Origin: Candidatus Yanofskybacteria bacterium
GTDB lineage: Bacteria; Patescibacteriota; Minisyncoccia; 2-02-FULL-40-12; GWA2-44-9
DNA length: 64,000 bases
Assembly: GCA_020852375.1 (NCBI GenBank)
Contig: JADZAY010000005.1
Span: 19,814 to 83,813, forward strand
Direction: 5' to 3'
Shown: piece by piece, positions 1-64,000 of the stretch
How positions within the stretch are numbered: position 1 is the first letter of the stretch
Layout of the letters: every line of letters begins with the position of its first letter
The notes under the pieces: model-generated
Databases searched by the model: none
What the model saw: the letters and a program-made list of their open reading frames with translations, nothing else
What the model was told of the DNA's origin: nothing
Position numbers and translations under genes: made by a program

Positions 1-8
1 GCCAGCTC

Positions 9-596
9 ATGCGTACCGATCCGCTCGGTCCGAAATACGTGGGTGATGTCCTTGCGGGGCAGACACTCATCTGGGTCGGCCCGACGTTCGGCTTCGGTTT
101 CTACCGTGCCGGACAAATGCAGGTCGGATTCGTGTTCGACGCACACGCACGGGGCATCAATGATGCCGTCCAACTTCCAAAGCTGAACGGTCATCTCGTC
201 GATACGACGTGCGCCTTCACTCGCGAGTATTGCTGGTTCTTGGCCTCCACCCACGCGGGCGGGGTCACCGCGAACCACTGTATGGTCATCAGCCGGCAGG
301 GAAGTCTCCTTGCGACGGCGTCGGCGCCTTCGGGTGACGACTCGTGGCTGGGCACTATTCGCGGTCACGCCGCGGTCGGGAATTCACTTCTGGCCGCGAC
401 CGACGAGGGCGTCGTCCGAGTTTCCCTGGACGGGGCTTCGATCTCAGTCGCACAAAAGTTCCCCGACACCGAGCCGTTCGTTCACGCGCACGTTCATCTG
501 TACGCAGTGAAGGACGGACTCTATGCAGTCGGAAAGCACGACGTTACCCTTCTGCGTATCCACGCAACTCAGCAGTCCCAAGGAGGAAAGTCATGA
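9..596 (+). CDS. hypothetical protein (the ORF begins at the first in-frame ATG at nt 9, so the 5' end may lie outside the window); no recognisable motif
   Basis: 195-aa ORF in the window's first bases. Its stop overlaps the next gene's ATG (ATGA), and GC codon bias matches neighbouring genes. Confidence 0.3.
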   Translation: MRTDPLGPKYVGDVLAGQTLIWVGPTFGFGFYRAGQMQVGFVFDAHARGINDAVQLPKLNGHLVDTTCAFTREYCWFLASTHAGGVTANHCMVISRQGSLLATASAPSGDDSWLGTIRGHAAVGNSLLAATDEGVVRVSLDGASISVAQKFPDTEPFVHAHVHLYAVKDGLYAVGKHDVTLLRIHATQQSQGGKS

Positions 597-1672
597 CGCG
601 CAGCACTCTGCCGATGCCGCCGTTCTTCGATCCGAAGAACGCGGAAAGCTGGACCTACGGTCCGAACCAAGGCGAGCTCCTGACGCTCGCGCCCACGTGG
701 GCGAAGCGTCACAGCATCAAGCCGTCGGCATCCGCTCGTCGCCGCATTCACGTGCTGGCGATCGACGACCAGAAGGACTTCAGTCGTCCCGAGGGGTCCC
801 TGTTCGTCGCCGGCCGCTCCGGTCGCGGTGCCATTGACGATGACGTCCGGTTCGCGCAGTTCGTCTACAGGAACCTGGGCCTCATCACGGACATGACGTT
901 CACGCTGGACACGCACTTCCCGTTCCAGATCTTCTTCCCCACCTTCTGGGTGGACGAGGCGGGAAACCAGTTGGCGGCGCACTCGCTCATCGTCCTCTCG
1001 GACGACGAGAAGTGCCTGGTGAACAAGGGGTTGGACGGGTCGGTGCTTCACGAGAGCGTGATGCCCAATCCGGCCATCACTCATCTGGCTACGGGTTCGG
1101 ACAACTACCCGTGGCTGGTGAACCAGTGTCTGTACTACGTTCGCGAGCTTGCCCGGGTGGGCAAGTACACCCTGTACCTGTGGCCGCTGCACTGCCTCAT
1201 GGGGTCCAGCGGGTACGACCTGACGGGCGTCATCCACGAGGCGAGCCTGTTCCACGCGCTGGTGCGTCAGACGCAGGCGCGACGTGAGGTGAAGGGTGGC
1301 AACCCGCTCACCGAGAACTACAGCATTTTCCGGCCCGAGGTTCTCGGCCGGTGGGATGGCAGGCCGCTGGCGCAGAAGAACACTCGGCTTGTACAGGCGC
1401 TCCTGGAAGCCGATGCGGTCGTCTTGGCCGGTCAGGCTGCCAGCCACTGCGTGAAGTCGTCCATCGAGGACTTTCTCACGGAGATCACCGGGCAGGACCC
1501 GTCGCTGGTCAGCAAGGTGTACATCCTAGAGGATTGCACCTCCTCTGTTGTGGTTCCGGGTGCGGACTTCACCCCGCAGGCTGAGGCTGCGCTGGAATCG
1601 TTCCGGCAGGCCGGCATGCACGTCGTGAAGTCCACGGATCCCATCGAGAGCTGGCCTGACATTCGGCTCTGA
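593..1672 (+). CDS. pncA: nicotinamidase / isochorismatase-family cysteine hydrolase (eukaryotic Pnc1-like long form)
   Basis: AAGGAGGAA RBS 7 nt upstream of the ATG at 593. Motifs VLAIDDQKDF (D of the catalytic triad), TLDTHFP (metal-binding D..H, like Pnc1 TRDWH), LWPLHCLMGSSG (like Pnc1 LWPVHCV) and the catalytic Cys in AGQAASHCVKSS. An NrtR-like regulator lies nearby. Confidence 0.55.
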   Translation: MTRSTLPMPPFFDPKNAESWTYGPNQGELLTLAPTWAKRHSIKPSASARRRIHVLAIDDQKDFSRPEGSLFVAGRSGRGAIDDDVRFAQFVYRNLGLITDMTFTLDTHFPFQIFFPTFWVDEAGNQLAAHSLIVLSDDEKCLVNKGLDGSVLHESVMPNPAITHLATGSDNYPWLVNQCLYYVRELARVGKYTLYLWPLHCLMGSSGYDLTGVIHEASLFHALVRQTQARREVKGGNPLTENYSIFRPEVLGRWDGRPLAQKNTRLVQALLEADAVVLAGQAASHCVKSSIEDFLTEITGQDPSLVSKVYILEDCTSSVVVPGADFTPQAEAALESFRQAGMHVVKSTDPIESWPDIRL

Positions 1673-1748
1673 TTGTACGGCCGTCCGGCGGGGCACGTCG
1701 CCCCGCCGGACATCTTCCCCTCATCTCGTTTTCGAGAAGGAGAGTGTC

Positions 1749-2561
1749 ATGAGTAAGAGTTCGCCTGCCGTATCGCAGTTGTTCACGAGCGCGGTGCAGA
1801 ACGGGAACGTGTCCCAGCTTGCCGCGCAGGCGCTGAACATTCCTGATCTGGGAGCCCAGATCCAGGAAGGCCTGGGTGTCGCGCCCGATGATGTGCGCGC
1901 CCAGGAAGTTACGTTGGTGACCACATTGGTGGACGACTCTGGCAGCATCCGGTTCGCTGGCAACAGTCAGCTGGTGCGGGACGGTCACAACGGCATGGTG
2001 GCTGCTCTCAAGGGCAGCAAGCAGGCCGGTGGCGTCCTGATGCACACACGGTACCTCAACGGTACCGTGCTGTATCCGTACAGCCTTCTGGATCAGGTTC
2101 CCCAGATGGACAGCCACAACTACGACCCGAACGGTGGCACGCCGCTGTACGACCAGACGGCGCTCATCTTGGGGACCGTCCTGGCCAAGTACCAGGAGAT
2201 GGAGGAGGCGGGGACGGCCGCGCGGAGCGTGACCGTCATTGTGACCGACGGTATGGACGAGGGGTCGCGCGTTCACACTGCCGACAGCGTCCGCAAGGTC
2301 GTGAACGACATGCTGGCGCGTGAGCGGCACATCATCGGAGCCATTGGCATCCAGTACACTGACAGCCGCACGGGACAGGCCTTCGATTTTCGTGAGGTCT
2401 TCCGTGAGATGGGCCTGCAGGACCGCTGGATCCTGACTCCGGAGAACGATCACAGCGCCATCCGCCGCGCGTTCAACTTCATGTCACAGAGCGCAGTCCG
2501 GGCATCCCAGGGCGGCGCGCAGTTCAGCAAGACGGCCGCTGGCGGGTTCGTGACGCCGTAG
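1749..2561 (+). CDS. von Willebrand factor type A (vWA) domain protein
   Basis: MIDAS-like DxSGS motif (LVDDSGSI) followed by VIVTDGMDEG (TDG motif); 270 aa. A GC-stem/T-run terminator follows at about 2575-2600. Confidence 0.55.
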   Translation: MSKSSPAVSQLFTSAVQNGNVSQLAAQALNIPDLGAQIQEGLGVAPDDVRAQEVTLVTTLVDDSGSIRFAGNSQLVRDGHNGMVAALKGSKQAGGVLMHTRYLNGTVLYPYSLLDQVPQMDSHNYDPNGGTPLYDQTALILGTVLAKYQEMEEAGTAARSVTVIVTDGMDEGSRVHTADSVRKVVNDMLARERHIIGAIGIQYTDSRTGQAFDFREVFREMGLQDRWILTPENDHSAIRRAFNFMSQSAVRASQGGAQFSKTAAGGFVTP

Positions 2562-2618
2562 CGTTCGGGTAGTACAAGGCGAGTGCGCGCGCACTCGCCT
2601 TTTTTGTACAACAACAGA

Positions 2619-3308
2619 TTAGAAGAATTTCTTCAGCTGCGCGGGGGTGCGGCTGACGAATCGATACAAGCGCGCTGGGCGCTGCTTGCCGCCGCGCTCC
2701 ATGCCTCGGGTGGCGCGGATGAGTCCCAGCGAGAGATACTTCTTACGGAAGTTTCGTTTGTCCAGCGCATGACCGAGAATAATCTCGTAGACTCGCTGCA
2801 GGCGTGTGAGCGTGAATGTGGCGGGTATGAGCGAGTACACGATATTGGTATATTCAAGCTTTGCGCGCAGGCGAGCGACCGCAGTGCGGACGATGAGTTC
2901 ATGGTCGAACGCCAGGCGTGGGAGCCGCACAACCGGAACCCAATGGGGCTCCTGGGTGGTGGCGCTATTTCCCAAAGGCACTGCCGTATGCGGCACAAGC
3001 GTCATGTAGGCGACCGTAGGGAAGTCGCCGCGCGGATCGCGGCCGCGGGTATCGAACGTGTAGAGCTGCTCCATGTAGACTGGACGCGTGATGCCTGCCT
3101 TGGTGCGCAATACATGCTGCGCTGCTGCCTGCGTGGTCTCGTCCGCGCGCAAGAACGCACCCGGCAAAGACGCAACATGCGCGTACGGCTCCCACTGGCG
3201 ATTGATCAGAAGGACGCAGAGAGCGTCATCGATGATAGAAAAGAGAACGACATCAATACCCACCTGGGTGGTGTGGGGCTTGCGATGAGTTGGCGCACGG
3301 CGAGTCAT
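2619..3308 (-). CDS. nrtR: Nudix-related transcriptional regulator (NrtR-like: degenerate Nudix domain plus C-terminal winged-helix)
   Basis: N-terminal Nudix fold with a degenerate Nudix box (GAFLRADETTQAAAQHVLRTKAGI). The C-terminal about 80 aa (LTRLQRVYEIILGHALDKRNFRKKYLSLGLI) resembles the NrtR wHTH. Divergent and near a pncA-like gene, as is typical for NrtR regulons. Confidence 0.5.
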   Translation of the reverse strand: MTRRAPTHRKPHTTQVGIDVVLFSIIDDALCVLLINRQWEPYAHVASLPGAFLRADETTQAAAQHVLRTKAGITRPVYMEQLYTFDTRGRDPRGDFPTVAYMTLVPHTAVPLGNSATTQEPHWVPVVRLPRLAFDHELIVRTAVARLRAKLEYTNIVYSLIPATFTLTRLQRVYEIILGHALDKRNFRKKYLSLGLIRATRGMERGGKQRPARLYRFVSRTPAQLKKFF

Positions 3309-3407
3309 AGTGTGATGTATACACTATATATCATCCTAATCAAAAAGTCAAGCAATACGGAGAGATCGCTTGCACCGCAAGGTCCGAGAGGGTAACCTGA
3401 GGGCAAT

Positions 3408-3731
3408 ATGTCCTCATCCATCACCAAGAACGCCATCGGGAACGCGGTCGCGACCGCGGCGTACGTCGTGCTCATTGCGCTGTTCTTCTCGCACGCCGAA
3501 CGCATCTTCGGCCCGGAGGATCCGAAGACCTTTTTGATTCCCACCGTGATGCTCCTCCTGCTGGTGCTCTCTGCCGCTATCACCGGCTTCCTGGTCTTCG
3601 GCCGCCCGGTCATGTGGTACATCGACGGGAGAAAGAAGGAAGCCATCATTCTACTAGGGCAAACTCTCGCCTCGCTTGCCGTCATTCTCCTCCTCGCCTT
3701 TACTGTGCTGTATGTGGTGGCAGTGAAGTAA
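3408..3731 (+). CDS. small integral membrane protein (3 predicted TM helices)
   Basis: 107-aa ORF with hydrophobic stretches; no motif. Confidence 0.4.
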   Translation: MSSSITKNAIGNAVATAAYVVLIALFFSHAERIFGPEDPKTFLIPTVMLLLLVLSAAITGFLVFGRPVMWYIDGRKKEAIILLGQTLASLAVILLLAFTVLYVVAVK

Positions 3732-3760
3732 GGGGGGATTCTTTCGAGGTGGAGTGACTG

Positions 3761-3961
3761 ATGGAGAAGAAAGTCGAGCGGGCGAAGCCTCGGCGGGCGG
3801 ATGTCGGGCCGAGGTTCGAGGATGTGGTCGCGCATGCGACGACGCCGAGCGGCGCGATCGATGCGGCGAAGCTGGAAGAGCTGGAAGGTCGCTTCGGTTT
3901 CAACGGCGGCAGGGGATGCGATGTCAGCAGCGGCCCCTGCTCCTGCGGGGCATGGCATTAG
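3761..3961 (+). CDS. hypothetical small protein
   Basis: 66-aa ORF; followed immediately by repeat copy A, which begins with a terminator hairpin. Confidence 0.3.
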   Translation: MEKKVERAKPRRADVGPRFEDVVAHATTPSGAIDAAKLEELEGRFGFNGGRGCDVSSGPCSCGAWH

Positions 3962-3969
3962 CGCTTCAC

Positions 3970-4060
3970 GGCGCCCTCTGGGGCGCCTTTCTTTTTTGGT
4001 ATCCGTCCAAAAGCGTCCCAAGCCAGTCGGCGAGGGATTACCGCGAATCGTTCGATGGGG
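3970..4060. repeat. intergenic direct repeat, copy A (GC hairpin + T-run, then a conserved ~65-nt tail TTTTGGTATCCGTCCAAAAGCGTCCCAAGCCAGTCGGCGAGGGATTACCGCGAATCGTTCGATGGGG)
   Basis: Near-identical ~90-nt sequence recurs at 4522-4612. Each copy sits directly 3' of a small ORF. Confidence 0.6.
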
Positions 4061-4095
4061 CATCGAGTTGACTATCAATAAAATAAGAGTATAAT

Positions 4096-4515
4096 ATGAG
4101 TATCCTGCCGTTGTGTGGGATGAGGAGGTTGAAGGTGAAGCATCTGTATCGCGTCACATACCAGTGGGCGGGCATAGAAAGGGTGGCCGAGCTCGGAGCG
4201 GCGGATGTCCTACTCGATGGTGAGCCCAAGGACTGCGGAGATCTGGTTCGTGCCATTGTACAGCAAGCTCCGAATGGTGGGGAAATGAGGCTGATTTGCC
4301 CTCTCGGCTGGCAGAAGTATTCCGAGCCGGTGGGGGCTCCCGCAGGCAAGGCCAAGCAGGAGAAGAGCGTCGACCTCGGCGAGCTCAAGGACGAGACGAC
4401 GAAACTCCTCGCCCTGCTCGAGGATCCTCAGCCGGGGACGATGGCGTGGAACGACTTCATGCGGGATCGTCTGCAGAACCTGCACGCGCTCATCGCACCG
4501 GTCGTCAGTACGTAG
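4096..4515 (+). CDS. hypothetical protein (alternative GTG start at 4132 behind a GAGGAGG RBS)
   Basis: 139-aa ORF bracketed by the two repeat copies; no motif. Confidence 0.4.
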   Translation: MSILPLCGMRRLKVKHLYRVTYQWAGIERVAELGAADVLLDGEPKDCGDLVRAIVQQAPNGGEMRLICPLGWQKYSEPVGAPAGKAKQEKSVDLGELKDETTKLLALLEDPQPGTMAWNDFMRDRLQNLHALIAPVVST

Positions 4516-4521
4516 TAGTTG

Positions 4522-4612
4522 GGCGCCCTCCGGGGCGCCTTTCTCTTTTGGTATCCGTCCAAAAGCGTCCCAAGCCAGTCGGCGAGGGATTACCGCGAAT
4601 CGTTCGATGGGG
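4522..4612. repeat. intergenic direct repeat, copy B
   Basis: Hairpin GGGCGCCCTCCGGGGCGCC + T-run followed by the same 65-nt tail as copy A. Only a few substitutions or indels in the hairpin loop and T-run. Confidence 0.6.
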
Positions 4613-4665
4613 TGGGTTGCATCGACGGGCTGGTCTGCTAGGATTCCCGCCGGAGGTGCGGAGCG

Positions 4666-4995
4666 ATGCGGATGATCTGGATGGGCTTCTTTGTATACGA
4701 GCATTCTTGGTGTCCCACCGAGTATACGCTCGAACGGCTGTTCACTGTTGCGGATTCTCGGGAGCGGGCCGCCGAGATAATGGTGGGGTTCATTCGTGCG
4801 AAGCTCGGGCGTGATCCGCTCCGCGGGTTCAACGTATCCGAGCTCGTCGAGCCCTGGCTGGGGTTCCAGCGAACCAAGGCGTCCGAGCTGGCCAACACGC
4901 TGGCCATGTACGGGTTCACCTTCGTCGACCCAAGCCCTCGGCCGGTGGCGATGAAGTCGGTTCCCCAACGTGTCGAGGCGCTGATGGGGCGGTAG
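4666..4995 (+). CDS. hypothetical protein
   Basis: 109-aa ORF behind a GGAGGTG RBS; no motif. Confidence 0.35.
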   Translation: MRMIWMGFFVYEHSWCPTEYTLERLFTVADSRERAAEIMVGFIRAKLGRDPLRGFNVSELVEPWLGFQRTKASELANTLAMYGFTFVDPSPRPVAMKSVPQRVEALMGR

Positions 4996-5070
4996 TCGGT
5001 GTGCCGGACCTTCGCGGTCCGGCTTTTTTGTGCGCTTCTGTGGTGCGTTCGCATTTGGTATCATGCTGGT

Positions 5071-5544
5071 ATGCGGGCCATTCCAAAACTCATCATCGCG
5101 GTCGCGGTTTCGCAGCTGGCGGGCGGTGTCGGTTCGCTGTTCACCACCCCCGCGATCCCCGGGTGGTATGCCGGGCTCCTGAAGCCCGCGGTCGCTCCGC
5201 CGAATTGGGTGTTCGCTCCCGTGTGGACGACGCTCTTCCTGCTCATGGGTATTGCGGCATTCCTCGTGTGGCAGAAGGGGCTCGGACGGCGTGATGTGCG
5301 CATCGCGTTGGGCGTCTTCGTGGGGCAATTGGCGCTCAATACGCTCTGGTCGGTGCTCTTCTTCGGCCTCCGCGCGCCGGGTGCGGCATTCGTGGAGATC
5401 CTCATCCTCTGGCTCGGTATTGCTGCGACGATCGTCGCCTTCGCGAAGATCTCCCGACCGGCCGCATGGCTTTTGGTGCCGTACATTCTCTGGGTCAGTT
5501 TTGCCGCCTACCTCAACGCCGCTCTCTGGCTTCTCAACACATGA
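5071..5544 (+). CDS. tspO: TspO/MBR family tryptophan-rich sensory protein
   Basis: WYAGLLKPAVAPPNWVFAPVWTTLFLLMGIAAFLVW is the canonical TspO N-terminal motif; 5 TM helices; ~157 aa from the ATG at 5071. Confidence 0.8.
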   Translation: MRAIPKLIIAVAVSQLAGGVGSLFTTPAIPGWYAGLLKPAVAPPNWVFAPVWTTLFLLMGIAAFLVWQKGLGRRDVRIALGVFVGQLALNTLWSVLFFGLRAPGAAFVEILILWLGIAATIVAFAKISRPAAWLLVPYILWVSFAAYLNAALWLLNT

Positions 5545-6053
5545 AACGCACAGTAACGGTACGCGACCGGATGCAGACGGGATATCGCTACGAACTGAGC
5601 GAACCCATAGGGAAGCATTTTGATCCGCGGTTCACCCCGGATCTGACGCCTAAGCAAATGCTCGCCATCGGTGTCTTCGGTGGCGTCTACATGCGCGACT
5701 GCGTGAAAGAGTTTCCGAAGGATTGGTTCACCAAAGCGAAGTTCCAGAAGAAGGGCACCTTTGCGCGCGATCCGAAGCTCAACCACTTCGGCGTGAATGC
5801 GAGTCAGCCGCTCGCGGTATGGCGGAAGAAGGGGTGGATTTACAAGGACGATCCGCGCGGGTGGTTCCAGTGGTACTGCCGGTACTACATGGGTCGTCGC
5901 TCTCCCGATGACGACCGTCAGATCAAGCGCTGGCGAGCGATCGCGCGGCATATCGCCCAGCTCAAAAAGCATTGCAGGAAAGGGGACTTCTCATGTCACC
6001 CTGTTCAGCGCCAGGCGATCCTCCACTGGGCCTACGACAGCAGAAAGATGTGA
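5541..6053 (+). CDS. hypothetical basic protein, Trp/Tyr/Cys-rich (GWFQWYCRYYMGRR)
   Basis: 170 aa. Its ATG overlaps the tspO stop (ATGA), which indicates translational coupling. Confidence 0.45.
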   Translation: MKRTVTVRDRMQTGYRYELSEPIGKHFDPRFTPDLTPKQMLAIGVFGGVYMRDCVKEFPKDWFTKAKFQKKGTFARDPKLNHFGVNASQPLAVWRKKGWIYKDDPRGWFQWYCRYYMGRRSPDDDRQIKRWRAIARHIAQLKKHCRKGDFSCHPVQRQAILHWAYDSRKM

Positions 6054-6128
6054 ACTCGCCGTGCTCGTATTCATCATCGGCATCGTTGTTGTGCTCGTCA
6101 TCGCCGCCTTGTGGTTCTTTGGGAATGA

Positions 6129-6156
6129 TTGACAGCTGTTAAATATTCGGTATAAT
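6129..6156 (+). promoter_or_regulatory. sigma70-like promoter TTGACA-N16-TATAAT
   Basis: Consensus -35 at 6129-6134 and consensus -10 at 6151-6156, about 20 nt upstream of a GGAGGTG RBS and the ATG at 6176. Confidence 0.45.
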
Positions 6157-6175
6157 CTACGTCGGAGGTGCGACG

Positions 6176-6310
6176 ATGAACTCTGAGCGGCGATGGTGTG
6201 CGCAGTGTCGTTGTGTCGAAGTGCACGAGTACGTGATCCGCTACAACTTCGGTGACCAGCGCCTGGGCGTGGCCTGGGAGGGCTGGGTCTGCCGGGGGCG
6301 CCATTCGTGA
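6176..6310 (+). CDS. small Cys-rich (zinc-ribbon-like) protein, 44 aa
   Basis: MNSERRWCAQCRCVEVHEYV...GWVCRGRHS with CxxC...C pairs. Consensus promoter and RBS upstream; stop overlaps the GTG start of the GNAT gene (GTGA). Confidence 0.3.
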   Translation: MNSERRWCAQCRCVEVHEYVIRYNFGDQRLGVAWEGWVCRGRHS

Positions 6311-6816
6311 TGCCGCAGGCGCTCATGAGCGGCGGCGCTCTCGATGTCGTGATCCGTGAGGCAGAGCGATCAGAATGGGCGGCGATCAGTGAGGTTACGG
6401 TCCGAGCGTTCAACGAGCCCACCGGTCCCGATCCGCATGCAGGGTCGTACCGTGAAGTTGCCGGCGGCATCGAGTGGCTGATGCGTCTGGGGTATGACCG
6501 GCACGCCATCGTCGCGGTGTTCGGTGGTTCGGTCATCGGTGGTGTGCTCTGGGAGCGGTGGCCGCCTTGTGCTGATGCCGTCGCACTCTTCCGGCTCGGG
6601 GTGCTTCCCGAGTATCGGAATCGTGGCATCGGGGCTCTTCTCGTGGGTGCCGTAGAGCGTGCTGCGCAGGTGCACGGGTATACCGCTGTCGTCCTGAAGG
6701 CGATGCTGGAGAAGGGCCTTCCGGAGTACTACGCCCGGCTTGGCTTCACTGTGTTCGAGACGCGAGCGGGTGCTGGTGGGCACGAGATCACCATGCTCAA
6801 GCGCCTCGTGCCGTAG
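6307..6816 (+). CDS. GNAT family N-acetyltransferase
   Basis: Motif A R/Q-x-x-G-x-G/A in YRNRGIGALLVGAVERAA; 169 aa. Confidence 0.75.
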   Translation: MMPQALMSGGALDVVIREAERSEWAAISEVTVRAFNEPTGPDPHAGSYREVAGGIEWLMRLGYDRHAIVAVFGGSVIGGVLWERWPPCADAVALFRLGVLPEYRNRGIGALLVGAVERAAQVHGYTAVVLKAMLEKGLPEYYARLGFTVFETRAGAGGHEITMLKRLVP

Positions 6817-6882
6817 TCTCCAGCAGAAATCGGGAATTGACATTTCCCGATTTTTTTATACTATTTTCTGCGGAGGTGAAGC

Positions 6883-7116
6883 ATGAGTGATTGTCCGCGG
6901 TTCACGGTCGGACAGAAGGTCCGCCTGCTGGACTCGCCGTTCCTGCGACGGACGATCGGGCATCTTGCCTGGGCGCAGCTTGCGCTCCAGCGGAAGACCG
7001 TGTTCACGGTCGTCCGTGAGCAAGCGATCTACGGCGAGCCGTTCGTGAGTGTGCGCGGCGAGGGCATCCCCTCGCATACCCCGCTCAATGCACACCTGTT
7101 CCAGCTCGCAGAGTAG
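6883..7116 (+). CDS. hypothetical small protein
   Basis: 77 aa; GGAGGTGAAGC RBS before the ATG. Confidence 0.35.
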   Translation: MSDCPRFTVGQKVRLLDSPFLRRTIGHLAWAQLALQRKTVFTVVREQAIYGEPFVSVRGEGIPSHTPLNAHLFQLAE

Positions 7117-7126
7117 GAGGAGAGCG

Positions 7127-7381
7127 ATGGCAATCATGAAGGAAGACATTTCGTCGACGCTCGATCGCCTTCAGCGGAATCAGCTGGAGCGCGTCGAGCA
7201 GCACATCGACGAGATTCTCGCTGAGCAATACGTTGGGAAGCCGCTTGTCATCGAGTTCAGCAGATGGAGCTGCATACACAGCGCGGTATGGGCTGCCCTC
7301 GAGCGGCGATACCGGCGTGCCGGCTGGGCGGTTACTCTCATCGGAAAGAAGCGGAAGTACAACGCGATCGAGCTCGGTTAG
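7127..7381 (+). CDS. hypothetical small protein
   Basis: 84 aa from the ATG at 7127 with an AGGAGGAG RBS. Confidence 0.35.
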   Translation: MAIMKEDISSTLDRLQRNQLERVEQHIDEILAEQYVGKPLVIEFSRWSCIHSAVWAALERRYRRAGWAVTLIGKKRKYNAIELG

Positions 7382-7446
7382 CTCTCCACACCCGCATCCG
7401 CGGGTGTTTTTGTATGAAAACGGCGACCACGAGGGTCGCCGGAGGG

Positions 7447-7728
7447 TTAGTCCTTCACTGCCTGCGCCTCTTCCTGCTGTTTGATCGGGCACCACGCGGG
7501 AGAGGTGGCCTCCTTGCGGAGGTTGTAGGGCCGGATTGCGCACATCACGACGCGGTGCGGGGAGCGCTCGGACAGGAAGCGAGACCGCGGCTTCTTCTTC
7601 GGGTTGGGAGTGAGCGTGCAGACGATGGCTTTGTCGTCATCGCAGAACCAATCGTCAGGGTCGGGATCGCGGACGACCTCGTGGTGAGGGCAGTTCATGC
7701 AGTTCTTCGGCGCTTTTGACTTCGCCAT
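7447..7728 (-). CDS. small Cys-rich protein (CxxCP...C...C), probable metal-binding
   Basis: MAKSKAPKNCMNCPHHEVVRDPDPDDWFCDDDKAIVCTL...; 93 aa from the internal ATG. Confidence 0.4.
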   Translation of the reverse strand: MAKSKAPKNCMNCPHHEVVRDPDPDDWFCDDDKAIVCTLTPNPKKKPRSRFLSERSPHRVVMCAIRPYNLRKEATSPAWCPIKQQEEAQAVKD

Positions 7729-7821
7729 GGCGACTCCTTTCGGTGTGCTAGGAATTATATACAACAAATCGTTGTATTAGTCAACGCCATCGGGTGCGGC
7801 GAGGGCGTGGTATACTGCGAT

Positions 7822-8379
7822 ATGGCAAAGCGACAGGCAGTATCGGTGGTGCGAGACTTTGCGACAATCGCACTGAGCATTTTGGTTGCGATCCTCTTGG
7901 TTCGTACGCATGCGTTGGCGGATATTCTCACGGCGACGAAGCAGATCGAGGTGATTGGCAGTTTTGTTGCCGGCATATTCTTTACGTCGGTGTTCACGGT
8001 TGCGCCGGCGGTGGTGGTGTTGGGTGAGCTGGCGCGTAGCAACTCGCTCATACTGGTGGCGGTTGCTGGCGGTCTAGGTGCGGTTGTTGGCGACCTCATC
8101 ATTTTCCGATTCGTTCGCGATCGGCTCTCTGGGCACGTGCTCGAATTGCTCCAGCAGCATGGGGTGGGGAAGCGGATGCGCGCGTTGTTCCGGCTCAACT
8201 ATTTCCGCTGGTTCACATTCTTACTTGGCGGGCTCATCATCGCATCGCCGCTTCCCGACGAGCTCGGCGTGAGTTTGCTCGGTTTCACCCGGATGCGCCT
8301 TCCCGTCTTTATTCCACTTTCTTTCACCTTCAACGCGGTCGGTATCTTTCTGATCGGGTCATTGGCTCGCGCGCTCTAG
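7822..8379 (+). CDS. integral membrane protein (about 6 TM helices)
   Basis: Hydrophobic 185-aa ORF; an alternative GTG start lies at 7807. Confidence 0.45.
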   Translation: MAKRQAVSVVRDFATIALSILVAILLVRTHALADILTATKQIEVIGSFVAGIFFTSVFTVAPAVVVLGELARSNSLILVAVAGGLGAVVGDLIIFRFVRDRLSGHVLELLQQHGVGKRMRALFRLNYFRWFTFLLGGLIIASPLPDELGVSLLGFTRMRLPVFIPLSFTFNAVGIFLIGSLARAL

Positions 8380-8716
8380 CATCTTGACGCGTCTCAGGCG
8401 GGGAGCGCATGATGTTTCCAGTTCATGTGGGAGGTGGAGTGTGGCGAAGCGCGCAGTGCGACAGACCGCCGGCATCATTATGCTGGCGTGGAGTCCGGCC
8501 GTTTTCTTTCTCGTGGTCGGGCTGGCGGAATCCCTTCGTAGTCCGTGGCAGTATGTTGTCGCCACGTTCGGATTGTTTGTTTGGCTCGGTGTCGGAACGT
8601 ACCTTGCCGAGTCCATAAAGCGCCCGCCTGCCCGATAGCCGGATCGCCGCCCCTTTCCTGGGCGGTTTTATTTGACAAAGCGAAAGTTAAGTTCATAATC
8701 ATTCCTGGAGGTGGGT

Positions 8717-9097
8717 ATGTCTGAGCTTCAGTATCTGTGCGCATCGTGCGGCGACCCTTTTTCTCGTAACCACGGCGTTTTTCTCGGAACGAAGATGTGT
8801 CCGAGCTGTCGCGAGAGCTCTCCGCTGAGGGAAAAACTTCACGAGGCGCTCGAAGACTTCCGCGAGCAGGGCCTCGGGGCCACCCGCGACGAGCGGGCGG
8901 TAATGGAGGTTCTTGAGGATCGCGCATCGGAGCCGGAGACGCGGTACGTGTGCGGAGATTGCCGAGAGACGGTGGTCTCGGAGGGATCGATCCGGTGCTA
9001 CGGGTGCGAGCAGGAGTACGAGCGGCGAGAGCGTGAAGAGGAGCGCGCCCGTGAGCAGGCAGAGCGCGACTGGGAGCGGTTCAAGCGGTCCATCTAG
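8717..9097 (+). CDS. double zinc-ribbon protein with highly charged (ERRE-rich) C-terminus
   Basis: CASCG...CPSC and CGDC...CYGC pairs. GGAGGTGGGT RBS. Hairpin/T-run terminator at about 9111-9138. Confidence 0.4.
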   Translation: MSELQYLCASCGDPFSRNHGVFLGTKMCPSCRESSPLREKLHEALEDFREQGLGATRDERAVMEVLEDRASEPETRYVCGDCRETVVSEGSIRCYGCEQEYERREREEERAREQAERDWERFKRSI

Positions 9098-9178
9098 TTT
9101 CGTAATTCTCACGGCGGCCGGCAACGGCCGCTTTTTGGTGGAATAAAAAGCCGCGCAGTTTGTCTGCGCGGCGGAGCT

Positions 9179-9544
9179 TCAGGCGCTCTGCTTCAGGATC
9201 AACGGGATGACGCCGAGCGAGTACCGGACGAAACCGTCTCGGGGCTCTCGGAAGAGCGGATAGTTGAGGATCCAGTTCTCTGAGCTCTGGGCGACCTGGG
9301 GGAGGACGCTCTCGAACGTGCGCCCCTTCACCATGAAGCAGTCGCCAGTGCTCTCGTCCACCACGACGACCGTGACGGGGAAGTCCTCGCTCCCACCGTC
9401 CTTGACGAGCTGGTGGCCGGCGAAGGTGATGCCAGTGAACACCTTCCCGCCCTCGGCGTCCTGAATGGGCTCCCATTGGGCGCTACACAGGGCTTGGAGG
9501 AGTTCGGCCGGCGCGTAGCCGGTCACTTCTGCCATCTCTCGCAT
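9179..9544 (-). CDS. hypothetical protein
   Basis: 121 aa; GGAGGTGA RBS on the minus strand. A bidirectional terminator (9146-9180) follows its stop. Confidence 0.45.
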   Translation of the reverse strand: MREMAEVTGYAPAELLQALCSAQWEPIQDAEGGKVFTGITFAGHQLVKDGGSEDFPVTVVVVDESTGDCFMVKGRTFESVLPQVAQSSENWILNYPLFREPRDGFVRYSLGVIPLILKQSA

Positions 9545-9649
9545 GCCTCACCTCCGGAAGTGAATGCTGACACAAGAATATAACACATTTGCATATTTGT
9601 CAATTTACCTGGCTGGTGAATCGTGGCATACTCACGGCCGGAGGTGGAG

Positions 9650-9883
9650 ATGAAAAAGCGGTACTGGTTGCGTCTCCCGGGGCTTCCCTGGCGGGAAGTT
9701 TCTCGGGAGCGGTACATCGAAGTCGAACGGAATGCAGGTTTTCGTCCGAAGCCCGGACTTGAGCCGCCCGCGACAGCGGCATTCTCGAACGGTATTGTCG
9801 CAGGAACCACCACGCTCGGTCGCAAGATCCCGCCGGTGGTGCTTCCGGTGACCTGCGCCAAAAAGGCGGATGGAGGCAAGTGA
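9650..9883 (+). CDS. hypothetical small basic protein
   Basis: GGAGGTGGAG RBS then ATG at 9650. Its stop overlaps the start of the next gene. Confidence 0.3.
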   Translation: MKKRYWLRLPGLPWREVSRERYIEVERNAGFRPKPGLEPPATAAFSNGIVAGTTTLGRKIPPVVLPVTCAKKADGGK

Positions 9884-10314
9884 TGAACATTCACCCGAAC
9901 AGTGCCGCGCTCGGTGCGGCTCTCCTCTTCGGTATCGTCGTCTTTCCCTGGAAGTCGACGGTCGTGACGCTGGGACAGTCGGGGATGTTCCTGTTCGTGG
10001 GTGCCACCTACCTCGCGACTGGCATCATCCTGTATCGGATGTCCGGGTTCTCGTCACAGCTTACGGGAAAGGTGTTCGCGGTCGCGATGGTGATGGCGCT
10101 CATGTATGTGGGCGCTCTCCTCTGCTGTAACTACGCATTCGCGCATCCGAAGGCCAATCTGCCGATCGCGGCGGCGATCACGGCGGCATATCCGCTGGTG
10201 AGCGCCGCGATTACCGTGGTAGCGTTGGGTCAGCGATTCACGCTCCGAGAGACCGTTTTCTTCCTGATGGCGGTCGTCGGTGTATCAGGTCTCGGACTTT
10301 CTTCGAAGGGGTGA
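9883..10314 (+). CDS. small 4-TM membrane protein (EamA/DMT-like half-transporter fold)
   Basis: 144 aa, four hydrophobic helices, translationally coupled to the upstream ORF. Confidence 0.4.
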   Translation: MNIHPNSAALGAALLFGIVVFPWKSTVVTLGQSGMFLFVGATYLATGIILYRMSGFSSQLTGKVFAVAMVMALMYVGALLCCNYAFAHPKANLPIAAAITAAYPLVSAAITVVALGQRFTLRETVFFLMAVVGVSGLGLSSKG

Positions 10315-10322
10315 GGTGAATA

Positions 10323-10526
10323 ATGGGCATGAGCAGTGAGCAGCGGACCCATGAGTGCGGGGAACTGGTAACGCGGGTGCGGATTTCCGATGCGCACGAC
10401 CCGTTTCCGTTCACCCAGTTTCTCGTTCGCGACCCGGAGGACCAGCAGACCTACACCAGCGACTACTGTCCGCGGTGCGGGAAGGAGCTGACCTCGCAAA
10501 ACACGACAGCAGTGAAGCGAACGTAA
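10323..10526 (+). CDS. small zinc-ribbon protein
   Basis: C...CPRCG motif; 67 aa. A strong terminator (10530-10560) follows. Confidence 0.3.
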   Translation: MGMSSEQRTHECGELVTRVRISDAHDPFPFTQFLVRDPEDQQTYTSDYCPRCGKELTSQNTTAVKRT

Positions 10527-10529
10527 GTT

Positions 10530-10560
10530 CACCGCCCCTTGTGGGCGGTTTTTGTTGGGG
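10530..10560 (+). terminator. rho-independent terminator
   Basis: CCGCCCCTTGTGGGCGG followed by TTTTTG. Confidence 0.6.
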
Positions 10561-10607
10561 GTATCGTTGGTGTGCAGTTCTTTGAAAATCACCACAAGGA
10601 GTTCGTC

Positions 10608-11357
10608 ATGACGGCCAAAGGTCTTTTATTCGACGTCACTCGGTGCGCACTTTGTGGTGCGTGCTGGTTAGCCGACAAGGAACGGAACGAGCTTCCCATT
10701 CCCGATGGCGATTTCACCGGTGATCGATTGTCGGATACGACATTCCTCGCCATTGAGCGTCACGGGGCTCGGGGTGTTCGGCATTCCTGCATGCATTGTG
10801 TTCAGCCGACGTGCGCTTCGGTGTGCCCGGTTGCTGCGCTCGAAAAGACTTCGATTGGCGCCGTGGTATACCACCAGGAGCGCTGTATCGGGTGTCGGTA
10901 CTGTGTCGTTGCGTGTCCGTTCTGCATTCCGAAGTACGAGTGGAGCAAGCAGCTTCCGTATGTTCGGAAGTGCGACTTCTGCTACAGCCGCATCGTTGCT
11001 GGAGAGTCTCCGGCATGTGCGGCAGCGTGCCCAACCGGTGCGCTTCTCTACGGTGAGCGGAGTGCGCTTCTGCATATCGCGCATGAGCGCATCGCCGCTG
11101 GCAACGGAACATACGTTGATCGTGTGTATGGGGAGTACGAAGTTGGTGGTACCTCGCTCCTCATTCTGACGGATATCCCACTCGAGGAGTTGGGCTATCC
11201 TACCAACCTTCCCGGTACCCCCATGCCGTCTTTGACGTGGGAGGCGCTCGTAAATGTTCCACGGGTTGTTCTACTCGGTGGGGCGATACTAACCGGACTG
11301 TGGTGGCTCACGAAACGCCGCGAAGAAGTGCATGCGGCTCGGAAGGAGCAGCAATGA
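10608..11357 (+). CDS. 4x[4Fe-4S] ferredoxin-type electron-transfer subunit (HybA/NrfC/PsrB/FdnH-like) with C-terminal TM anchor
   Basis: Four Cys clusters: CALCGAC...CP, CMHCVQPTCASVCP, CIGCRYCVVACP and CDFCYSRIVAGESPACAAACP. C-terminal hydrophobic helix VVLLGGAILTGLWWL. ACAAGGAG RBS. No twin-arginine signal is visible at the N-terminus. Confidence 0.75.
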   Translation: MTAKGLLFDVTRCALCGACWLADKERNELPIPDGDFTGDRLSDTTFLAIERHGARGVRHSCMHCVQPTCASVCPVAALEKTSIGAVVYHQERCIGCRYCVVACPFCIPKYEWSKQLPYVRKCDFCYSRIVAGESPACAAACPTGALLYGERSALLHIAHERIAAGNGTYVDRVYGEYEVGGTSLLILTDIPLEELGYPTNLPGTPMPSLTWEALVNVPRVVLLGGAILTGLWWLTKRREEVHAARKEQQ

Positions 11358-12892
11358 AACGCAGACTCAGCATCGGGTGGCTGTTCCTGGTTACCGTCCT
11401 GGCGGCGGGCCTCTACAGCATGGCCGTGCGCGTGTTCAAGGGGCTTGGTGCGAGTACACATCTGAGCGACCAGTTCCCGTGGGGGCTATGGGTTGGCTTT
11501 GATGTCTTGTGCGGAGTGGCGCTCGCGGCTGGAGCATTCACGCTCAGTGGCGCGGTCTACATTCTGCACCTGGATCGCTACAAGCCGCTGGTTCGGGCAG
11601 CGATCATGACCGGATTCATCGGATACCTTGCGGCGATCGTCGGCCTTCTGTTCGACCTCGGACACCCCTATCGTATCTGGCACCCACTCATCATGTGGAA
11701 TCCGCACTCGGTAATGTTCGAGATCTCGTGGTGCGTGACCCTCTACACAACGGTGCTTGCGGTGGAGTTCAGTGCGTTCGTGTTCGAGCGCCTGCGGATG
11801 ACCTTCGCTGCGCGCGCGGCGCTGGCCATAACGGTCCCACTGGTGATTCTGGGAATCATTCTTTCTACCCTCCACCAGTCGTCGCTTGGCTCGCTGTTCC
11901 TTATCGTGCCGTCGAAGCTGCATCCGCTGTGGTATTCGCCATGGCTCCCGATATTCTTCTTTGCTTCAGCGCTTGCAATCGGATGCGGCATGGTTATCGT
12001 CGAGTCGTTCCTCAGTTCCAAGGCATTCAATATGGAGCTTGAGGTCGACATCCTCTCTAGCCTGGGGCGGGTGCTTGTCGTTGTGCTCGGCGTGTACGGT
12101 CTTGCGCGGGTCATTGATCTGACCGACCGCGGCGTTTGGTACCTGGTTGCAGTTCCCGGCTTCGAACGGTGTATGTTCCTTGCCGAGATTCTCCTTGCTC
12201 CCATTGGTGCGATGGTGCTCATGATGATGCCGAATGCGCGGAAGAACCGCCTCGGGCTCTTCATGGGCGGCCTCATGACGGTCGCCGGGTTCATCTTGAA
12301 TCGCTTCAACGTGAGCATGACAGGTCTCGTCCGCGCTTCGGGAACGAAGTATGTTCCCAGCTGGATGGAGATTTCTGTGACGCTGACGCTTGTTGTGGTA
12401 GCGGTCGCGCTTTTCGCTGTTGCAGCGCGCACACTGCGCATTTTCCCTGATGCCAAACCGTGTTTGGAAGAAGGGCAGACGTGCAAGGATAAGCCGAGCT
12501 GCTGTCTCGTGACGCCTGCGAAGCTGTGGATTCTGGCGATATGGGTTGCGGTGGGTATGCTCATCGTGAACGCCGTACGAGATTTTGCGGCATACCAACC
12601 AGCGGCGGTGCAGCACGAGGCAGTACAACGTGGACCCGCTTCCTATCCCGTGCTTCCGAAGACGCTCACATTTACGCCGTCGGCCGACAGTCCTGGACCG
12701 GTTTCTTTCAGCCATGAGACGCATCATGCGCTTGGGGCCTGCGCGGACTGTCATGCCGGTCGGTTCAGCATTCTACCTCGGGGGACGCACAGCGGAGCGG
12801 GGCGCGACATGCATGCGCCCGAGCGCTGTGGCATGTGTCATGATGGCAAGGCTGTGAGCAATGAATGCACAGCGTGCCACGCTGTTCCATAG
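11354..12892 (+). CDS. NrfD/PsrC/HybB-family polytopic membrane subunit fused to a C-terminal triheme c-type cytochrome domain
   Basis: ATG overlaps the upstream stop (ATGA). About 8-10 TM helices typical of the NrfD family. The C-terminal ~110 aa carry three CxxCH motifs (CADCH, CGMCH, CTACH). Confidence 0.75.
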   Translation: MKRRLSIGWLFLVTVLAAGLYSMAVRVFKGLGASTHLSDQFPWGLWVGFDVLCGVALAAGAFTLSGAVYILHLDRYKPLVRAAIMTGFIGYLAAIVGLLFDLGHPYRIWHPLIMWNPHSVMFEISWCVTLYTTVLAVEFSAFVFERLRMTFAARAALAITVPLVILGIILSTLHQSSLGSLFLIVPSKLHPLWYSPWLPIFFFASALAIGCGMVIVESFLSSKAFNMELEVDILSSLGRVLVVVLGVYGLARVIDLTDRGVWYLVAVPGFERCMFLAEILLAPIGAMVLMMMPNARKNRLGLFMGGLMTVAGFILNRFNVSMTGLVRASGTKYVPSWMEISVTLTLVVVAVALFAVAARTLRIFPDAKPCLEEGQTCKDKPSCCLVTPAKLWILAIWVAVGMLIVNAVRDFAAYQPAAVQHEAVQRGPASYPVLPKTLTFTPSADSPGPVSFSHETHHALGACADCHAGRFSILPRGTHSGAGRDMHAPERCGMCHDGKAVSNECTACHAVP

Positions 12893-12902
12893 TGTACGGG
12901 GA

Positions 12903-12945
12903 AACCCGCGGCCGAGGACTCTGTCCTCGGCCGGTTATTATTGAC
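12903..12945 (+). terminator. rho-independent terminator
   Basis: CCGCGGCCGAGGAC-TCTG-TCCTCGGCCGG followed by TTATTATT. Confidence 0.55.
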
Positions 12946-12999
12946 GAGTCTTGCTGCAGTGGTATATTCGGGAGTGGCACATTAAGAAGGGGTGGTGTC

Positions 13000-13251
13000 A
13001 TGGGACCTCTTATCGTCCTGACGGTGACGTTCTGCGTGTTCTGGGTGATCACATACATCGCCATGCACGTTTCCTGCTATCTCAAGCGGAAATACAAGGA
13101 CACCGAGAACAAGATCGCGAAGTTCCTCATGTCCCTCATGTGCGAATCTTGCCGGGCGGCTTGTGAGAATCACATCATGCTCTTCAAGCGCTCGGTCATG
13201 TTCGCGCTACTTCTTTCGATCGTCGCTACGGCGGCCTACTTCATTCGTTGA
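13000..13251 (+). CDS. small 2-TM membrane protein, Cys-rich, in a locally lower-GC segment
   Basis: 83 aa from the ATG at 13000 (AAGAAGGGG RBS). Its codon usage (AAA/AAG/TAC-rich) departs from the neighbours. Confidence 0.35.
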   Translation: MGPLIVLTVTFCVFWVITYIAMHVSCYLKRKYKDTENKIAKFLMSLMCESCRAACENHIMLFKRSVMFALLLSIVATAAYFIR

Positions 13252-13294
13252 CCACCCTTCGGGGTGGTCGTTTTGTGCGTTCATTGGGTTGAGT

Positions 13295-13735
13295 ATGGTA
13301 CAGTGGGGCATGCATCTCAAACTCCAGCGGCTCCACCCCGCCGCGACACTTCCTAGTTATGCGAACCCTGGCGATGCGGGCATGGACCTGCACACCGTTG
13401 AGCGGGTACTCATTCGTCCCGGAGCGTCCGCGGTGGTCGCGACCGGCATTGCCGTTGCATTGCCGCGTGGGTGTGTCGGGCTTATTTGGGACAAAAGCGG
13501 TCTTGCGACCAAGCACGGACTGAAAGTCATGGGAGGCGTCATCGATGAAGGATATCGGGGCGAGATCAAGGTCGGCCTGGTGAACCTCGGGACGAAGCGT
13601 CTGGTGCTCGAGCCTGGCCATAAAGTTGCGCAGATGTTGGTGCAGAGGGTGAGTCGTGTGACGGTAAAAGAAGTGCCCTCGCTCTCGAGCACTCGCCGCG
13701 GCGCCAAGGGTTTTGGATCCAGTGGTATCAAATGA
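13295..13735 (+). CDS. dut: dUTP diphosphatase
   Basis: LPSYANPGDAGMDLH (motif I/II), GVIDEGYRGEI (motif III), RGAKGFGSSG (motif V). Confidence 0.8.
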   Translation: MVQWGMHLKLQRLHPAATLPSYANPGDAGMDLHTVERVLIRPGASAVVATGIAVALPRGCVGLIWDKSGLATKHGLKVMGGVIDEGYRGEIKVGLVNLGTKRLVLEPGHKVAQMLVQRVSRVTVKEVPSLSSTRRGAKGFGSSGIK

Positions 13736-13747
13736 TATAGTGGGTTC

Positions 13748-14254
13748 ATGCTGTTGTTCTCATGGTTCGGGCGGCGCTTCTCATGGAAGAAGGCATTCGT
13801 TGCATTCCTGGGCGCGCTTGTAGTGAGCATTGGTGTCGTGATCGTACGAAATGAGCGCTTGCCGAGCGCCCCAGATGTGAAAGGAGCAACCTATCTCCTT
13901 GATGGCGAGCGCATCACGCTTACCGGTATATATACTTACTTTGGCAATGAGGCTGCTGGCGACTTGAATGGCGATGGGAAGGACGATGTCGCATTTTTGT
14001 TTGTTGCTCAGCCGGGGGGTTCAGGCTCATTCTATTATGTTGCGGTCGCGTTGCGGGATGGCGGTGGATATCGGGGAACGAATGCCGTATTTCTCGGCGA
14101 CCGGATCGCTCCCCAGACGATTGGGATCAAAGATGGAGCGGTTGTGGTGAATTATGCCGACCGTCGCGCAGGCGAGCCCTACTCGGTGCGCCCATCCGTG
14201 GGCATCTCGAAATACTTTCATGTCCGGAATGGATCGCTGATCGAGATCAAGTAA
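13748..14254 (+). CDS. exported/membrane-anchored hypothetical protein
   Basis: N-terminal TM helix plus a Gly/Asp-rich domain. A bidirectional terminator (14255-14290) follows. Confidence 0.45.
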   Translation: MLLFSWFGRRFSWKKAFVAFLGALVVSIGVVIVRNERLPSAPDVKGATYLLDGERITLTGIYTYFGNEAAGDLNGDGKDDVAFLFVAQPGGSGSFYYVAVALRDGGGYRGTNAVFLGDRIAPQTIGIKDGAVVVNYADRRAGEPYSVRPSVGISKYFHVRNGSLIEIK

Positions 14255-14290
14255 AAAGCCGCGAAGAGAGTCTTCGCGGCTGCTGCCGGG

Positions 14291-15604
14291 TCAGTGGCAG
14301 ACGGGGTTTGCAGTGAGCGTTCCGGTTGCGGTGACCAGTGCCGAGCACTGCATGCCTTTCTTCAGGCCTTTCCAGTACTCCAGCGGTGGGTCGGCGAGCT
14401 GATAGCTCCGGCCCTTCTGGTCTGTGAACGTGACGCGCCGCGTCTCGCTTCGCGCCTTTTCACGCTGTCGGGGTGACAGGTCGGGCGTCGGCCACTTCGG
14501 ATCGGTGTCGAAGGCGCCGGCTCGATCCATGCGCAGGTCGGACCATCGCTCGATGTCGTACGTGTGCTTCAGGGCGTAGACCGGGAACGGTTCCATGATG
14601 TCTTCCGTGCAGGGATGCTTGCACGACACGTACCCGTACTGGTTTTCTTGGCAGTCGTGCGTACAGGAGCGCGTGGTGTACGTGTCCTCGCTGCAGTCGT
14701 GCGTGCACGGCATTGTCGAATAGGTCGGCTCAGAGCAGTAATTTTGCCTGAATCGGCCGTTGCCAAGGTTCGTGGTGCCGCAAGCGTACCGGCGGGTGCC
14801 GGTCTGCATGCGGTGGCCAGAGTGGCAGCGGAAGTGTCGGGTCCCCGTTCTCTCTCGATGCCCACCGGGATGGCAGGTGAAGTGGCGGACGCCGACTTTT
14901 TCACGATCGCCTTGGGGGTGACAGCGGACCGGCCGCTCGCCGATCTTGCGCGAGCCGTAGTGGTGGATGGCCTGATACGAACCGGTCTCGCGACCTCCGG
15001 GCGGGACGGTCCAGTCTTCTTCGTGAACCGTGCGCTCTTCCTCGATGTTGATCGTGCGCTCCCAGGAGACGGTCGTGACCGTGAGCTTCGTCGGGTGCGG
15101 GGTCACAAGCCACCAGATGCCGATCATGGCTCCGATGGCGAGGAGCGCGAGGAGCAGCATGTGGACGGTCAGTGCTCGGTTGATGCGGTCCGGATCGGCG
15201 GCGTTGCTAGCGGGGCGTGAAGCGGTCCTCTTCGGCGCCGCTTCCTCGCGCTGGCGTTGCGTGCGCGGGCTCTCGCTCGGCGCAGCTTCGCGGCTCGTGT
15301 ACTCGGTGACCTTCTGCCGTCGGTTCTCGTCCAGCGGGGCGGAACACTGCGGACACGAGGTCTGACCGGCGGCGACGCTGCTTCCGCAGCTATCGCAGAT
15401 GAGGTCGGATCCGGCCTTCGCCGCAGCGATGCGGCTCGGGTCGGTGACGACTCGGGCATCCGAGGGCAGGTAGAACTCGACGTCTTCGGGGCGCGGGGCG
15501 CCGCAGCCGGCGCACGCCATCGCTTCGCCGTCTTGTCCGGGGTGCCCGTAGGGGCAGTCCCACTTCCCGACGAGGATCTCAGAATCCTCAGGTTCGTCGG
15601 TCAT
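14291..15604 (-). CDS. membrane protein with two cytoplasmic zinc ribbons, one TM helix and an extracytoplasmic His/Cys-rich tandem-repeat domain
   Basis: CPYGH...CAGCG and CDSCG...CPQCS; TM helix LLLALLAIGAMIGIWWLV. Repeats RCHPQGDREKVGVRHF / TCHPGGHRERTGTRHF / RCHSGHRMQTGTRRY, then CTHDCSEDTY / CTHDCQENQY / CKHPCTEDIM. An AT-rich promoter region lies upstream (15605-15720). Confidence 0.5.
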   Translation of the reverse strand: MTDEPEDSEILVGKWDCPYGHPGQDGEAMACAGCGAPRPEDVEFYLPSDARVVTDPSRIAAAKAGSDLICDSCGSSVAAGQTSCPQCSAPLDENRRQKVTEYTSREAAPSESPRTQRQREEAAPKRTASRPASNAADPDRINRALTVHMLLLALLAIGAMIGIWWLVTPHPTKLTVTTVSWERTINIEEERTVHEEDWTVPPGGRETGSYQAIHHYGSRKIGERPVRCHPQGDREKVGVRHFTCHPGGHRERTGTRHFRCHSGHRMQTGTRRYACGTTNLGNGRFRQNYCSEPTYSTMPCTHDCSEDTYTTRSCTHDCQENQYGYVSCKHPCTEDIMEPFPVYALKHTYDIERWSDLRMDRAGAFDTDPKWPTPDLSPRQREKARSETRRVTFTDQKGRSYQLADPPLEYWKGLKKGMQCSALVTATGTLTANPVCH

Positions 15605-15720
15605 GGCTTGTTCCTTTCCTGTAAACGAACGATGGAATTATTATATACAAATTGTAGGAAAAGTCAATTATTCGGCACTTCACGCCTTGCTCGCTCGCGG
15701 TTGCGGTGTATGCTTACGCT

Positions 15721-16308
15721 ATGAACAAGAAACTCATTGCGGGAGCAGTTGCACTGCTCGTGGTCGCGGGTGCGGTGTGGTACCTCGGCGGTCGAGGCGG
15801 CGGTGGCGGGGCGACGATGACTCTGCGGTCCTTGATGGCAGCAGGGCGCGCGCAAAAATGCACGTACACATTCTCTGCTGGCGGCGTAACGAGCGCCGGA
15901 ACCGTGTACCTGATGGGCAATCGGATGCGTGGTGACTTCACGACAACGCAGGGTGGCACGACGACCGGTGGGCATATGATCGTCAATGGCGACACCACTT
16001 CATTCTGGACGGACGGTCAGACGCAAGGATTTACGGTGAAGGGTGAGGCATCGGGGGAAGCGGGGAATGCTGTGCGTGATGCGGTAGACCTCGATGCGAA
16101 CACGGCATACAACTGCACGGGGTGGAGCGGCGATGAGCGGCAGTTCACGCTTCCCGTGGGCGTCACCTTTTCCGACTTTTCTTCGATGATGCAGGAGGTT
16201 CAGAAGTCGGCTGGGAATGGAGCTAACCCGCAGTCTGCCTGCGGTGCGTGCGATTCGCTCTCCGGCGACGAGCGAACGCAGTGCCGAGCGGCTCTGCAGT
16301 GTAACTAA
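15721..16308 (+). CDS. secreted hypothetical protein (signal anchor, Gly/Thr-rich, C-terminal Cys cluster)
   Basis: MNKKLIAGAVALLVVAGAVW signal-like N-terminus; 195 aa. Confidence 0.45.
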   Translation: MNKKLIAGAVALLVVAGAVWYLGGRGGGGGATMTLRSLMAAGRAQKCTYTFSAGGVTSAGTVYLMGNRMRGDFTTTQGGTTTGGHMIVNGDTTSFWTDGQTQGFTVKGEASGEAGNAVRDAVDLDANTAYNCTGWSGDERQFTLPVGVTFSDFSSMMQEVQKSAGNGANPQSACGACDSLSGDERTQCRAALQCN

Positions 16309-16783
16309 CATGATCCCGTGTACGAATAGATCATCTTCGGGGGCGGTGTACGGTATGGGGTTCATCGGTGCGGCGGTGTATTTTATCCAGCAGGCAACCT
16401 CCTTCGGGAGCGGCGTTGTGGGATTCCTGAAGGCGATCGTGTGGCCGGCCTTCATGGTCTACAAGCTGTTCCAGCTTCTGGGGTAGCGCGGGTTATCAAG
16501 GGTGCGCATTGACGCTTCCGCACGGGTGGTATACTTGAAGTGTATTCGTATCAACCTTACCCGCTCTCACTATGTGGTATCTCATTGGTGCAGTGGTTCT
16601 GATCGCGCTTGCGTGGTGGCTCCTCGGTCGTAAAAAGGCGGCTCCGAGCGTCGCTCCGATGCCTCCGCAGCAGCCGATGCCCCCACAGCAGCCTCCGCAG
16701 CAGCCCGGGCAGCCGCAAATGTAGGTAGCAACAGCGCCCCCGTCCGGGGGTGCTGTTTTGTGCGGTTTTGCTATACTGGGCGC

Positions 16784-17179
16784 ATGGAACCGGATGCGCT
16801 TCCCAAAAACGACGAAGAATGGCGGAAACGGCTCACTCCGGAGCAGTACGATGTGCTTCGGCGGGGCGGCACGGAAGCCCCGTTCTCCGGGGCATACGTT
16901 GGCGACCATGACGCGGGCATGTACGCATGCGCCGCGTGCGGGCAAGAGCTTTTTTCGAGCGATACAAAGTTCGACTCCGGAACCGGGTGGCCCAGCTTTA
17001 CCGACCCGGTAAACCTGGAGCACATCGAGCTCGTTCCGGACACCAGTCACGGTATGGTGCGTACGGAGGTCCGTTGCCGGCGGTGCGGGTCGCATCTCGG
17101 CCATGTCTTTAATGATGGTCCCCCTGAAAAAGGCGGAAAGCGGTATTGCATCAATTCGGTGTGTCTCCTGAAGAAGTAA
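16784..17179 (+). CDS. msrB: peptide-methionine (R)-S-oxide reductase MsrB
   Basis: Zinc-binding CxxC pairs (CAAC, CRRC) and the catalytic [14 protein letters not shown] motif; 131 aa. Confidence 0.85.
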
Positions 17180-17186
17180 GCGCTCT

Positions 17187-17552
17187 ATGACGCCCACAAC
17201 GCTCAGAACCATTGCCCTCTGCACGGGAGCCGCGCTGATCGCGACGGCGGTGTTCGGATTGTGCGCGATGACCGTTGATGCCATGGGGTCGCACGACATG
17301 CAGTGCGGGGGCATGGCGCTTGCTTCGTTGCTGTGTGAGTCGACCGTTACGCAGACGAATCTGCATTTTATAACGGTCGCGCTTGCGCTGTTTGTCGGGA
17401 TGGTCGTTTGCCTCGCCGCTTTCCATCGAGTGGCGGCGCCCCTCCTTCGCCCGGCATATCAGCGGGAACGTTTCTATTCTCATCTCCCCATGACCGCTCT
17501 GCGGCTTGCACTCGCGCGGGGTGTCTTGCAACCGAAAGTGTTTTCCAACTAG
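17187..17552 (+). CDS. small membrane protein with Cys/Met-rich loop (MQCGGMALASLLCES)
   Basis: 121 aa, 3 TM helices, immediately upstream of the copper cluster. Confidence 0.35.
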   Translation: MTPTTLRTIALCTGAALIATAVFGLCAMTVDAMGSHDMQCGGMALASLLCESTVTQTNLHFITVALALFVGMVVCLAAFHRVAAPLLRPAYQRERFYSHLPMTALRLALARGVLQPKVFSN

Positions 17553-17595
17553 GGCGCGTTGCGCACAGGCGCAGTGGTCGGATAACACTGAAGTC

Positions 17596-18936
17596 ATGGA
17601 ATACGAATATTACATTGGAGGAACTCATTGCAACTCTTGTCAGATCATTCTTGAGCGAGAGATCGGAAAGCTCCCGAATGTCGCTCGGGTCCGCGTCGAT
17701 GCGGGCAGCGGACGTACGCGAATACGGTGGAATGGAGCCCCGGATCTTGAGCGGCTCGCGGCGACCGTGCGGCATGCCGGATATCAGTTCGGGCGCCGCT
17801 CGCGTTCGTGGATAGCGACCGACGGTTCTACCTGGAGTGCGGCGCTGGTCGCGGCGTGTCTCGTCTTCATCGGTTGGATCGCCGTGCGACTCCTGGGCCT
17901 TGATTCGCTCGCTGCGCGCACTGGCACCGGTATTGGTGCGACCGGCGCATTGGTCGCTGGTCTTACCGCTGGCGTTTCGACCTGCATGGCGTTGGTTGGC
18001 GGGCTGGTGCTGGCGTATGCCGCTCGGCATGCACAGAAACATCCGGAAGCGACGACGATCCAGAAGTTCCGTCCCCACCTCTTCTTCAACGCGGGGCGCA
18101 TCCTTGGTTTCGCGTTGTTGGGCGGGATCGTTGGTGCTGTGGGATCGTTGGCGCGACCGACGCCGGTCGTTACCGGTTGGCTTGTCGTGCTTGCGGGTGC
18201 GGCGATGGCGCTTGTTGGACTTTCGTTGACCGGTCTCGTACCGCGACTCTCGACGCTTTCCTTGCCCGGTTGGATCGCGCGACGATTGGGGATCGGATCG
18301 GATGTACGGGAATACAGCCACCGCGGAGCCATGGTGACCGGAGCGCTCACGTTCTTCGTCCCGTGCGGTTTCACGCAAGCGGCGCAGCTCGCCGCATTGG
18401 CGACCGGCAGCTTCGGAGGCGGTGCGCTCCTGATGGCCGCGTTCGCGGTCGGAACCGCGCCGGGTCTTCTGGGGGTTGGCTGGTTGTCATCGGCGGTGCG
18501 CGGCTCGGGTGGGCGCATCTTCTTCGCCGCGGCGGGGATCACTGCATTCGCGCTCGGCGTCTGGAACATCTCGAACGGATGGACCCTGACCGGCATCGTG
18601 TTGGGAGGTCCGTCGACGGCCGCCCCGGTCCGTCCGGGTGAGCGTGTGAGCGTTGCCGAGGTTCGCGATGGAAAGCAGTACGTCGATATGACGCAAGATG
18701 CGTTCGGGTATAGCGTTGACCGCATCGTGGTGAAGCGCGGGATCCCGGTCGTGTGGCGTGTTACATCGGAGAACTCGTACACCTGCGCGAGCTCGTTGAA
18801 TCTTCCCGCGATGAACATCGCGGTGAATCTTCAGCCTGGCCAGAACGTTGTCGAGTTCACCCCTCAAACGACCGGTCGGATGCGGTTCTCCTGCTCGATG
18901 GGCATGTACCGCGGTATCATCGAAGTTGTTGATTAA
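17596..18936 (+). CDS. three-part fusion: N-terminal HMA metal-binding domain, polytopic DsbD_2/CcdA-like permease domain, and C-terminal cupredoxin-like domain
   Basis: HMA motif YYIGGTHCNSCQ. About 8 TM helices with a conserved Cys (FFVPCGFTQAA). The C-terminal about 100 aa end in GRMRFSCSMGMYRGIIEVVD, homologous to the following small protein. Confidence 0.6.
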   Translation: MEYEYYIGGTHCNSCQIILEREIGKLPNVARVRVDAGSGRTRIRWNGAPDLERLAATVRHAGYQFGRRSRSWIATDGSTWSAALVAACLVFIGWIAVRLLGLDSLAARTGTGIGATGALVAGLTAGVSTCMALVGGLVLAYAARHAQKHPEATTIQKFRPHLFFNAGRILGFALLGGIVGAVGSLARPTPVVTGWLVVLAGAAMALVGLSLTGLVPRLSTLSLPGWIARRLGIGSDVREYSHRGAMVTGALTFFVPCGFTQAAQLAALATGSFGGGALLMAAFAVGTAPGLLGVGWLSSAVRGSGGRIFFAAAGITAFALGVWNISNGWTLTGIVLGGPSTAAPVRPGERVSVAEVRDGKQYVDMTQDAFGYSVDRIVVKRGIPVVWRVTSENSYTCASSLNLPAMNIAVNLQPGQNVVEFTPQTTGRMRFSCSMGMYRGIIEVVD

Positions 18937-18947
18937 CTCACTATCCT

Positions 18948-19307
18948 ATGAGTACTGATGAGATCGCTGTGGTCGTCATTGCGACGATCGGTATTGCGGG
19001 CATCGCGTGGTTCTTCTTTGGAAAACGAACTCGCGCGGTTCGCGCCGGGACGGTTATCGATATCGTAGTCGATGGGGGCTACTCACCCGATACGATCACG
19101 GTTCTGGTCGGGAAGCAGACGACGCTTCGGTTCTTCCGAAAAGATCCGTCCGATTGTCTCGAAGAGGTTGTTATTGCCGATCTCAAGATCCGGCGCACGC
19201 TTGCGCTCGGAGAAGTCACTGAGATCACACTTACTCCGCCGCGTGCTGGTACCTACCGCTTTTCATGCGGTATGGGCATGTATCACGGGGCGATCATCGC
19301 ATCATGA
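18948..19307 (+). CDS. membrane-anchored cupredoxin-like domain protein (Cupredoxin_1-type)
   Basis: N-terminal TM helix, then a beta-sandwich-like domain ending [19 protein letters not shown] (FxC..H..M pattern). Its stop overlaps the copA ATG. Confidence 0.55.
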
Positions 19308-21541
19308 GCCAAACGACCAAAACCTTCCCGATCAAAGGGATGCATTGTGCGTCGTGCGTGACCCTGATCGAAGGGGCGCTCCGTGACGTGCACGGGGTTA
19401 GTACCGCGAATGTGAATCTCGCAAACGAGCGCGCGACCGTTACCTATGATCCGGCGCAGGTCACCGATGAGCAGCTGCGTTCGGCCGTTGCGAGTGTCGG
19501 GTATCAGGCGCTCATGAGTGATGAGCTGGCGCATGAAGATGCTGAGCGAGCTAGGAAACGGCGGGAGCTGGTTGCGCTCCGTTTTCGGGCGCTGTTCAGT
19601 CTTGCGCTGGGTGCGGTGATCGTCTGGGGAAGCTTTCCCGGGATCTCCGCCATTGCCCCCGCGCTGCTTCGGAATGCGTGGTTCCAGTTCGCGGTCGCGA
19701 TACCGGTCCAATTCTGGGCGGGATGGCAGTTCTATCGGGCGACGTGGTCGTCGCTTCGGCATCGGAGCGCGAACATGGATACGCTGGTGACCATTGGAAC
19801 GAGCGTCGCATTCATCTATTCGGCGTTCATGACCATTGCCCCGCATCTCGTTCAGCGGCTTGGTATCATGCCGGAACCCTACTTCGACGTTTCAACCGTG
19901 ATCATCGGGCTCATCCTGCTCGGACGCTACTTCGAGGCACGCGCAAAAGCGGGCACATCGGAGGCGATCCGAAAGCTGTTGGGCCTGCAGGCGAAGACCG
20001 CCCGCGTGATCCGTGACGGGCAGGAGATCGATGTTCCGCTTGCCGAGGTTGCGGTAGACGACGTGCTTCGGGTGCGCCCGGGTGAAAAAGTTCCGGTTGA
20101 CGGGGTTATTCTCGAAGGCGCTTCCGCGATCGATGAATCCATGGTGACCGGGGAAAGTATTCCAGCAGATAAAGGTCCCGGAGATGCCGTTATTGGCGCG
20201 ACCGTGAATCGGAACGGTTCATTCACCTTCCGCGCCACGAAGATCGGTTCTGAAACGATGCTTGCGCAGATCGTTCGCCTCGTGCAGGAAGCGCAGGGAA
20301 GCAAGGCACCCATTCAGCGGCTGGCGGATACCGTCTCGTCCTACTTTGTTCCGGTCGTGCTCATGCTTGCGATCGCAACGTTCGCGCTCTGGTATGTCGT
20401 TGGCCCGGAGCCGTCACTACCGTTCGCGACGCTCTCGATGGTCGCGGTGCTTATCATCGCTTGTCCGTGTGCGATGGGATTGGCGACGCCAACGGCGATC
20501 ATGGTGGGGACTGGTCTTGGCGCTGAGCACGGTATCCTCATCAAGGACGCGGAGGCGCTCGAGATCGCCCATACGGTGAACACGGTTGCCTTCGACAAGA
20601 CCGGAACGCTGACCGAAGGGAAGCCGCGCGTTACTCGCGTCGTTGCCCGAGAGGGGCGCGGTGAAGCGGATATTCTTGCGATCGAGTATGCGCTGGAGCG
20701 CTCGTCGAGCCATCCGGTTGCCGCGGCCATCGTCGCAGAGGCGCGTGAGCGCGGGTTAGCGACACCGCCGGAACCGGAATCGTTCGTCGCAGTGCCCGGG
20801 CATGGCGTCCAGGGAGTTGTTCGTGAGATGTCCGTGCGTGCGGGGACTGAGCGCTTTCTTCGAGCGGGCGGCATCGATACTGCGGTGATGCGAGCGGAGA
20901 TCGACCAGCTTATGGACGAGGGAAACACCGTGACCCTTATCGCGTCCGACGGTGAGCTTGTCGGGGTCATCGGTGTTGCGGATACCGAACGGGCAACAGC
21001 TCGTCAGGCGGTGGCGCAGCTTGTTCGGCGGGGCATTGAGGTTGTGATGATCACAGGGGACCATGAACGGGTCGCCCGCTCGGTCGCGACGCGTCTTGGT
21101 ATCACCCGATTCGTCGCGCAGGTGCTTCCCGAGCAGAAGTCGGCACAGGTTGAGGCGCTGCAGGCGGAAGGAAAGCGCGTTGCGATGGTCGGTGATGGTA
21201 TTAACGATGCTCCGGCGCTCGCGGCGGCCGATATCGGGATCGCTATGGCGAGCGGAACGGATGTCGCGATTGAAGCTGCGGATATCACGCTGGTCAGCAA
21301 GAATCTCGGTGCAATCGCGGTCGCACTGGACTTGTCGCGGCGAACCCTCCGGACGATCCGCATGAACCTTGTGTGGGCGTTTGGCTACAACATCGTTCTG
21401 ATCCCGGTTGCGATGGGAGCGTTGTATCCCGTCTGGGGAGTGCTCTTGAATCCAATGCTGGCATCCGCCGCGATGGCGTTCAGTTCGATCTCGGTCGTGC
21501 TCAACTCGCTCCTGCTCAAGCGGTGGCATGTGAGGGTGTAG
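19304..21541 (+). CDS. copA: copper-translocating P1B-type ATPase
   Basis: N-terminal HMA (GMHCASCV), TM CPC motif ([10 protein letters not shown]), DKTGTLT phosphorylation site, GDGINDAP hinge; 745 aa. Confidence 0.9.
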
Positions 21542-21559
21542 CGGTGCTATACTCGGGTC

Positions 21560-22807
21560 ATGCCAGATGTACGTCGGACGATCGTAATCCTTGGCGCGGG
21601 GTTCGGAGGTATCTATGCATACCTCCGACTTCGCGCGCGGATCGATCGGACGACGACTCGCATCGTCATTGTGAATGCGACGAATCACTTTCTCTTCTCA
21701 CCGCTTTTGCACGAGGCGGCAACCGGGAGTCTCGGACTGCATAACGTGGTGCAGGGGGTGCGCGAGATCATCGATGGCGACTGCGCCGACTTGGTTCAGG
21801 CGACGGTCGAATCCATCGATATTTCGGGGCACGTCGTGCGTACCGATCGGGGTCCGATCGGATACGACCACTTGGTGATTGCTACTGGGGCGCATACCGA
21901 TACGATGCGGGTGCCCGGTATCACCGAACACGCTCTATTCTTGAAGGATTTGCACGATGCCCAGCGTCTCCGTGAGCGATTCATCGAGCAGTTCGAGTGC
22001 GCCGGTGCCGCCGGAGCGTCGGGTGTGGTGCAGGGGGCGCTGCGGTTCGTCGTTGTCGGCGGCGGGCCGACAGGCGTGGAGCTTGCCGCCGAGATGAGCG
22101 ACCTACTCTCGACGACCTTTCTCCGATTGTATCGCCGGCGCATCGCTCCGGGGGACGCCGAGATCGTTCTTGTGCATGCCGGGGAGCGGCTGTTACCGCA
22201 GTTCGATGAACATCTTTCGAGGGCCGCGCTTGCGACTCTCCGCCGGAAGGGTGTTCGCGTGCTTTTGAATACTCGCGTTGCCCGCGTCCAGGTTGATGGT
22301 GTTCATGTGGGCGGCGGTTCGTTTCTAGATGCTCATACCGTGATCTGGGTCGCGGGTGTCTGCCCAAGGGTTCCGCTCGCATTTCCGGCACTCCCGCTTC
22401 ACGAGAGTGGGCGTATCGCGGTCGACGAGTTCCTTCGCGTGCGCGGGACTGATTCGGTGTGGGCGCTCGGCGATGTTGCCGCCGCGTTCGATCAGAACGG
22501 AACACTCCTGCCGATGCGGGCACAGGTTGCCGTGTGTGAGGCGGAGTATTGCGCGGACAATGTCGTCGCAGCGATCGCAAAGAGGCCGCTTTCCGCGATG
22601 CAGTACGAGAGCAGAGGGGACCTCGTGTCGCTGGGACGCTGGAGCGCGGTCGGCCGCATTGCAGGGATCCGCTGGTCGGGACCGTCCGCCTGGTGGCTCT
22701 GGCGGACCGTGTATCTGTTCAACTTCGCGTCGTGGGGGAAGCGGCTCCGGATCGCTGTCGATTGGACGGTCGGCCTATTCGCCCCGCGGGACATCACAAG
22801 CGTCTAG
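21560..22807 (+). CDS. ndh: type II NADH:quinone oxidoreductase (NDH-2) / FAD-dependent pyridine nucleotide-disulfide oxidoreductase
   Basis: Two Rossmann GxGxxG motifs (IVILGAGFGGIYA and VVVGGGPTGVELAAE); about 415 aa, typical NDH-2 size. Confidence 0.7.
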   Translation: MPDVRRTIVILGAGFGGIYAYLRLRARIDRTTTRIVIVNATNHFLFSPLLHEAATGSLGLHNVVQGVREIIDGDCADLVQATVESIDISGHVVRTDRGPIGYDHLVIATGAHTDTMRVPGITEHALFLKDLHDAQRLRERFIEQFECAGAAGASGVVQGALRFVVVGGGPTGVELAAEMSDLLSTTFLRLYRRRIAPGDAEIVLVHAGERLLPQFDEHLSRAALATLRRKGVRVLLNTRVARVQVDGVHVGGGSFLDAHTVIWVAGVCPRVPLAFPALPLHESGRIAVDEFLRVRGTDSVWALGDVAAAFDQNGTLLPMRAQVAVCEAEYCADNVVAAIAKRPLSAMQYESRGDLVSLGRWSAVGRIAGIRWSGPSAWWLWRTVYLFNFASWGKRLRIAVDWTVGLFAPRDITSV

Positions 22808-22867
22808 CAGGTTGCTCTCCCTTGGAAACATGGTATAACTTTTAGTGTTCTTTCAGAAGGGGGTTTC

Positions 22868-23782
22868 ATGAACGGCAGGATCGTGGTGACAGGTGGTGCC
22901 GGATTCATCGGCGGCAATCTTGTGCATCGACTGTGCGAGAACGACTACGAAGTGGTTGTTCTCGACAATCTCGCGTCCGGAAAGCGCGAGAATGTGCACC
23001 GCTGGGCGACATTCATCAAGGGAGACGTTCGGGATCCGAGCGCGCTCGCCCAGGCGTTCGCAGGTGCCGATGTGGTGTTCCATCTCGCGGCGCTTCCTCG
23101 CGTACAGCTGTCGATCACCGATCCGGTCGGGACCGGGGCGGTGAATGTGTTCGGCACCGTGAACGCGCTGGTCGCGGCGCAGGTGGCGCGTGTCCGGCGA
23201 TTCGTGTTCGCCAGCTCAAGCTCGGTGTACGGGAATCCGCCCGTGCTACCGACGCCCGAGAATTCCCCGTATCAGCCGTTGAGCCCGTACGCCATCCACA
23301 AGATGCTGGGCGAGATGAACTGCCGAACGTGGTCCAGCATCTACGGACTGGATACGGTCTGCTTCCGATTCTTCAACGTGTACGGTCCCGGGTTCGATCC
23401 GTCGGGGGAATACGCGCTGGTGATCGGGAAGTTCATCATGCAGCGGCTCGCCGGAAAGCCGATGACCATTTGGGGAGACGGTCAGCAGGCACGCGACTTT
23501 ACGCACGTCGACGACGTAACGCACGCGTGCGAGCTCGTTATCTCGGCGAAGCTTCCTGATAAGGCGAACGCCTTCAATATCGGGGCCGGGCGGCCGACCG
23601 CGGTCGCACGCATTGCGGAGCTGATCGGAGGCGATGTGATGCACGAAGCCCCGCGTGCTGGAGAGCCGCGCAACTCGTTCGCTGACATCCGGTGGGTCAG
23701 CCATGCTCTGGGGTGGAGCCCGCAGGTGTCGATCGAGCAGGGCATCACGATGCTGAAGGTGAAGCTCGGATTGTGCGCATAG
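22868..23782 (+). CDS. NAD-dependent nucleotide-sugar epimerase/dehydratase (SDR extended family, GalE/UXS-like)
   Basis: VTGGAGFIGGNLV Rossmann motif and catalytic YxxxK (YAIHKMLGE). Confidence 0.8.
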   Translation: MNGRIVVTGGAGFIGGNLVHRLCENDYEVVVLDNLASGKRENVHRWATFIKGDVRDPSALAQAFAGADVVFHLAALPRVQLSITDPVGTGAVNVFGTVNALVAAQVARVRRFVFASSSSVYGNPPVLPTPENSPYQPLSPYAIHKMLGEMNCRTWSSIYGLDTVCFRFFNVYGPGFDPSGEYALVIGKFIMQRLAGKPMTIWGDGQQARDFTHVDDVTHACELVISAKLPDKANAFNIGAGRPTAVARIAELIGGDVMHEAPRAGEPRNSFADIRWVSHALGWSPQVSIEQGITMLKVKLGLCA

Positions 23783-23820
23783 CGCACCAGCGCCCTCTTG
23801 AGGAGGGCGCTTTTTATTTC

Positions 23821-24855
23821 TCACGACTGTGCCGGACGGACGAGCGAGAGGTAGATGTCGAGTAGTGCGTACAGAAGACTGAAGAGGATGGGTCCGAGCA
23901 GGATGCCCATTGGCCCGAACATGCCGATACCTCCAAGCACGGCGATCATCATAACGAGCGGGTGGATGCGAGCGCCACGTGCCATCAGGCGTGGTCCGAG
24001 GAAGTTGTCGAGCATGCCCACGGCAACGAGTGCCCAGAGCGCGAGGCCGATGGCCGGCCCGGTGCCGGCCGTCGCGGCAAGATATGCGATCGCTGGAACT
24101 TGGACCAGCGCAGTGCCGAGCGTCGGGATGAACGCCGCGACCATGATGACACTTCCCCAGAGGGCGGGGTTTGGGACCCCGAAGAGAGCGAATCCGATGC
24201 CTGCAACAAGTGCCTGGAGGAGCGCGAGCACGAGTTGGCCGCGGACCGTTGCCGTGATGGCGCGTCCGATCTTCCCGAGGATCTCCTGTTCGTGTGAGTC
24301 GGAGAGAGGGGAGATCTCCATGAGGCGACGTTTCAGGCGTTCGCCGTCACGGGTGAGGTAATAGAAGAACAGCAACAGGAAGAAGAAGTGAAGGATGGTG
24401 CGCGCGATGCCCGAAAATACCGGGCCGATAGACCCGACGATCCATCCGAACGCTTGCTGGAACCACGCACTGATCGCTTGCGTGTTGAGGGATGTCGCCG
24501 GGATCAGCTGACGGATTGACGGCGGCAGTTGGCTGACGATCTGCGCGATCACTTCTCCGGTCGCGTGTGCGCGGGCGTATCCGTACAGCCCCGCTGCCTC
24601 CTGCGCGATGCGGTATCCCGCAAGCGAAATGGGAGCCACGATGGTGATCAGGACGAGCAGGGTGAGTACGAGGGCTGCGAGCGAACGGTTCGGGATGAGT
24701 CGGAGGAGTTTTTGATATACCCCAGAAAAGAGGAATGCAAGAATAGCTCCCAGAATGAACGTGTTCAGATAGGGGAGCACCAAAACCGCGACCAGAGCGA
24801 TCGTCCCCAGCAGAAGAGCGAGGAAGAAAAATGATTCAATGTAGCGGCGCTCCAT
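23821..24855 (-). CDS. AI-2E family transporter (PerM/YhhT, UPF0118)
   Basis: 344 aa and about 8 TM helices. The N-terminal FLALLLGTIALVAVLVLPYLNTFILGAILAFLF pattern is typical of the family. Confidence 0.7.
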   Translation of the reverse strand: MERRYIESFFFLALLLGTIALVAVLVLPYLNTFILGAILAFLFSGVYQKLLRLIPNRSLAALVLTLLVLITIVAPISLAGYRIAQEAAGLYGYARAHATGEVIAQIVSQLPPSIRQLIPATSLNTQAISAWFQQAFGWIVGSIGPVFSGIARTILHFFFLLLFFYYLTRDGERLKRRLMEISPLSDSHEQEILGKIGRAITATVRGQLVLALLQALVAGIGFALFGVPNPALWGSVIMVAAFIPTLGTALVQVPAIAYLAATAGTGPAIGLALWALVAVGMLDNFLGPRLMARGARIHPLVMMIAVLGGIGMFGPMGILLGPILFSLLYALLDIYLSLVRPAQS

Positions 24856-25017
24856 GCCGTTAGTATACCATACCGGGCGATGTTCCCGGCTGTTCGCGGA
24901 AGTATTGACTTATGTGAATTATAATGTTATAGACTTATGTCTTCGCGTACGGGGACATACGGGTCGTTTCCAAAGAACGCCTGGCGGATATGCCCGCTTG
25001 GCAGAATAAGGAGAGTT

Positions 25018-27048
25018 ATGAGCACCCGAAGACACTGGCTTCCGGCAGCAATCATCGCTATCGGAATCGCCGTGGCGTGCACTCAGCCGGCGCCGACGCC
25101 ATCCTCGCCCTCGTCCATCGGAGACGCGGTCGTGGCCGGTGGTCAGGCGATCGAAGCGCCCGTGAGCGCTCCGTCTCCCAGTCCGGAAGCGGACTGTTCG
25201 GGCGAGCGCGCACTGGACTTCATCTCGGTCCTGGAGTTCAGCATCCCCAACGGGACTGCCAAGGTGAAGAACAACGGAACCTGCCCGCACTGGGTGGGCC
25301 TCGCGCTGTACGACCTTCGCGAAGGCCTCATGAAGCAGTACTTCGTCGCCGAGGACTTCAAAGAAGTTCCTCCGGGAGCGACCGCGAGGTTCGCGGTCGT
25401 CATTCCGGATGATGTCTGCTTGTACCAGTCCGACCTGCTCGCGGGAATCTCCGAGGCAGTGAAGGCAAACGGGACCTTCCCGAATCAGGCAGGACACCTA
25501 GTCGATACGGATGCGTTCGGCGGCAACTTCGGGAACAACGCGGCATGCAAGAAGCCGAAGGATCCGCCGACGCCCCCGCCTCCTCCGCCTCCGGTTTGTT
25601 CCGGTGTCGGGACGCCGAGCTTCTCGTTCGACAAGAACGAAGGCGAGACGACCGCTGGTGTGAAGTCCATCCTGACGTTCCCAGCGGGCTTCGCTGGCTC
25701 CGTTGCGCTGGCTCCGGCCCCGATCTCCGGGTTCCCCGGTGGCTCGGTGACCTCGGGCACGCCGAACACCTCAACGTATAATCGTCCCGCTGCCGGACAG
25801 CAGCCGCTGACGGTCATCGGGTCGTGGGAGGTGCGTAAGAGTGGTGAATTGTGCGCTTCCAATTCGGCTAGCGTGAGCATCACACCCCTGTCTCCGCCAC
25901 CTCCGCCTCCGCCGCCAACGTGTTCGGCCATCAACCTGAACGGCTCGGCGAGCGTGAGCGGTACGACGGCGACCATCACAGCAACCTGGAACGGGAGTGG
26001 CTCGACTACCGTCAAGTTGGACAACGGCACCGCGCAGCCCATCAGCAACGGGCCTCCCGGGGTGACGTATCCCGGATTGGCATCTGGAAACCATTCCGCT
26101 CTTCTGCACTACTCACAGGCTGGTGCGAGCTGTGACAAGACCGTTTCGTTCACCATTCAGGAGCCGCCGCCACCCCCACGAACCTGTGGCGACATTCATG
26201 TCGTCCTGCAGAATCCGCAGGTGAACGGCACATCGGCCACCTGTGCCGGCACCTGGAATGCGCCGCCGGCGGCAGGGACGATGTTCCTTGACGGCGGAAC
26301 GCCGCGAACCGTTGCCAGTGGTGCGGGGACGACCTACGCCAATCTGGCGGCTGGCAGCCACACCTGCAAGCTCGATGTGATGAACGGGAACGAGCCGTGT
26401 TCGGCGAGCAAGTTGTTCACCATCGAGCCTCCGCCTCCGCCGCGTGACTGCGAGGACGTGAAGGCGAAGATCGCCTGCTCTGTGTCGAATGACGATGCCA
26501 GTTGTCTGGTCGGCTGGGTCAACCCCGGCACCGGTGGCATCAAGCTCAACAATGGTCCATTCGAGCCGGTGGCGAACGGGGCGACGAAGCAGTACCCCAA
26601 CCTGAGCGCCGGCACCTACACCGCGACGCTGAAGGTGGAGGATGGTAGCCTCACCTGCACCGACTCCGACACCTTTACGGTCGAGGGCGGACCCAGTTGC
26701 CCGCCCAACCAGACCACGTGCAACGTTACGTGGACCAACCTGCTGGAAAGTCAGTTCGGTAACAACCCGAAGTGTTCGGACTTCGGTCTGCAGCGACTTC
26801 TCAAGCAGGAGAGCTTCCCGGATCCGAACTCGTGGGAGACCGATCGCGACGCATCCATGGTCATCGTGAAGGATGGCGCCTGCGGCACCGATGCCAATCG
26901 GTACTTTGCCAAGAAGGTGACGCCCAACCCGAACACGAAGTGGATCGCCGCCGGGCTTCATGTCGACTTCCTGTGCGAGGCCACTGGCCAGTACAAGAAC
27001 CTCTCGCATGTCGAACTGTGCGGTTGTCCCATCGGCACGGGCCGCTAG
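25018..27048 (+). CDS. large surface lipoprotein with polyproline linkers and tandem ~90-aa Cys-containing beta-domains
   Basis: AAGGAGAG RBS. Lipoprotein-like signal MSTRRHWLPAAIIAIGIAVAC. PPPPPPP tracts at about 25570, 25893, 26161 and 26431. At least three repeated domains with conserved C...G..A..L..G.H...L / TxxxP motifs. Confidence 0.55.
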   Translation: MSTRRHWLPAAIIAIGIAVACTQPAPTPSSPSSIGDAVVAGGQAIEAPVSAPSPSPEADCSGERALDFISVLEFSIPNGTAKVKNNGTCPHWVGLALYDLREGLMKQYFVAEDFKEVPPGATARFAVVIPDDVCLYQSDLLAGISEAVKANGTFPNQAGHLVDTDAFGGNFGNNAACKKPKDPPTPPPPPPPVCSGVGTPSFSFDKNEGETTAGVKSILTFPAGFAGSVALAPAPISGFPGGSVTSGTPNTSTYNRPAAGQQPLTVIGSWEVRKSGELCASNSASVSITPLSPPPPPPPPTCSAINLNGSASVSGTTATITATWNGSGSTTVKLDNGTAQPISNGPPGVTYPGLASGNHSALLHYSQAGASCDKTVSFTIQEPPPPPRTCGDIHVVLQNPQVNGTSATCAGTWNAPPAAGTMFLDGGTPRTVASGAGTTYANLAAGSHTCKLDVMNGNEPCSASKLFTIEPPPPPRDCEDVKAKIACSVSNDDASCLVGWVNPGTGGIKLNNGPFEPVANGATKQYPNLSAGTYTATLKVEDGSLTCTDSDTFTVEGGPSCPPNQTTCNVTWTNLLESQFGNNPKCSDFGLQRLLKQESFPDPNSWETDRDASMVIVKDGACGTDANRYFAKKVTPNPNTKWIAAGLHVDFLCEATGQYKNLSHVELCGCPIGTGR

Positions 27049-27099
27049 TCCATTTCGTGACGGCAGTAGCGCAAATGCGCTACTGCCGTTTTTTCTTAT

Positions 27100-28359
27100 C
27101 TACGGCACGAGCAGTATATACAGGTCGCTCACATTGGAGCCGGTAGGGCCGGTGAAGACCAGGTCGCCGGTTCCTGCGAGGAGGGGTTGTTCATTGAACT
27201 GCTGGAGCATGGTGTCTGGCGAGAATCCGCATGACGTCGCGCGTTCGAGGGTCGAGTCGTCGACGAGTGCTCCAGCGGTATCGCCGTTGTCGCGCCCGTC
27301 GGATGCGATCGCCGCGAATGCCTGACCGTCGGCCAGCATGGTTGCCGCGGTGAGCGCGACGTGCTGATTCCTCCCCCCAATGCCTCCACCAGAGGCGATT
27401 ACGAGGCGCGCTTCGCCGCCAACGAGCACGACCGAGTGTGGTTCGGAGCGCTGGCGCATCATATGGATAAGTTCCTGCGCCGAGCCGGTGAAATCGTTGC
27501 CAATGACCTGCGCGGTGTATCCGAGCGTACGCGCGTGTGCCGCCATCGCATCCAGTGAGACGGTGTTACTTGCGAGCACGATATTCGTGACGTGCTCGAA
27601 GTAGCGGGGCTCTTTCGGCGTTTCACGGAGATCGAACGAGCCGAGCCGATGGCGGTCGATGATCGCCTGTGCGTCGGCGACGGTTGTGTGATCGGGATAG
27701 GTCGGACCGGATGCGACGAGTGCCGGCGCATCGCCAGGAATATCGGAAAAAACGATGCCGATGACCGTCGCTGGATAGAGTAGTTTTGCAAGCCCGCCTC
27801 CTTTTAGACCCGAAATATGCTTCCGAACGGTGTTGAGCTCTTCGATGGTGAGACCGGCGCGATTCGCAGCTTCGTAGAGTCTGACCCCTTGGGCATATTC
27901 GCTCATGGGCCACGCGAGCATCGCTGATCCGCCGCCGGATACGATCACGATAACGAGGTCGTCGGAGCTGACCCCTTCGCACTGCCGTACCAGCCGTTCG
28001 GTAAGCTCGACGTTCCGCTCCGAGGGAAGCGGATGGCTCGCTTCGCAGATGTCGATGGTCTGGCATACGCGGTGCTCGGTTCCGAGCGCGATGCCGTGAT
28101 TCAGGCGATCGCCGAGGATGCGTTCAAGTTCAGCTGCTGCTGCGCAGGAGGCTTTTCCGAATCCGATCGCATGTACGCGGCGGAATGTGCGAAGGTCCCA
28201 CGAGTGCGCGCCGACCGTCAGGATGCTGCCACGGTAGGTGATGGTGCTCCGGACGATCGTTGCGGTATCAATAGCCGCGAGCCCTGCCTCGATGATGTCG
28301 AGCGCGTCGCGCCGCGCCGGTGTCCGCGCGAGGGCGGTGTAGTTCTGAATGCGATGCAT
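27100..28359 (-). CDS. glycerate 2-kinase (MOFRL/GckA family)
   Basis: DUF4147-like N-terminus (FGKASCAAAAELERILG), VIVSGGGSAMLAWP and the C-terminal MOFRL region (VLVGGEARLVIASGGGIGGRNQH); 419 aa. Confidence 0.7.
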   Translation of the reverse strand: MHRIQNYTALARTPARRDALDIIEAGLAAIDTATIVRSTITYRGSILTVGAHSWDLRTFRRVHAIGFGKASCAAAAELERILGDRLNHGIALGTEHRVCQTIDICEASHPLPSERNVELTERLVRQCEGVSSDDLVIVIVSGGGSAMLAWPMSEYAQGVRLYEAANRAGLTIEELNTVRKHISGLKGGGLAKLLYPATVIGIVFSDIPGDAPALVASGPTYPDHTTVADAQAIIDRHRLGSFDLRETPKEPRYFEHVTNIVLASNTVSLDAMAAHARTLGYTAQVIGNDFTGSAQELIHMMRQRSEPHSVVLVGGEARLVIASGGGIGGRNQHVALTAATMLADGQAFAAIASDGRDNGDTAGALVDDSTLERATSCGFSPDTMLQQFNEQPLLAGTGDLVFTGPTGSNVSDLYILLVP

Positions 28360-28365
28360 ACGGAT

Positions 28366-29367
28366 CTAGAGATACGCTTGCTCAGTGCCTGCGATGAAGT
28401 TGGAGATGCTCTGCGCGGTGACGCGGGAGATCTCGAGCATGGCTTCGTCAGTGGAAAATGCGATGTGCGGGGTGATGAGCACGGTGGGGTGGTCGATAAG
28501 GAAATGGTTAGCGGCGAGGAGGCGGTAGTCGACGTCCGGCAGGCGGGCGGTAAGTGCCTCAGTCTCTTCTTTGAGCGCTCGTTCTCCCTCGAGGACATCA
28601 AGTCCGGCGCCGGCAACGGTTCCGCTCGTGATCGCGGCGACCAATGCGTGCGTGTCGATGAGTTCCCCGCGGGCGGTGTTGATGAGGATGACGCCTTTCT
28701 TCATGCGACCGAACGCTTCCGCATTGATGATGTGGTGCGTTTCCGGTGTGTAGGGCATATGCACACTGAGGACGTCGGCTTTGGCAAGCACATCGTCCAG
28801 TGGAGCGTAGGTGAGGGGCGTCGTTGCGGCGAGCTGCTCGTCGGGGTGAATATCGAATGCCAGAACGTTCATACCGAACCCGCGCGCGATACCGCACACG
28901 GTTTTCCCGATGCGTCCGGTTCCGAGAACGCCGATCGTCTTTCCGGACAGGGTGACCCCCTGGAGCTTCCGGATGTCGTAGCTGGTGCCTTCGCGGAGCT
29001 GGTCATAGGCGGGGTAGATGTTTCGAGCCACTGCGAGGAGAAGCGCGAACGCGAATTCGGCTACCGGATGGGCGGCATAGGTGGTCACGTTCGATACTCG
29101 GATACCTTTCTCTTTCGCGTACGCGATATCGATGTGGTCGTAGCCCATCGAGCGCGTTGTGATGAGCTTCAGATTCGGAAGGCCGTCGATGATCGAGCGC
29201 GTGATCTGGGAATTCACGAACACGGAGATGATATCCGCATCGGCAAACTGCGCCGCGGACCGTTCGGTGAGCTTCTCCTCGGAGAACGCGACTGCATGTC
29301 CGGCAGGGATGCTGGATTCGAGGTGTTCCCGCTCGCCTGGCATGATCTCGAAGAAGACGATATGCAT
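28366..29367 (-). CDS. D-isomer-specific 2-hydroxyacid dehydrogenase (D-lactate/glycerate dehydrogenase-like)
   Basis: NAD-binding GVLGTGRIGKTV. Catalytic R/E/H context (ARGELID...HIAFST). Adjacent to a glycerate kinase. Confidence 0.75.
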   Translation of the reverse strand: MHIVFFEIMPGEREHLESSIPAGHAVAFSEEKLTERSAAQFADADIISVFVNSQITRSIIDGLPNLKLITTRSMGYDHIDIAYAKEKGIRVSNVTTYAAHPVAEFAFALLLAVARNIYPAYDQLREGTSYDIRKLQGVTLSGKTIGVLGTGRIGKTVCGIARGFGMNVLAFDIHPDEQLAATTPLTYAPLDDVLAKADVLSVHMPYTPETHHIINAEAFGRMKKGVILINTARGELIDTHALVAAITSGTVAGAGLDVLEGERALKEETEALTARLPDVDYRLLAANHFLIDHPTVLITPHIAFSTDEAMLEISRVTAQSISNFIAGTEQAYL

Positions 29368-29450
29368 CTCCTGTAGTATATCGCGTTTCGCCGTCCACCG
29401 GAACGGAGCACCTGGAAACCCACGACCCTGTTTGCTATGATGAGGCGACC

Positions 29451-30224
29451 ATGAACGAGAACGAACCGATGCTTGCAGAGGGCGGAATGTCCCGCCAAGA
29501 ACGCCGAGAATTGAAACGGCAGCAGCGCCAGTATGCCCCGCTTTTCCAGCGTCGAGGGGTTCGACGCGGACTTCTCTGGGCGGGTGGATTTGCCGTGCTC
29601 GTGCTTATCGGCTGGGGGATGGTGAAGCTTTCGGCGAACGAACCGCTTCCAACGAACGGAAGTGGAAGCGTCCTTTCCATCCCCGTGGGTCCGCAAGACA
29701 ACAGCAAGGGCCCGCAGGACGCCCCGGTCACGCTTGTCGAGTATAGCGACTTCCAGTGCCCTGCATGCGGTGCGTTCGCTCCGGTCGTCGAGCAGTTGTT
29801 GAAAGACCCGGAACTTGTCGGCAAGGTGCGTTTCGTGTATCGCAATTTCCCGCTCTCCAGCATCCATAAGAACGCCGATCTTGCAGCGCAGGCCGGACAG
29901 GCAGCGGCGGCGCAGGGGAAGTTCTGGGAGATGCACGACCTCCTATTCGAGAACCAGACCAAATGGTCCGGGTTATCGTCTTCCGGCGCGCGGGATGCAT
30001 TCATTGGCTTCGCACGCACCATCGGATTAAATGTGGACGCCTTCACGAAAGCGCTCGCGGACAGCGCTGTTGCCGCGCGGGTGAAGGCGGACTTCGACGG
30101 AGGGCTGCAGTCGGGAGTGAACAGCACGCCGACATTCTTCGTGAATGGTACGAAGATGCCGCATCCGCAGAGTCTCGCGCAGTTCAAGCAGTATCTAACC
30201 TCCGCACTCAATGCGACTCCCTAA
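29451..30224 (+). CDS. DsbA-family thiol:disulfide oxidoreductase (membrane-anchored)
   Basis: Thioredoxin-fold CxxC in EYSDFQCPACGAF; N-terminal TM anchor. Confidence 0.7.
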   Translation: MNENEPMLAEGGMSRQERRELKRQQRQYAPLFQRRGVRRGLLWAGGFAVLVLIGWGMVKLSANEPLPTNGSGSVLSIPVGPQDNSKGPQDAPVTLVEYSDFQCPACGAFAPVVEQLLKDPELVGKVRFVYRNFPLSSIHKNADLAAQAGQAAAAQGKFWEMHDLLFENQTKWSGLSSSGARDAFIGFARTIGLNVDAFTKALADSAVAARVKADFDGGLQSGVNSTPTFFVNGTKMPHPQSLAQFKQYLTSALNATP

Positions 30225-30630
30225 ATACCTTGCAATCCTGTTCTGCGTCGCCGCGCTCGTTGGATTCGCCGATGCCGCATACCTGACCGCGCAGCATGTG
30301 CGTGGCGTGATCCCGCCGTGTGTCGTGCTCAACAACTGTGAGCGCGTTCTTACGAGCGCATACGCGAGCATCGGACCCATCCCGGTTGCTGCGCTTGGCG
30401 TGTTCTACTATGGCGCGGTTCTCCTCTTGCTGATCGCGTTCTTCGATACGAAGAATCGCCGGCTCCTGCATATCGCGGCATGGCTCGTGAGCGCGGGCAT
30501 GCTTGCGTCGCTGTACTTCGTGTACGTCCAGCTCTTTATTCTGAACGCGCTTTGTCCATACTGTCTGGTATCGGTGCTGACGACCACGATCATGTTTGCG
30601 GTCTCGGTGCGGATCATGTATCTCGATTAA
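30211..30630 (+). CDS. vitamin K epoxide reductase (VKOR) family protein
   Basis: Loop Cys pair (PPCVVLNNC) and active-site CPYC within the 4th TM helix; 139 aa. Confidence 0.7.
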   Translation: MRLPKYLAILFCVAALVGFADAAYLTAQHVRGVIPPCVVLNNCERVLTSAYASIGPIPVAALGVFYYGAVLLLLIAFFDTKNRRLLHIAAWLVSAGMLASLYFVYVQLFILNALCPYCLVSVLTTTIMFAVSVRIMYLD

Positions 30631-30646
30631 CTCACTTCTTCTGCTT

Positions 30647-31381
30647 ATGGAAGTTCCCGAACAGATGCCGGTCGAGTCGAATGGTACGAAGTTTTCGGTA
30701 AGCGTCTCGGTTGCGGTTCTGATCGCCGCGGCGATGATCTCCGGCTCCATTCTCTATGTTGGTGGCGGGGAGGGCGCGGCGTTGTTCCCCGCGGCTGGGA
30801 AGGCGACCCCGGCCCCGGAGCGGTCCGTCGACCCGACTGCGCTCATCGGCACCGATGATCCGGTGATCGGTGCGAGCAATGCGCCGGTGACGATTGTTGA
30901 GTTCAGCGATTTCCAGTGCCCGTTCTGCCGCTCGTTCTTCACGGAGACGTACAGCAAGATCAAGAAGGACTACATCGATACCGGAAAGGCGCGCCTAGTG
31001 TTCCGAGACTATCCGCTTCCATTCCACGATGCTGCGCGTCCGGCGGCGCTCGCCGCGCAGTGCGCGGATGCGCAGGGGAAGTTCTGGCAGTACCACGACG
31101 CGCTGTTTCAGGAACAGGCAAAGAAGGGACAGGGAACCGTCGCGTTCGGAGCGGCTGAACTGAAGTCATGGGCGGCTCAGATCGGGCTCAACACGACGGC
31201 GTTCGCGACCTGTCTCGATAAAGAGACCTATGCAAAACGCATTAGCGAAGATATGGACGATGCCTCCACTCTTGGCATCACGGGAACCCCGAGCTTCTTC
31301 GTGAACGGAGAGCTCATTGTCGGGGCGCAGCCCTACTCGGTCTTCAAGTCTGCAATCGATAAGGCGCTTGCAGCGCGCTAG
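30647..31381 (+). CDS. DsbA-family thiol:disulfide oxidoreductase (second copy)
   Basis: EFSDFQCPFCRSF CxxC motif; N-terminal TM anchor. Confidence 0.7.
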   Translation: MEVPEQMPVESNGTKFSVSVSVAVLIAAAMISGSILYVGGGEGAALFPAAGKATPAPERSVDPTALIGTDDPVIGASNAPVTIVEFSDFQCPFCRSFFTETYSKIKKDYIDTGKARLVFRDYPLPFHDAARPAALAAQCADAQGKFWQYHDALFQEQAKKGQGTVAFGAAELKSWAAQIGLNTTAFATCLDKETYAKRISEDMDDASTLGITGTPSFFVNGELIVGAQPYSVFKSAIDKALAAR

Positions 31382-31614
31382 CGCACTTGCTCGTCGACGG
31401 TTCGATGCAGCTGCTCTCGGAGCAGCTGCATCGTTTTTTCCCGAACCGTATCCGCGGCGGCAGATCCGTATGATCGGACGACTTCGCTCGCTGAGGCGGT
31501 GATGGTGTCGAAGATGTGGGCGTTCTGTCGAATGCGTTCCGATACCGCCGTGTGCGCGGGGGTTGCCCAGACGAAGACACCGAGTGCGGCGAGGAGCATG
31601 AGTACGTACGCCAT
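31378..31614 (-). CDS. small membrane-anchored hypothetical protein
   Basis: 78 aa with an N-terminal TM helix. Confidence 0.3.
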   Translation of the reverse strand: MAYVLMLLAALGVFVWATPAHTAVSERIRQNAHIFDTITASASEVVRSYGSAAADTVREKTMQLLREQLHRTVDEQVR

Positions 31615-31623
31615 AGATAGGGG

Positions 31624-31983
31624 TTACCGGTTTTCGATGTTTCCTCCTTGCGGGAAGGGCTGGGTGCCGACAAGATCGGGATTGATCGAATTCAGGATGA
31701 GGTATGCCGAGAAAAGCAGAATGACGCCGATGACCGCGTCCTTGATAAGCTGGAGGGGATCCTTGATCTTCAGGGAAGTTTTGATTGGCGGGAACATATA
31801 GGCAAGCCCCGCCAGGAGGAACATGATGAATGCGGCAAGACCGACGATGCGCAGGGAGTAGTCGTAGAGATCGCTGATGACCCTCCCGAGCGGAACCGGT
31901 TGTAACTCGCTGATCGCGAGCGCGGGTTGCCCGACGCACAGGGCGAGGATGCCGATAAGGATGATGAGGAGCGCTCGCGCCAT
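31624..31983 (-). CDS. small 3-TM membrane protein (weak resemblance to VirB2/TrbC-like pilin topology)
   Basis: From the MARALLIILIG... start; hydrophobic helices; no firm motif. Confidence 0.3.
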   Translation of the reverse strand: MARALLIILIGILALCVGQPALAISELQPVPLGRVISDLYDYSLRIVGLAAFIMFLLAGLAYMFPPIKTSLKIKDPLQLIKDAVIGVILLFSAYLILNSINPDLVGTQPFPQGGNIENR

Positions 31984-32072
31984 GGCTGTAGTATACATGA
32001 GGAGGCATGCCCCGCACAGGAGCGTCTATCCACCCCTCTGTTGCGGGCGGTCCGGTTTGGTATACTGAAGGC

Positions 32073-32543
32073 ATGGATACTCCATACTCACGAAGACAGC
32101 TTCTCATCGCAGGGCTTCTGCTCGCAGCGATCGCGTTCGGGATAGGTTTCCTGGTGCGTGGTAACGGGTCATCGTCTGAAACGACCGCGACGCCGACCCC
32201 ATCCGCATCCGCTTCCGTATCGACCCGCCCACGGAGCACCGCAACCCCCGCATATTCACCGAAGTCGTACATCATTCGCATCACCCAGGATGGACCGACG
32301 CCGAAGTCGCTCACCGTCCATACCGGTGATAGCGTCTCGATCATCAATGCGACCGACGCGCTCTACTGGCCGGCGTCCGATCCCCACCCGAGCCATACGA
32401 ATTGCCCCGGGTTCGACGCGAAGCGCGGATTGCAGCGCGGTGATGGATATACGCTGACCTTCAGTGAGAAGCGCACGTGCGGCTACCATAACCACGTGGA
32501 TCCCGCAAATGCCTCTCAGCGCGGGACCATCATCGTGCAGTGA
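32073..32543 (+). CDS. secreted cupredoxin-fold-like protein
   Basis: N-terminal TM/signal, Ser/Thr-rich linker, then VHTGDSVSIINATDALYWPASDPHPSHT...CGYHNHVDP...GTIIVQ (beta-sandwich with His/Cys ligand-like residues). Confidence 0.35.
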   Translation: MDTPYSRRQLLIAGLLLAAIAFGIGFLVRGNGSSSETTATPTPSASASVSTRPRSTATPAYSPKSYIIRITQDGPTPKSLTVHTGDSVSIINATDALYWPASDPHPSHTNCPGFDAKRGLQRGDGYTLTFSEKRTCGYHNHVDPANASQRGTIIVQ

Positions 32544-33892
32544 GCGTCCGGAACATCTCACTACGAGCACTCATCTTGAATGCCACGGCGATCGCCGTGG
32601 TCTTCAACCTGCTGACTCCCGCAGCATCGTATGCGGGCATTACGGAAGAAATCCAGGCGCGTCAGCGGCAGATCGACGAGCTACAGCGGCAGATCGATGA
32701 GTACGAAACGCAAGCGCAGGCCGTCGGCCAAAAGTCGCGTACGCTCGAAAATGAGATTGCCCGGCTGAACGCACAGATCGGGCAGATAGCAGCACAGATA
32801 CGCCAACTCGAGACATCGATCGATCAGACAGGACTCGAGATCACCGAAACAACAAATGACATCGCCGCTGCCGAGCGGAAGATGAACCTCCATCTCGAGG
32901 CGCTCGCGCAGTACATCCGTACGTCCAATGAGATGGACCAGCAAAGTTTTGCGCAGCTCATCCTGCAGAACAATGCGCTTTCAGACTTCTTTGACTACGC
33001 GCAACAGATACAGCGCACCCAGGACAGCTTGCGGATGACCATTCGCTCAATCCGAGACCTGCATGCGCAACTCGACAGCCGTCGCGAGGAGTTGGAAGGT
33101 AAGAAGGGCGAGCTTGAGCGCATGAAAGAGCTTACCGAGATCCAGAAGCGCGATCTTGCGTCCACGAAAGGAGCGAAGAACACCGTACTGAAGGAGACCA
33201 AGGGGCAGGAAGCGAAGTTCCAACAGATCATCAAGAGCAAAAAGCAGGACCTTGCCCGGTTGCGGGAGCAGATCAATTATTTGGTTGCGAGCGGTATCTC
33301 CGTGGAGGATGCCGTGAGTTTTGCACAGCTTGCAGCGATCGGTGCGGGTATCCGTCCTGCGTTCCTTTTGGCGCTCTTGGAGACCGAATCTCGACTCGGG
33401 CGCAATGTGGGAACTGGCAACTGGCAGGATGACATGTATCTGTGCTATCTCCGGCTCGCGAACATCGCCAAGACTGCTGAGCGGAAGCAGTACTACCAAA
33501 ATCGAGCGGAGACCGAAAAGAACGCGTTCCTCGCCGTTATCGGGAAGCTTGGCCTGGACGCGAATGCCGTCAAAGTCTCGAAAGAGCCGTCGTACGGATG
33601 CGGGGGAGCGATGGGTCCTGCGCAGTTCATTCCTTCAACATGGCTCGGCTACGAGTCGGAGGTCATTCGGATTACCGGGCACACGGTTCCGAACCCGTGG
33701 AACTTCCAGGATGCGTTCACAGCTGCAGCGGTTAAACTTGCGCGAGCAGGGGCGAGCAGCAAAGATCGGACCGGGGAGGTTCGCGCCGCGAAGGCATATA
33801 TCAGCGGGAATCCCAGCTGCACGAGTGCGACCTGCACGAACTACGCGAATACGATCCTGAAGAAGGCTGCGGATATCGAGCAAGACCTCTAA
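32540..33892 (+). CDS. exported protein with long N-terminal coiled coil (EnvC-like) and C-terminal SLT-type lytic transglycosylase-like domain
   Basis: Heptad-rich Q/E/R segment of about 220 aa. C-terminal LETESRLG (catalytic ES) and GAMGPAQFIPSTW. Confidence 0.55.
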   Translation: MSVRNISLRALILNATAIAVVFNLLTPAASYAGITEEIQARQRQIDELQRQIDEYETQAQAVGQKSRTLENEIARLNAQIGQIAAQIRQLETSIDQTGLEITETTNDIAAAERKMNLHLEALAQYIRTSNEMDQQSFAQLILQNNALSDFFDYAQQIQRTQDSLRMTIRSIRDLHAQLDSRREELEGKKGELERMKELTEIQKRDLASTKGAKNTVLKETKGQEAKFQQIIKSKKQDLARLREQINYLVASGISVEDAVSFAQLAAIGAGIRPAFLLALLETESRLGRNVGTGNWQDDMYLCYLRLANIAKTAERKQYYQNRAETEKNAFLAVIGKLGLDANAVKVSKEPSYGCGGAMGPAQFIPSTWLGYESEVIRITGHTVPNPWNFQDAFTAAAVKLARAGASSKDRTGEVRAAKAYISGNPSCTSATCTNYANTILKKAADIEQDL

Positions 33893-33954
33893 TGACAAGC
33901 GCGTTCCACATGATATTGTCTTCCCAGAACGTTTCCAATCAGAAAGGAGGGCGC

Positions 33955-35391
33955 ATGCGCGCGACGTTCAGTGTTTTGTCCGTAGCAGTTGCTGCGATGT
34001 TCGTCGGCGCGTGCGCGGCTCACACGGCCCGCACGGTGTTCGTTCCGACGCCAACCGCCGTGGCGGCAGACGTCGATACGATCGATGTGCTTCCGATCCG
34101 TCAGTTTTCGCTGGCCGAGATCGTCGCACCCGTGGTGACCGCGAATCGCGAAGAGGCGCCTCCGTCGTGTGATGTTGCGGCGATCGTTGCGGGGACGTTT
34201 ACCGACTCCCAGCTTCTCGATGCCCCGCTTACCGCGGGAGCCAAACAGTATTCGTATGTCGAGGTGCGCGCAGGGAAGGAAACCTCGTTCAAGGATTACG
34301 AGAAGGATTTCGCTCTGCGCGTACTCGATCCGGCTACCTGCACCACTGAGGTGGTAACGCTTCGAAAGACCTATGCATCTCGCCCGCTTGCCGTTCCGGT
34401 TCGAACCAAGACGGGTACGGTGACGCGCGAACTCCCGCGAACCGTTGCCGTGGCAAAGTCGCCAGCGGGGTGGGATATTTCCGTTGTTCAGCGGAAGAAC
34501 GGCATTGCGTGGAACAACTGGGCTACCACATTCCAGGTCAACGCTCCCGCGAACCGTATCGTAGTCGGCCTGAAATATGTGAAGGTCGAGAAGGTCGTCA
34601 AAGGGAAGCCGATCCTGACGTCCGTACTGTACATCCCGCACAGTGATGAGTTGGTGACTGCGGCCCCCGGTCTGATCGACCATGGCATCGCATACATCAA
34701 AGAACAGGAGCAGCGCGTGAAGGATGATCTGCGCGCTCGCGGTGTGCAGTCTGCAGCGATCCCCGGCATGCTGCTCGCTGATGCGATGGAGCGCTATGCC
34801 GCCGCATACCCACTCCAGCCGCTCCTTCCGATCGAACATACCGATATGGGCGAGTTCATTCTTGATCCGGTGTGGACGGTCAATCGCGTGTACGCCATCA
34901 TTGGCGCGAACCGCGAACAGTTTGCGGCGAATACCTGCAGTCCTGCCGCAGCGTGCGGCCCTCAGCAGTTCATGCCGGCATCGTATCGCATGGTACGCGA
35001 CCGTTTTCCTGCCGCGGGGCTCATCCGCGATGTCGACGAAGGTCGGCGGGACGGTTTCAACAGTATGAAGGCCGCCGCACTGCTCATGGACCTCCAGCTG
35101 AAGACCCTCATCGAGATGCGCGGGGATGCCATCCTGCACGACCCCAACGTCGGAGAGTTGCAGATCGCTGGGTACAACACCGGAGCATCGCGCTCGGCTC
35201 GCGTCTACGGCATTGCCCTTGCGAAAAACATCCTTGAATGGACCGAGGCGCGCGGGAAGCGGTGCAGTCGGGTCACGAAGTGGTCCGAGTGCCTTCTTAC
35301 CGAGACGAAAGGGTATATCGCGAAGTACCGCTACCTCACCCAGCAGTGGCCTCAGGAGCGCACACTTGCCCTCGACGAACAAACCCCGTAG
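33955..35391 (+). CDS. lipoprotein with C-terminal SLT-like domain
   Basis: GAAAGGAGGG RBS. Signal MRATFSVLSVAVAAMFVGAC (lipobox). C-terminal GPQQFMPASY parallels the GPAQFIPSTW of the upstream gene. Strong terminator at 35387-35418. Confidence 0.5.
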   Translation: MRATFSVLSVAVAAMFVGACAAHTARTVFVPTPTAVAADVDTIDVLPIRQFSLAEIVAPVVTANREEAPPSCDVAAIVAGTFTDSQLLDAPLTAGAKQYSYVEVRAGKETSFKDYEKDFALRVLDPATCTTEVVTLRKTYASRPLAVPVRTKTGTVTRELPRTVAVAKSPAGWDISVVQRKNGIAWNNWATTFQVNAPANRIVVGLKYVKVEKVVKGKPILTSVLYIPHSDELVTAAPGLIDHGIAYIKEQEQRVKDDLRARGVQSAAIPGMLLADAMERYAAAYPLQPLLPIEHTDMGEFILDPVWTVNRVYAIIGANREQFAANTCSPAAACGPQQFMPASYRMVRDRFPAAGLIRDVDEGRRDGFNSMKAAALLMDLQLKTLIEMRGDAILHDPNVGELQIAGYNTGASRSARVYGIALAKNILEWTEARGKRCSRVTKWSECLLTETKGYIAKYRYLTQQWPQERTLALDEQTP

Positions 35392-35418
35392 CACGCTACG
35401 GGGTTTCTTTTTGCCTAG
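35387..35418 (+). terminator. rho-independent terminator
   Basis: CCCCGTAGCACGCTACGGGG followed by TTTCTTTTT. Confidence 0.6.
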
Positions 35419-35463
35419 AAAAAGATACAAGCCCTTGCGGGCTTGTATCAGAGCGAAGTCGAG

Positions 35464-35530
35464 GTTACCTCTTCTTCTTCTTTGCTGCAGCCTTCTTTTT
35501 CTTCGGGGCTGCTTTCTTCTTCTTTGCCAT
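35464..35530 (-). CDS. putative 21-aa lysine-rich peptide MAKKKKAAPKKKKAAAKKKKR
   Basis: Complete ATG-to-TAA ORF on the minus strand. A GC hairpin terminator (35420-35455) lies on its 3' side. No clear SD. Confidence 0.2.
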
Positions 35531-35763
35531 GTGGGAACGGTGAGCGATCCAGTCTGACGGCGCCGCGGCGCAGACACACTGCATCGCATCCCTCCTTATG
35601 GGTGTACGACGACGGGCGACCCATCTGTGCTCGAGCGAGTACTGATGTTACCGTCGCTGATACCGATGTGAATGACCAACACCTTCATTATAAGTTTGCA
35701 CGGAGACGTTGCATAGAAAAAAAGTGGATAACTCAAAAATTTTTTCCGTGCTATGCTCGCGCT

Positions 35764-36039
35764 ATGAACGAACAGCATTCACCTGAGCGGCTCACTTCGA
35801 AAGATTTTCAGTTGAGCGTGGAGCGTGTTGATGTTGAGCATGGCCACGTGTATATCGCGGATGGTCCCGTCGTGTGGAAATGGTTTTGGGACAAAGATGC
35901 CGGGCGCGCCATCCTTGTGACGGGTACTGGCAACGAGCAATCGATCGCTCCCGAGAAGCGTATGGCGATGAGGGACCAGGTGCGCAAGATCATGACCGAT
36001 CGTCTTGCCAGAGCGGAGGCGCGCGCGGAGGAGCACTAG
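35764..36039 (+). CDS. hypothetical protein
   Basis: 91 aa from the ATG at 35764; an AT-rich promoter-like region lies upstream. Confidence 0.4.
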   Translation: MNEQHSPERLTSKDFQLSVERVDVEHGHVYIADGPVVWKWFWDKDAGRAILVTGTGNEQSIAPEKRMAMRDQVRKIMTDRLARAEARAEEH

Positions 36040-36257
36040 CGGATCTCAAACACTTTCGTGCGTGATGCGTCGCCCATGACCAGCGATACGCGGCTGGGCG
36101 CGATATGGAGGTGCTGTGCAAGAGCCCTGCGGATCGCAGCCGTAGCTTTTCCGCGTTCCGGGGCTTCGGTGACCCAGATACCATACTCCGAGGGGCCGAG
36201 CTGTTGCATGCGGGCCTGCTTTGCCTTCGGATGAGCGCGCACGGTGATACGGGTCAT
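36036..36257 (-). CDS. DUF167 (YggU/UPF0235) family protein
   Basis: 73 aa. The pattern VRAHPKAKQARM...WVTEAPERGKATAAIRRALAQHL matches YggU-family conservation. Confidence 0.55.
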   Translation of the reverse strand: MTRITVRAHPKAKQARMQQLGPSEYGIWVTEAPERGKATAAIRRALAQHLHIAPSRVSLVMGDASRTKVFEIR

Positions 36258-36886
36258 GTGCGAGCGCGAAGTGAGTGGATCTTACGGAGAATCGCTGCGC
36301 GTGACTCGGGGTCGCGGAGAAGCTTCCAGATGCCAGGCGTGACCGAGGTGAAGAGGATGAGAGCCACGATGAGGGTCATGTAGCGGTCGATGCCGGGAAC
36401 TGATGCGCCGAGCCAATACCCTGCGAGCGGGATGCCGACACCCCACACGAGACTGCCGAACAGATTGTAGAGGATAAACGTTCGGCGATGCATACTCCCG
36501 ACACCGGCAAGAACGGGCGCAATGCTTCGCACGACCGGGACGAATCGTGCGAGGACGATCGTTTTCGGACCATGTTCGGCGTAGAAGCGTTCTGCGCGGG
36601 CGATGTGTTCGGGGTCGAGCAGAAGAGATCCCTGGCGAGAGAATACCGAACGGCCGAATTTTTTTCCGAGCCAGTAGCCGACATTATCGCCGATGGCGGC
36701 GGCGGCGAATGTCAGTGCGACAAGGGGGGCGATGCTGAGGTATCCTTGGGACGCCAAAAAGCCTGCTGTGAAGAGCAGGCTATCACCTGGGAGGAAAAGT
36801 CCGATCAGGAGGCCGCTCTCGGTGAACACGATCGCGGCGACACCGATATATCCTGCGGTCTTGATGAGCGCGGCGATGTCGAACAT
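36254..36886 (-). CDS. DedA family membrane protein
   Basis: ESGLLIGLFLPGDSLLFTAG motif; about 210 aa; 4-5 TM helices. Confidence 0.8.
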   Translation of the reverse strand: MFDIAALIKTAGYIGVAAIVFTESGLLIGLFLPGDSLLFTAGFLASQGYLSIAPLVALTFAAAAIGDNVGYWLGKKFGRSVFSRQGSLLLDPEHIARAERFYAEHGPKTIVLARFVPVVRSIAPVLAGVGSMHRRTFILYNLFGSLVWGVGIPLAGYWLGASVPGIDRYMTLIVALILFTSVTPGIWKLLRDPESRAAILRKIHSLRART

Positions 36887-36900
36887 ACGGGCAGTATACG

Positions 36901-37722
36901 CTATTTTTGCTTGGGATGCCCGTAGGGGACCCGGACGTGTTGCGGCTCAGACACGGTGATGATCTGTGCGTCGTGGATCTTGTACACGATATCTTTCCGC
37001 TCGACGACGATCTGCCAACCGCGATCCTGGGCGACGGCGGCGAGTTCAGCGCTTGGATTGAATGCGATCGGGTTCCCGACAGCGTTCAGAAGGGGGATGT
37101 CGCCCTCACTGTCTCCCACGGCGATGGAGTGCTTGAGGTCGGCATTGACGCCATGGGTGCTCAGGAATGATGTGAGGATCGCGACCTTGTCGAGGTGCGC
37201 CTCGATGGGGAATCGCTTTCCATCGTAGAGCACCCGTCCGGTATAGATGCCGTCAACGACCTCCAGGGCTCGCCCGATCGCGGCATCAAATCCCAGTACA
37301 TGCGCGAATCGCTGCACCATGGAATTCTGAGAGTTCGAAATGGCGAGGAGGTAAAATCCTTTTGCGCGGAGCTCCTTGATGAGGTCGCGGGTGTACCGGT
37401 AGACGCGGTCTTTCTGCCATGCGATAACGGCGCGGATGGCCGGCTCGACCTGGCGAACCGTGCAGCCGGTCTGGTAGCGGTAGTGCACCTTTACCAGCTT
37501 CATGAGGTAGTCATTGTAGTGGCCTTTCCGATTCAGCCAGGCAACAAAGTTGCGCTCGACCTCGAGGCTCGCTTGGCGCGGGAACACACCGCGACGGACC
37601 AGCTCATTGAAGAGCTCGATCAGGAGGCTTGAGCGGAAGATGGTTCCGTCAATGTCAAAGATCGCGAGGCGTACTCGGGGAGACTGCCGTGCACCGGACG
37701 TGCGGGAACGGCTCGTTGTCAT
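36901..37722 (-). CDS. HAD-superfamily hydrolase (HAD-IB/PSP-like)
   Basis: Motif I AIFDIDGTI and motif IV GDSEGDIPLL. Confidence 0.6.
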   Translation of the reverse strand: MTTSRSRTSGARQSPRVRLAIFDIDGTIFRSSLLIELFNELVRRGVFPRQASLEVERNFVAWLNRKGHYNDYLMKLVKVHYRYQTGCTVRQVEPAIRAVIAWQKDRVYRYTRDLIKELRAKGFYLLAISNSQNSMVQRFAHVLGFDAAIGRALEVVDGIYTGRVLYDGKRFPIEAHLDKVAILTSFLSTHGVNADLKHSIAVGDSEGDIPLLNAVGNPIAFNPSAELAAVAQDRGWQIVVERKDIVYKIHDAQIITVSEPQHVRVPYGHPKQK

Positions 37723-37798
37723 AGTGGGCGGTATGGTACGGAACCGCTCGCTTCTTGGCAATAGTTGCCAAATTTCTATTTTATTGCAAAATACTTCC

Positions 37799-38860
37799 AT
37801 GCATCAGGCGAAGCCCCATCCCACCCCACTGGTCTACGTGGCCATGTCAGGCGGTGTTGATTCATCGGTTGCCGCCGCCCTGCTCAAGGAGCGGGGATTT
37901 CGCGTCGTCGGTGTGTATATGAAGCCGTGGCAGCCGCGAGGTGTCGCATGTCTCTGGCAGGAAGAGCGCGCCGATGCGCTACGGGTTGCCGACGCGCTGG
38001 GCATTCCCCTGAAGACCTGGGACGTCTCGCGCGCGTATCGTGCGAAGGTTGCCCTGCCCATGGTGCACGGATATCGCAGCGGTCGCACCCCGAACCCCGA
38101 TGTTGAGTGCAATCGGCACATCAAGTTCGGTGTGTTCTATGAGCGTGCGCGCCGCGAGGGGGCGGATTATGTTGCGACTGGTCATTATGCGCGTATCGCG
38201 AAGCGGACAGGTGGCCCCGCACTCCTGAAGGCGGTCGACGCGAATAAGGACCAAACCTATTTTCTTTGGGGTATTCGGCGAGCACAGCTGGCCCATATTT
38301 TGTTTCCAATCGGCGGCATGACGAAACCGGAGGTTCGCGCGTATGCGCGGGCGGCCGGCCTTCCGACGGCAGAGAAGAAAGACAGTCAGGGCGTGTGCTT
38401 CGTGGGGCCGCTCAATATGAAATCATTTCTCGCGTCTGTCATTCGGCCGCGTTCCGGCGTGATCCGGCATCGCGACGGGCGGGTACTCGGGACGCATGAC
38501 GGTGCGGCATACTACACTATCGGCCAGCGGCACGGACTCGATATTCGCGTCGGCGGCGGACCCTATTATGTTCTGCGCACGGACATACAGAAGAACGTCG
38601 TGATCGTGGGAACCGATGGGGATCTGGACGGGCGTACCGCTCGCTTTGTACGTCCGAACTGGCTCGGCCCGAAACCGGCGCTCGGGGCCCGGGTGACCGC
38701 GAAGATCCGGTATCGGACCACCGAGGTTCCCGTAGTCGTCACCAAGGGGAAGCTGGTCTTCGCTCGCGCGGTCCGTGCGCTCACTCCCGGGCAGTCGGTG
38801 GTCTTCTTTCGGGGCTCTCGGGTGCTGGGAGGCGGCATCCTTGCCGCGGCCGCTCGGTAG
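37799..38860 (+). CDS. mnmA: tRNA-specific 2-thiouridylase MnmA
   Basis: PP-loop AMSGGVDSSVAA; catalytic Cys context (GVCFVGP); 353 aa. Confidence 0.85.
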   Translation: MHQAKPHPTPLVYVAMSGGVDSSVAAALLKERGFRVVGVYMKPWQPRGVACLWQEERADALRVADALGIPLKTWDVSRAYRAKVALPMVHGYRSGRTPNPDVECNRHIKFGVFYERARREGADYVATGHYARIAKRTGGPALLKAVDANKDQTYFLWGIRRAQLAHILFPIGGMTKPEVRAYARAAGLPTAEKKDSQGVCFVGPLNMKSFLASVIRPRSGVIRHRDGRVLGTHDGAAYYTIGQRHGLDIRVGGGPYYVLRTDIQKNVVIVGTDGDLDGRTARFVRPNWLGPKPALGARVTAKIRYRTTEVPVVVTKGKLVFARAVRALTPGQSVVFFRGSRVLGGGILAAAAR

Positions 38861-38986
38861 TGGTATGCTGTGGCCATTAATGTAATTGGGCCGCAGCACA
38901 CCCGATGATCCTCACGAACCGAGCACGCATGTTCTGTGTCACTCCCGGCGTGATCAGCACCGAGCGCTTTGCTGCGCAACGCATCC

Positions 38987-40504
38987 ATGTCACTGACACT
39001 TTCGATCCCCGCAGTCGCGGTGGGGTTTCTCGTTGGGTTCTTCCTCCGGAAGTACCTCGCAACGCGTAAGACAGCGCAGGCAGAGGAGCGCGCACAGGCG
39101 ATCCTCACCGAAGCAAAGACTAAGGCGCAAGACGTCGTTCTTGAGGCGAACAATCGAGCACTGAAGGTGCTTGAGGACGCGAAGCGCGAGGAGGCCGACC
39201 GACGCAAGCAGCTCGATCGCATCGAAAATCTGCTGACGAAAAAGGAGACCGACCTCGAGGAGCGGACCGCTGAGATCGCGAAGGAGCGCACCTCGCTGAA
39301 GCAAAAGCACGATGAAGCCGCGGTGCTGAAGGCGGACCTTGATCAGATCCGTTCCCGACAGCTCGCCGAGCTCGAACGAGTGAGTGGGTTGAACCGTGAA
39401 CAGGCGCGAGAGCAGATGCTCACAAAGGTTCAGGAGGAGTATCGGGAGGACCTCTACCACCAGCTTCGCAAGTTGGATGGCGAGAATCGGGAAGAACTGG
39501 AGAAGAAGGCCCGGGAGATCATGACCATGGCGATCCAGCGCTATGCGGGTTCGCATATCGCCGATGCCACCACAACGGTCGTTACCCTGCCGTCCGACGA
39601 ACTGAAGGGGAAGATCATCGGGAAAGAGGGGCGCAACATCAAGGCGCTCGAGCGACTGACAGGAGTCGACGTCATCATCGACGATACGCCGGGCACGATG
39701 GTCATTTCGGGGTTTGATCCGGTTCGTCGGCAGATCGCGAAGATGGCGCTCGAGAAGCTTATCGCTGATGGGCGCATTCACCCCACGAAGATCGAGGAGA
39801 GCGTCGAGAAGTCGCGGCTCGAGATCAATGACAAGATCCGTCAGGCGGGAGAAGCGGCGCTCATCGAATGTGGCGTCGGTATGGTGGATGCGAAGCTCGT
39901 GTATCTGCTGGGTCGCCTTGCGTTCCGCACCAGCTTCGGGCAGAACGTCCTCATTCATAGCATCGAGATGGCGCACGTCGCCGGTATGCTCGCGGCCGAG
40001 CTGGGCGCCGACGTGATGGTCGCGAAGAAGGGCGCGCTCTTCCATGACATCGGCAAGGCGGTCGACCATGAGGTTCAGGGGACGCACGTTGAGATCGGCC
40101 GGAAGATCCTCGCGAAGTTCGGCGTTGACGACAAGATCGTCAAAGCCATGGAGGCGCACCACGAGGAGTATCCGTACAGCTCACTGGAGAGTCGCATCGT
40201 GCAGGCTGCGGACGCCATCTCCGGCGCTCGCCCGGGTGCCCGCCGCGACACCGTCGAAATCTACCTCAAGCGTCTGGAAGACCTCGAGCGCATCGCCAAC
40301 TCGTTTGACGGCGTGGAGAAGAGCTATGCCATTCAGGCTGGTCGCGAAGTCCGCGTATTCGTGACGCCGAGCAAGATTGATGACCTCGCCGCGCTGGCAC
40401 TTGCCCGCGACATCGCCCAGAAGATCGAAACGGAAATGAAGTATCCGGGAGAGATTCGGGTGAATGTCATTCGAGAGACTAGGGCTGTCGAATACGCTCG
40501 CTAG
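38987..40504 (+). CDS. rny: ribonuclease Y
   Basis: N-terminal TM anchor, coiled coil, KH domain (IIGKEGRNIKALERLTGVDVIID) and HD domain (HSIEMAHVAGMLAAELGAD...LFHDIGK); 505 aa. Terminator at about 40519-40565. Confidence 0.85.
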   Translation: MSLTLSIPAVAVGFLVGFFLRKYLATRKTAQAEERAQAILTEAKTKAQDVVLEANNRALKVLEDAKREEADRRKQLDRIENLLTKKETDLEERTAEIAKERTSLKQKHDEAAVLKADLDQIRSRQLAELERVSGLNREQAREQMLTKVQEEYREDLYHQLRKLDGENREELEKKAREIMTMAIQRYAGSHIADATTTVVTLPSDELKGKIIGKEGRNIKALERLTGVDVIIDDTPGTMVISGFDPVRRQIAKMALEKLIADGRIHPTKIEESVEKSRLEINDKIRQAGEAALIECGVGMVDAKLVYLLGRLAFRTSFGQNVLIHSIEMAHVAGMLAAELGADVMVAKKGALFHDIGKAVDHEVQGTHVEIGRKILAKFGVDDKIVKAMEAHHEEYPYSSLESRIVQAADAISGARPGARRDTVEIYLKRLEDLERIANSFDGVEKSYAIQAGREVRVFVTPSKIDDLAALALARDIAQKIETEMKYPGEIRVNVIRETRAVEYAR

Positions 40505-40768
40505 CCATAACTCTCGCGCAGAAAAAGCCGCACAGTCACTGAAATGGACTGGCGGCTTTTTCGTGCCCTCCGGGTTTGCCCGATTTCATCGTTGCCACTC
40601 CGGTTCTCGCTCACCGTACACTCTTGTACGGCTCGCTTCGCTTCCTCGTTTGCGCCTCGAACTCGGGCAAACGCGAGAAGTTCTGGCGTGCTCAAAGCGC
40701 TTAAGCATGTTTTTGCACACACAATAGAAAACGCCCCTGCCGGTGTGGCGGGGCGTGGAGGGGAGGGG

Positions 40769-40987
40769 CTAGGCCTGCTCGGTTTGGAGCGAAAACGTCC
40801 AGCCAGTCCCCAGGTCAAAGGAGGCGGACTGGCCGAGTGTGTCGATGAACTGGATCGCGCGCGTGCCGCCGGTATAACGGTAGACCTGATGCGACCTGAT
40901 GCGGACAGGGGGATCGGTTACGCACACGCCGGTGGGCGCATACACCCTCAGCAGCATTTCCAGCTGCGTTTCATTCGGTTTCGGCAC
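40769..40987 (-). CDS. hypothetical small protein (GTG start)
   Basis: AAAGGAG SD 6 nt upstream of the GTG; 72 aa. A GC hairpin/T-run lies 3' of the stop on the minus strand (40732-40760). Confidence 0.3.
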   Translation of the reverse strand: MPKPNETQLEMLLRVYAPTGVCVTDPPVRIRSHQVYRYTGGTRAIQFIDTLGQSASFDLGTGWTFSLQTEQA

Positions 40988-41303
40988 CGGGAGCTCCTTT
41001 GTGAAAGACGGCTTATTATTTCAAATTTAATAGTTTTGTCAATAATTTCAAAACCGAAACGCCATGCCGCTGTTTTTGAAGAGCATGCATATTTCCTAGG
41101 GTTTTCCACAGGGGTATTGCAAAACCCGCGTAAAAAGCCCAAACTTTACACTGTCCGTGTGAAAGCCTAGGTTTTCCGCGGATTTATAGAGTGAAACGCT
41201 CACGCTTGGCCGGTTTCCTCAAGAAAACGGGCAAGCCATTCCGGTTTGGCCGAGTTCATGGCCAAACGCGAGCGTTCCACCGCCATAGAATGGGGGTGTC
41301 TAC

Positions 41304-41588
41304 ATGACCATCAAGAAAACTCAGCTCATCCAGATGCTGGCCGACAAGTCCGGTCTTTCCAAGAAGGACCAGTCCGCCCAGTTGGATATCTTCGTTGAGA
41401 CGTTGACCGGACTCCTCCGCAAGGGCGAGAAGATCAACATCACCGGCCTCGGTATCTTCAAGGTTGCAGATCGCAAGGCTCGCGAGGGCCGCAATCCTCG
41501 CACCGGCGAGACCATCCAGATCCCGGCCTCGAAGAAGCTCCGCTTCACGCCGTCCAAGGTGTTGAAGGAAGCGGTAATGAAGAAGTAG
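41304..41588 (+). CDS. hup: DNA-binding protein HU
   Basis: MTIKKTQLIQMLADKSGLSKKDQ...GFGxFxV...RNPRTGETIQIPA (HU/IHF arm signature); 94 aa. Confidence 0.85.
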   Translation: MTIKKTQLIQMLADKSGLSKKDQSAQLDIFVETLTGLLRKGEKINITGLGIFKVADRKAREGRNPRTGETIQIPASKKLRFTPSKVLKEAVMKK

Positions 41589-41609
41589 TCAGTGTTGTGT
41601 CTAGACACA

Positions 41610-41645
41610 AGCAGAAAGCCGCCCACCGGGCGGCTTTCTGCTTGG
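41610..41645 (+). terminator. rho-independent terminator
   Basis: AGCAGAAAGCCGCCCACCGGGCGGCTTTCTGCTT. Confidence 0.6.
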
Positions 41646-41648
41646 GGA

Positions 41649-41668
41649 TATTGAGCGGGGTACGGGAA
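41649..41668 (-). repeat. 20-nt duplicate of the tRNA-Gly 3' end (TGAGCGGGGTACGGGAATCG)
   Basis: Exact direct repeat of 41821-41840, the T-arm/acceptor 3' part of tRNA-Gly, located 172 bp away. Confidence 0.6.
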
Positions 41669-41822
41669 TCGCCTTCGGTCTGCGCCACTCCGTCGAGCGT
41701 CGCAGCCTCGGGGCCGGGCCTCGCGGCAGTGACCGCTATCACTGCATCGCTCCGGCCGTTCGATTCCCGTATAGCACTGTTCGATACTAAAACAGCGCCC
41801 ACAGGGGCGCAATTTTAGTATG

Positions 41823-41893
41823 AGCGGGGTACGGGAATCGAACCCGTGCGTCGACCTTGGAAGGGTCGCGTCATACCATTAGACCAACCCCGC
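41823..41893 (-). tRNA. tRNA-Gly(TCC)
   Basis: The reverse complement reads GCGGGGTTGGTCTAATGGTATGACGCGACCCTTCCAAGGTCGACGCACGGGTTCGATTCCCGTACCCCGCT. The anticodon loop CUUCCAA gives UCC. Near-identical to bacterial tRNA-Gly(UCC) consensus. Confidence 0.8.
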
Positions 41894-42023
41894 GGCAAAA
41901 ATTATTGTAGCTCAGAATCGTCTAAGCGGCAATGCCGCAACGATTCTGCCCGTTTTGAATTCACCTCAATGAATTCAAAACGAAAAACGCCCCGCTTCTC
42001 GGGTGAGAGGCGGGGCGGGCGTG

Positions 42024-44432
42024 CTACTTTCCGTTCAGCTCGGGATACCGTCGTGCCCGGTAGGCATCGATCCGCGCTTCGATGCGCTGCGGGAACTTGG
42101 GTGGATCGCCGAGCACTCCGGCAGGTCCGTACAGCGCGAGCATGATCTCGCGTGCGACGGGGAGCGCAACGCTTCCGCCGGTCGCACGATTCGCGAGCGG
42201 TGCTCCGAAGTCGTCATATCCGACCCAGATACCGATGGTGACGCCATCGGGACCGTAGGTTGAGCAGATGAACCACGCATCGCGGAAGCTGTTCGATGTT
42301 CCCGTCTTTCCCATCACCTGGATGGGGAAGTTGCTGGTGTCGAGACTGCGTGCGGTGCCACTTGGCAGCCGTACTGTCCCTCGCAGGAGCTCCTGAACGA
42401 GATCCAGTTTTTCCGGAGGGATGGGGAACGGTTTGTCAGTGGCGGAAGCGCGATACAGCGGCGCGCCGTTCGCGTCGGTGACCGCACCGACGATGTGGGG
42501 CGAAGCGACGGTCCCGCTCGCGAGCGAGCGGTACGCGTTCGTCATCTCGAGGAGCGTGACGCTGCTGGCACCGAGCGCCGTCGAGATGTAGGGGTCGAGC
42601 TCGCTCTGGATGCCCAGCGTATGAGCCCAGGTGATGAGTGGTTCCGGCCCGCCGAGTTCGTCGCGGACCAAGCGCAGGATGGGGACATTGCGCGACTGAG
42701 CGATGGCTTCCCGGAGCGGAATGATGCCGAGATATCTCCCGTCATAATTCTTCACCGGCTTTTGCCAGCCGCCCATATTCACACTGATGGGTGTATCGGT
42801 GACGAGGTCGTCCGGGGTTTTCCCGCTCATGACCGCTGCCGCGGCGACGATGCCCTTCATGGTCGAACCGGGCTGCCGCTTGGCATGGATGGCACGGTTG
42901 TAGAGCGTGTAGTTGTGAAGCCGCTCGTCGTAGATGCCGCCGAACTCCGCCAAGATGTCGGCGTTCCGATTGCCGAGCACGACGACCGCGATCTGCGGAT
43001 GTGTTCCGTCGCGGGTGCCGTACTGGTTCACGTAGCCGGGCATGGTGGGAGAGTCGGTGCCGTAGATGCCATCGAGCGCTGCCGCGTTCACGATCGCCTG
43101 GATGTGGCGGTCGGCGGTCAGATGTACACGCACGCGTCCGGCGAGTAGGTCGCTGCGGGAGTACCCGAGGCTGTCCATCTCTTCCAGAGCGGTCGACACG
43201 ACCGCCGGCTCATCCGTTTTTGTCTTCAGTCGGGGAGTCTGCAGAATGAGCGGACGCGTCTTCAGCATGGTGAGACGCGAAGCATCCAGAAAGCCATTCT
43301 CGGCCATGCGGTCGAGTACGGCATTCCGCCGAGCGACCTGCTCGGCGCGGATCGACGGATCGTCGTCCAGCTGTGCGAACTGACCGGGCGCCGGAATGAT
43401 GCTGGCCAGGAACGCTGCCTCGTCCGGTGTGAGCGCTTCCATGTCTTTCCCGAAGTAGAAGCGAGCGCCGTAGGAGACGCCGTACACGCCGTGTCCCAGA
43501 TACACCAGGTTGGCGTACGACCCGAGGATGTACTCCTTGGCTTTCGTGCGCCCATCATACTGACCGAGCACGCCGTACCATAGCATTTCGCGGAACGTGT
43601 GGGACGGCGGGCGCGTCTCGATGAAGTGCTGGGTGAGCCCTCGCTCGAGGCGGACGGCGTACTTGATCTCGCGGACCTTGCGCGTCGCGTTATTGGTCCA
43701 CACCGTCCCCTTGAAGAGACGGATGACGCGCGTCACGATGTTGTCCACGAGCAGCTCATTTCCGCTCTGGCGGAGCAGCCAGTCTTCAAGGTAGATGTTC
43801 CGGGCGACCTGTTGCGTGATCGTGCTTGCGCCCTGCTGACGAAAGTTGAGAACGCTCCGGGTAGCGGCTTTGAACGCCGCGCGCGTGGTCGCTCGCCAGT
43901 CCCAGCCGTCGTGGCTCCAAAAACGCTTGTCCTCCGCGGACACGAGCGCTTGGCGAACGACTTCGGGAACCTGTTCCGATCCGATATTCTCGCGATAGGC
44001 GGTGGCAAGACGGATCGTGACCAGACCGTTTCGATCTAGGACATATCCGATCTGCGCCGGACGCCATTCGAGGAGTGTGCGGGGGTCGGGAGTGTCGCTG
44101 CCGTCGATGTAGATGTACCACGTCGGGTATGCGGCAACGGCGAGTACGAGCACTGCCGACTGAACGGTCCAGCGAACGTACCGATGTGCACGGAGGAAGG
44201 CCCGCGCGAGATCGAAGATATCCCGCAGAGCATGCCCGGCCGTGCGGACCGGTCCCAATCGGGGGTCTGCCCATTCGATGAACGGTACGGCGATGCGATC
44301 GCCGAACTTCCCGAGCAGCCATCCGATACTCGCCATGACCGCTGCGGTGCCGAGGGGCAGGAGTAGTCCTGCCCCTGCGGCGGCGATCACAACGATCACG
44401 ACCTTGAGGAGGACTTCAAGCGCCTCGAGCAT
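42024..44432 (-). CDS. ponA: class A penicillin-binding protein (bifunctional transglycosylase/transpeptidase, PBP1A)
   Basis: GT51 motifs (EDKRFWSHDGWD; RQGASTITQQVARNIYL); transpeptidase SxxK (PGSTMKG), SxN and KTG (MGKTGTS); 802 aa. Terminator 3' of the stop at about 41985-42023. Confidence 0.85.
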   Translation of the reverse strand: MLEALEVLLKVVIVVIAAAGAGLLLPLGTAAVMASIGWLLGKFGDRIAVPFIEWADPRLGPVRTAGHALRDIFDLARAFLRAHRYVRWTVQSAVLVLAVAAYPTWYIYIDGSDTPDPRTLLEWRPAQIGYVLDRNGLVTIRLATAYRENIGSEQVPEVVRQALVSAEDKRFWSHDGWDWRATTRAAFKAATRSVLNFRQQGASTITQQVARNIYLEDWLLRQSGNELLVDNIVTRVIRLFKGTVWTNNATRKVREIKYAVRLERGLTQHFIETRPPSHTFREMLWYGVLGQYDGRTKAKEYILGSYANLVYLGHGVYGVSYGARFYFGKDMEALTPDEAAFLASIIPAPGQFAQLDDDPSIRAEQVARRNAVLDRMAENGFLDASRLTMLKTRPLILQTPRLKTKTDEPAVVSTALEEMDSLGYSRSDLLAGRVRVHLTADRHIQAIVNAAALDGIYGTDSPTMPGYVNQYGTRDGTHPQIAVVVLGNRNADILAEFGGIYDERLHNYTLYNRAIHAKRQPGSTMKGIVAAAAVMSGKTPDDLVTDTPISVNMGGWQKPVKNYDGRYLGIIPLREAIAQSRNVPILRLVRDELGGPEPLITWAHTLGIQSELDPYISTALGASSVTLLEMTNAYRSLASGTVASPHIVGAVTDANGAPLYRASATDKPFPIPPEKLDLVQELLRGTVRLPSGTARSLDTSNFPIQVMGKTGTSNSFRDAWFICSTYGPDGVTIGIWVGYDDFGAPLANRATGGSVALPVAREIMLALYGPAGVLGDPPKFPQRIEARIDAYRARRYPELNGK

Positions 44433-44994
44433 GGTTTCACCTCTTGTAAACGAACTAAACGAACGCGGTGGTTATACCACGTTTTTCCTATGGCAACAAT
44501 CTCCACTCCCGCTCCCCTCGGCACCCCGACTCGGACGGTTTCTCGGCGCTCCCGGTCCGGAGCGCCTCATCCCTCACGCTCCCGCTCGGCAGTGACTCTG
44601 CCTCCCGGTCCGCGAAGCCTCGCTGGGGTGCCGAGGCGTTCAGTCGTGGAGGAAAGCACTCCCGTGCCCGGCATGTCCCCTGAGGACCGTCACGAATGCC
44701 GGAGCACGGACCCGTCAAGGGTCACTCCTTGACGGGTCCGGCACCGAGTGCAGAGCGAAGCCGCCGCGCAGGGGCGGCAAGCGTGTCCGAGGGGGATGTG
44801 TCGGGCGAGGGAGGGGGAAGAGTCGGGCCGCCGAGAATCGGCCTCGTCTCTCGTGTTGCCGTCGCGACACTTGGACTAGCCACCGCCTCGCGGCTGCGCC
44901 AGCTGACGCAGCATTGCTCCGGCGTTCGATTCTCGTCAGCTGAATCATTCGCGCAAAAGCAGGACCAGCAGTGGTCCCGTTTTTGTATGATGGT

Positions 44995-45077
44995 CGGGCC
45001 GCCGAGAATCGAACTCGGTCTCCGTCGCCACAGCGCCTGGGAATGCGAACTCAACGCATTCCCGCTCAATCCCAATG
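44995..45077 (-). pseudogene. tRNA-like 3' fragment with encoded CCA (anticodon-like hairpin, variable arm, T-arm, acceptor 3' strand) and no matching 5' acceptor strand in cis
   Basis: The reverse complement ends ...GGGAATGCGTTGAGTTCGCATTCCC...GACCGAGTTCGATTCTCGGCGGCCCGACCA. The complementary 5' acceptor CGGGCCG with a D-arm (GTATACCGGTAGTAC) is found only at 45175-45198, on the other side of tRNA-Pro. Confidence 0.3.
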
Positions 45078-45148
45078 TCGGGGTGCCCAGAATCGAACTG
45101 GGTCTACCTGTACCCAAAACAGGCGTACTACCGGTATACGACACCCCG
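45078..45148 (-). tRNA. tRNA-Pro(TGG)
   Basis: The reverse complement reads CGGGGTGTCGTATACCGGTAGTACGCCTGTTTTGGGTACAGGTAGACCCAGTTCGATTCTGGGCACCCCGA. Anticodon stem CCUGU/ACAGG and loop UUUGGGU give UGG. Confidence 0.7.
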
Positions 45149-45267
45149 ACATTGTTATTGAGCCCCACACACGTGTACTACCGGTATACTACGGCCCGTG
45201 AAGCAGTGGCATCATACCAGAATCTCCGTGCGTTGGCGAGGGGCATAAAGTATGGTAAAATATATCC

Positions 45268-45339
45268 GGCCTCATAGTTCAATGGATAGAACAGGAGACT
45301 TCTAAGCTCTTGATCCAGGTTCGATTCCTGGTGAGGCCA
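45268..45339 (+). tRNA. tRNA-Arg(TCT)
   Basis: GGCCTCATAGTTCAATGGATAGAACAGGAGACTTCTAAGCTCTTGATCCAGGTTCGATTCCTGGTGAGGCCA. The anticodon loop CUUCUAA gives UCU. Acceptor and T-arm pair perfectly. Confidence 0.75.
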
Positions 45340-45353
45340 CTGAGGAAAAGCGC

Positions 45354-46271
45354 ATGATCTCATACTGGAAACGGACAACTGAATCGGGGGCCACGGGGCA
45401 GGTGGTGGGACCGGCGACGGACACCTGGGCGTATGTGACCGACCCGACGGATGCGGAGTTGGATGCGCTCGTCGCCGACGGTGTGCTTGAGCGCGACCTC
45501 CTCCAGGATGCCATCGATCCGAACGAGGTGCCGCGCGTTCAGCATGAGCGGGGAGTCACCTATTTTTTCTTGCGCGCGCCGAGTGGACAGGCGGAAGGCA
45601 CACAAACTGTTCCGCTGCTGATCGCGCTCGCCCCAACATTTCTTTTGACGGTATCCCGTGCCCCGTTCACGTGGCTCGAGCGATTCCGTGGCGAGGAGAC
45701 CTACTCGACCGCGTGGCGCAGTCAGCTGGTGTGGCGCATATTCTTGGCGCTTGCCGGTCGCTATCAAACCACGGTGACCGATATCGCGCGACGTGTGCGG
45801 AGCAATGTCGGGGTCAGCCAGTCCATTCACAATGAAGATATCTTCCGCCTCGTCGCATACGAAGGAGTATTGAACGACATGCTCGCTGCGCTGGTCCCGA
45901 CGAGCGCCATTTTGGCCGGGGTTGCGACCGGAAAACACATGAAGATCTACGAAGAAGATAAAGATCTTATGGAAGACGTCGTTCTCAGTGTCGGGCAGGT
46001 CATTGAGGCGGCGAAAGCGCAACTCAAAACGACCGTGAACTACCGAGAGGCGTATTCGGTGATCGCTACGAACAACCTGAACCGGATCATCAAATTCCTG
46101 ACCTTGGTGACGGTCGTACTCACGGTGCCGATGGTGGTCTCGGGGCTCTATGGCATGAATGTCCGATTGCCGCTCGGCGACCATCCCTACGCGTTCGGAT
46201 TTATTGTGACGGGTACGATCGCGGTGGTCATCGGACTGCTCCGTGTGCTATCGGCAAAGCGCCTCCTATGA
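45354..46271 (+). CDS. corA: CorA-family magnesium/cobalt transporter
   Basis: Two C-terminal TM helices with the signature YGMNV (GMN motif); 305 aa. Confidence 0.8.
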   Translation: MISYWKRTTESGATGQVVGPATDTWAYVTDPTDAELDALVADGVLERDLLQDAIDPNEVPRVQHERGVTYFFLRAPSGQAEGTQTVPLLIALAPTFLLTVSRAPFTWLERFRGEETYSTAWRSQLVWRIFLALAGRYQTTVTDIARRVRSNVGVSQSIHNEDIFRLVAYEGVLNDMLAALVPTSAILAGVATGKHMKIYEEDKDLMEDVVLSVGQVIEAAKAQLKTTVNYREAYSVIATNNLNRIIKFLTLVTVVLTVPMVVSGLYGMNVRLPLGDHPYAFGFIVTGTIAVVIGLLRVLSAKRLL

Positions 46272-48244
46272 CCTCATTCCTTCCTTCGTGGACAACCGGA
46301 CCAGCCACTGCGGTCGACGCCGCAATCACTGATGCGCTCGCGCGGAAGCGTGCGATGCTCGACGCGATCAGTGCGGTTCCCGATGACGCTCGTACATTCC
46401 GCAACACGATCGCGGCCCTCGAGTATGCGAACGACGAGCTGAACGATACCACGCAGTGGTGCGATCTTCTTGCGAGCGTACATCCCGACGCAGATCTCCG
46501 GAAAACATACCAACGCGCCGGCGAGCGCGCCTCCGAGGAGTCGATCGAAATGGATGCAGATCCGCGTCTGTGGAGTGCGGTTTGTGCGTGGCGGCAGCGC
46601 GGCGAAGCGCTTGAGCCGGCCGATCAAAAACTCGCCGATGATACGATCCGCGCGATGCGGCGCACGGGGTTCGAGCTCCCCCCCGAAGCGTTCCAGCACT
46701 TGAAGCGGAATCGGATTGAGTTGGCGAATCTCGAGCAAGCGTTCGAGCTGGCGATCAATGACTGGGAGGATGGCATCGAGGTGGCCCATGAGCAACTTGC
46801 TGGGTTGCCCCAGCGCTACATCAATGGTCTTATGCGGACCGATGACGGACGATACCGGATCACCTTGGCGTATCCGGACCTTCTGCCGTTTATGCGCCAC
46901 GCACACGACGATGCTGTTCGCCGCGAGCTGGCTCGCAAGAACTTGCAGAAAGGCGGGAAGGAGAACCTTGAACGACTTGCGCGGATGATCGCTCTCCGAC
47001 AAGAGAATGCGCGCCTGCTCGGGTACGCATCGCATGCCGATTACCAGGCGGAGATCCGTATGGCGAAAACCGGGCGAGCCATTGATGAATTCCTGCGCGA
47101 TCTGATCGTGAAACTCAGGCCAGAAGCCCAGAAGGAGCTGCGCGATTGTATCGCCCTCAAACGGCGCGTGCTTCAACTGGAGAAGCCGGCGCCGATCCAT
47201 TTTCATGAACTTTCCTACTGGAGCGAGCGGCTGCTCCATGAGCGGCATGCGATCGACAGCGAACAGGTGAAGGAATATTTCCCGCTTTCTCGCGTCCTCG
47301 ACGGCATGCTCGGTATCTTTCAGGAATTGCTGGGACTTTCGTTCGTGAAAGTTTCCGATGCTACTCTCTGGCATTCCGATGTCGAGCTGTACGAGGTACG
47401 GCAGGGCGATGTGATACGTGGACGCTTCGCATTGGATCTGTACCCGCGGGCGGGGAAGTACGGACATGCCGCGTCATTTTCGCCGGTGCTTGGGAGGGTA
47501 AGCGAATCAGGCGAGGCGATCCCGGGCTTTTTTGCCCTGGTTTGCAACTTTGCGCGTCCGACCGCCGAACATCCATCACTGCTTACGCATGATGAGGTGG
47601 AGACGCTATTCCATGAATTCGGGCACGTTGTCCACGGAATCGTTTCCGGAGGGCGATGGCAAGCACAGAACGGGCTCTACACCGCATTTGATTTTGTGGA
47701 AGCCCCCAGCCAGATCATGGAGGAGTGGCCGTGGCATCCGGCGGTGTTGGCTCGCATCAGCGGTCATGTATCGAGCGGCGAACCGATCCCTGCCGACATG
47801 CGCGAGCGTATGCTTGCCGCACGCCACCATCTGCGCGCCATCAGCTACCTGACCCAGGCAGTGCACGCATTCTACGATCTTTCCATTCACGCACGACCGA
47901 CCGACGCGCCGGTTGATGCTCCGACGCTGGCGCAAGCCTATCGCGATATGAAGCTGGAGTATGAATCGTTCGATCTCCCGGAAGATTCTCTGTTTCCTGC
48001 CGGGTGGGGTCATATGGCGGACTACGATGCCGGGTACTACGGGTACCTGTGGAGCAAGGTGTATGCGCTCGACCTCTACAGCCGTTTTGCGAATGATCCG
48101 TTCGACGCAACGGTGGGGTCCGCGTATCGCGATCGGGTGCTCGCTCCCGGAGCTTCGATCGACGAGCGTGACGGGGTCGTCGCATTCCTTGGACGCGAAC
48201 CGTCGCATGCGGCATTTTTGGAAATGCTTGGTATACTCACCTGA
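46268..48244 (+). CDS. M3-family zinc metallopeptidase (oligopeptidase A / peptidyl-dipeptidase Dcp-like)
   Basis: HEFGH zinc motif (LFHEFGHVVHG) with a downstream E; 658 aa. The ATG overlaps the corA stop. Confidence 0.8.
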   Translation: MTSFLPSWTTGPATAVDAAITDALARKRAMLDAISAVPDDARTFRNTIAALEYANDELNDTTQWCDLLASVHPDADLRKTYQRAGERASEESIEMDADPRLWSAVCAWRQRGEALEPADQKLADDTIRAMRRTGFELPPEAFQHLKRNRIELANLEQAFELAINDWEDGIEVAHEQLAGLPQRYINGLMRTDDGRYRITLAYPDLLPFMRHAHDDAVRRELARKNLQKGGKENLERLARMIALRQENARLLGYASHADYQAEIRMAKTGRAIDEFLRDLIVKLRPEAQKELRDCIALKRRVLQLEKPAPIHFHELSYWSERLLHERHAIDSEQVKEYFPLSRVLDGMLGIFQELLGLSFVKVSDATLWHSDVELYEVRQGDVIRGRFALDLYPRAGKYGHAASFSPVLGRVSESGEAIPGFFALVCNFARPTAEHPSLLTHDEVETLFHEFGHVVHGIVSGGRWQAQNGLYTAFDFVEAPSQIMEEWPWHPAVLARISGHVSSGEPIPADMRERMLAARHHLRAISYLTQAVHAFYDLSIHARPTDAPVDAPTLAQAYRDMKLEYESFDLPEDSLFPAGWGHMADYDAGYYGYLWSKVYALDLYSRFANDPFDATVGSAYRDRVLAPGASIDERDGVVAFLGREPSHAAFLEMLGILT

Positions 48245-48249
48245 TCACT

Positions 48250-49101
48250 ATGTATCTCGTCGGCAACGCACCATTTCCCGATTTCGAACTCATCGACTCC
48301 GGCGAAGGCTATCGCCTGGAGCGGTGGGGCACCTATACGCTCGCGCGCCCCGATCCCCAGACGATCTGGAAGCGGAGTGCGGATGAAGCCGAGTGGCAAC
48401 GGGCGAACGCCATCTTTCGCGGCGACCAGTGGGAGATGCGCGGCGAAATGCCAGAACACTGGGATATGTCATTTGGCGACATGAAGCTGCGCGTCCGCCC
48501 GATGAACTTCAAGCATACGGGCGTATTCCCGGAGCAAGCGGAAAACTGGAAATGGATGGAAGCACGACTCAGCGGGCTCACGCGGCCGAATGTGATGAAC
48601 CTGTTCGCTTATACCGGCGCCGCGAGCGTATGGCTGACGCGCCGCGGTGCGTTCGTGACTCATGTCGACGCTTCACGCCCCGCGATCGGGTGGGCGAAAG
48701 ATAATCAGGAGCTCAACGGCCTCGCACCGGATTCGATTCGGTGGATGCTCGAAGACGCCGCGGTATTTGCTAAGAAGGAGGCGAAGCGGGGAGCTCAGTA
48801 CGAGGGAATCGTGATGGACCCGCCCGCGTTCGGTCACGGCCCCACCGGGAAGGTGTGGAAGTTCAATGAGCATATGCCCGCCCTCATTCGCGACTGCGTC
48901 GCGCTCCTTTCGCCAGACGCTCGGTTCCTGCTCATCAATGCCTACGCGACGAACACCTCCGAGCTTGCACTCAAGAACCTTCTCGAAGACGCCATCGGCG
49001 ACCGCGGCGGAACCATCGAGGCGGGGCAGCTGTGTCTTCAGCAGCGCAACGGACGACTCCTCTCAACGGGCATCTTTGCCCGGTGGTCACGCTCGGAGTA
49101 G
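48250..49101 (+). CDS. class I SAM-dependent RNA methyltransferase (RlmI/RlmK-like)
   Basis: SAM-binding LFAYTGAASV (motif I) and IVMDPPAFG (motif IV DPPxF); 283 aa. Confidence 0.55.
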   Translation: MYLVGNAPFPDFELIDSGEGYRLERWGTYTLARPDPQTIWKRSADEAEWQRANAIFRGDQWEMRGEMPEHWDMSFGDMKLRVRPMNFKHTGVFPEQAENWKWMEARLSGLTRPNVMNLFAYTGAASVWLTRRGAFVTHVDASRPAIGWAKDNQELNGLAPDSIRWMLEDAAVFAKKEAKRGAQYEGIVMDPPAFGHGPTGKVWKFNEHMPALIRDCVALLSPDARFLLINAYATNTSELALKNLLEDAIGDRGGTIEAGQLCLQQRNGRLLSTGIFARWSRSE

Positions 49102-49284
49102 CCTGGACGAAAGGCTATTCATATTGTATTGTATCCCCACGCCCGCACACTGTGTGCGGAAGCGTGTGTGCCCTAATCCGGCATGCGTTGTTTGAAAACC
49201 CCTGGCAGCCGTCGGGAGCATCTACTCGGCCGCTGTCACCCGCTTCGCTCGTGTCGCACGGACGGAGCCGGAAAGGAAATTGCG

Positions 49285-50157
49285 ATGATTGGCTTTGGTG
49301 GTACCGTCGGACCTAGCCCTAAAGACGTCAAACCGATTCGTCTCCACTGGGCAGTCATACTCATGGCGTCCGTCTGCGGTGGACTCCTCTTTGCAGTCCA
49401 CAAGAGTGCGCTAAACGACAACGAGAAGTTCTTCCTGGGATTGCTCGGGGGTGCTGCTCTTGTGTTCTGCATCCTTGTGCTCGGCGGCCCAAAGAAGCTC
49501 TTCATGGACTGGTTCGATCGCAACTTCTGGGGCTACTACTGGGTGTTGCGGAGAACGGGGCAGAACGCGCTGACGGGTGAGTTCGTAAACGACCGTCACC
49601 TGAATCTGTTCACGCGTGATGAGTGGACACTCCACATTCCCGTTGGCGGCTGGTTCAACCGCCCGTTCTTCCGCCATGACGGGAGTAGTTCTTCCTCCTC
49701 CTTTCGTATCACCCGTGTTCGCTGGGATTCCGTGGGACAGGTGGAGAGCATCACGGTGCAGGATCGCATGGGTAATCGCTTGACCCATCATCCTGCTTGG
49801 TTTCTCGAGCGGCTTTCCGGGCTTCTTCGCACCGATTTTTCCATCGGCACCTACGATTCGGTGAGCCGGCTCGCGATGGTGGACGCGAACCGCTTGATGA
49901 GTGAAAAGAGGGCGGTTGCGGAAGAGCTCGATGCGGTGAAGGCGAAGTGGAAGTGCGTGAGCGACGTGGTCTGCGCCCAGATCCGTGTCATGGAGGGATG
50001 GCTACATGTCATCGACTCGGGTACGCGACTCCGCACGACACGGGAGGGCAGTAAGATGCGACACCTCATCGGTTATGAGGTGTCGTTCATCAAGCACTCC
50101 ACCGCGCAGGCGCTCCATCCCGAGAGTCTGACGAAGCACGAGAATTCTGCTGCCTGA
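49285..50157 (+). CDS. membrane-anchored hypothetical protein (2 N-terminal TM helices)
   Basis: GAAAGGAAA RBS, ATG at 49285; 290 aa. Terminator at 50158-50198. Confidence 0.45.
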   Translation: MIGFGGTVGPSPKDVKPIRLHWAVILMASVCGGLLFAVHKSALNDNEKFFLGLLGGAALVFCILVLGGPKKLFMDWFDRNFWGYYWVLRRTGQNALTGEFVNDRHLNLFTRDEWTLHIPVGGWFNRPFFRHDGSSSSSSFRITRVRWDSVGQVESITVQDRMGNRLTHHPAWFLERLSGLLRTDFSIGTYDSVSRLAMVDANRLMSEKRAVAEELDAVKAKWKCVSDVVCAQIRVMEGWLHVIDSGTRLRTTREGSKMRHLIGYEVSFIKHSTAQALHPESLTKHENSAA

Positions 50158-50198
50158 CCATCACCCCCGCCTTGCAAAGGGCGGGGGTCTTTTTATAC
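50158..50198 (+). terminator. rho-independent terminator
   Basis: CACCCCCGCCTTGCAAAGGGCGGGGGT followed by CTTTTTAT. Confidence 0.6.
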
Positions 50199-50207
50199 TG
50201 AGGGGGT

Positions 50208-50330
50208 ATGAAGAAATCGTTCCTCATCCTGCTCGGGATCGCGATCGCGCTTGCGCTCGCATTTGTCTACTCTCGCCCCGCGGCGCATGCGCCGACCGGC
50301 GAGTCGCCGACTCCCACGGCGGCGCGCTAG
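50208..50330 (+). CDS. putative 40-aa secreted peptide
   Basis: GAGGGGGT RBS then MKKSFLILLGIAIALALAFVYS (signal-like). Ends 4 nt before the pyrD ATG. Confidence 0.25.
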   Translation: MKKSFLILLGIAIALALAFVYSRPAAHAPTGESPTPTAAR

Positions 50331-50334
50331 CGGT

Positions 50335-51459
50335 ATGCGCGATCCCTTTTCCACGCGCCTGATCGAGGCGTTCTACCGGCGTGCGGCAAAGCCGCTGCTG
50401 TTCCGAGCAGATCCTGAACGGGTGCACGACCGTTTTACGGCGATCGGGAGGGTGCTTGCTTCCATAGAGCTGACGCGGCGTGCGACGCGGGCGCTCTTCC
50501 GTTTCGATGATCCGGTGCTCGAGACCGTCGTTGCCGGCATCCGCTTTGCAAATCCCGTCGGGCTCGCCGCGGGATTCGATAAGAACGCCCAGCTGTGGAA
50601 TATTCTCCCGGATGTCGGATTCGGGTTCGCCGAGTTCGGGAGTATTACCGGAAGGCCGTGTGCGGGAAATCCGAAACCACGGTTGTGGCGTATGCCCGAG
50701 CACGAAGCATTGCAGGTGTACTACGGCCTCAAGAACGACGGCGCAGCAGTGATCGCCGCGCGGCTTCATGGAGTACATCCCCGCATGCCGATCGGTGTGA
50801 GCGCCGCAAAAACGAACAGTCCGGAGACTGCGGAGCCGGATGCGGCGATTGCCGACTATCGCGCAGTGCTCGACGCGTTTCGGGATATCGCTGACTACTA
50901 CACTGTGAACATTAGTTGTCCGAATGCGTACGGCGGTCAGCCGTTCACCGATCCGGCGTTATTGGATCGGCTCATGTCAGCTGTTGATACGGGGTCGTAT
51001 CTGCAGCCGATCTTTGTAAAGCTCTCGCCCGATCTCGATGATGCTCAGCAGGATGCCATTCTCGAAGTGCTCGACGGGCACCGGGTGCACGGAATCGTGT
51101 GCACGAACCTCACGAAGGATCCCCGCAGTGCCGGAATCGCGCCCGAACGGGTTCCCGGGCGGGGAGGAATCTCTGGACGAGCGGTGCAGGCGGCGTCCGA
51201 GCACCAGCTCTCACGGATATGGCAGCGCACGCACGGGAAGTATGTGCTTGTCGGCGTTGGCGGCGTGTTTACCGCCGAAGATGCGTACCGAAAGATCCGT
51301 CTGGGCGCATCGCTGGTTCAGCTTATTACGGGTATGGTCTATCGCGGTCCACAGGTGATCGGGCAGATCAACCGGGGACTCGCAGCGCTTCTCCGTCGGG
51401 ACGGGTTTTCGAGCATTACCGAGGCAGTGGGGGTGGGGGTAGGAGAGAAGGGGAGTTGA
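50335..51459 (+). CDS. pyrD: dihydroorotate dehydrogenase (quinone), class 2
   Basis: N-terminal quinone-site helix segment, FANPVGLAAGFDKN, GFGFAEFGSIT, NISCPNA and a C-terminal FMN-binding GVGGV motif; 374 aa. Confidence 0.85.
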   Translation: MRDPFSTRLIEAFYRRAAKPLLFRADPERVHDRFTAIGRVLASIELTRRATRALFRFDDPVLETVVAGIRFANPVGLAAGFDKNAQLWNILPDVGFGFAEFGSITGRPCAGNPKPRLWRMPEHEALQVYYGLKNDGAAVIAARLHGVHPRMPIGVSAAKTNSPETAEPDAAIADYRAVLDAFRDIADYYTVNISCPNAYGGQPFTDPALLDRLMSAVDTGSYLQPIFVKLSPDLDDAQQDAILEVLDGHRVHGIVCTNLTKDPRSAGIAPERVPGRGGISGRAVQAASEHQLSRIWQRTHGKYVLVGVGGVFTAEDAYRKIRLGASLVQLITGMVYRGPQVIGQINRGLAALLRRDGFSSITEAVGVGVGEKGS

Positions 51460-51584
51460 GCGGGTATCGCCCTCATGTCGGAGCGAGTCCGTCGACTCAC
51501 TCCGCACTCGGGACCCCGCCTCCGGGCGACGCCTGCAGGCGTCGCTTCCGTCCGGCGGATCGATGCCCGCTCATGACCTCACGA

Positions 51585-51618
51585 TACAGAAGCGCCCCCA
51601 GCAGGTGGGGGCGCTTCT
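51585..51618. terminator. bidirectional rho-independent terminator
   Basis: CAGAAGCGCCCCCAGCAGGTGGGGGCGCTTCTG flanked by A/T runs. It serves pyrD on the + strand and tRNA-His on the - strand. Confidence 0.55.
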
Positions 51619-51625
51619 GTATATG

Positions 51626-51697
51626 GGGACCTAGCGGGTATCGATCCCGCGACCGCGCTTCCACAGAGCGCTGTGATACCATTTCACCATAGGTCCC
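51626..51697 (-). tRNA. tRNA-His(GTG) with genomically encoded G-1
   Basis: The reverse complement reads G-GGGACCTATGGTGAAATGGTATCACAGCGCTCTGTGGAAGCGCGGTCGCGGGATCGATACCCGCTAGGTCCC-C. The anticodon loop CUGUGGA gives GUG. An extra 5' G pairs with discriminator C73. Confidence 0.75.
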
Positions 51698-51762
51698 ATA
51701 TCAACGAGGCAGCTTGCAGGACGGGAGGAATTATACCAGAATTCCTGTGTTCACGCAATTTT

Positions 51763-52344
51763 ATGCTGCTCACGACGATCATGCTATCCTGGGCTGCTGC
51801 TGTGCTTTCGCAGTTTGAAGGGCACACCTGGTACGACGTGGTTTCGTACGGGCTTGCTGTTCCGCTGCTCGCGCTGGTCCCCGGTGCTGCCTATCGGCGA
51901 ACAATACATCTCGCTCCCCGATGGAGGGAGATCATGGATCGCCTCGCATTTGCGCTCCTGGTGATCACCGCGCCCGCGACCGTGAAGCTGCATGCGATGG
52001 GATTTCAGTATGACCGCTTCCTTCATTTTGCCGCAGCAGCGCTTTCGCTCGGAGTTGTTGTATGCGGCGTTGCGGCGTTTCGTCCGGTGATGCTCCGGCG
52101 CGGTGCCCGTGTGATCGCGCTCGCAGCGAGCATTCTGTTCGTCGGGCTGTTCGTTTGGGAGGGGCATCAGTACACCGCCGACCGTCTCTTCGGGACGCAG
52201 TTATTCCACGATGCGAACCAATCCATCGTTCGCGATTTCTGGGAGGACATCGGATTTGGTATACTTGGCATTGTCACGGGGAGTGCGATCCTGGCCCGAT
52301 ATCGGAACCGCTTCCCGGAGCTGATCCGCGTATCATCGCAATGA
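51763..52344 (+). CDS. integral membrane protein (about 6 TM helices), hypothetical
   Basis: 193 aa from the ATG at 51763; hydrophobic. Confidence 0.45.
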   Translation: MLLTTIMLSWAAAVLSQFEGHTWYDVVSYGLAVPLLALVPGAAYRRTIHLAPRWREIMDRLAFALLVITAPATVKLHAMGFQYDRFLHFAAAALSLGVVVCGVAAFRPVMLRRGARVIALAASILFVGLFVWEGHQYTADRLFGTQLFHDANQSIVRDFWEDIGFGILGIVTGSAILARYRNRFPELIRVSSQ

Positions 52345-52805
52345 CTGCTAACCTTTTCAAAACAGCGCTCATCGGGGGTGTCGTGCTGGTTGCCATTATC
52401 GCGGGAGCGTGGTACTTTATCGCACCTCCCGATGCCGCTCCGATCGCTCTGAGCGGATACATTGAAGGAACGACCGGGTACCCGAGCGAGTTCAATCCGG
52501 CTCAGGTCGTGTGTGCAGAATCGACCACCGATGTCGCGCTCAAGCGGTGCGTCGAAGCGCCGGAGCAGGAAGGTGGGGTCGCTCCCGCGTTTCGCATCAA
52601 GGTCCCCGCGGGAACGTACCGCGTCTACGCGACGCTCAAGGACCCGTCCGATCTCGGGCTTTCCGAGAGCGGAAAGGCGTACTGGAGCGCGTTTGTGACA
52701 TGCGGATTCCTTGCGTCGTGTAAAGACCACACGCCGCTGGAGGTTGTTGTTCATTCGGGCGCTACCGCGTCGGGCATTCTCCCGCACGATTGGTACGTCC
52801 GCTAG
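52341..52805 (+). CDS. membrane-anchored exported hypothetical protein
   Basis: ATGA overlap with the upstream gene; N-terminal TM helix; 154 aa. Confidence 0.45.
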   Translation: MTANLFKTALIGGVVLVAIIAGAWYFIAPPDAAPIALSGYIEGTTGYPSEFNPAQVVCAESTTDVALKRCVEAPEQEGGVAPAFRIKVPAGTYRVYATLKDPSDLGLSESGKAYWSAFVTCGFLASCKDHTPLEVVVHSGATASGILPHDWYVR

Positions 52806-52810
52806 TGCGT

Positions 52811-52942
52811 ATGTTCAAAGATCTCTCTGACGACGAAAAAAAATTCGTGTGGTTCTGGATGTTCGTCTTCGGATCAGCCGTCGGATTTTGGGTCGTATTC
52901 GTCCGCTGGGCGTGGCATGCGGCCCAGGCCTACTTGGCCTAA
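52811..52942 (+). CDS. putative 43-aa single-TM peptide
   Basis: MFKDLSDDEKKFVWFWMFVFGSAVGFWVVFVRWAWHAAQAYLA. Starts 6 nt after the upstream stop. A terminator (52952-52988) follows. Confidence 0.25.
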   Translation: MFKDLSDDEKKFVWFWMFVFGSAVGFWVVFVRWAWHAAQAYLA

Positions 52943-52987
52943 TATTATAGAAAGACCCCCGCACATGAGTGCGGGGGGGGGGATGAC

Positions 52988-53386
52988 CTACGCTTCGGTG
53001 TAGAACGGGGTCACGGTGTGGGCGCTGCCGCTCTGTGCCTCGGTCTCCTCCTGGCACGCCAGGCAGCGGGTCGCGAGCGGGTTCGCCTTGAGACGCCTGT
53101 GGGGGATCGGCTTCCGACAGTCGAAGCAGATGCCATACATCCCCGCGGCGAGGCGCTTGAGCGCGATGTCCACCGACCGAATGAGTCGCTGGTCCGCGTC
53201 GAGCTGCCCCGCCGAGACCGTCGCAGCGACTTCGCGGTCGATATCCTCGAGCGCGTCACCGATGTTTCGGCGAGACACTTCTTCCGCGAGGCTGTCGCGA
53301 GTCGCTCGGTAGCGATGAAGCGCTTCGTCGCGAACCTTCTCGAGCTGCCGGCGGACGCTCTTCTCGTTGATGTGCGTCATGCGCAC
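52988..53386 (-). CDS. dksA: DksA/TraR-family C4 zinc-finger transcription factor
   Basis: C-terminal CFDCRKPIPHRRLKANPLATRCLACQ (C4 finger) and an N-terminal coiled coil with acidic tip-like residues; 132 aa. Confidence 0.7.
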   Translation of the reverse strand: MRMTHINEKSVRRQLEKVRDEALHRYRATRDSLAEEVSRRNIGDALEDIDREVAATVSAGQLDADQRLIRSVDIALKRLAAGMYGICFDCRKPIPHRRLKANPLATRCLACQEETEAQSGSAHTVTPFYTEA

Positions 53387-53465
53387 CTCCTAGAAAGATA
53401 ATATCACATATTCATATACCGGTCAATATCTCCGAATCTTCAAATTTGTCGGATATCCGATATAC

Positions 53466-55235
53466 TTGCACCACATGACGCACCAAGAGCTTCGCGAACG
53501 ATATCTTGCTTTCTTCCGTTCCAAAGGACATGCGGGCATTCCGTCTGCCCCGGTTGTGCCGCTCAACGACCCGACGGTGCTGTTCACCACGGCCGGCATG
53601 CATCCGCTGGTTCCGTATCTGTTGGGCGAGCCGCATCCGGCGGGCACCCGCATCACCGATGTGCAGAAGTGCATCCGCACCGGTGATATCGACGAAGTCG
53701 GGGACGATACGCACCTGACCTTCTTCGAGATGCTTGGCAACTGGTCGCTGGGCGACTACTTCAAACGCGAGGCGATCTCGTGGAGTTTTGAGTTTTTAAC
53801 CTCGCCCGAATGGCTCGGTATCCCGCTCGAGCGGCTGGCGTTCACGTGCTTCGCTGGCGATGAGCATGCGCCAAAAGACGAGGAGGCGGCGGACATCTGG
53901 CGTTCGCTGGGCGTTCCGGATGCGCGCATCGCGTTCTTAGGGCGCGAGAATAACTGGTGGGGACCTGCCGGCACGACCGGGCCCTGTGGTCCTGACACTG
54001 AGATGTTCTACTGGATCGATAGTGCCGTGCCGGCGCCGGAGCGCTTTGATCCGTCCGATGCGCGGTGGGTGGAGATCTGGAACGATGTGTTCATGCAGTA
54101 CCGGAAAACGGAATCGGGCGCCTACGAAAAACTCGCAAAACCCAATGTCGATACTGGCATGGGACTGGAGCGCACTCTGACCGTCCTGAATAATAAGCGT
54201 TCGGTGTATGAGACCGAGTTATTCGTGCCGCTCCTCGCCGCGCTTCGCGAGCAAGCGACTCTCGAGCACCCGCACCGGGAGCGTTTCCTGCGCATCATCG
54301 CCGACCATATGCGCGCGGCGGCATTTATGATTGCCGACGGCGTTGAGCCGTCGAATAAGGATCGCGGTTATGTGCTTCGTCGTCTTTTGCGGCGGTCGAT
54401 GGTGTATGCGCGTCAGCTCGGCATGCATGAGCGATGGTGGCAGTCACTTTTGGATGCTTTGCGCGCTGTACTCGGGCAGGTATATCCCGAACTGGTTGCA
54501 ACCACAGATGCTGCTGATCGTGTCATTACCGCGGAGGACGAGAAATTCGGCAAAACACTGGACAAGGGCCTCCGTGAGTTCGAGAAGCTGGAGGTTGTCG
54601 ATGGCGAGGCCGCATTCAACTTGTACCAAACCTACGGGTTCCCGTGGGAGCTTACCTACGAGCTTGCCGCGGCAAAGGGGCTGCATCCCGATCGACACGC
54701 GTTCGAGCTTGCGTTCACGAAGCATAAAGACCTCTCGCGCACTGCATCGGCTGGCACGTTCAAGGGCGGCTTGGCGGACCACTCGGAGGTCGTGGTGCGT
54801 TACCACACCGCTACCCATCTCATGCATCAGGCGCTCCGCACGGTGCTTGGAGAGCACGTGCTCCAAAAAGGGAGCAACATCAACGCCGAGCGCACGCGGT
54901 TCGACTTTTCGCACCCGCAGAAGGTGACATCCGAAGAACTGCGTCGCGTAGAGGAGCTCGTAAATGGATGGATTCAGCGCGATCTGCCGGTCACGCGGGA
55001 GATGATGCCGCAGGAGAAAGCGCGAGAACTTGGCGCGCTGGGCGCGTTTGGCGAAAAGTACGGCGACATCGTGTCGGTTTATACCGTGGAAGATCCTGCG
55101 GCACACAAGGTGGTCAGCCGTGAGTTCTGCGGCGGTCCCCATGTTGAGCGCACCGGCATGATCGGACATTTTCGCATCCTCAAAGAGGAGGCGGTCTCGA
55201 CGGGCATTCGCCGCATCAAGGCGGTACTAGAGTAG
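53466..55235 (+). CDS. alaS: alanine--tRNA ligase, short form lacking the C-terminal C-Ala/oligomerisation domain
   Basis: Class II catalytic motifs (FTTAGMHPLVPY, WSLGDYFK), tRNA-recognition middle domain and editing domain with HxxxH (HTATHLMHQALR) ... SHPQK; only 589 aa. Confidence 0.85.
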   Translation: MHHMTHQELRERYLAFFRSKGHAGIPSAPVVPLNDPTVLFTTAGMHPLVPYLLGEPHPAGTRITDVQKCIRTGDIDEVGDDTHLTFFEMLGNWSLGDYFKREAISWSFEFLTSPEWLGIPLERLAFTCFAGDEHAPKDEEAADIWRSLGVPDARIAFLGRENNWWGPAGTTGPCGPDTEMFYWIDSAVPAPERFDPSDARWVEIWNDVFMQYRKTESGAYEKLAKPNVDTGMGLERTLTVLNNKRSVYETELFVPLLAALREQATLEHPHRERFLRIIADHMRAAAFMIADGVEPSNKDRGYVLRRLLRRSMVYARQLGMHERWWQSLLDALRAVLGQVYPELVATTDAADRVITAEDEKFGKTLDKGLREFEKLEVVDGEAAFNLYQTYGFPWELTYELAAAKGLHPDRHAFELAFTKHKDLSRTASAGTFKGGLADHSEVVVRYHTATHLMHQALRTVLGEHVLQKGSNINAERTRFDFSHPQKVTSEELRRVEELVNGWIQRDLPVTREMMPQEKARELGALGAFGEKYGDIVSVYTVEDPAAHKVVSREFCGGPHVERTGMIGHFRILKEEAVSTGIRRIKAVLE

Positions 55236-55274
55236 CTTGACACGATTCTATTTTCTGGTACGGTCCTTTCGGAG

Positions 55275-55592
55275 GTGGGTACGATGCTGAAGGTTGCTGA
55301 ATTTGCCATCGCAGCCGTTGTGATGACCGCCGGAGTGTTGCTGGGTTGGTACGGGACGATGCTGACGCTTGGTCTCACGGCCATCACGGCACTCCTTTCC
55401 GTTGCTGTGTTGGAGGTGATGCGAGGTGTCGCCGGGTCGGAGGGAGACGCGATGATGTTCGGCCCGCTGGTCGACCTCATCTCGTTCGTCTCGCTCGTGC
55501 TCACCCTGGTCGCCCTTGTCGCATGGGTGACCGCGGGACTCCGGTTCTTGTTCGTGATCTCGCGTCCGGTGGGCACATTCTTCCGGTCCTGA
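55275..55592 (+). CDS. small 3-TM membrane protein
   Basis: 105 aa; GGAGGTGGGTACG RBS. Confidence 0.35.
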   Translation: MGTMLKVAEFAIAAVVMTAGVLLGWYGTMLTLGLTAITALLSVAVLEVMRGVAGSEGDAMMFGPLVDLISFVSLVLTLVALVAWVTAGLRFLFVISRPVGTFFRS

Positions 55593-55673
55593 CAGCTTCC
55601 GCCCCGCGCTCTGCGGGGCTTTTATTTTTGGGATTACCTCGCATCCCGCCTCACTTTCTGGTATATACAGAGC

Positions 55674-56081
55674 ATGCATATCACCTCTCGTTTCATTATT
55701 ATCTGCCGCGAAGCATTCCTGACCGCAGGCAGCAATAACCTCAATCTGATCGGCATTTTCACACAGATCAATGCCGACCGGTTTCCGTTCGTGTATCCGC
55801 AGTTCGCGCTTGTGGTGAGTATTGATGTGGACGATGGCGGCACGCATACCATGGAAGCCGATGTGATCGGTCCGGGCGGTGCACGCATTGCGCGTTCCGA
55901 GTTGCCGCTCCAGGCTCGAACCGGGAATATGCAGGTCATCGCGAACTTCGAGCAGATGCAATTCGCTGCGCCTGGAACGTACACGTTCCGCGTCTCGATC
56001 GATGGGACTTCGCTCGGTGAGCGCGCACTTGAGGTGAAACCGGTGATCGCTCCTGGTCCTGAAAAGAACAACCTTGCGTAA
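55674..56081 (+). CDS. hypothetical protein
   Basis: 135 aa; no motif; ends where the dus ORF begins. Confidence 0.4.
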   Translation: MHITSRFIIICREAFLTAGSNNLNLIGIFTQINADRFPFVYPQFALVVSIDVDDGGTHTMEADVIGPGGARIARSELPLQARTGNMQVIANFEQMQFAAPGTYTFRVSIDGTSLGERALEVKPVIAPGPEKNNLA

Positions 56082-57024
56082 TTTTTGGCTCACTCTTCCG
56101 CGGCCGTTCTTCGTGCTCGCGCCCATGGCGGACGTTACCGATGTGCCGTTTCGGTCCATCGTGGTGCAGTGCGGGCGGCCTGATGTGTTCTACACCGAGT
56201 TTGTCTCGGCGCACGGGCTCGCGTCAGCCGGGAGAGAACGGCTCATGCTCGACCTTGCGCTCACTCCGACCGACCATCCGATCGTCGCGCAGTTCTTCGG
56301 GACGGAGCCCGAGCACCTACGCGCCGCCGGTGCCCTTGCGCGGGAGCTTGGATTCGACGGTGTCGATATCAATATGGGCTGTCCCGATCGCGCCATCATG
56401 AGGCAAGGGGCTGGTGCGGCGCTCATCCGCGATCCCGGTCGTGCGAAAGAACTGATTCATGCGATCCGTGAGGGCGCTGGTGATCTGCCGGTGGCGGTAA
56501 AGACGCGGCTCGGTCTCCGGAGTATAAGCGAGATGAATGTCTGGATCCCCGAAGTCCTTTCTGCGAAGCCCGATGTGCTTGTGGTGCACGGCAGAACCGT
56601 TGCGGAGATGAGCAAAGTCCCTGCGCATTGGGATCTCATCGGCCAGGTGGCGAGCATGGCTCGTGACGCCGATATCTTGTGCGTCGGGAATGGTGACGTG
56701 ATGAGCCGGGCGCAGGGGCTTGCATGTGCTGCGGAGTCGGGCGTTGACGGCATCATGGTCGGACGCGGCATTTTCCACGATCCCTGGCTCTTTGCGGGTC
56801 ACACAGCGCCGAAGAGCCCGCGTGAGCGGCTTCAGCTGTTGCTCGACCACACGGATGCGTGGGTCGCGCACTGGGGCGGCGTCAAATCGTTCGACCTCAT
56901 GAAAAAGTTCTACAAAGTCTATGTGTCCGGCTGGGACGGCGCCGCCCATCTCCGCGCTCGGCTCATGGAGGCGAGGGACCCTGAAACGGTGCGAGCAGTG
57001 GTCGCGGAAAGTGGTATGCTCTAG
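56074..57024 (+). CDS. dus: tRNA-dihydrouridine synthase
   Basis: LAPMADVTDVPFR, GFDGVDINMGCP (catalytic Cys), the FMN-binding TIM-barrel pattern and a C-terminal helical domain. Start ambiguous (TTG 56074, GTG 56110 or ATG 56126). Confidence 0.8.
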   Translation: MRNFWLTLPRPFFVLAPMADVTDVPFRSIVVQCGRPDVFYTEFVSAHGLASAGRERLMLDLALTPTDHPIVAQFFGTEPEHLRAAGALARELGFDGVDINMGCPDRAIMRQGAGAALIRDPGRAKELIHAIREGAGDLPVAVKTRLGLRSISEMNVWIPEVLSAKPDVLVVHGRTVAEMSKVPAHWDLIGQVASMARDADILCVGNGDVMSRAQGLACAAESGVDGIMVGRGIFHDPWLFAGHTAPKSPRERLQLLLDHTDAWVAHWGGVKSFDLMKKFYKVYVSGWDGAAHLRARLMEARDPETVRAVVAESGML

Positions 57025-57026
57025 CC

Positions 57027-60005
57027 ATGCCGACCTCATCGGAATTTGAGCGACGGTACGAGGCGCTGAATCCCCGGCAACGGGAGGCCGTTGATGCGGT
57101 CGAGGGGCCGGTCATGGTCATTGCCGGACCCGGTACAGGGAAGACGGCTATTCTCACGCTCCGCATCGCCAACATCATGCGCCACGGAACTGAGCCGGAA
57201 GCGATCCTTGCGCTTACCTATACCGTAAACGCTGCGGTGGAAATGCAGCAGCGGCTAGCTACCATTGTCGGTGCTGCGGCATATCGCATCACGGCAGTGA
57301 CGTTCCATGGACTGTGCGAGAAGATTATTCGCGATCACGAGGACCGTTTTGCCGATCTAGCGGGGCGACGTGTTGCGGATGCAGCGGATCGGCGCCGTAT
57401 CATGGAGCGCCTCTTTGCGGATGCGCCCTACCTCGATCTTCTCGGCGGATTTGGCGATGATCCATACTACATCGACCCCGCGCTGCAAACGATTGAGGAA
57501 CTCAAGCGCGAAGGAGTGAGTCCTGAGCGACTCACTGAGCTGGTCGCGGCCGAGCGAATTGCTATTGCTGAAAATCCGGAGAATATCAGTTCCCGAGGAG
57601 CGACCAAAGGCCAACTCAAGGCAGATGCGAAGCTGTCACTTGAGCGTATGGATCGTTTGGATGAGTTGGTGTTGCTGTACCGCGACTACGAACGCGTGCT
57701 GGCAGCGGAGGGACTCTACGACTACAGCGATATGCTCACTCGTGTCTGTGCCGCATTGGAGCATGACGAGCTGCTCCGGCTGGCAGTTCAGGAGCGGTTT
57801 CAATATATTCTCGTTGACGAGCACCAAGATACGAATACGGTGCAGAATCGAATCATCGAACTCATTGCGCAGTTCTATGATTCACCGGATCTCTTTATCG
57901 TAGGCGATGAGAAGCAGGCTATCTATCGTTTCCAAGGGGCATCGCTCGATAACTTCCTCTACTTCAAGGATCGTTTCCGCGGAGTTCGTCTCATCGTACT
58001 TACCGAAAACTACCGTTCTAGTCAGCGCATTCTCGATGTCGCACACGAAGTTCGGCCGTCACATGAGCCGCTTACTGCACGGGCAGGGCATGCTGATGCG
58101 CCGATCGGGCTTGTGGCGGTTGCCACGCCGGACCTCCAGCACTACGCTGTTGGGCGCATGATCCAAGATCGGATAGCCGACGGCACCCAACCGGGAGAGA
58201 TTGCCGTGCTGTATCGACGGAATAGTGACGGTCAAGAACTCGCCGGCATGCTTGCGCGGATGGGCGTTCCGTACAGCATCGACGCCTCGCTCGACCTCTT
58301 GGACGACCCGGATATCTTCCGCCTTCTTTTGCTTCTTGAAGCGATCCGCGAGTACGGTGTACCCGGCCCGCTTTATGAGGCGCTCCACGTACCGTGGCTC
58401 GGTGTTCTTCCTTTAGATCTCTATAAGCTGAATTGGTTCTGTGGACATGTTCGTAATCCTTATGATGTTATTGCGAGCACGCCACTGATGCGCGAGGCGC
58501 ACCTTACCGAGCCTGAGCGTTTGGTGACACTCTCACATCGCTTGGCGGGGTGGCATGCGCTTGCAAAGCACGAAAACCCGGCTCGTACATTGGAGACGAT
58601 ACTCGAGGAATCCGGATGTCTCGCCGCATTCCTCGCTCACCCGGAGAGCCAGCAAAAGCTGGCCCGCCTTCACTCCATGTATGATATCGCCCGCGACCTC
58701 GTTCGAACTGATCGCCAGGCGACCCTTCTCGATTTCGTGGATCGTATTCGCTACATACGCGACAAAGGGATTCGCCTTCAGATGCGCACCACGGTCGTTC
58801 CCGGTCGCGTTCGTCTCATGACGGCTCACAGCGCAAAGGGGTTGGAATTTGATTCTGTATTCCTCATCGATTGCTACGAAAAACATTGGCCGTCACCACG
58901 GCGTGGATCCCCATTGGCGCTTCCTGCATCGGTGTATCGGCTCCGCCCGGTCGCCCAGACTGATGACGCCGAAGCGGAGGAGCGGAACTTGTTCTTTGTC
59001 GCGCTCACGCGTGCTCGAAAGAATGCTGTAATCTGCTGGCCCACGCACGATCAACAGGGCAAAGAGCTTACTCCGAGCCGCTTCATCGAACTGCTCTCGC
59101 CGGATATGGTGGAAACGGTGGACATGAAGGCGGTCGAGCGCAACTATGCGGAACAGCAATACATTCGACTCACTCCGCTGCCTGCCCGCCAGCCCGAGAT
59201 CGCTGACCGGGAGTACTTGAGAGATCGATTTTTGCAGCAAGGACTTTCCGCAACTGGTCTCAACAACTACCTTGCCTGCCCGTGGAAGTACTTCTATCGC
59301 AACCTCGTGCGTATCCCGGAGGCGCCAAGCGCCCCACTGATGTACGGGAGCGCCGTCGATCGAGCACTTGAGCGCTTCTTCAACGCCCGAGATGCAGGGG
59401 AGCCCGTAGTATGTGAAACGCTTCTCGCGTTTTTCCGCGAGGGGGTGCGAGAGCATCCGTTCTCCGGCCGGGATTTCGCGGAGGCAACTGCGAAGGGAGA
59501 GCGTGCGCTCCAGGGTTGGTATGAGCGGCACCATGCAGCATGGCCGATGCGAAGCCGACAGCAGGTTGCCATTTCGGGTATTCCTATTCCCGATACGGGC
59601 GGCGCAACACTAAAGGGCACCCTCGACAAATTGGAGCTGCTCGGTGACAACCGTGTCCGGGTCGTTGATTTCAAGACGGGCCGTTTTAGCAAGGCGAAAA
59701 CGGCATCGGACGGGGACTATGTACGCCAGCTCACATTTTATCGCGCACTCCTCGATCGTTGGCAGGATGGGCGCTTTACCATGACTGAAGGCGCTCTCGA
59801 TTTCATCGATCCCGATGCTCGCGGGACATATCACCGAGTGAGCTTCGACATCACTCAAAAGGACGGCGATGCGCTTGTGGAGCAGGCGGCAGATGTGGCA
59901 CAAAAAATACTTGCGCTCGAATTCTGGAATGCCCGATGCGATGACCCCGACTGTCAGTATTGTCAATTGCGGGAGGGGATGAACGCGTCGGTTGCACCGG
60001 CGTAA
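57027..60005 (+). CDS. UvrD/PcrA-family SF1 helicase fused to a C-terminal RecB/Cas4-type PD-(D/E)xK nuclease domain with a 4-Cys Fe-S signature
   Basis: Walker A AGPGTGKT, helicase motifs (DEHQDTN, VGDEKQAIYRFQGA, TAHSAKGLEFD). Nuclease motifs YLACPWKYFY (N-terminal Cys), GTLDKLELL...VVDFKTG, and the C-terminal CDDPDCQYC triad. Confidence 0.75.
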   Translation: MPTSSEFERRYEALNPRQREAVDAVEGPVMVIAGPGTGKTAILTLRIANIMRHGTEPEAILALTYTVNAAVEMQQRLATIVGAAAYRITAVTFHGLCEKIIRDHEDRFADLAGRRVADAADRRRIMERLFADAPYLDLLGGFGDDPYYIDPALQTIEELKREGVSPERLTELVAAERIAIAENPENISSRGATKGQLKADAKLSLERMDRLDELVLLYRDYERVLAAEGLYDYSDMLTRVCAALEHDELLRLAVQERFQYILVDEHQDTNTVQNRIIELIAQFYDSPDLFIVGDEKQAIYRFQGASLDNFLYFKDRFRGVRLIVLTENYRSSQRILDVAHEVRPSHEPLTARAGHADAPIGLVAVATPDLQHYAVGRMIQDRIADGTQPGEIAVLYRRNSDGQELAGMLARMGVPYSIDASLDLLDDPDIFRLLLLLEAIREYGVPGPLYEALHVPWLGVLPLDLYKLNWFCGHVRNPYDVIASTPLMREAHLTEPERLVTLSHRLAGWHALAKHENPARTLETILEESGCLAAFLAHPESQQKLARLHSMYDIARDLVRTDRQATLLDFVDRIRYIRDKGIRLQMRTTVVPGRVRLMTAHSAKGLEFDSVFLIDCYEKHWPSPRRGSPLALPASVYRLRPVAQTDDAEAEERNLFFVALTRARKNAVICWPTHDQQGKELTPSRFIELLSPDMVETVDMKAVERNYAEQQYIRLTPLPARQPEIADREYLRDRFLQQGLSATGLNNYLACPWKYFYRNLVRIPEAPSAPLMYGSAVDRALERFFNARDAGEPVVCETLLAFFREGVREHPFSGRDFAEATAKGERALQGWYERHHAAWPMRSRQQVAISGIPIPDTGGATLKGTLDKLELLGDNRVRVVDFKTGRFSKAKTASDGDYVRQLTFYRALLDRWQDGRFTMTEGALDFIDPDARGTYHRVSFDITQKDGDALVEQAADVAQKILALEFWNARCDDPDCQYCQLREGMNASVAPA

Positions 60006-60009
60006 AAAA

Positions 60010-60040
60010 AACAACCCCGCGCTAGGCGCGGGGCGGGGAG
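60010..60040. terminator. bidirectional rho-independent terminator
   Basis: AACAACCCCGCGCTAGGCGCGGGGCGGGG sits between convergent genes. Confidence 0.5.
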
Positions 60041-60050
60041 CGGTGAATTA

Positions 60051-60167
60051 CTACTGGGGCGGATTCGCTCGGCACATCTTCTTCTGGATGGGCTTCCGAA
60101 CCAGCGCCCACCACAGGATGCGCATGCCGACCGCGGCGAGCACGACGGCGACGATCCAGCTGGTCAT
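60051..60167 (-). CDS. 38-aa single-TM peptide
   Basis: GGTAAGGAGAACT RBS (rc) then ATG. MTSWIVAVVLAAVGMRILWWALVRKPIQKKMCRANPPQ. Confidence 0.35.
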   Translation of the reverse strand: MTSWIVAVVLAAVGMRILWWALVRKPIQKKMCRANPPQ

Positions 60168-60175
60168 AGTTCTCC

Positions 60176-60382
60176 TTACCGCCGAAGCAGGCCCTGAAGG
60201 CGGGCAGCCTCGGCCTCTTCCTGCTGCCGGCGCACCTTCTCGGCGCGCTCGGTAGTGTAGGTTCGGTGCGCCCAGTTTCGGAGCGCCAGGACGCCGATGA
60301 CGGCTCCCACGATGAGTCGGAACCCAACCACGGCAGTGGTCTTCGCCACGGCGGTCAGACGCTCTTTCGTCGCCTGTTCCAT
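60176..60382 (-). CDS. 68-aa single-TM protein with charged C-terminal tail
   Basis: AGGAGG RBS (rc of 60389-60394) and a consensus promoter just upstream. MEQATKERLTAVAKTTAVVGFRLIVGAVIGVLALRNWAHRTYTTERAEKVRRQQEEAEAARLQGLLRR. Confidence 0.4.
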   Translation of the reverse strand: MEQATKERLTAVAKTTAVVGFRLIVGAVIGVLALRNWAHRTYTTERAEKVRRQQEEAEAARLQGLLRR

Positions 60383-60401
60383 GCCGACCTCCTGTGAGTC
60401 C

Positions 60402-60429
60402 ATTATAGCATATACACACAAAAAGTCAA
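60402..60429 (-). promoter_or_regulatory. sigma70-like promoter TTGACT-N16-TATAAT (minus strand)
   Basis: Reverse complement of 60402-60429: TTGACTTTTTTGTGTGTATATGCTATAAT, about 10 nt upstream of the RBS of the small-protein operon. Confidence 0.4.
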
Positions 60430-60652
60430 CTTTCCACAATAGCGATAGATCTCCTCCGCCGCCATTCACTTCGCCGCAATGCTTCGGAGGGCCGAGGGCT
60501 TGGTTCTGCCGAGGCCCGAGAACTCAAGGACACCGGCGGCCGCCGGAGCCGTCGGATGTCCGGTTGCGCCGAGGTGGATGGCGGCGGAGGAGTGTCAGCC
60601 GTCCACACGGGTAGAGTTGGCGGCTGCCGTGGGGTGCGCTATACTGAATTGC

Positions 60653-62668
60653 GTGAAGATCATCAACGTTCTCAAGGACGACTCGCTTGCCGACATTCTC
60701 GACATCTTTCGGCAGGCACCCGCTGGGGAGGTCATTCTCGTGCTGCCGCGCGTCGGAAAGCTTTTTCGGACCGAAGATCACTTTGCCGCTTTTGCATCCG
60801 AAGCATCCCAGGGGGGCAAGACGGTCTCTCTTCTCACAGGCAACCCCACGACCGCGCAGCTTGCGCGAAAGTTCGGTTTTGCGGTGATGGCCTCGAATGC
60901 CACGAAAAAACCCACTTCAAAGAAGAAGACGAAAGCGGCTCCCAAGGCTCAGCTGGCAACCGCACCATTTCCGGGCGATCCTGATGTTCAGGATTTTGGC
61001 GACAATGCCGACCTCGGCGATGTCGTCCTGCCGTCGGATCAGACCATGGGCTCAACACCGAGTGATGCTGACGAGGTCGACCCGCTGCACGGGATGACGC
61101 TGCTCGACGAAGAAGGGAATCCGGTTGATGAGAATGAGGATGGTGAGCCGGACCAGCCCGATAATGAAGATCTTATGATCGGCGACGACGCCGAATTGAT
61201 GGCGAGTGACGGTTCCGCTCCGACCGCAACGCTTGCGGCTTCGGTCGACGGTGTCCGGCAGGGAGCTGCCCGCAAGAACATCACCCCATCGGCACGCGCC
61301 GAGCGGCCCACGAAAGTTCCGGTACAGCGTTCTGCCGCTCGGGATGACCTCGATTATATCGACGCAATGTGGCGCGATAAGATCGGTCGTGCAGCAGCGC
61401 GTCCGCTGCCCGCAGCGCGTTTTGGGTCGCGTATTCCTTCTTTCTTCGCCAAGATGACCCGCATGACCGGCAGGTCGCTGGGGAGCGTCTCAGCGTCCAA
61501 GAAGATCGCGGCCGGCATGCTCGGCGGGGCGATCATTATCCTTGGTGCCGTCGTATACCTCGTGACCGGTTCTGCGAACGTTCGCATCGTCCCGGTTGCC
61601 CATTCTGTGGATGCGCAGTACACCGTTCAGGCGTCCGACGTCTTTTCGACCATCGATGACACGTTCCTCAAAATTCCCGGCCAGCTCCTTGAGGTGAGCA
61701 AAACACAGTCCGCAACCATCTCTGCCAGCGGCATGCGCGATGTCGCCTCCAAAGCACGCGGCACCATCACGATCTCCAACGAATACTCCTCGTCGCCGCA
61801 GACGCTGGTTGCAACGACGCGATTCCGCGCAGAGGATGGACACATTTTCCGAACGCTCCAGTCGGTAGTGGTTCCGGGGAGCACGCTGGTAGCGGGAAAG
61901 TCCGTCCCGGGAACCGTTCGAGTCGAGGTCATCGCGGATAAACCGGGTCCCGAATACAACGTCCCCGCCGGAACGTTCACGATCGCCGCCTTCCTTGAGA
62001 AGGGCGATACCGAAAAAGCGAAAAAACTGTACGGCACCTCCTCGCAAGCGATGTCTGGCGGTGCGAGCGGCCCATCGAAGGTCGTAACGCAAGCCGACTA
62101 CGACCAGGCGAAATCCCTTGCAACGGCCGGCGTGAAGGAACAGATCAAAGCCGCGCTTGCCGCGCAGGGCGGAGGACTGCTCGTCATTCAGGCGGACGCT
62201 CCGGCATTCAACGAGGCGCAGTCGACCGCCAAACCCGATGATGCTGCCGATGCCGTCACCGTTACCATGTCTGCACGCCTGAAGACGATCGCGTTCCGCG
62301 AGTCGGATCTGCACGAGCTCATCCGACGATTTTCGCTGAAGAAGGACCGGCTGGTCGTCGATCCCGCCCGCCTTGCGATCACATACGGCGACGTCCAATT
62401 CAAAGAAGATATGGGCATCCTGAGTTTCACCCTGGCGCTGACAGGTTCCGGATATCAGCCACTCGATATTGAGGCGATCCAGAAGGATGTGGCTGGGAAG
62501 AAGAGCGCCGGAATTCGCGAGTATTTCCAAGGCAAAGCCGAAGTCCAGTCAGCGACCGCAACGCTTTCGCCGTTCTGGGTGCGCACCGCTCCCAAAAATC
62601 CGGCCCGTATTCGTGTCGACATCGTCTTCCCTGAGGATGGGTCCCCGGCACCCGAGGAATCCCGTTGA
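60653..62668 (+). CDS. large hypothetical protein: conserved N-terminal ~120-aa domain, acidic low-complexity linker, single TM helix, ~350-aa extracytoplasmic domain
   Basis: 671 aa from the GTG at 60653 (a TATACT -10-like box 8 nt upstream, possibly leaderless). The D/E-rich segment lies at about residues 150-260. TM helix GMLGGAIIILGAVVYLV. Confidence 0.45.
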   Translation: MKIINVLKDDSLADILDIFRQAPAGEVILVLPRVGKLFRTEDHFAAFASEASQGGKTVSLLTGNPTTAQLARKFGFAVMASNATKKPTSKKKTKAAPKAQLATAPFPGDPDVQDFGDNADLGDVVLPSDQTMGSTPSDADEVDPLHGMTLLDEEGNPVDENEDGEPDQPDNEDLMIGDDAELMASDGSAPTATLAASVDGVRQGAARKNITPSARAERPTKVPVQRSAARDDLDYIDAMWRDKIGRAAARPLPAARFGSRIPSFFAKMTRMTGRSLGSVSASKKIAAGMLGGAIIILGAVVYLVTGSANVRIVPVAHSVDAQYTVQASDVFSTIDDTFLKIPGQLLEVSKTQSATISASGMRDVASKARGTITISNEYSSSPQTLVATTRFRAEDGHIFRTLQSVVVPGSTLVAGKSVPGTVRVEVIADKPGPEYNVPAGTFTIAAFLEKGDTEKAKKLYGTSSQAMSGGASGPSKVVTQADYDQAKSLATAGVKEQIKAALAAQGGGLLVIQADAPAFNEAQSTAKPDDAADAVTVTMSARLKTIAFRESDLHELIRRFSLKKDRLVVDPARLAITYGDVQFKEDMGILSFTLALTGSGYQPLDIEAIQKDVAGKKSAGIREYFQGKAEVQSATATLSPFWVRTAPKNPARIRVDIVFPEDGSPAPEESR

Positions 62669-62749
62669 CAGCCGAGGAGGGGTTTGCTATCATGGACGAG
62701 CTTTGTTGCCATGGCCTGAGTGCTTTGGCACGGCCTTTTCCAAGCACCC

Positions 62750-62962
62750 TTGAGCGACCAGAACAAGCAAAAAGTCATCGGCATCGTCATTGAGGCGTTG
62801 CCTGACGCCACATTTCGTGTCCAGCTGGACGACGGAACGGTTGTGCTGGCCTATTTGGCCGGCCGTATGCGCCTTCACTATGTGAAGGTTATGGTGAGCG
62901 ATCGGGTCACGCTCGAACTGAGTCCCGACCGGACTCGAGGGCGTATCGTATATCGGAATTGA
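62750..62962 (+). CDS. infA: translation initiation factor IF-1
   Basis: TTG start gives (M)SDQNKQKVIGIVIEALPDATFRVQLDDGTVVLAYLAGRMR...RIVYRN, an S1-like OB fold; 71 aa. Confidence 0.8.
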   Translation: MSDQNKQKVIGIVIEALPDATFRVQLDDGTVVLAYLAGRMRLHYVKVMVSDRVTLELSPDRTRGRIVYRN

Positions 62963-62974
62963 TCATATTCAGTC

Positions 62975-63088
62975 GTGAAGGTCCGTGCATCTGTAAAACC
63001 AATGTGCAAGAACTGCAAACTCGTACGGCGCAAGAAGCGCTTGTATTGTGTGTGCAAGATCGCCAAGCACAAGCAGCGTCAGGGCTAA
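62975..63088 (+). CDS. rpmJ: 50S ribosomal protein L36
   Basis: GTG start gives (M)[36 protein letters not shown], the C-x2-C-x12-C-x-C zinc-ribbon of bL36. Missed by the ORF track because it is under 60 aa. Confidence 0.8.
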
Positions 63089-63106
63089 CATCCACGACCA
63101 CTCACT

Positions 63107-63493
63107 ATGCCACGCATTTTCGGTGTCACCATTCCCGATAATAAGAAGATCCTCTACTCTTTGCCGTACCTGTACGGCATCGGCCTGACGACTGCAGGGG
63201 TCATTCTGAAGAGCGCGGGGATCGATCCGAACAAGAAGGCAAGCGAGCTTTCGGGCGAAGAGCTCGGTAAGATCCAAAAGATCATCGAGCGTGCATACAA
63301 GATCGAGGGAGATCTTCGCAAGGAGATCAGCTCGAACATTAAGCACTACCGCGAGACGGGAACGTGGCGTGGTTCGCGGCTTGCTCGCCGTCTGCCGGTG
63401 AAGGGTCGCAGCAAGACCAACAGCCGCACGACCCGCGGGAATGTTCGCAAGACGATGGGTTCTGGCCGCGCAAAGGCAGCTGAAAAGACATGA
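63107..63493 (+). CDS. rpsM: 30S ribosomal protein S13
   Basis: MPRIFGVTIPDNKKILYSLPYLYGIG... canonical S13 N-terminus; 128 aa. Confidence 0.9.
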   Translation: MPRIFGVTIPDNKKILYSLPYLYGIGLTTAGVILKSAGIDPNKKASELSGEELGKIQKIIERAYKIEGDLRKEISSNIKHYRETGTWRGSRLARRLPVKGRSKTNSRTTRGNVRKTMGSGRAKAAEKT

Positions 63494-63501
63494 TCTGAAC
63501 C

Positions 63502-63939
63502 ATGGGAAAACGGACTATCATCACAAAGGAAGGGGAATCAGCTGCACCCGAAGCCGCGGCAGCTCCCGCAGCCCGCAAAGGCGCCAAGAAGCAGGTGCTC
63601 AACGGTGTCGTGCACATCAATATTTCATACAACAACACGCTCATTGCCGTGTCTGATCTGGCAGGCAATGTGATCGCATTCTCCAGCGCAGGGCTGCTCG
63701 GATTCAAGGGAAGCAAGAAGTCCACTCCGTATGCCGCAAGCCTGGTCGCGAAGGATGCGGTTGAGAAGGCGAAACGGTTCGGCCTCATGAACGTTCGCAT
63801 CGTCGTGAAGGGAGTTGGTCCTGCTCGCGAGAGCGCGGTCCGCAGTGTTGCCGGAACGGGTTTAAATATCACGGCTTTGATGGACTCGACGCCGGTGCCA
63901 CACAACGGAGTGAAGTCACCGAAGCCTCGCCGCATCTAG
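63502..63939 (+). CDS. rpsK: 30S ribosomal protein S11
   Basis: GVVHINISYNNTLIAVSDLAGNVIAFSSAG...TPYAA canonical S11 core; 145 aa. Confidence 0.9.
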   Translation: MGKRTIITKEGESAAPEAAAAPAARKGAKKQVLNGVVHINISYNNTLIAVSDLAGNVIAFSSAGLLGFKGSKKSTPYAASLVAKDAVEKAKRFGLMNVRIVVKGVGPARESAVRSVAGTGLNITALMDSTPVPHNGVKSPKPRRI

Positions 63940-63951
63940 CATTTTGTACAC

Positions 63952-64000
63952 ATGGCACGCTATCTCGGACCAAAAGAAAAGATCGAACGACGCCTGGGCG
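63952..64000 (+). CDS. rpsD: 30S ribosomal protein S4 (5' fragment, truncated by the window end)
   Basis: MARYLGPKEKIERRLG is the conserved S4 N-terminus. Gene order rpmJ-rpsM-rpsK-rpsD is canonical. Confidence 0.7.
   Translation, partial: MARYLGPKEKIERRLG

Follow-up and report, generated by a model that had tools for sequence, protein, structure and literature searches.

The closest described counterparts of the locus analyzed here are HmcB/HmcC from the Hmc complex of Desulfovibrio, which give the best profile matches for its two main proteins, A and B, together with NhcB/NhcC(/NhcD) of the nine-heme cytochrome complex. In these systems a tail-anchored Fe-S subunit with four cluster motifs is combined with a cofactor-free NrfD subunit of 10 helices, a c-type cytochrome serves as electron entry or exit on the outer face, and the genes are arranged in the order Fe-S protein, NrfD protein, small hydrophobic protein. 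Published NrfD subunits contain no redox cofactor, and the quinone-site residues of NhcC have been reported (PMC8076601). The second-best profiles, those of HybA/HybB from E. coli hydrogenase-2, share the anchor topology and a heme-free, quinone-interacting subunit. Qrc has been shown to reduce quinone with uptake of cytoplasmic protons, and the same has been proposed for Nhc and Hyd-2; QrcCD is electrogenic, and HybB and HmcC have been argued to work likewise (PMC6303296).

Similar sets of components occur elsewhere. Three-gene modules of a tail-anchored Fe-S protein, a HybB-like "quinol oxidase" and an octahaem cytochrome c, with no function assigned (PMC10924467), comprise the same three functional parts as our locus and have no conserved catalytic neighbor. 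The Geobacter sulfurreducens Cbc4 complex (CbcS/CbcT/CbcU) is a putative menaquinol:cytochrome c oxidoreductase, for which a flow from quinol via the Fe-S protein and the cytochrome to a periplasmic partner has been proposed (bioRxiv 10.1101/2025.04.14.648717); compared by architecture, it resembles our locus (membrane-anchored multiheme cytochrome, four-[4Fe-4S] protein, integral membrane subunit). Alternative complex III (ActB/ActC/ActF) and DsrJOP of DsrMKJOP likewise combine an outer-face Fe-S relay with multiheme cytochromes; for alternative complex III, the shared NrfD fold concerns B (ActC/ActF) only.

The locus lies in a 64-kb stretch of DNA (64,000 nucleotides, hereafter the window) from Candidatus Yanofskybacteria, a member of the candidate phyla radiation (CPR), with the following features:

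10531..10549, plus strand: terminator-like hairpin and T-run (7-bp stem, 6 GC pairs, tail TTTTGTTGGG)
10597..10602, plus strand: Shine-Dalgarno sequence AAGGAG, 5 nt 5' of the gene A ATG
10608..11357, plus strand: gene A, HybA/HmcB/FdnH-like Fe-S protein, 249 aa
11354..12892, plus strand: gene B, NrfD domain, 11th helix and c7 domain, 512 aa
11354..12448, plus strand: NrfD domain of gene B, HybB/HmcC-like, 10 TM helices, N-terminus predicted to be cytoplasmic
12461..12505, plus strand: four-Cys motif of gene B, found in the CPR clade only (C370, C377, C383, C384; KPCLEEGQTCKDKPSCC)
12512..12577, plus strand: predicted 11th TM helix of gene B, taking the C-terminus to the outer face
12686..12892, plus strand: c7-type triheme domain of gene B, stop codon included (CADCH, CGMCH, CTACH)
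12909..12933, plus strand: strong hairpin 3' of gene B (11-bp stem, 9 GC pairs, weak T-tail)
12941..12968, plus strand: sigma-70-like promoter match 5' of gene C (TTGACG-16-TATATT, 10/12 positions, with TG; consensus match only)
13000..13251, plus strand: gene C, two predicted TM helices, 83 aa
13249..13270, plus strand: terminator-like hairpin and T-run 3' of gene C

Both open reading frames of the two-gene unit are present as an earlier note on this DNA had described, joined by a 4-nt ATGA overlap of the gene A end and the gene B start (11354-11357). The terminator-like hairpin upstream of gene A would end the preceding gene and delimit the A-B unit on its 5' side, and the hairpin between B and C may act as a terminator or attenuator separating the two. 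The window is syntenic with a second Yanofskybacteria MAG, SJ168. Against this MAG, dN/dS values were 0.066 (A), 0.062 (B), 0.067 (c7 domain on its own) and 0.156 (C), indicating strong purifying selection on all four. The synteny and the values of 0.06 obtained for A, for B and for the c7 domain by itself establish the window as a genuine Yanofskybacteria locus.

Compared to the Hmc and Nhc complexes, a separate cytochrome such as the 16-heme HmcA or the 9-heme protein is missing, as heme motifs occur only in the c7 domain of B, which is fused to the NrfD part via the 11th helix, and A lacks a Tat signal; like HmcA, HmcE (cytochrome b) and HmcF (cytoplasmic) are absent from the scanned ORFs of the window and from CPR relatives. 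Compared to HybA/HybB, the window has no hydrogenase genes, and HybA has its own Tat signal whereas HybB has no cytochrome domain. The fused c7 domain also differs from the octahaem cytochrome of the three-gene modules and from CbcS of Cbc4, a separate NapC/NirT-type tetraheme protein. DsrJ is triheme, like B, but not of the c7 type, and in comparison with alternative complex III a molybdopterin-like ActB1 domain, the pentaheme ActA, ActD, ActE and a second NrfD protein (ActF) are lacking.

Pfam searches of both proteins gave the families expected, Fer4_11 in A (5.8e-20) and NrfD and Cytochrome_C7 in B, both matches of B scoring above the cut-offs. In the NCBIfam comparison, A matched the HmcB profile (2.3e-68) with 230.6 bits and the HybA profile (1.2e-52) with 179 bits, below the equivalog cut-offs of 420 and 263, respectively; the DsrO score was just 78 bits against a cut-off of 200. 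The closest PDB relative is FdnH (1kqf_B; 3.4e-26 by sequence), a periplasmic Fe-S subunit that is itself tail-anchored and signal-less; it is also the top fold match, with 252 alignment columns against a 289-residue chain. A helix at approximately aa 213-234 (11244-11309), followed by a basic tail TKRREEVHAARKEQQ, corresponds to the C-terminal membrane anchor that had been proposed. Four [4Fe-4S] cysteine motifs had also been proposed; four motifs are indeed present, but their ligands are 15 canonical cysteines and one aspartate, as the fourth ligand position of motif I (CALCGACWLAD) is Asp23 (10674-10676) instead of cysteine, in a protein with 16 cysteines. As far as sequence can tell, this confirms A as a tail-anchored HybA/HmcB-like protein that has four Fe-S motifs but lacks a signal peptide.

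Protein B matches NrfD (PF03916) over aa 36-326 with 67.6 bits (1.9e-18; cut-off 25.8). HmcC, HybB and QrcD are its best-scoring profiles; the equivalog cut-offs are not reached for HmcC (4.3e-87, 292.8 bits against 550) or HybB (5.6e-77, 259.8 bits against 450). The above-threshold NrfD profile, the polytopic nature of the protein and the four-motif Fe-S gene directly upstream place B in the NrfD family. The NrfD part of the fusion model also matches ActC and ActF of alternative complex III in fold; the AF2 model was of moderate quality (pLDDT 73, pTM 0.62). Pairing by offset, not by alignment, relates D50, D101, S119 and E123 of B to Asp68, Asp119, Ser137 and Glu141 of NhcC (offset +18), and S177 to Ser200 (offset +23); all five B residues fall within the most conserved blocks of the family.

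The earlier note had recognized a triheme cytochrome c fused to the NrfD-type subunit, and this is borne out. Three CxxCH motifs (CADCH 463, CGMCH 492, CTACH 505) lie in a C-terminal region of B that matches Cytochrome_C7 (PF14522; 5.5e-7, 29.7 bits, cut-off 24.8) and TIGR04257 (44.5 bits, cut-off 40). In a comparison with the dodecaheme GSU1996 (3ov0; 7e-23) all four c7 domains were matched, with heme motifs and distal histidines aligned. The distal histidines H454, H457 and H487 are conserved, and the position of the Met ligand in GSU1996 adjoins a conserved histidine (DMH) in the B family. We take this histidine to be the axial ligand, in which case all three hemes would be bis-His, as in PpcA. 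Whereas the known PpcA-family proteins and GSU1996 are soluble and periplasmic, the c7 domain is here the C-terminal appendage of a polytopic membrane protein. The c7 domain is absent from many close relatives, including one member of the CPR clade (P0011), so the hemes are not essential to the core A-B pair. No heme maturation genes (ResB/CcsA, Ccm) were found among the scanned ORFs of the 64-kb window.

Consistent with the quinone-linked context proposed before, profile and ORF scans of the window confirmed NDH-2 (21560-22807), VKOR (30211-30630; PF07884, 2.5e-24) and a quinone-dependent class-2 DHODH (NF003652; 346 bits, cut-off 267). Molybdopterin, hydrogenase and nitrite-reductase genes were absent from the Pfam-scanned ORFs of the 64-kb window, in agreement with the claim that no catalytic subunit is adjacent, and no quinol oxidase was seen in this window.

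The module can be described as a well-conserved NrfCD-type pair that most likely connects three outer-face hemes with the quinone pool. On balance we consider it rather probable that A and B, with or without C, form a quinol:cytochrome electron outlet for NDH-2, class-2 DHODH and VKOR; a quinol:cytochrome role was among the suggestions of the earlier note, and is the best reading of the module. As solved relatives suggest, (mena)quinone or quinol would be bound by the NrfD domain of B close to the outer face, and electrons would pass between this site and the four-cluster chain of A, held on the same face by its own C-terminal helix. From A, electrons may be exchanged with the three putative bis-His c-type hemes of the c7 domain, which the 11th helix and a linker of approximately 40 residues would tether to B on that face, and from there with a putative extracytoplasmic partner. 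The direction would be that of quinol oxidation, as NDH-2, class-2 DHODH and DsbA/VKOR all reduce quinone and no quinol oxidase is seen in the window; this direction is based on the gene content of one window only.

Electron flow in the reverse direction is possible but unlikely. In that case the c7 hemes would be reduced from outside, for example by a reduced cytochrome, by Fe(II), by a host-derived shuttle, or by a hydrogenase or dehydrogenase of the periplasm, and would in turn reduce quinone with cytoplasmic proton uptake. Hemes of the c7 type (PpcA family) are generally low-potential, which suits electron donation to menaquinone. Moreover, the clade of HmcC, HybB and QrcD, the best matches of B, is described as quinone-reducing and electrogenic (PMC6303296), and Nhc is listed as a TpIc3:quinone oxidoreductase (PMC8076601). 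Nevertheless, no quinol-oxidizing enzyme to use the quinol made was seen in the window, no donor enzyme is close by, and all three quinone-linked enzymes found are quinone reducers, which argues against this direction.

Three features set the CPR clade apart: A has the Asp ligand, B has a four-Cys loop, and gene C lies downstream. The motif C370/C377/C383/C384 of B lies in a loop between helices 10 and 11 that is predicted to be cytoplasmic. In each of the five CPR-clade loci that were checked, B is directly followed by gene C, annotated at NCBI as a hypothetical protein (MCC6934227.1). C26, C48, C51 and C55 of the C protein are invariant and lie in a K/R-rich loop also predicted to be cytoplasmic. 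Gene C occupies the position of the small hydrophobic protein of Hmc and Nhc; it gave no profile match, and no homology to HmcD or NhcD was seen. The earlier note mentions neither the Asp ligand nor the four-Cys loop or gene C. We regard A and B as a small membrane complex of the NrfCD/HybAB/HmcBC "dimeric redox module" kind, to which C probably belongs as well.

To a bolder interpretation of these observations we give only a small chance: either the CPR clade has a distinct three-protein NrfD complex with an undescribed activity, or the signal-less Fe-S subunits of the clade follow an undescribed route that is independent of a Tat signal. In a three-protein complex, an inner-face metal or Fe-S site would be built from eight conserved cytoplasmic cysteines, of which the B loop and C contribute four each, and Asp would ligate one relay cluster in A; one possibility is that a cytoplasmic redox or thiol reaction is coupled to quinone chemistry and the outer-face hemes.

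Alignments of A with HmcB and HybA begin at profile position 36-38 and thus leave out the signal-peptide region, and no RR motif was found upstream of A in frame, as far back as the preceding stop codon (from 10539). The first Cys motif is located at residue 12-24 in 114/120 A homologs, with RR upstream of it in 3/120, and 3/70 Fe-S ORFs from genome loci matched the Tat motif, none followed by a hydrophobic, signal-like stretch. The missing Tat signal reported for A therefore extends across the clade (approximately 190 relatives examined). Neither the 64-kb window nor the neighborhood of the homologs examined contained a Tat-signal-bearing partner, and tatA and tatC were not found among the scanned ORFs of the window. 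Thus A shares the C-terminal anchor and basic tail of the HybA/FdnH class but lacks an own or adjacent Tat signal. To our knowledge, hitchhiking on a Tat substrate is the sole precedent for export of a signal-less Fe-S subunit. An outer-face precedent for this class is a tail-anchored Fe-S protein without a signal of its own, carried along by a Tat [FeFe] hydrogenase (PMC10924467); A is likewise signal-less, but has no adjacent Tat-bearing partner. An outer-face holo-Fe-S protein would thus require an export route, and none was identified.

It is for this reason that a cytoplasmic Fe-S domain has to be weighed. The earlier note had read A as apparently cytoplasm-facing, with electrons possibly crossing the membrane to the hemes, and in addition to the missing signal peptide and Tat-bearing partner, the CPR four-Cys motifs in B and C could bind an inner-face metal or Fe-S cluster. 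We nevertheless consider this arrangement improbable. Protein B has 11 TM helices (10 plus one extra), with a K+R density of 0.23 in predicted inner loops and 0.07 in outer loops, and heme c domains necessarily lie outside. A natural fusion of A, B and c7 (P0075, 2 contigs) has 1 + 10 + 1 helices between the Fe-S and c7 domains, an even number (12) that places both on one side of the membrane. The basic flank of the A helix is C-terminal, as in FdnH and HybA, and A aligns end to end, anchor included, with the periplasmic proteins HmcB, HybA and FdnH. In the solved structures of Psr and alternative complex III, the NrfD-type subunit has its Fe-S partner docked on the outer face. From helix parity, the positive-inside rule, the basic tail and the P0075 fusion we infer that the Fe-S domain of A would lie outside, next to the hemes, the arrangement also found in HybA and FdnH. 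The related suggestion of a transmembrane Fe-S:cytochrome conduit is not supported either: the NrfD part of B has no heme-binding motif in its sequence and published NrfD subunits are cofactor-free (PMC8076601), leaving no electron path, or wire, across the bilayer of approximately 30 Å.

The description of the pair as an orphan of non-standard architecture is not supported. We found more than 7,900 B homologs, of which the best 120 are nearly all NrfD + C7, and 585 loci in genomes of many phyla; the pair occurs with or without c7 in Acidobacteriota, KSB1, Gemmatimonadota and others, and is a widespread, conserved unit. In a conserved non-CPR cluster, one to three membrane-anchored GcvH-like proteins, the Fe-S protein, the NrfD protein with or without c7 and a Peptidase_M54 protein are accompanied by a HAMP-HisKA kinase with one CxxCH motif and a sigma-54 response regulator; examples of this kinase-bearing cluster came from Acidobacteriota, Bacteroidota, Ignavibacteriota and Abyssobacteria. 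The kinase and regulator could indicate a sensory instead of a bulk respiratory role, in which the module equilibrates an outer-face redox centre, outside the CPR the single-heme sensor domain of the adjacent kinase, with the quinone pool as a sensing or poising device. Such a role seems no less doubtful than a cytoplasmic Fe-S domain: CPR loci have no kinase or regulator adjoining the module, a two-component system beside an operon is more often its regulator, and four clusters and three hemes would be a heavy investment for a sensor.

Finally, it is very improbable that the module is a horizontally acquired remnant that forms no working holo-complex, for instance because heme or Fe-S export machinery is missing, for although transfer is suggested by non-CPR nearest relatives that are approximately 50% identical and mostly Acidobacteriota, the CPR clade is rare (approximately 19 clusters for A, approximately 20 representatives for C) and maturation genes are absent from the window, all heme and cluster ligands are kept in CPR members that are 61-91% identical, A, B, c7 alone and C are under strong purifying selection (dN/dS 0.06-0.16), and conserved lineage-specific additions point to adaptation and not decay.

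For the family as a whole, the A-B clade is carried by hundreds of genomes, among them those of Acidobacteriota, Bacteroidota and KSB1; no description of it was found in the literature searched, and its members share the same puzzle: a tail-anchored, four-cluster Fe-S protein expected outside that carries no export signal and has no partner in sight. Members of the CPR (Patescibacteria) are generally viewed as fermenters without respiratory chains. One Parcubacterium, the sole exception to this picture that we located in the literature, has been described (PMC5220378). If the three-protein or the Tat-signal-independent interpretation were true, an episymbiont that otherwise ferments would have the module as its main electron outlet. 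The presence of a conserved module under selection together with NDH-2, DHODH and VKOR suggests that some Yanofskybacteria retain a functional quinone pool along with an electron outlet on the outer face; this is relevant to the redox balance of these episymbionts and to their interaction with hosts or minerals.

The two open reading frames described in the earlier note were recovered together with the ATGA overlap between them, and a ribosome-binding site (AAGGAG) precedes the first. Gene A encodes a HybA/HmcB-like, tail-anchored Fe-S subunit and gene B an NrfD protein extended by an eleventh helix and a triheme cytochrome (c7) domain; a third gene, C, follows. The features of the region, in window positions, are:

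10608-11357, gene A, 249 aa
11354-12892, gene B, 512 aa
12909-12933, strong hairpin with an 11-bp GC-rich stem, directly after B
12941-12968, sigma-70-like promoter match at 10 of 12 positions (a consensus match only), before gene C
13000-13251, + strand, gene C, 83 aa, four invariant Cys

The domains anticipated for both proteins were found by profile searches. Protein A matches Fer4_11 (5.8e-20) and, among curated models, scores best with HmcB (2.3e-68) and HybA (1.2e-52), in both cases below the equivalog cut-off; the two alignments set in at profile positions 36-38, at the end of the signal peptide. The nearest solved relative of A is FdnH (1kqf_B, 3.4e-26). Protein B matches NrfD (PF03916, 1.9e-18) and Cytochrome_C7 (PF14522, 5.5e-7), both above the cut-offs, and scores 44.5 bits against the triheme domain model TIGR04257 (cut-off 40), while its matches to HmcC (4.3e-87), HybB (5.6e-77) and QrcD (2e-39) all remain below cut-off. 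The C-terminal 79 residues of B align with each of the four c7 domains of the dodecaheme GSU1996 (3ov0, 7e-23), with CADCH, CGMCH, CTACH and the distal His positions in register.

The module thus belongs to the NrfD family and carries a c7 domain; it falls outside Hmc, Hyd-2, Nhc and alternative complex III, as its equivalog scores stay below the cut-offs and it lacks both the partner subunits and a Tat signal. Nhc and Hmc are among the closest published architectures, and the order Fe-S protein, NrfD protein, small hydrophobic protein is that of hmcBCD and nhcBCD, although gene C is likened to the third gene of these operons by its position. Geobacter Cbc4 and the three-gene modules of a tail-anchored Fe-S protein, a HybB-like protein and an octahaem cytochrome (PMC10924467) are also close in architecture.

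Protein B is identical to MCC6934226.1 of NCBI (Candidatus Yanofskybacteria bacterium), encoded on a 106,517-bp contig and named 'Ni/Fe-hydrogenase cytochrome b subunit'. A second Yanofskybacteria MAG, SJ168, is syntenic with the window from 4.3 to 21 kb at 73-88% nucleotide identity, showing that the A-B locus is not a mis-binned fragment. Between the two genomes, all heme-binding Cys and His residues and the distal H454, H457 and H487 are kept, which together with the low dN/dS values argues against a decaying import.

dN/dS, window against SJ168
A: 0.066
B: 0.062
NrfD core of B: 0.035
c7 domain of B alone: 0.067
C: 0.156

In contrast to the orphan status assigned in the earlier note, the A-B pair is a conserved unit across many phyla. 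More than 7,900 proteins are significant homologs of B in a protein search, with NrfD and C7 combined in nearly all of the best 120. Relatives occur at 585 candidate loci in one-genome-per-species data, the best 80 of which are mainly from Acidobacteriota (Blastocatellia, Terriglobia), with others from KSB1, Eisenbacteria, Gemmatimonadota, Myxococcota, NC10, Bacteroidota and Ignavibacteriota. Among the 84 loci tabulated (the best 80 with L001, L003, L004 and L006), the three heme motifs are present in 22, and the remaining 62 carry a cytochrome-free NrfD gene of about 400 aa; an A-type Fe-S gene was recovered by script within about 1.5 kb upstream in 70 of the 84, usually within 150 nt. In six loci of NC10, Binatia and some metagenome contigs (L038, L052, L116, L124, L133 and L145), B is matched by tblastn over about 2.1-2.2 kb, not 1.5 kb, which points to extra sequence or a gene split between the NrfD and c7 parts. 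One homolog, P0075 (819 aa), is a natural single-protein fusion of all three parts and occurs on two contigs, one of them from an NCBI MAG:

L006, 10001-12460, fusion of Fe-S, NrfD and c7

Genes for an NrfA-like cytochrome, a molybdopterin oxidoreductase and a cbb3 oxidase lie near it.

This triple fusion bears on the placement of the Fe-S subunit. Hydropathy and the helices of an AF2 model of the fusion protein give B ten NrfD helices and an eleventh, and the density of Lys and Arg in its loops is 0.23 on the predicted inside versus 0.07 on the predicted outside; loop charge and helix count place the N-terminus in and the C-terminus out. Domains with c-type hemes have to lie outside. As B is homologous to HybB and HmcC across the complete ten-helix core, its Fe-S docking face should, by analogy, be the outer one, as it is in the solved relatives (Psr, alternative complex III). 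The single helix of A is followed by a basic tail (TKRREEVHAARKEQQ), which is longer in homologs. The alignment used for the triple fusion had a sequence mix tuned with MAFFT. In this protein, a Lys-rich linker of about 60 residues separates the A-type helix from NrfD helix 1, and as 12 helices separate the Fe-S domain from c7, both lie on the same side. The AF2 model, of moderate quality and used for the helix count and fold matches only, has an NrfD fold that matches ActC and ActF. Helix parity, loop charge, basic tail and fusion together favor the outer face, where the Fe-S domain of A quite probably lies; the cytoplasm-facing orientation proposed in the earlier note was drawn only from the missing signal and is not borne out.

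This outer placement would require an export step for A. The lack of a Tat signal in A stands, the in-frame upstream stretch being without a twin-arginine motif, and the first CxxCxxC motif starts at residue 12-24 in 114 of 120 A homologs, only three of which have RR upstream. Alternative upstream starts were rejected as a source of a signal for A-type proteins, since the stop-to-stop frames lack a convincing Tat motif: reading upstream in this way gave three motif matches among the 70 recovered Fe-S frames, none followed by a hydrophobic, signal-like stretch. Absence of a predicted signal peptide is thus a trait of the entire clade. A Tat signal-anchor at the N-terminus of B was likewise rejected, as its KRR is not conserved among homologs. 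FdnH is an Fe-S subunit without a signal that is exported with a Tat-signal partner, and PsrB and QrcC are further examples of signal-less Fe-S subunits exported with a partner. Such hitchhiking has been proposed for one HybA-like protein adjoining a Tat [FeFe] hydrogenase (PMC10924467). No Tat-signal partner is encoded near any clade member in the loci examined.

The members from the candidate phyla radiation (CPR) form a small clade, with 19 clusters of A at 63-88% identity and homologs of B at 61-91%; the nearest relatives beyond it are 51-58% identical, by subunit and span compared, and a metagenome scan added only two contigs, L089 and L098, both short. The four [4Fe-4S] motifs of A named in the earlier note are present, except that the fourth ligand of motif I is not Cys but Asp23 (window 10674-10676). 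All 19 CPR-clade homologs have Asp at this position and 99 of 101 others have Cys, and it aligns with a cluster-ligating Cys of FdnH. The replacement suggests that one cluster of the relay is either [3Fe-4S] or a [4Fe-4S] with an Asp ligand; from the usual ligand scheme of DmsB and FdnH, we take it to be an internal one.

Also restricted to the CPR clade, and common to the members examined, is a four-Cys motif of B, KPCLEEGQTCKDKPSCC (aa 370-384, window 12461-12505; pattern KPCL-x4-TC-x-DK-x2-CC), in the helix 10-11 loop, which is cytoplasmic by predicted parity and has no Cys in acidobacterial homologs. Gene C encodes two transmembrane helices with the invariant C26, C48, C51 and C55 in a basic loop (C-x21-39-CxxCxxxC), so the B loop and C may contribute eight conserved Cys on the predicted inner face. 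C had no family match in profile searches, is annotated as hypothetical by NCBI and is represented about 20 times among 1.84 billion proteins, a number comparable to the size of the CPR clade of A and B. It lies directly downstream of B in all CPR-clade loci checked (the window, L007 of SJ168, L087, L088 and L001/L002), with homologs at:

L007, 11646-11894
L087, 11319-11591
L088, 11655-11897
L001, 11612-12061

Terminator-like hairpins lie on both sides of the A-B-C region, and the hairpin and promoter match between B and C indicate that C may be transcribed partly independently of A-B. The CPR-clade protein P0011 (L087) has lost c7, and helix 11, gene C and A are kept. Genes for a membrane-anchored blue-copper protein with a true H...C...H...M site, a NOX/FRE-like ferric reductase (Ferric_reduct, FAD and NAD domains) and a cytochrome b5 are found at L087 5072-5473 and 11624-13901, all within 6 kb of the module.

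The window was annotated by selecting ORFs and searching Pfam, and it resembles a CPR genome: Pfam matches are lacking for many ORFs, and housekeeping genes include those for RNase Y, a class-A penicillin-binding protein, MnmA, a short AlaRS and Dus. The quinone-linked enzymes listed in the earlier note are real; NDH-2 has its C-terminal domain, DHODH passes the quinone-dependent equivalog models and VKOR directly follows a DsbA gene. DsbA (29451-30224) and VKOR (30211-30630) overlap by 14 nt. The two make up a pair for quinone-dependent disulfide formation, implying that this CPR bacterium folds proteins oxidatively outside the cell. NDH-2 comes immediately after a copper-handling cluster:

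17506-21541, HMA + DsbD_2 + Cupredoxin_1 fusion, cupredoxin-like protein and Cu P-type ATPase

The product of 17506-18936 (476 aa) is an unusual fusion containing a CcdA-like channel (DsbD_2). It was rejected as a CcdA-type reductant channel for cytochrome maturation, since the fused HMA and Cupredoxin_1 domains and the neighboring second cupredoxin-like protein and ATPase indicate copper handling. The cupredoxin-like protein (18948-19307, 119 aa) was rejected as electron acceptor of c7, as it has a ten-residue motif within the copper cluster and not a blue-copper H...C...H...M site. An ORF of 437 aa (14291-15604, - strand) without a Pfam match carries CxxC pairs resembling a zinc ribbon at its N-terminus, a single hydrophobic segment and, at the C-terminus, a series of repeated Cys/His motifs (e.g. 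CTHDCSEDTY, CTHDCQENQY and CKHPCTED).

Five quinone-site residues have been listed for NhcC (PMC8076601). They recur in B as D50, D101, S119 and E123 at an offset of +18 and S177 at +23 and, matched by offset, fall in the most conserved blocks of the family. We propose that B would hold a quinone/quinol site near the outer face, that A would form a relay of four clusters, and that these, with three bis-His hemes tethered to B, would pass electrons between the quinone pool and a partner on the outer face. The direction of flow is the weakest part of this model. The visible quinone enzymes are all quinone reducers and no oxidase was seen in the 64-kb window, so that quinol oxidation is favored, with the module as an outlet. 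The main rival is the reverse, in which electrons from an outer-face partner would enter quinone, as in Qrc, Nhc and Hyd-2 (PMC6303296).

Linkage of the pair to kinases outside the CPR suggests a sensory role, but this fits the CPR loci poorly, as no kinase or regulator lies beside the module there. The conserved non-CPR order begins with one to three GcvH-like proteins anchored in the membrane (PF01597). The Fe-S protein and NrfD, with or without c7, come next, and after them a HAMP-HisKA kinase that carries one CxxCH, a sigma-54 response regulator and a Peptidase_M54 protein. NrfD lacks the cytochrome domain in most members of this cluster, of which we found no description in the literature searched:

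L003, L004, L006, L027, L031, L034, L041, L057, L063, L073 and L085, about 7-16 kb of each, non-CPR kinase cluster

Our literature search, itself incomplete, likewise found no description of the fusion of NrfD with c7, of the clade without signals or of the additions in the CPR; the words 'fused' and 'fusion' are absent from a review of NrfD-like subunits (PMC8076601), and the module sequences are public, annotated generically only. One Parcubacterium has been reported to carry NDH-2 and multiheme cytochromes (PMC5220378), which makes respiratory genes in the CPR rare but not unprecedented.

Follow-up and report, generated by a model that had tools for sequence, protein, structure and literature searches.

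A membrane protein of a large, unnamed bacterial family with a predicted giant beta-hairpin ectodomain and Cys/His units in both arms

A gene within the window (the whole stretch of DNA analyzed, 64,000 nucleotides of a Candidatus Yanofskybacteria contig) encodes a protein which, on sequence comparison, belongs to a large, unnamed family distributed across many phyla. The explanation judged best, with a probability slightly above even, is an N-in/C-out membrane protein with a length-tunable giant hairpin, in which Cys/His rungs act as structural staples. It is proposed that the stand-alone gene gives rise to a single-pass membrane protein with cytoplasmic RanBP2-type fingers and an ectodomain hairpin, which in the family is lengthened in quantal steps, each adding a ∼15-aa unit to arm 2 and a ∼14-aa unit to arm 3. 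In the small clade that includes the window protein, each rung would place Cys(A), His(A) and His/Asp(A+4/5) opposite Cys-x-His-x-Cys-x-Glu(B), and these clusters would staple together both arms of a ribbon that is otherwise polar and exposed, most likely through one Zn/Cu-type thiolate-imidazole site per rung, possibly with an ancestral Cys(A)-Cys(B) disulfide. The arrays would then brace an envelope rod of tunable length, as structural elements rather than as a metal-sensing domain in their own right, and the rigidity of the rod might depend on metal or redox state. If this model holds, a widespread family named in no database possesses an ectodomain architecture without solved precedent, a single giant beta-hairpin that evolves in discrete coupled units. 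The features of the gene and its product are listed in Table 1.

Table 1. Positions of the gene, its predicted signals and the segments of its product in the window
Feature	Position	Strand	Basis or remarks
Complete gene, 437 codons + stop	14291..15604	-	ATG start; ORF list, GC3 0.81
Sigma-70-like promoter (predicted), TTGACT-16-TATAAT	15640..15667	-	36 nt 5′ of ATG
Zinc finger 1 (aa 13-38), GKWDC17PYGH21...C31AGC34GAPR	15491..15568	-	RanBP2-type, second Cys lost
Zinc finger 2 (aa 66-91), C70xxC73...C84xxC87	15332..15409	-	4 Cys 100% conserved in 173 proteins
Single TM helix (aa ∼145-167)	15104..15172	-	Kyte-Doolittle up to 2.48; AF2 helix 138-167
Strand beta1 and W198-x2-P201-x-GG turn (aa 170-204), compact base	14993..15097	-	AF2 E170-197, pLDDT >90
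Hairpin arm 2 (aa 205-279)	14768..14992	-	Covariation ladder with arm 3; AF2 E205-226, E264-279
Three A units, arm 2 (aa 227-273), C-H-[PS]-x1-2-[GS]-[HD]-R...G; Cys 228, 244, 260	14786..14926	-	Shuffle z=12.0
L280-G-N-G283 beta-turn, hairpin tip	14756..14767	-	G281 99%, N282 and G283 100% conserved
Hairpin arm 3 (aa 284-364; 284 to about 352 in the overall model), including C290	14513..14755	-	Covariation; AF2 E284-298, E332-364
Three B units, arm 3 (aa 300-341), C-x-H-x-C-x-E-[DN]; Cys 300/304, 314/318, 328/332	14582..14707	-	Shuffle z=13.4
C-terminal base (aa 365-437): loop, strand 380-395, small beta subdomain	14294..14512	-	AF2 pLDDT >90
Intrinsic-terminator-like hairpin, then T-run	14257..14281	-	11 bp stem, 7 GC pairs; 10 nt past stop

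The Family and Its Distribution

The window protein has the same sequence as NCBI MCC6934230.1, which is annotated as a 'hypothetical protein' and comes from a Ca. Yanofskybacteria MAG. An initial homolog search with this sequence returned 31 homologs, whereas a query of the repeat region alone (aa 217-354) retrieved no sequence, not even the parent protein. A profile search recovered 4,661 family representatives at E ≤ 1e-3, of which 1,287 remained at E ≤ 1e-30; nearly all are full-length matches of 345-450 aa. The family amounts to 1,287 or more clusters at 50% identity, from monoderm as well as diderm phyla. A single peptide pattern matches 194 species genomes, which span Chloroflexota, Acidobacteriota, Planctomycetota, Gemmatimonadota, Bacteroidota, Clostridia, Vulcanimicrobiota, and CPR. 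The family alignment comprises 173 sequences; alignments A1 and A2 were utilized for closer comparison, and the narrower alignment A4 was the query for the family genome scan. Similarity of the window protein to the family extends over its full length and includes the invariant W181-x-R, W198-x2-P201, L-G-N-G, Y295, W354, W371, and W411, and the spacing between family anchor residues is fixed in the 173-sequence alignment. The common layout is a tandem of RanBP2-type zinc fingers, a TM segment and an LGNG hairpin.

Searches of Pfam, NCBIfam, PHROGs, PADLOC, and PDB sequences with the window protein yielded only zinc-ribbon or low-complexity matches below threshold, and the same searches with family members likewise remained below threshold apart from the N-terminal zinc fingers. 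Matches to PHROGs (phage) and PADLOC (anti-phage defence) profiles were at chance level (E about 0.009). No entry in Pfam, NCBIfam, PHROG, PADLOC, PDB, or BFVD covers the ectodomain and all family representatives are unnamed, in agreement with the initial annotation, which had been unable to offer a family name. A description of the family was not found in literature on RanBP2 fingers in bacteria, on long beta-hairpins combined with zinc ribbons, or on Patescibacteria. The gene has no paralog within the window. Gene neighborhoods were examined by hand at 10 loci and, at 80 genome loci, by clustering all surrounding ORFs against each other, which detected no conserved neighbor gene beyond lineage-level synteny (maximum 9/80 loci).

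The Gene and Its Predicted Transcription Signals

Codon-position GC of the minus-strand ORF (0.61/0.54/0.81) is coding-like, and the ORF has thousands of full-length homologs together with its own predicted promoter and terminator; the gene can therefore be taken as real. Two overlapping plus-strand ORFs, which it had been suggested might prove to be the genuine genes, show codon-position GC values that mirror those of the minus-strand gene (0.81/0.52/0.58 for 14564-15220 and 0.70/0.56/0.60 for 15257-15724), and the homolog search found no relatives of either. The predicted promoter, called by consensus match only, agrees at 11/12 consensus positions and is the sole match in the region, where 0.2 would be expected from shuffles. 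Together with the predicted terminator it implies a monocistronic unit, the adjoining genes being located on the other strand.

Zinc-Finger Head and Membrane Topology

Two RanBP2-type zinc fingers make up the cytoplasmic head, in which the window protein has Cys at 17, 31, 34, 70, 73, 84, and 87. W15, C17, C31, C34, and R38 of finger 1 are invariant in alignments A1 and A2, and this finger is modeled by AF2 with a pLDDT of about 96. It has the form C17-x3-H21...C31-x2-C34, the second Cys being absent from the window protein and its relatives P0002 and P0003, whereas all eight finger Cys are kept in P0004 and in 118/174 family proteins. The description of two CxxC...CxxC ribbons in the initial annotation is therefore accurate for the second ribbon and slightly wrong for the first. 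RanBP2-type (NZF) fingers (PF00641) and the double zinc ribbon (PF12773) have in common the pattern W-x-C-x2-C-x3-[NG]-x6-C-x2-C, which is present twice here, although in the window protein finger 1 has lost Cys-2 and finger 2 its Trp. Its own zinc-ribbon/DZR matches in Pfam reach 16-17 bits against cut-offs of 25-27, with no match to PF00641, but PF00641 is matched by 14/29 aligned homologs (best E=4.8e-14), and the family profile detects the RanBP2/Nup358 zinc fingers in the PDB at E=8.9e-15 as well as fingers of Nup153, RBM10, TRABID, and ZRANB2. Judged from these matches, the fingers of the window protein are homologous to PF00641 but divergent. Known RanBP2-type fingers are soluble modules of eukaryotes with ubiquitin, RNA or Ran as their ligands, whereas here bona fide members constitute the conserved head of a bacterial membrane protein family. 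No HMA/CopZ-type copper domain (PF00403) was matched by the window protein. The sequence M29-A-C-A-G-C34, considered as a copper motif, was rejected: it forms the second knuckle of finger 1, and its Cys are family-invariant while its Met is not.

Nearly all family members have a TM segment. In the window protein it is the sole hydrophobic stretch and is flanked on its N-terminal side by a K/R cluster, implying an N-in, C-out (type-II) orientation and supporting the original reading of a single TM helix with a cytoplasmic N-terminus and an outside domain. The same layout of a cytoplasmic Cys4 zinc module, one TM segment and an ectodomain is found in TcaA (NF053815) and in zinc-binding anti-sigma factors of the RsgI/ZAS type, but the ectodomains are unrelated to that described here; the match to TcaA is at chance level (E=0.67) and confined to the zinc ribbon part.

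Outside the membrane, the compact base includes two segments, with conserved W181, R183, W198, and P201 in aa 170-204, which covaries with aa 348-367, and conserved W371, R381, and W411 in the C-terminal part (173-sequence alignment). C420 and C436, a pair located in the C-terminal base, occur together in the four proteins of the Cys/His clade only.

A Predicted Giant Hairpin That Lengthens in Coupled Units

The AF2 models indicate that the ectodomain consists of this base and one giant antiparallel beta-hairpin with LGNG at its tip, and covariation agrees. Among the 40 strongest covarying pairs between arms 2 and 3, 38 fall on one antidiagonal (a+b=-3..+3) that extends between 3 and 44 residues away from the turn, and LGNG forms the turn between the arms in both AF2 models (the window protein and P0163, a canonical three-unit member). 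The P0163 model has unbroken strands at 189-261 and 266-347 around the GNG turn (pLDDT 63-98), which agrees with pairing of arms 2 and 3 over their full length. For the window protein pLDDT exceeds 90 except in the two extra units of each arm, where it falls below 50 (aa 229-262 and 302-327). A six-strand meander, in which segments A and B would be the tips of two separate hairpins, was rejected because the Cys pairs (-28,+27) and (-33,+30), as well as the covariation ladder, need full-length pairing of the two arms. At ∼3.3 Å per residue, the hairpin would measure about 14 nm in one-unit members and about 25 nm in the window protein. We know of no solved precedent for a free-standing two-stranded ribbon of ∼25 nm, and the real state may be oligomeric. 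In fold searches, the window model matched nothing in PDB and BFVD at E ≤ 0.001, and the P0163 model gave only weak long-hairpin matches in the PDB (Foldseek, E 0.005-0.03, TM-score ≤0.13).

Inter-anchor distances are fixed throughout the family except in segments 215-269 (A) and 295-341 (B). The lengths of these segments (A, B) are (23,19) in 154 proteins, (36-39,31-33) in 15 and (49-55,43-47) in four; they covary (r=0.965), changing by about 15 and 14 residues at a time, which corresponds to zero to three units. Values of (55, 47) place the window protein in class 3, among the rare members with three units. Its arm-2 repeats at aa 227-273 read RCHPQGDREKVGVRHF / TCHPGGHRERTGTRHF / RCHSGHRMQTGTRRY and its arm-3 repeats at aa 300-341 CTHDCSEDTYTTRS / CTHDCQENQYGYVS / CKHPCTEDIMEPFP, representing Cys/His versions of the ∼15-aa A unit of the family (canonical DHYETKTRTVSEQVF) and of its ∼14-aa B unit (canonical xEPVYRxxxxxxY), respectively. 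P0163, P0114, and P0161 show tandem units of the canonical form. The best three-copy tandem scores of the window protein (z=12.0 at period 16 and z=13.4 at period 14) were reached by 0/5000 shuffles, so that the three RCH-type and three CxHxC-type repeats reported initially are far beyond chance. They had, however, been taken for two separate sets of knuckles in the outside domain; they are better described as both arms of a single hairpin extension module, which is found throughout the large family, there without Cys or His. No relevant tandem repeat was found at the DNA level in the gene, suggesting that the repeat copies are old.

Cys/His Rungs: Metal or Disulfide

In the register measured by covariation (offset a+b = -2..+2), each RCH unit faces one CxHxC unit, bringing together three Cys and two to three His (plus Asp/Glu) on each rung. 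Turn offsets of C260/C304 (+2), H264/C300 (+2), C244/C318 (0), H249/C314 (+1), C228/C332 (-2), and D233/C328 (-1) place all six pairs inside that register, which had to be extrapolated to the two outer units from relatives that have one unit. All units of the four clade proteins (P0001-P0004) keep the Cys/His motif, at identities as low as 42%; the clade consists of these four sequences only, the sole proteins among 5.8 billion with the Cys/His version of the units. The window protein is the most elaborate case in the family, each of its three units having a Cys3His2-3 rung. Elsewhere in the family Cys are strictly paired at equivalent rung positions. C275 and C290 co-occur (78 proteins with both, 91 with neither, four mixed; p=2e-44), as do Cys at -18 and +18 from the turn (13 both, 173 neither, none mixed), and the Cys counts of A versus B are (0,0) in 152 proteins, (1,1) in 10, (2,2) in four, (2,4) in three and (3,6) in one. 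These paired Cys resemble ordinary disulfides. His is enriched beside a rung Cys elsewhere in the family (5/13 versus 4/173, p=8e-5).

Given this pairing, the clusters can be read as metal-thiolate and/or disulfide staples, and the three of them probably clamp the hairpin through metal or disulfide bonds. Ligands at i and i+2 combined with a cross-strand ligand constitute the classical geometry of a metal site in a beta-sheet, as exemplified by His94, His96, and His119 of carbonic anhydrase II, and by analogy the candidate ligands of the rungs would likewise lie on alternate residues of neighboring strands. In ideal beta geometry a His that directly follows Cys(A) points to the opposite face from that Cys, and extracytoplasmic Cys are usually oxidized. 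To our knowledge, no protein with unit-wise repeated Cys3His2 clusters along a ribbon has been described. Metal binding by the His/Cys arrays, as suggested in the initial annotation, remains plausible and is somewhat strengthened by the ligands that facing units would supply, but it cannot be the function of the family, as Cys/His are absent from more than 97% of its members. In a search for c-type cytochrome motifs, no CxxCH, CxxxCH, or CxxxxCH was found, the CTHDC and CKHPC sequences being followed by S, Q, or T.

Alternative Explanations

The strict cross-arm pairing of Cys (C275/C290, -18/+18, and A/B counts of (1,1) and (2,2)) makes a ladder composed of disulfides only, in which all ectodomain Cys rivet the ribbon and the His are incidental, a serious alternative, although we consider it unlikely overall. 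C420 and C436 were gained together, the Cys counts of P0002-P0004 are even (10, 10, and 8), and a CcdA-like DsbD_2 protein encoded nearby suggests thiol redox traffic in this envelope. However, the window protein ectodomain contains 13 Cys, an odd number, and with three Cys per rung, cross-arm disulfides cannot satisfy all of them; the third (B1) Cys of successive units lie 14 residues (∼46 Å) apart on the same strand, so that they could not pair with each other in a straight monomeric ribbon. His is invariant in the C-H motif and in the C-x-H-x-C motif even at an overall identity of 42%, and this, together with its enrichment beside rung Cys, also argues against an incidental role. Somewhat less probable again, but compatible with the favored model rather than exclusive of it, is an oligomeric tube, in which the hairpins of several protomers would assemble into a long beta-barrel like those of pore-state beta-pore-forming toxins and phage tail knobs, with the third Cys and the His making inter-subunit links. 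A lone two-stranded ribbon of 14-25 nm would be unlikely, a Val/Ile/Tyr stripe runs along one face of the arms, some covarying pairs of the base do not fit a flat monomeric sheet, and the only solved look-alikes of the P0163 model are the lysenin (5ec5), aerolysin, epsilon-toxin, and anthrax PA pores and tail proteins of phi29 (6qz9), Andhra, and P68, which possess very long, Thr/Ser/charge-rich antiparallel hairpins, as here. None of these matches reaches E ≤ 0.001, the aerolysin/lysenin type included (E ≥ 0.005). The known hairpins belong to secreted or virion proteins and are confined to oligomeric barrels; those of the toxins have a tip that is amphipathic and spans the membrane. This protein, by contrast, is anchored by an N-terminal TM segment and its tip is polar, with no membrane-spanning amphipathic pattern.

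It was also proposed that the arrays are an extracytoplasmic module for binding or sensing Cu, Zn, or Ni, working with the products of the copper genes encoded on the other strand, namely an HMA-DsbD_2-cupredoxin ORF (17506-18936) and CopA, a P1B-type ATPase (19265-21541). The reported distance of about 2 kb is correct (1.9 and 3.7 kb from the gene start, respectively), and the ligand-rich rungs, a similar location of the P0002 gene, the position of the P0003 gene 1 kb from a Cation_efflux/ZT_dimer (CDF) metal exporter and the lack of a metal gene within 5-6 kb in six out of six distant Cys-free homologs are all in line with such a role. Metal exporters co-localize with two of three independent Cys/His-clade loci versus 0/6 Cys-free loci (p=0.08). 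The functional link is not supported, however: the copper neighborhood recurs only in the close relative P0002, not in P0003 or P0004, and synteny between the P0002 locus and that of the window makes the two a single observation. Within 4-8 kb of P0004 there is no transition-metal gene, the metals handled differ between the two associated transporters, and several unrelated genes (including those for a 200-aa protein and MsrB) lie between the gene and the copper genes, from which it is further set apart by its orientation and its own predicted transcription signals. With no partner gene, no neighbor conserved in 80 loci and no output domain besides zinc fingers common to about 1,300 Cys-free relatives, a sensing unit is not supported, and we regard the copper/metal module as improbable. 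A spurious ORF, or the repeat region of a known anti-sigma factor or adhesin, can be set aside with near certainty. Long ORFs occur on both strands of the high-GC DNA here, and one family member has a faint NCBIfam anti-sigma match (E=0.004), but the homologs and codon-position GC described above already refute the former, and the ZAS motif (HxxxCxxC) is absent from the window protein. Annotated neighbors include no sigma-factor domain, no sigma-factor gene adjoins any of the 10 loci examined by hand or recurs at the 80 further loci, and no adhesin or other Pfam domain was found. In place of 'hypothetical protein', the gene can now be annotated with a defined architecture and without the unsupported link to copper genes.

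Possible Roles in the Envelope

As a guess, the job of the family might be that of an envelope-spanning spacer, tether or probe, with the conserved zinc fingers holding a partner. A bolder proposal, to which we attach only a low probability, is a new envelope structure, a membrane-anchored beta-ribbon rod or oligomeric tube built in ∼5 nm steps that would serve as a ruler, tether or conduit and be linked to a cytoplasmic partner via its RanBP2-type fingers. In the Cys/His clade the rungs would have turned into metal-thiolate sites, making the rigidity or assembly of the rod responsive to metal or redox state, as a mechanical switch. If true, such a switch would have no known counterpart. The family may thus offer a natural system in which to examine the possible bacterial use of beta-rods as envelope rulers, and the stability of an exposed two-stranded ribbon with polar/Tyr, disulfide or Cys/His rungs. 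The single-layer beta-sheet of Borrelia OspA is solvent-exposed, rich in Thr, Lys, Glu, and Tyr and devoid of a hydrophobic core, like the hairpin described here, although unlike the latter it is short and capped by globular domains.

Gene and family

The window protein is the product of a real gene, as the initial annotation held: the codon-position GC of its ORF is coding-like (0.61/0.54/0.81), and the pattern is mirrored in the overlapping + strand ORFs, 14564-15220 and 15257-15724, neither of which gave homologs in a homolog search. The identical protein is deposited at NCBI as MCC6934230.1 ('hypothetical protein'), the source MAG carrying the label Candidatus Yanofskybacteria. Since it has its own predicted promoter and a hairpin/T-run, and the genes on both sides lie on the opposite strand, the gene constitutes a self-contained unit. 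Its GC3 is 0.81, versus 0.66-0.70 in copA, msrB, dut, and nrfD of the same window.

Features of the window
Feature	Position	Strand	Remarks
Window gene	14291..15604	-	ORF, 437 aa, ATG start
First zinc knuckle	15491-15568 (aa 17-21)	-	C-P-Y-G-H in place of C-x-x-C-G
Predicted promoter, sigma-70-like	36 nt upstream of ATG		TTGACT-16-TATAAT, 11/12 consensus matches
GC-rich hairpin, then T-run	10 nt past stop codon of window gene
HMA-DsbD_2-cupredoxin ORF	17506-18936	+	single 476-aa ORF, domain annotation
CopA-type P1B ATPase	19265-21541	+	adjoins HMA-DsbD_2-cupredoxin ORF
tRNA Gly-TCC	41822-41893
tRNA Pro-TGG	45077-45148
tRNA Arg-TCT	45268-45340
tRNA His-GTG	51625-51696

The described elements are all found in the sequence, namely N-terminal Cys residues (17, 31, 34, 70, 73, 84, and 87), a single hydrophobic helix (∼145-167) flanked N-terminally by K/R residues, three 16-aa 'RCH' repeats (residues 227-273) and three 14-aa 'CxHxC' repeats (residues 300-341). 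Both arrays stand well clear of shuffled sequences (z = 12.0 and 13.4, respectively; 0/5000 shuffles equalled the observed score). The proposed double zinc ribbon requires amendment, in that Cys-rich fingers are present but finger 1 lacks its second Cys (C17-P-Y-G-H21). This knuckle is common to the window protein and its relatives P0002 and P0003, while P0004 retains CPYCG; finger 1 of the window protein is either Cys3His or degenerate.

A word-indexed search recovered 30 homologs, every one full-length, with identities to the window protein of 76% (P0002), 53% (P0003), 42% (P0004), and 25-33% for the remainder. A 138-aa query comprising the repeat region only matched nothing in this search, its parent protein included, and word-indexed negatives are therefore unreliable for short, compositionally biased queries. 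An exhaustive profile search returned 4,661 representatives at E≤1e-3 (1,287 at E≤1e-30), nearly all of 345-450 aa and matching end to end. The peptide pattern LGNG[YF]FE[DE][IV] alone recovered 194 species genomes, with matches in Chloroflexota, Acidobacteriota, Planctomycetota, Gemmatimonadota, Bacteroidota, Clostridia, and Vulcanimicrobiota; Patescibacteria also hold members. Two paralogs occur in one genome in a Chloroflexota MAG (L013/L027) and in a Thermoanaerobaculia MAG (L031/L037), and the locus of P0017 (L005), unlike the others, has mobile-element-type surroundings (HNH endonuclease, DUF1643, and a TnpB/Cas12f-like protein).

Two zinc fingers of the RanBP2 type form the head of family members, the family profile matching those of RanBP2/Nup358 (E=8.9e-15) and likewise those of Nup153, RBM10, TRABID, and ZRANB2. 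The same profile found no PDB match for the ectodomain, and Pfam, NCBIfam, PHROGs, and PADLOC recognized no region other than the N-terminal fingers. Members are named only 'hypothetical' or 'zinc ribbon/zinc finger protein' at source and no paper describing them was found in the literature searched; the family is new and unnamed, in keeping with the initial failure to assign a name.

Hairpin architecture of the ectodomain

The ectodomain is one giant hairpin built of coupled, quantal units. Among 173 family proteins (window protein numbering), anchor distances are fixed at 181-201 (21 residues), 201-215 (15), 269-281 (13), 281-295 (15), 341-354 (14), 354-371 (18), and 371-411 (41), and only segments A (215-269) and B (295-341) vary in length. 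These covary stepwise (r=0.965): 154 proteins have one unit (A and B lengths of 23 and 19), 15 have two (36-39 and 31-33) and four have three (49-55 and 43-47); shorter 'zero-unit' members exist too. In P0163, a three-unit homolog, the canonical tandem units are DHYETKTRTVSEQVF (three copies, A side) and xEPVYRxxxxxxY (three to four copies, B side).

In an APC-corrected mutual information analysis (Neff ∼158), 38 of the 40 top A-side by B-side pairs fall on one antidiagonal, a+b = -3 to +3 (a and b being offsets from G281), spanning 3 to 44 residues from the turn. Residues 205-279 and 284 to ∼352 therefore form one continuous antiparallel hairpin with an L-G-N-G tip, the turn of which is nearly invariant (G281 99%, N282 and G283 100%). 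Covariation also links the end of arm 3 both to beta1 (179-194) and to strand 376-380, which together are read as a compact base. The AlphaFold2 model of the window protein (29-sequence alignment) has a mean pLDDT of 83 and exceeds 90 across 298 residues, falling below 50 precisely at the 'extra' units (229-262 and 302-327). An independent model of P0163 has continuous strands (189-261 and 266-347) flanking the GNG turn, at pLDDT 63-98.

At ∼3.3 Å per residue the hairpin would measure ∼14 nm in one-unit members and ∼25 nm in the window protein, or ∼5 nm per unit. No significant structural match was found for the window model (PDB, BFVD) or the P0163 model (PDB), the sole resemblances, to pore-state beta-toxins and phage tail knobs (E 0.005-0.03, TM-score ≤0.13), being generic long-hairpin likeness. 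Our guess is that family members form envelope rods or tethers of calibrated length, which may be oligomeric.

Cys/His rungs: disulfide or metal

The His/Cys repeats are the form that the A and B units take in the window clade, so that the RCH and CxHxC arrays face each other; both arrays are real, but the two repeat types of the initial annotation are the facing arms of one structural module. In the innermost unit C260 (-21) lies across from C304 (+23) and H264 (-17) from C300 (+19), both at a+b = +2; the corresponding pairs are C244/C318 (0) and H249/C314 (+1) in the middle unit and C228/C332 (-2) and D233/C328 (-1) in the outermost. All six offsets fall within the measured covariation register, and arm 2 therefore contributes C-H-x(2-3)-[H/D] to each rung, arm 3 contributing C-x-H-x-C-x-E-[D/N]. 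The CxHxC residues (i, i+2, i+4) are predicted to share one sheet face. All four clade proteins keep these rung residues in each of their units, even at 42% identity, and they are the only clade members among the 5.8 billion clusters searched. With 13 ectodomain Cys residues the window protein has the maximum of 174 family proteins, most of which carry 0-2.

Elsewhere in the family Cys residues occur strictly in cross-arm pairs. C275 and C290 are both present in 78 proteins, both absent in 91 and mixed in four (p=2e-44), Cys at -18/+18 shows 13 both, 173 neither, and none mixed, and counts per segment (A,B) are (1,1) in 10 proteins and (2,2) in four. Such pairs look like disulfide rungs, which provides independent confirmation that the ectodomain is extracytoplasmic, and they favor the view that the Cys residues of the window clade are likewise all structural disulfides. 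We consider this the less likely reading, since cross-arm disulfides cannot use all three Cys of a rung, the third Cys of neighboring units lying 14 residues apart on the same strand. The odd Cys total of the window protein, the invariant His in both motifs of the clade and the enrichment of His beside rung Cys in distant members (5/13 vs. 4/173, p=8e-5) also argue for a metal-thiolate-imidazole staple over disulfides only. One such staple per rung, perhaps together with the ancestral disulfide, is a tentative assignment to which we give nearly even weight; the Cys/His clusters would then staple the ribbon, probably via metal ions. Of the metal binding or sensing first suggested, binding by these residues is plausible and sensing is not supported.

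Genomic context

The copper genes said to lie nearby are real, but their link to the window gene is not supported: the arrangement is common only to the syntenic P0002 locus, and no operon-level link was found. P0003 has an adjacent glycosyltransferase and a CDF exporter at 1 kb, and P0004 has unrelated neighbors, with MgtC 3.5 kb away. No metal genes were found near six Cys-free homologs, and clustering of ORFs around 80 genome loci yielded no conserved partner gene. Any clade-specific tendency toward metal exporters is at most weak (2/3 independent clade loci vs. 0/6 Cys-free loci, p=0.08).

DsbD_2 is a CcdA-like thiol-reductant transporter domain. In L001, the locus of a close relative, HMA-DsbD_2 (446 aa) and cupredoxin (119 aa) are two genes, so that the 476-aa ORF of the window may have arisen by fusion or may reflect a missed stop/start. 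Neither of the genes flanking the window gene, at 13748-14254 (+, 168 aa) and 15706-16308 (+, 200 aa), matches a Pfam family; the P0002 locus has ORFs of comparable length (168 and 197 aa) at both flanking positions. The longer of the two window proteins opens with a membrane/signal segment and has a Cys-rich C-terminal tail (CGACDSLSGDERTQCRAALQC).

Besides the four tRNA genes, no Rfam family reached gathering score within the window. The span 10539-12892 (+) encodes an NrfC-like 4Fe-4S dicluster protein and, after it, an NrfD-type membrane subunit whose C-terminal domain is a cytochrome c7. Neither this respiratory-type module nor the ∼60% GC would be expected in a MAG that carries the label Candidatus Yanofskybacteria (Patescibacteria), and its label or its binning may be questionable.

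Follow-up and report, generated by a model that had tools for sequence, protein, structure and literature searches.

The window analysed here is a 64,000-nucleotide (nt) stretch from a single metagenome assembly. ARAGORN and Rfam call only two genes in the region of interest, tRNA-Pro(TGG) at 45078-45148 (minus strand) and tRNA-Arg(TCT) at 45268-45340 (plus strand), which is also what the tRNA-tool check proposed in an earlier sequence-only reading of this DNA returned. Within the 64-kb window, this tRNA-Pro is the only intact tRNA-Pro gene at the locus. The additional tRNA pieces which that reading had described around it are real: all of them are present, far beyond chance expectation.

The outer tRNA-Pro halves and the inserted cassette

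The intact gene is flanked by two parts of another tRNA-Pro. The outer 5′ part (45169-45198, minus strand) reads CGGGCCG-TA-GTATACCGGTAGTAC-A-CGTGT from 45198 to 45169 and corresponds to nt 1-30 of a tRNA-Pro(UGG), comprising the acceptor 5′ strand, the D-arm and the 5′ strand of the anticodon stem. The outer 3′ part (44994-45025, minus strand) reads ACG-GAGA-CCGAG-TTCGATT-CTCGG-CGGCCCG-A from 45025 to 44994 and corresponds to nt 41-73, with 3 nt of the anticodon stem, the variable loop, the T-arm, the acceptor 3′ strand and the discriminator. The two acceptor strands, CGGGCCG and CGGCCCG, show perfect mutual complementarity. Both parts are identical to the ends of the single intact tRNA-Pro(UGG) gene of the closest relative, L001, at 30/30 nt (nt 1-30) and, by BLAST over 45025-44993, at 33/33 nt, which bears out the earlier view that two halves of one tRNA flank the intact gene. 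The window aligns with L001 over 172 nt at 89.5% identity, in a block that contains the outer 5′ part and terminates exactly at 45169.

The corresponding loci of relatives were reached through homologues of the window's CorA, for which there was no exact-protein match. All eight orthologous loci (8/8; CorA identity 61-85%) carry one intact tRNA-Pro(UGG) and no cassette, and the flanks are collinear on both sides, with PBP (a penicillin-binding protein gene), tRNA-Pro, tRNA-Arg and CorA; an earlier suggestion to search such loci for integrases met intact synteny instead. The outer halves are, by these alignments, the resident tRNA-Pro(UGG) of this CPR/Patescibacteria lineage.

The outer gene lacks ancestral nt 32-40, that is, the loop and two stem bases, and has in their place a 143-nt cassette (TTTGGGTAC; 45026-45168, minus strand; borders from BLAST against L001). 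Reading along the minus strand, the cassette opens with a TGGGG motif (45163-45167), which overlaps the first G of the leader (GCTCAATAACAATGT; 45149-45163), an inverted repeat that forms the 5′ strand of a leader/trailer helix. The complete inner tRNA-Pro(UGG), or tRNA B (45078-45148; Rfam tRNA score 53.2 bits), follows, and behind it lies the complementary trailer (CATTGGGATTGAGC; 45064-45077), the 3′ strand of the same helix. In the window, this helix has 13/15 Watson-Crick pairs, and the discriminator A of the inner tRNA (45078) pairs with the T at position -1. The cassette closes with a 9-bp hairpin, HP1 (GGGAATGCG-TTGAGTT-CGCATTCCC; 45039-45063), which is unique within the window, and with GG plus a small hairpin, HP2 (CGC-TGTG-GCG; 45026-45037, the hairpin itself at 45026-45035), all on the minus strand.

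This layout revises the anatomy originally given to the outer 3′ half, which had been drawn as a tRNA-like part at 44995-45077. Its tRNA-like nature holds, but homology to the tRNA resumes only at 45025, so the part extends over 44994-45025. The TTGAGTT hairpin, taken for the outer anticodon arm, and the hairpin at 45026-45035, taken for an outer variable arm, are instead the conserved cassette parts HP1 and HP2. An 'encoded CCA' at 44993-44991 is instead the junction with a second insert, E2 (see below); L001 reads GAC followed by ATTG across that boundary.

The inner tRNA is identical to the ancestral tRNA-Pro at 60/71 nt, and its differences from the outer copy in the acceptor, anticodon and T-stems are, by inspection, compensatory. 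The window's inner and outer copies are not recent duplicates, because they differ at 11/71 positions and the outer halves match L001 at 100% identity. The inner tRNA is not especially near the inner tRNAs of other nested loci, and a search of viral and metagenome contigs with its exact 25-nt core found no donor: viral (IMG/VR) contigs gave zero matches, and the 19 metagenome contigs that matched all hold an ordinary single tRNA-Pro with another acceptor stem. The CPR-type tRNA-Pro D-arm matched IMG/VR 18 times, with no tRNA among the matches. In a relative, L069, the native tRNA-Pro leader contains 11 nt of the cassette leader at an identical offset. Neither an ORF nor an integrase was found in the 143 nt between the outer halves.

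In the outer gene, only 3/5 pairs of the anticodon stem can be re-formed (27-29 with 41-43), and the loop remnant is GTGGGG. Because its anticodon arm cannot re-form, the outer gene is, as read from its sequence, a non-decoding relic that is probably co-transcribed with the inner one; the inner tRNA, with an identical anticodon, leaves it nothing to decode. The single promoter-like site able to drive the inner tRNA (45211-45239, minus strand; TCGCCA, a 17-nt spacer and a TG-extended TATGAT) lies just upstream of the outer 5′ part, and its box TGGTATGAT is conserved in L001. As this sole candidate promoter precedes the outer 5′ part, the latter would be transcribed as a leader of the inner tRNA.

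We propose that one transcript from the old promoter would run through the outer 5′ part, leader, inner tRNA, trailer, both hairpins and outer 3′ part. Leader and trailer would pair in this RNA, lengthening the inner acceptor stem by about 15 bp and holding the inner cloverleaf at the tip of a long stem, apart from the near-identical outer halves, which would pair with each other. A double-strand cut in the long stem may come first; RNase P and 3′ trimming, the usual steps of tRNA maturation, could then free the inner tRNA, which would now do the decoding at the locus, with the outer halves non-decoding.

Rfam searches at gathering and at permissive thresholds, covering this region of the window and 19-21 related loci, gave tRNAs and noise only. 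Three other candidate identities were set aside: a tmRNA, which had no ARAGORN or Rfam match and for which the acceptor stem CGGGCCG/CGGCCCG lacks a G-U pair; a selenocysteine tRNA, for which TTGAGTT is not a Sec loop and no family matched; and a Y-RNA-like RNA, for which there was no matching family.

Two further inserts downstream

Behind the outer 3′ part lies E2 (44841-44993, minus strand), 153 nt between repeats and absent in L001. On its right it is bordered by 19 nt that repeat the tRNA-Pro 3′ end, from the T-loop on, exactly and in direct orientation (CGATTCTCGGCGGCCCGAC; 44822-44840, minus strand). Extra tRNA 3′-end repeats had been reported downstream, and this one confirms them; the third 3′ module placed at 44826-44850 is indeed a repeat, but its extent is the exact 19 nt given here. 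E2 contains a bidirectional terminator-like hairpin (44962-44977), the conserved blocks CCGGAGCRATGC and GCCGCGAGGC, and an inverted 12-nt copy of the T-loop and T-stem (44924-44935) enclosed by a 7-bp mini-helix. The mini-helix had been noticed at 44905-44945; the helix exists, with its arms at 44902-44908 and 44934-44940 rather than at those limits. The stretch upstream of the 19-nt repeat is a degenerate extension resembling tRNA nt 18-55. A full pseudogene upstream of the third module was considered and rejected, as only the 3′ 35 nt are clearly tRNA-homologous; the resemblance to a D-arm and anticodon stem is not significant alone and is partly common to a second E2 copy.

That second copy (41652-41821, minus strand) lies directly behind tRNA-Gly(TCC), has the same layout and terminates in a 20-nt direct repeat of the tRNA-Gly 3′ end (41652-41671, minus strand). 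The two copies are 79% identical over 53 nt (E about 1e-5). In L001, E2 is absent behind tRNA-Gly, and the E2 layout also occurs in L036. E2 would be a small insert (~150-170 nt) that settles at tRNA 3′ ends and duplicates their last 19-20 nt, and the third 3′ module, the mini-helix and the 'CCA' belong to it. Exact 19-20-nt tRNA 3′-end repeats bound both E2 (44822-44993) and the tRNA-Gly copy, as at duplicated attachment sites of integrative elements. In contrast to those, E2 measures only about 150-170 nt, has no recombinase, carries an inverted T-loop copy and occurs behind two tRNAs of different identity, with a repeat matched to each; such duplication also does not explain the upstream outer 5′ half. 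The idea that integrative activity had shredded and duplicated tRNA ends at this locus therefore survives in part: a 3′-end-duplicating insertion explains the third module and the mini-helix, but not the nested part, which has no integrase, spans 143 nt and recurs with the same layout in 17 species.

A third extra segment, E3 (44500-44821, minus strand), is placed between the 19-nt repeat and the ancestral 3′ flank (ATTGTTGC...), which resumes at 44499. E3 consists of 322 nt of GC-rich, internally repetitive sequence with a perfect 14-bp hairpin (44707-44740) and an inverted 14-nt fragment resembling a tRNA 3′ end (CTCGGCACCCCGAC; 44517-44530, plus strand), and has no second copy among the sequences compared.

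Recurrence and conserved structure in other genomes

When 185,579 species genomes were scanned for pairs of tRNA-Pro D-arms lying too close for tandem genes, the nested architecture came up, with one layout throughout, in 17 GTDB species besides the window, all but one of them labelled CPR or unassigned. An initial double-D-arm pattern with 12-nt arms, run on viral contigs, had given six matches, all coding tandem repeats without tRNAs, and the pattern was lengthened for the genome scan after these false matches. Literature searches brought up no report of nested tRNA genes, either in CPR or in other bacteria.

The outer acceptor strands are perfectly complementary in 15/18 loci, with the caveat that the scan demanded an intact D-arm in both copies, so that preservation of the outer 5′ half is partly ascertainment; in three loci the outer 3′ half is wholly missing. 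The inner and outer acceptor stems are distinct in 15/15 loci retaining both outer strands, and in four loci a base pair of this stem is nearly the sole difference between the two copies. One nested locus involves tRNA-Arg. L037 is a three-layer nest, whose oldest layer has lost its acceptor 5′ strand and has inserts in its D- and T-loops, and retains a 30-bp leader/trailer helix (28 Watson-Crick and 2 G-U pairs). Several outer T-loops elsewhere bear inserts of 30-90 nt. A possible decayed outer 5′ half upstream of the L069 tRNA-Pro is collinear but weak (p about 0.09).

The class-1 loci share a layout of outer nt 1-31, TGGGG, leader, complete tRNA, complementary trailer, hairpin, GYGG, small hairpin and outer nt 41-73. 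The window fits this layout in a column-by-column alignment with L031, L036, L037, L038, L040 and L042, departing from it in its linker, AGG instead of GYGG, and in its HP2 loop, TGTG instead of GAA. A hairpin at the HP1 position is present in all class-1 relatives; the equivalent of HP2 is GYGG followed by a 3-8-bp stem, usually with a GAA loop, and abuts outer-tRNA nt 41 in every class-1 member. Class-2 loci have conserved ends, found around both tRNA-Pro and tRNA-Arg within one genome.

RNAalifold recovers the nested fold. In the alignment, 93.4% of cells are paired, against at most 52% when partners are slid by 1-3 columns; 36/67 pairs show compensatory change, and 0/500 shuffles reach the observed values. 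Helix arms pair with their own partners at 94-99% and with arms from different loci at 56%; for HP1, whose pair types covary, these values are 99% and 56%. Most nested tRNAs have a leader/trailer pairing score of 12-18, other tRNAs one of 0-8. Internal loops in their helices keep the window and the class-2 loci at 5-7 in this test, which allows no gaps. Among non-Watson-Crick transition pairs on the tRNA strand, 11 are G-U and 3 are A-C (binomial estimate p about 0.03), a modest bias that favours constraint on the sense RNA. Covariation would also be expected if the hairpins acted as DNA. The helices of the cassette probably have their function at the RNA level.

Origin of the nest and its known counterparts

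On balance, we consider it probable that the locus is a nested tRNA gene, in which the resident tRNA-Pro(UGG) was cut in its anticodon arm by a protein-free cassette bringing its own replacement, and that this replacement is expressed, and the cassette has spread, in the way proposed here. The cassette would belong to a family distributed across CPR/Patescibacteria, and its likeliest route of spread would be recombination through the highly conserved flanking tRNA halves, for example after DNA uptake from relatives. Once in, it could be lost only together with the sole working gene. Russian-doll nests would follow if the inner tRNA of the day were invaded time after time, and recombination between direct repeats could remove one side, leaving orphan halves. 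Recombination through tRNA halves leaves the conserved ends of class 2 unexplained, and these ends point to an active insertion mechanism. Nor does such recombination account for the birth of the first cassette. L045 and L032 have cassette flanks similar to the local ones, which fits in-situ duplication and not import.

Under a purely local origin, two replication slippage or tandem-duplication events, one copying the leader with nt 1-36 and the other nt 41 to the downstream flank, would have made the nest in situ, after which the copies diverged. Formally, a nest does equal two abutting tandem duplications. The inner leader and trailer of L045 and L032 copy the outer flanks, even the first 7-8 nt of the next gene, and inner and outer tRNAs of four loci differ by a single base pair. 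We nevertheless think this origin quite unlikely. The window's inner leader and trailer are unlike its outer flanks, its two copies have diverged as described while its outer halves have not, and the class-1 junction features (TGGGG, HP1, GYGG and HP2) are common to distant lineages, which argues for common descent of the cassette and not for repeated de novo birth. Import on an integrase-driven element is also unlikely. Such an element would have integrated in the anticodon loop, destroyed the tRNA-Pro and brought its own, and later deletions would have spared only the tRNA and attachment-site DNA. Anticodon loops and T-loops are reportedly classic integrase targets (Williams 2002), and a direct repeat such as the 19 nt of the tRNA 3′ end is typical of attachment sites. 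Disruption of a tRNA with replacement by the same isotype is moreover documented in mycobacteriophages (PMC10865867): in the tRNA-dependent lysogeny of actinobacteriophages, insertion inactivates an essential host tRNA gene, which is not rebuilt (Guerrero-Bustamante & Hatfull 2024, PMC10865867). The window likewise has a disrupted host tRNA and a same-isotype tRNA supplied by the insert. The phage system, however, involves a 40-60-kb prophage, a tyrosine integrase and a common core of ~10 bp, whereas the window has a 143-nt gene-free insert whose replacement tRNA sits inside the interrupted gene and would depend on that gene's promoter, and the nests show covarying leader/trailer and hairpin helices and multi-layer iteration. 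A recombinase and an element body are equally missing from E2: neither its 153 nt nor the cassette's 143 nt hold a credible ORF. Synteny is intact on both flanks, and independent random deletions would not yield the same compact, covarying layout in 17 species. IMG/VR has neither a tRNA-Pro bearing the CPR-type D-arm nor the core of tRNA B, and the cassette leader resembles the chromosomal tRNA-Pro leader of L069.

Could the outer tRNA still be made? In a functional interrupted tRNA, the cassette would act as an intron, excised with the aid of RNase P and RNase Z cutting at the inner tRNA, or the halves would form a split tRNA joined by the leader/trailer helix, and both tRNAs would be produced. 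Archaeal split and intron-containing tRNAs (Nanoarchaeum equitans, Caldivirga; canonical 37/38 introns) are interrupted in or next to the anticodon loop, and the insert of class-1 relatives starts directly after nt 37, the canonical intron site. As in the split tRNAs of Nanoarchaeum, complementary sequences (13/15 Watson-Crick pairs in the window) adjoin the outer halves and could join them; the outer acceptor and T stems are intact, L033 without its insert would have a perfect CUUGGGU loop, and in L031 the outer tRNA is of UGG type and the inner one CGG. In the window, by contrast, the host is bacterial, the halves share a strand and a single promoter-like site, with 143 nt between them, and are not genes at separate loci, but lie probably on one transcript and in normal order, and the intervening sequence holds a whole tRNA. 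Removal of the cassette would not restore an anticodon arm: with nt 32-40 gone, there is neither a 5-bp stem nor a 7-nt loop with U33 and an anticodon, and the identical inner anticodon means no gain. The predicted fold shows a symmetric 3x3 internal loop and continuous helices, not the 3-4-3 motif of a bulge-helix-bulge. Joined loops would be without U33 in L034 and L035, and the outer T-loops with 30-90-nt inserts also speak against a working product. We regard a split or intron-containing, maturable tRNA, one of the options raised at the outset, as very unlikely; the other option raised, a permuted tRNA of the Cyanidioschyzon type, is contradicted by the order of the parts, with the 5′ part (45169-45198) preceding the 3′ part (44994-45025) on the coding strand. 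Group I introns also occupy anticodon loops of bacterial tRNAs (tRNA-Leu(UAA), tRNA-fMet, tRNA-Arg and others), and the cassette resembles them as a structured, horizontally mobile insert acting at the RNA level, with little conservation of sequence but a conserved structure. Its non-tRNA part of about 70 nt is far below a group I core, however, and its exons cannot be restored; the group I model matched neither 44400-45500, at E up to 10, nor any of 19 related loci, and no other ribozyme matched.

The outer shell might instead be the selected product, a tRNA-shaped scaffold of acceptor stem, D-arm and T-arm with an expanded anticodon domain. Its possible roles include a processing platform, a cap for precursor ends or a decoy for tRNA-binding enzymes or nucleases. 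Acceptor stems that are perfectly paired in 15/18 loci with compensatory differences between loci, covariation of HP1 and HP2 outside the inner tRNA, and inner and outer acceptor stems that are always distinct would all fit such a scaffold. Set against them are the oldest shell of the three-layer locus, with its lost acceptor strand and its D- and T-loop inserts, the three loci without any outer 3′ half, a search pattern that inflates preservation of the outer 5′ half, and shell-less relatives that all have an intact tRNA-Pro gene; we judge this improbable. An assembly artefact, that is, a chimeric join of strain variants at short tRNA repeats, is hardly credible: the window does come from a metagenome-assembled genome and its tRNA-Pro copies share 15-19-nt repeats, but these are below the usual assembly k-mer length, and the nested layout occurs in 17 independent assemblies from different projects and assemblers. 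Against a MITE or insertion sequence, class-1 leader/trailer arms average 44% identity between loci and covary, and no target-site duplication accompanies the cassette, 9 nt of the target having been lost. The class-2 relatives, with their conserved ends, could still fit such an element.

Another analogy in organization is the archaeal pre-tRNA-Trp intron, which houses a box C/D guide RNA. There, as we propose for the window, a second functional RNA lies inside the interruption of a tRNA gene and is released in processing. In pre-tRNA-Trp, splicing yields a functional host tRNA, and a guide RNA is the passenger; in the window, the working tRNA is the passenger, and its host is dead.

A bolder reading, which we hold to be possible but doubtful, is that the nests represent an undescribed class of protein-free, RNA-structured selfish cassettes in CPR, which invade tRNA genes, carry or copy a replacement tRNA and re-invade their own cargo. 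The anticodon arm would be the usual point of entry, with the D- or T-loop as an occasional one, and multi-layer nests would result. If true, this would be a new kind of bacterial tRNA intervening sequence, in which the insert is removed by tRNA-maturation enzymes acting on the embedded tRNA, and some members, such as L031 and L033, might still need their outer tRNA and rebuild it from the two halves.

tRNA gene finders report the inner gene only, so the architecture is invisible in current annotations, and yet it is sufficiently common for a single strict pattern to recover it in 17 species. It would be a natural bacterial counterpart to archaeal split and intron-containing tRNAs, and it raises the question of whether RNase P, RNase Z or RNase III can 'splice' nested precursors. 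The nest may also be a neutral ratchet, in which the cut resident gene makes the cassette impossible to lose. It would mean that horizontal transfer can replace an essential tRNA gene where no recombinase is to be seen, a new route of replacement, and the fragments left behind would mark past invasions and may help to trace DNA exchange among uncultivated CPR lineages.

Interruption of the resident tRNA-Pro gene

The window (G+C approximately 60%) carries a CorA-family protein at 45354-46271, which matches a protein of a metagenome-assembled 'Candidatus Yanofskybacteria' genome at 100% identity and whose named homologues are all from Patescibacteria/CPR. ARAGORN, a check proposed in a sequence-only reading of the locus, and Rfam both call tRNA-Pro(TGG) at 45078-45148 on the minus strand and tRNA-Arg(TCT) at 45268-45340 on the plus strand, and find no further tRNAs near the tRNA-Pro locus. 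The tRNA fragments described in that reading are nevertheless real and can be read on the minus strand, although both tools miss them. The 5′ part of this outer tRNA (45198-45169, minus) comprises an acceptor 5′ strand, a D-arm and the 5′ strand of an anticodon stem; the 3′ part (45025-44994, minus) runs from three stem bases and a variable loop through a perfect T-arm to the complementary acceptor 3′ strand and, last, the discriminator.

Orthologous loci, retrieved via CorA homologues, reveal the ancestry of these halves. L001, whose CorA is 85% identical, is the closest relative and has the gene order of the window, PBP (a penicillin-binding protein gene), tRNA-Pro, tRNA-Arg and CorA, with a single intact tRNA-Pro(UGG), CGGGCCGTAGTATACCGGTAGTACACGTGTTTTGGGTACACGGAGACCGAGTTCGATTCTCGGCGGCCCGA, at the syntenic spot. 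The window 5′ fragment equals nucleotides 1-30 of this gene, and the 3′ fragment equals nucleotides 41-73 plus one base (33/33). Seven more orthologous loci (L002-L004, L066 and L068-L070; CorA 61-67% identical) also hold a single intact tRNA-Pro, most of them with the anticodon stem CGTGT/ACACG in common. The match to the intact L001 gene and the seven other intact orthologues indicate that the apparent split tRNA is the resident tRNA-Pro(UGG) of the lineage, interrupted by a 143-nt insert (45026-45168, minus) that sits between nucleotides 31 and 41 in place of TTTGGGTAC. This gain postdates the divergence from L001, and no anticodon arm can form again in the outer gene.

Read 5′ to 3′ on the minus strand, the inserted cassette consists of G and TGGGG, a 15-nt leader, a complete tRNA-Pro(UGG), a 14-nt trailer whose pairing with the leader includes T(-1)-A73, a 9-bp hairpin (HP1), AGG, and a small hairpin (HP2) abutting nucleotide 41 of the outer tRNA. 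HP1 and HP2 are the hairpins earlier taken as 'anticodon-like' and 'variable-arm-like'. No Rfam family matches the cassette. The inner and outer tRNAs are identical at 60 of 71 positions, and by inspection their differences in the acceptor, anticodon and T stems are compensatory, so the inner tRNA is functional and has a line of descent of its own rather than being a recent copy. The 204-nt nested stretch has a predicted fold of -99.3 kcal/mol (z = -6.1 versus shuffled controls), in which the outer acceptor stem is closed and tRNA-Pro lies at the tip of a long helix.

Recurrence and conserved fold of nested tRNAs

A search of 185,579 species, each represented by one genome, for pairs of tRNA-Pro D-arms spaced too closely for tandem genes gave matches in 17. 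Labels on their records include Paceibacterota, Kaiserbacteria, Vogelbacteria, Doudnabacteria, Saccharibacteria, Parcubacteria and Minisyncoccia, with three unassigned and one Bdellovibrionales. All 17 share the order of outer 5′ part, leader, complete inner tRNA-Pro, complementary trailer, linker and outer 3′ part, and a perfectly complementary outer acceptor 3′ strand lies 170-280 nt downstream in 15 of 18 loci, window included. The linkers fall into at least three classes: class 1 (window, L031, L036-L038, L040-L042 and L046), with TGGGG and leader, then trailer, HP1, GYGG and HP2; class 2 (L033-L035), with conserved ends CNNG-CCCCCAC and GTGGGGG-TGAA; and class 3 (L032 and L045), whose flanks are copies of local flanks. 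The T-loops of the outer 3′ halves in L032, L041, L046 and L047 contain further structured inserts of 30-90 nt around which the T stem and acceptor strand are unbroken; those of L041 and L046 look homologous by eye, unaligned.

Nests can be deeper. L037 (690-1150) contains a three-layer tRNA-Pro nest: the outermost layer has decayed, with loss of the acceptor 5′ strand and hairpin inserts in the D- and T-loops, and retains a 30-bp leader/trailer helix and its own HP1 and HP2, with compensatory differences from the inner layer; inside it, a second layer, with a leader/trailer helix of its own, encloses the working tRNA. Nor is the phenomenon restricted to proline tRNAs, since in L034 (2440-2600) a class-2 cassette surrounds tRNA-Arg(CCT), with ends CCCG-CCCCCACACC and GGTGTGTGGG-TGAA that are those of the nested tRNA-Pro in the same genome. 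A duplicated tRNA-Arg 5′ (acceptor/D-loop) fragment upstream places the insertion point in the D-loop.

The nested fold is recovered by RNAalifold from seven class-1 members. Standard pairs fill 93.4% of cells, compared with 35-52% when partners are slid, and 36 of 67 pairs show compensatory changes, compared with 5-12 in the slid controls; none of 500 shuffles reaches the observed values. Across all fetched loci, leader/trailer complementarity scores 12-18 in most nested inner tRNAs versus 0-8 in other tRNAs; in this ungapped test, internal loops within the helices lower the scores of the window and class-2 loci to 5-7. The arms pair at 94-99% within their own locus versus 56% between loci, and leaders are only 44% identical between loci. 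The 19 leader/trailer helices contain 290 Watson-Crick pairs, 11 G-U and 3 A-C, a mild bias (binomial estimate p ~0.03) that points to constraint on the tRNA-sense RNA. At least one compensated acceptor-stem pair differs between inner and outer tRNAs wherever both outer strands are retained, and is almost their sole difference in L035, L037, L040 and L045; these ever-distinct stems are consistent with selection against mispairing between layers. The search pattern inflates the enrichment statistic of this comparison. Support for the helices acting at the RNA level is moderate. In several of L031-L047, a C6-G67 to T6-A67 acceptor change is nearly the sole inner/outer difference.

Inserts at tRNA 3′ ends

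The spacer between tRNA-Pro and the PBP gene is approximately 560 nt in the window versus approximately 75 nt in L001. It contains a second small insert, E2 (44841-44993), which includes an apparent CCA and a mini-helix (44902-44940) that holds an inverted T-loop copy, and which is accompanied by an exact 19-nt repeat of the tRNA-Pro 3′ end (44822-44840). Repeat, mini-helix and CCA belong to E2, and therefore the earlier suspicion that insertion activity duplicated tRNA ends holds for this downstream part, but not for the nested part. An E2 homologue of approximately 150 nt lies directly behind tRNA-Gly(TCC) (41672-41821; 41652-41821 with the repeat); its terminus is a 20-nt direct repeat of the tRNA-Gly 3′ end, and L001 has no such insert there. 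The same element follows the nested tRNA-Pro of L036. The tRNA-Gly copy carries a bidirectional terminator-like hairpin and an inverted T-loop/T-stem copy. On the opposite strand the E2 ends could pair as a closing stem, followed by the terminator, so this copy may be the gene of a small RNA that is antisense to the 3′ end of the tRNA.

An extra 322-nt GC-rich segment (44500-44821) separates the tRNA-Pro 3′ repeat from the ancestral flank. Short direct repeats occur inside it, together with a perfect 14-bp hairpin (44707-44740) and CTCGGCACCCCGAC (44517-44530, plus), an inverted 14-nt match to the 3′ end of a tRNA-Pro whose acceptor is of the inner type; no second copy of the segment occurs among the sequences compared. 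Another insert family follows ordinary tRNA-Pro genes (L012:626-905 and L028:460-640), made up of a terminator, a copy of the T-arm/acceptor 3′ strand in inverted orientation, a conserved core, GGGGTCGGGGAAACGG.AGTTTCCCCGTGGCGGAGGTACTGGAA, and a direct tRNA 3′-end repeat. On the opposite strand it resembles an acceptor/T-arm minihelix closing an RNA of approximately 230 nt, with no Rfam or tmRNA match.

Expression, spread and relation to known systems

At this locus the minus strand has a single promoter-like site, TCGCCA-17-TATGAT with TG, which precedes the outer 5′ part and is kept in L001; a hairpin with flanking A/T runs follows the outer 3′ part. The inner tRNA would thus be transcribed through the outer halves, and the leader/trailer helix may shield it from near-identical competing strands and present it for processing. 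The cassette leader in the window and the native tRNA-Pro leader of L069 have 11 nt in common at an equal offset, so a chromosome of a related CPR lineage is a more likely cassette source than a phage; no tRNA-Pro of this type was found in IMG/VR. In L069, these 11 nt fall in the 15 nt before tRNA-Pro; the sequence immediately upstream bears a weak resemblance (p ~0.09) to a decayed tRNA-Pro 5′ half. Between tRNA-Pro and tRNA-Arg, L069 has approximately 425 nt (996-1420), including a 103-aa ORF that belongs to no known family. Cassettes may spread by recombination through the conserved tRNA halves, with nests arising from repeated invasion and orphan halves left by direct-repeat recombination. 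Class-2 ends conserved around two different tRNAs argue for an active insertion mechanism besides.

The split or permuted tRNA proposed from sequence alone does not survive its defining tests. An intron-containing tRNA fails likewise, as do a tmRNA, a group I intron, an integrase-borne element and an ordinary MITE. Archaeal tRNA introns have their position in common with the interruption. The closest published concept is tRNA-dependent lysogeny, where the prophage makes up for the host tRNA that it disrupts (PMC10865867); the logic is common to both, but an integrase and element body are absent at the window locus. Our literature search, of incomplete coverage, turned up no account of one tRNA gene lying inside another, either in CPR or in other bacteria. 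We regard it as very secure that this locus is an interrupted resident gene with a replacement cassette, and that it belongs to a recurrent, structurally conserved family.
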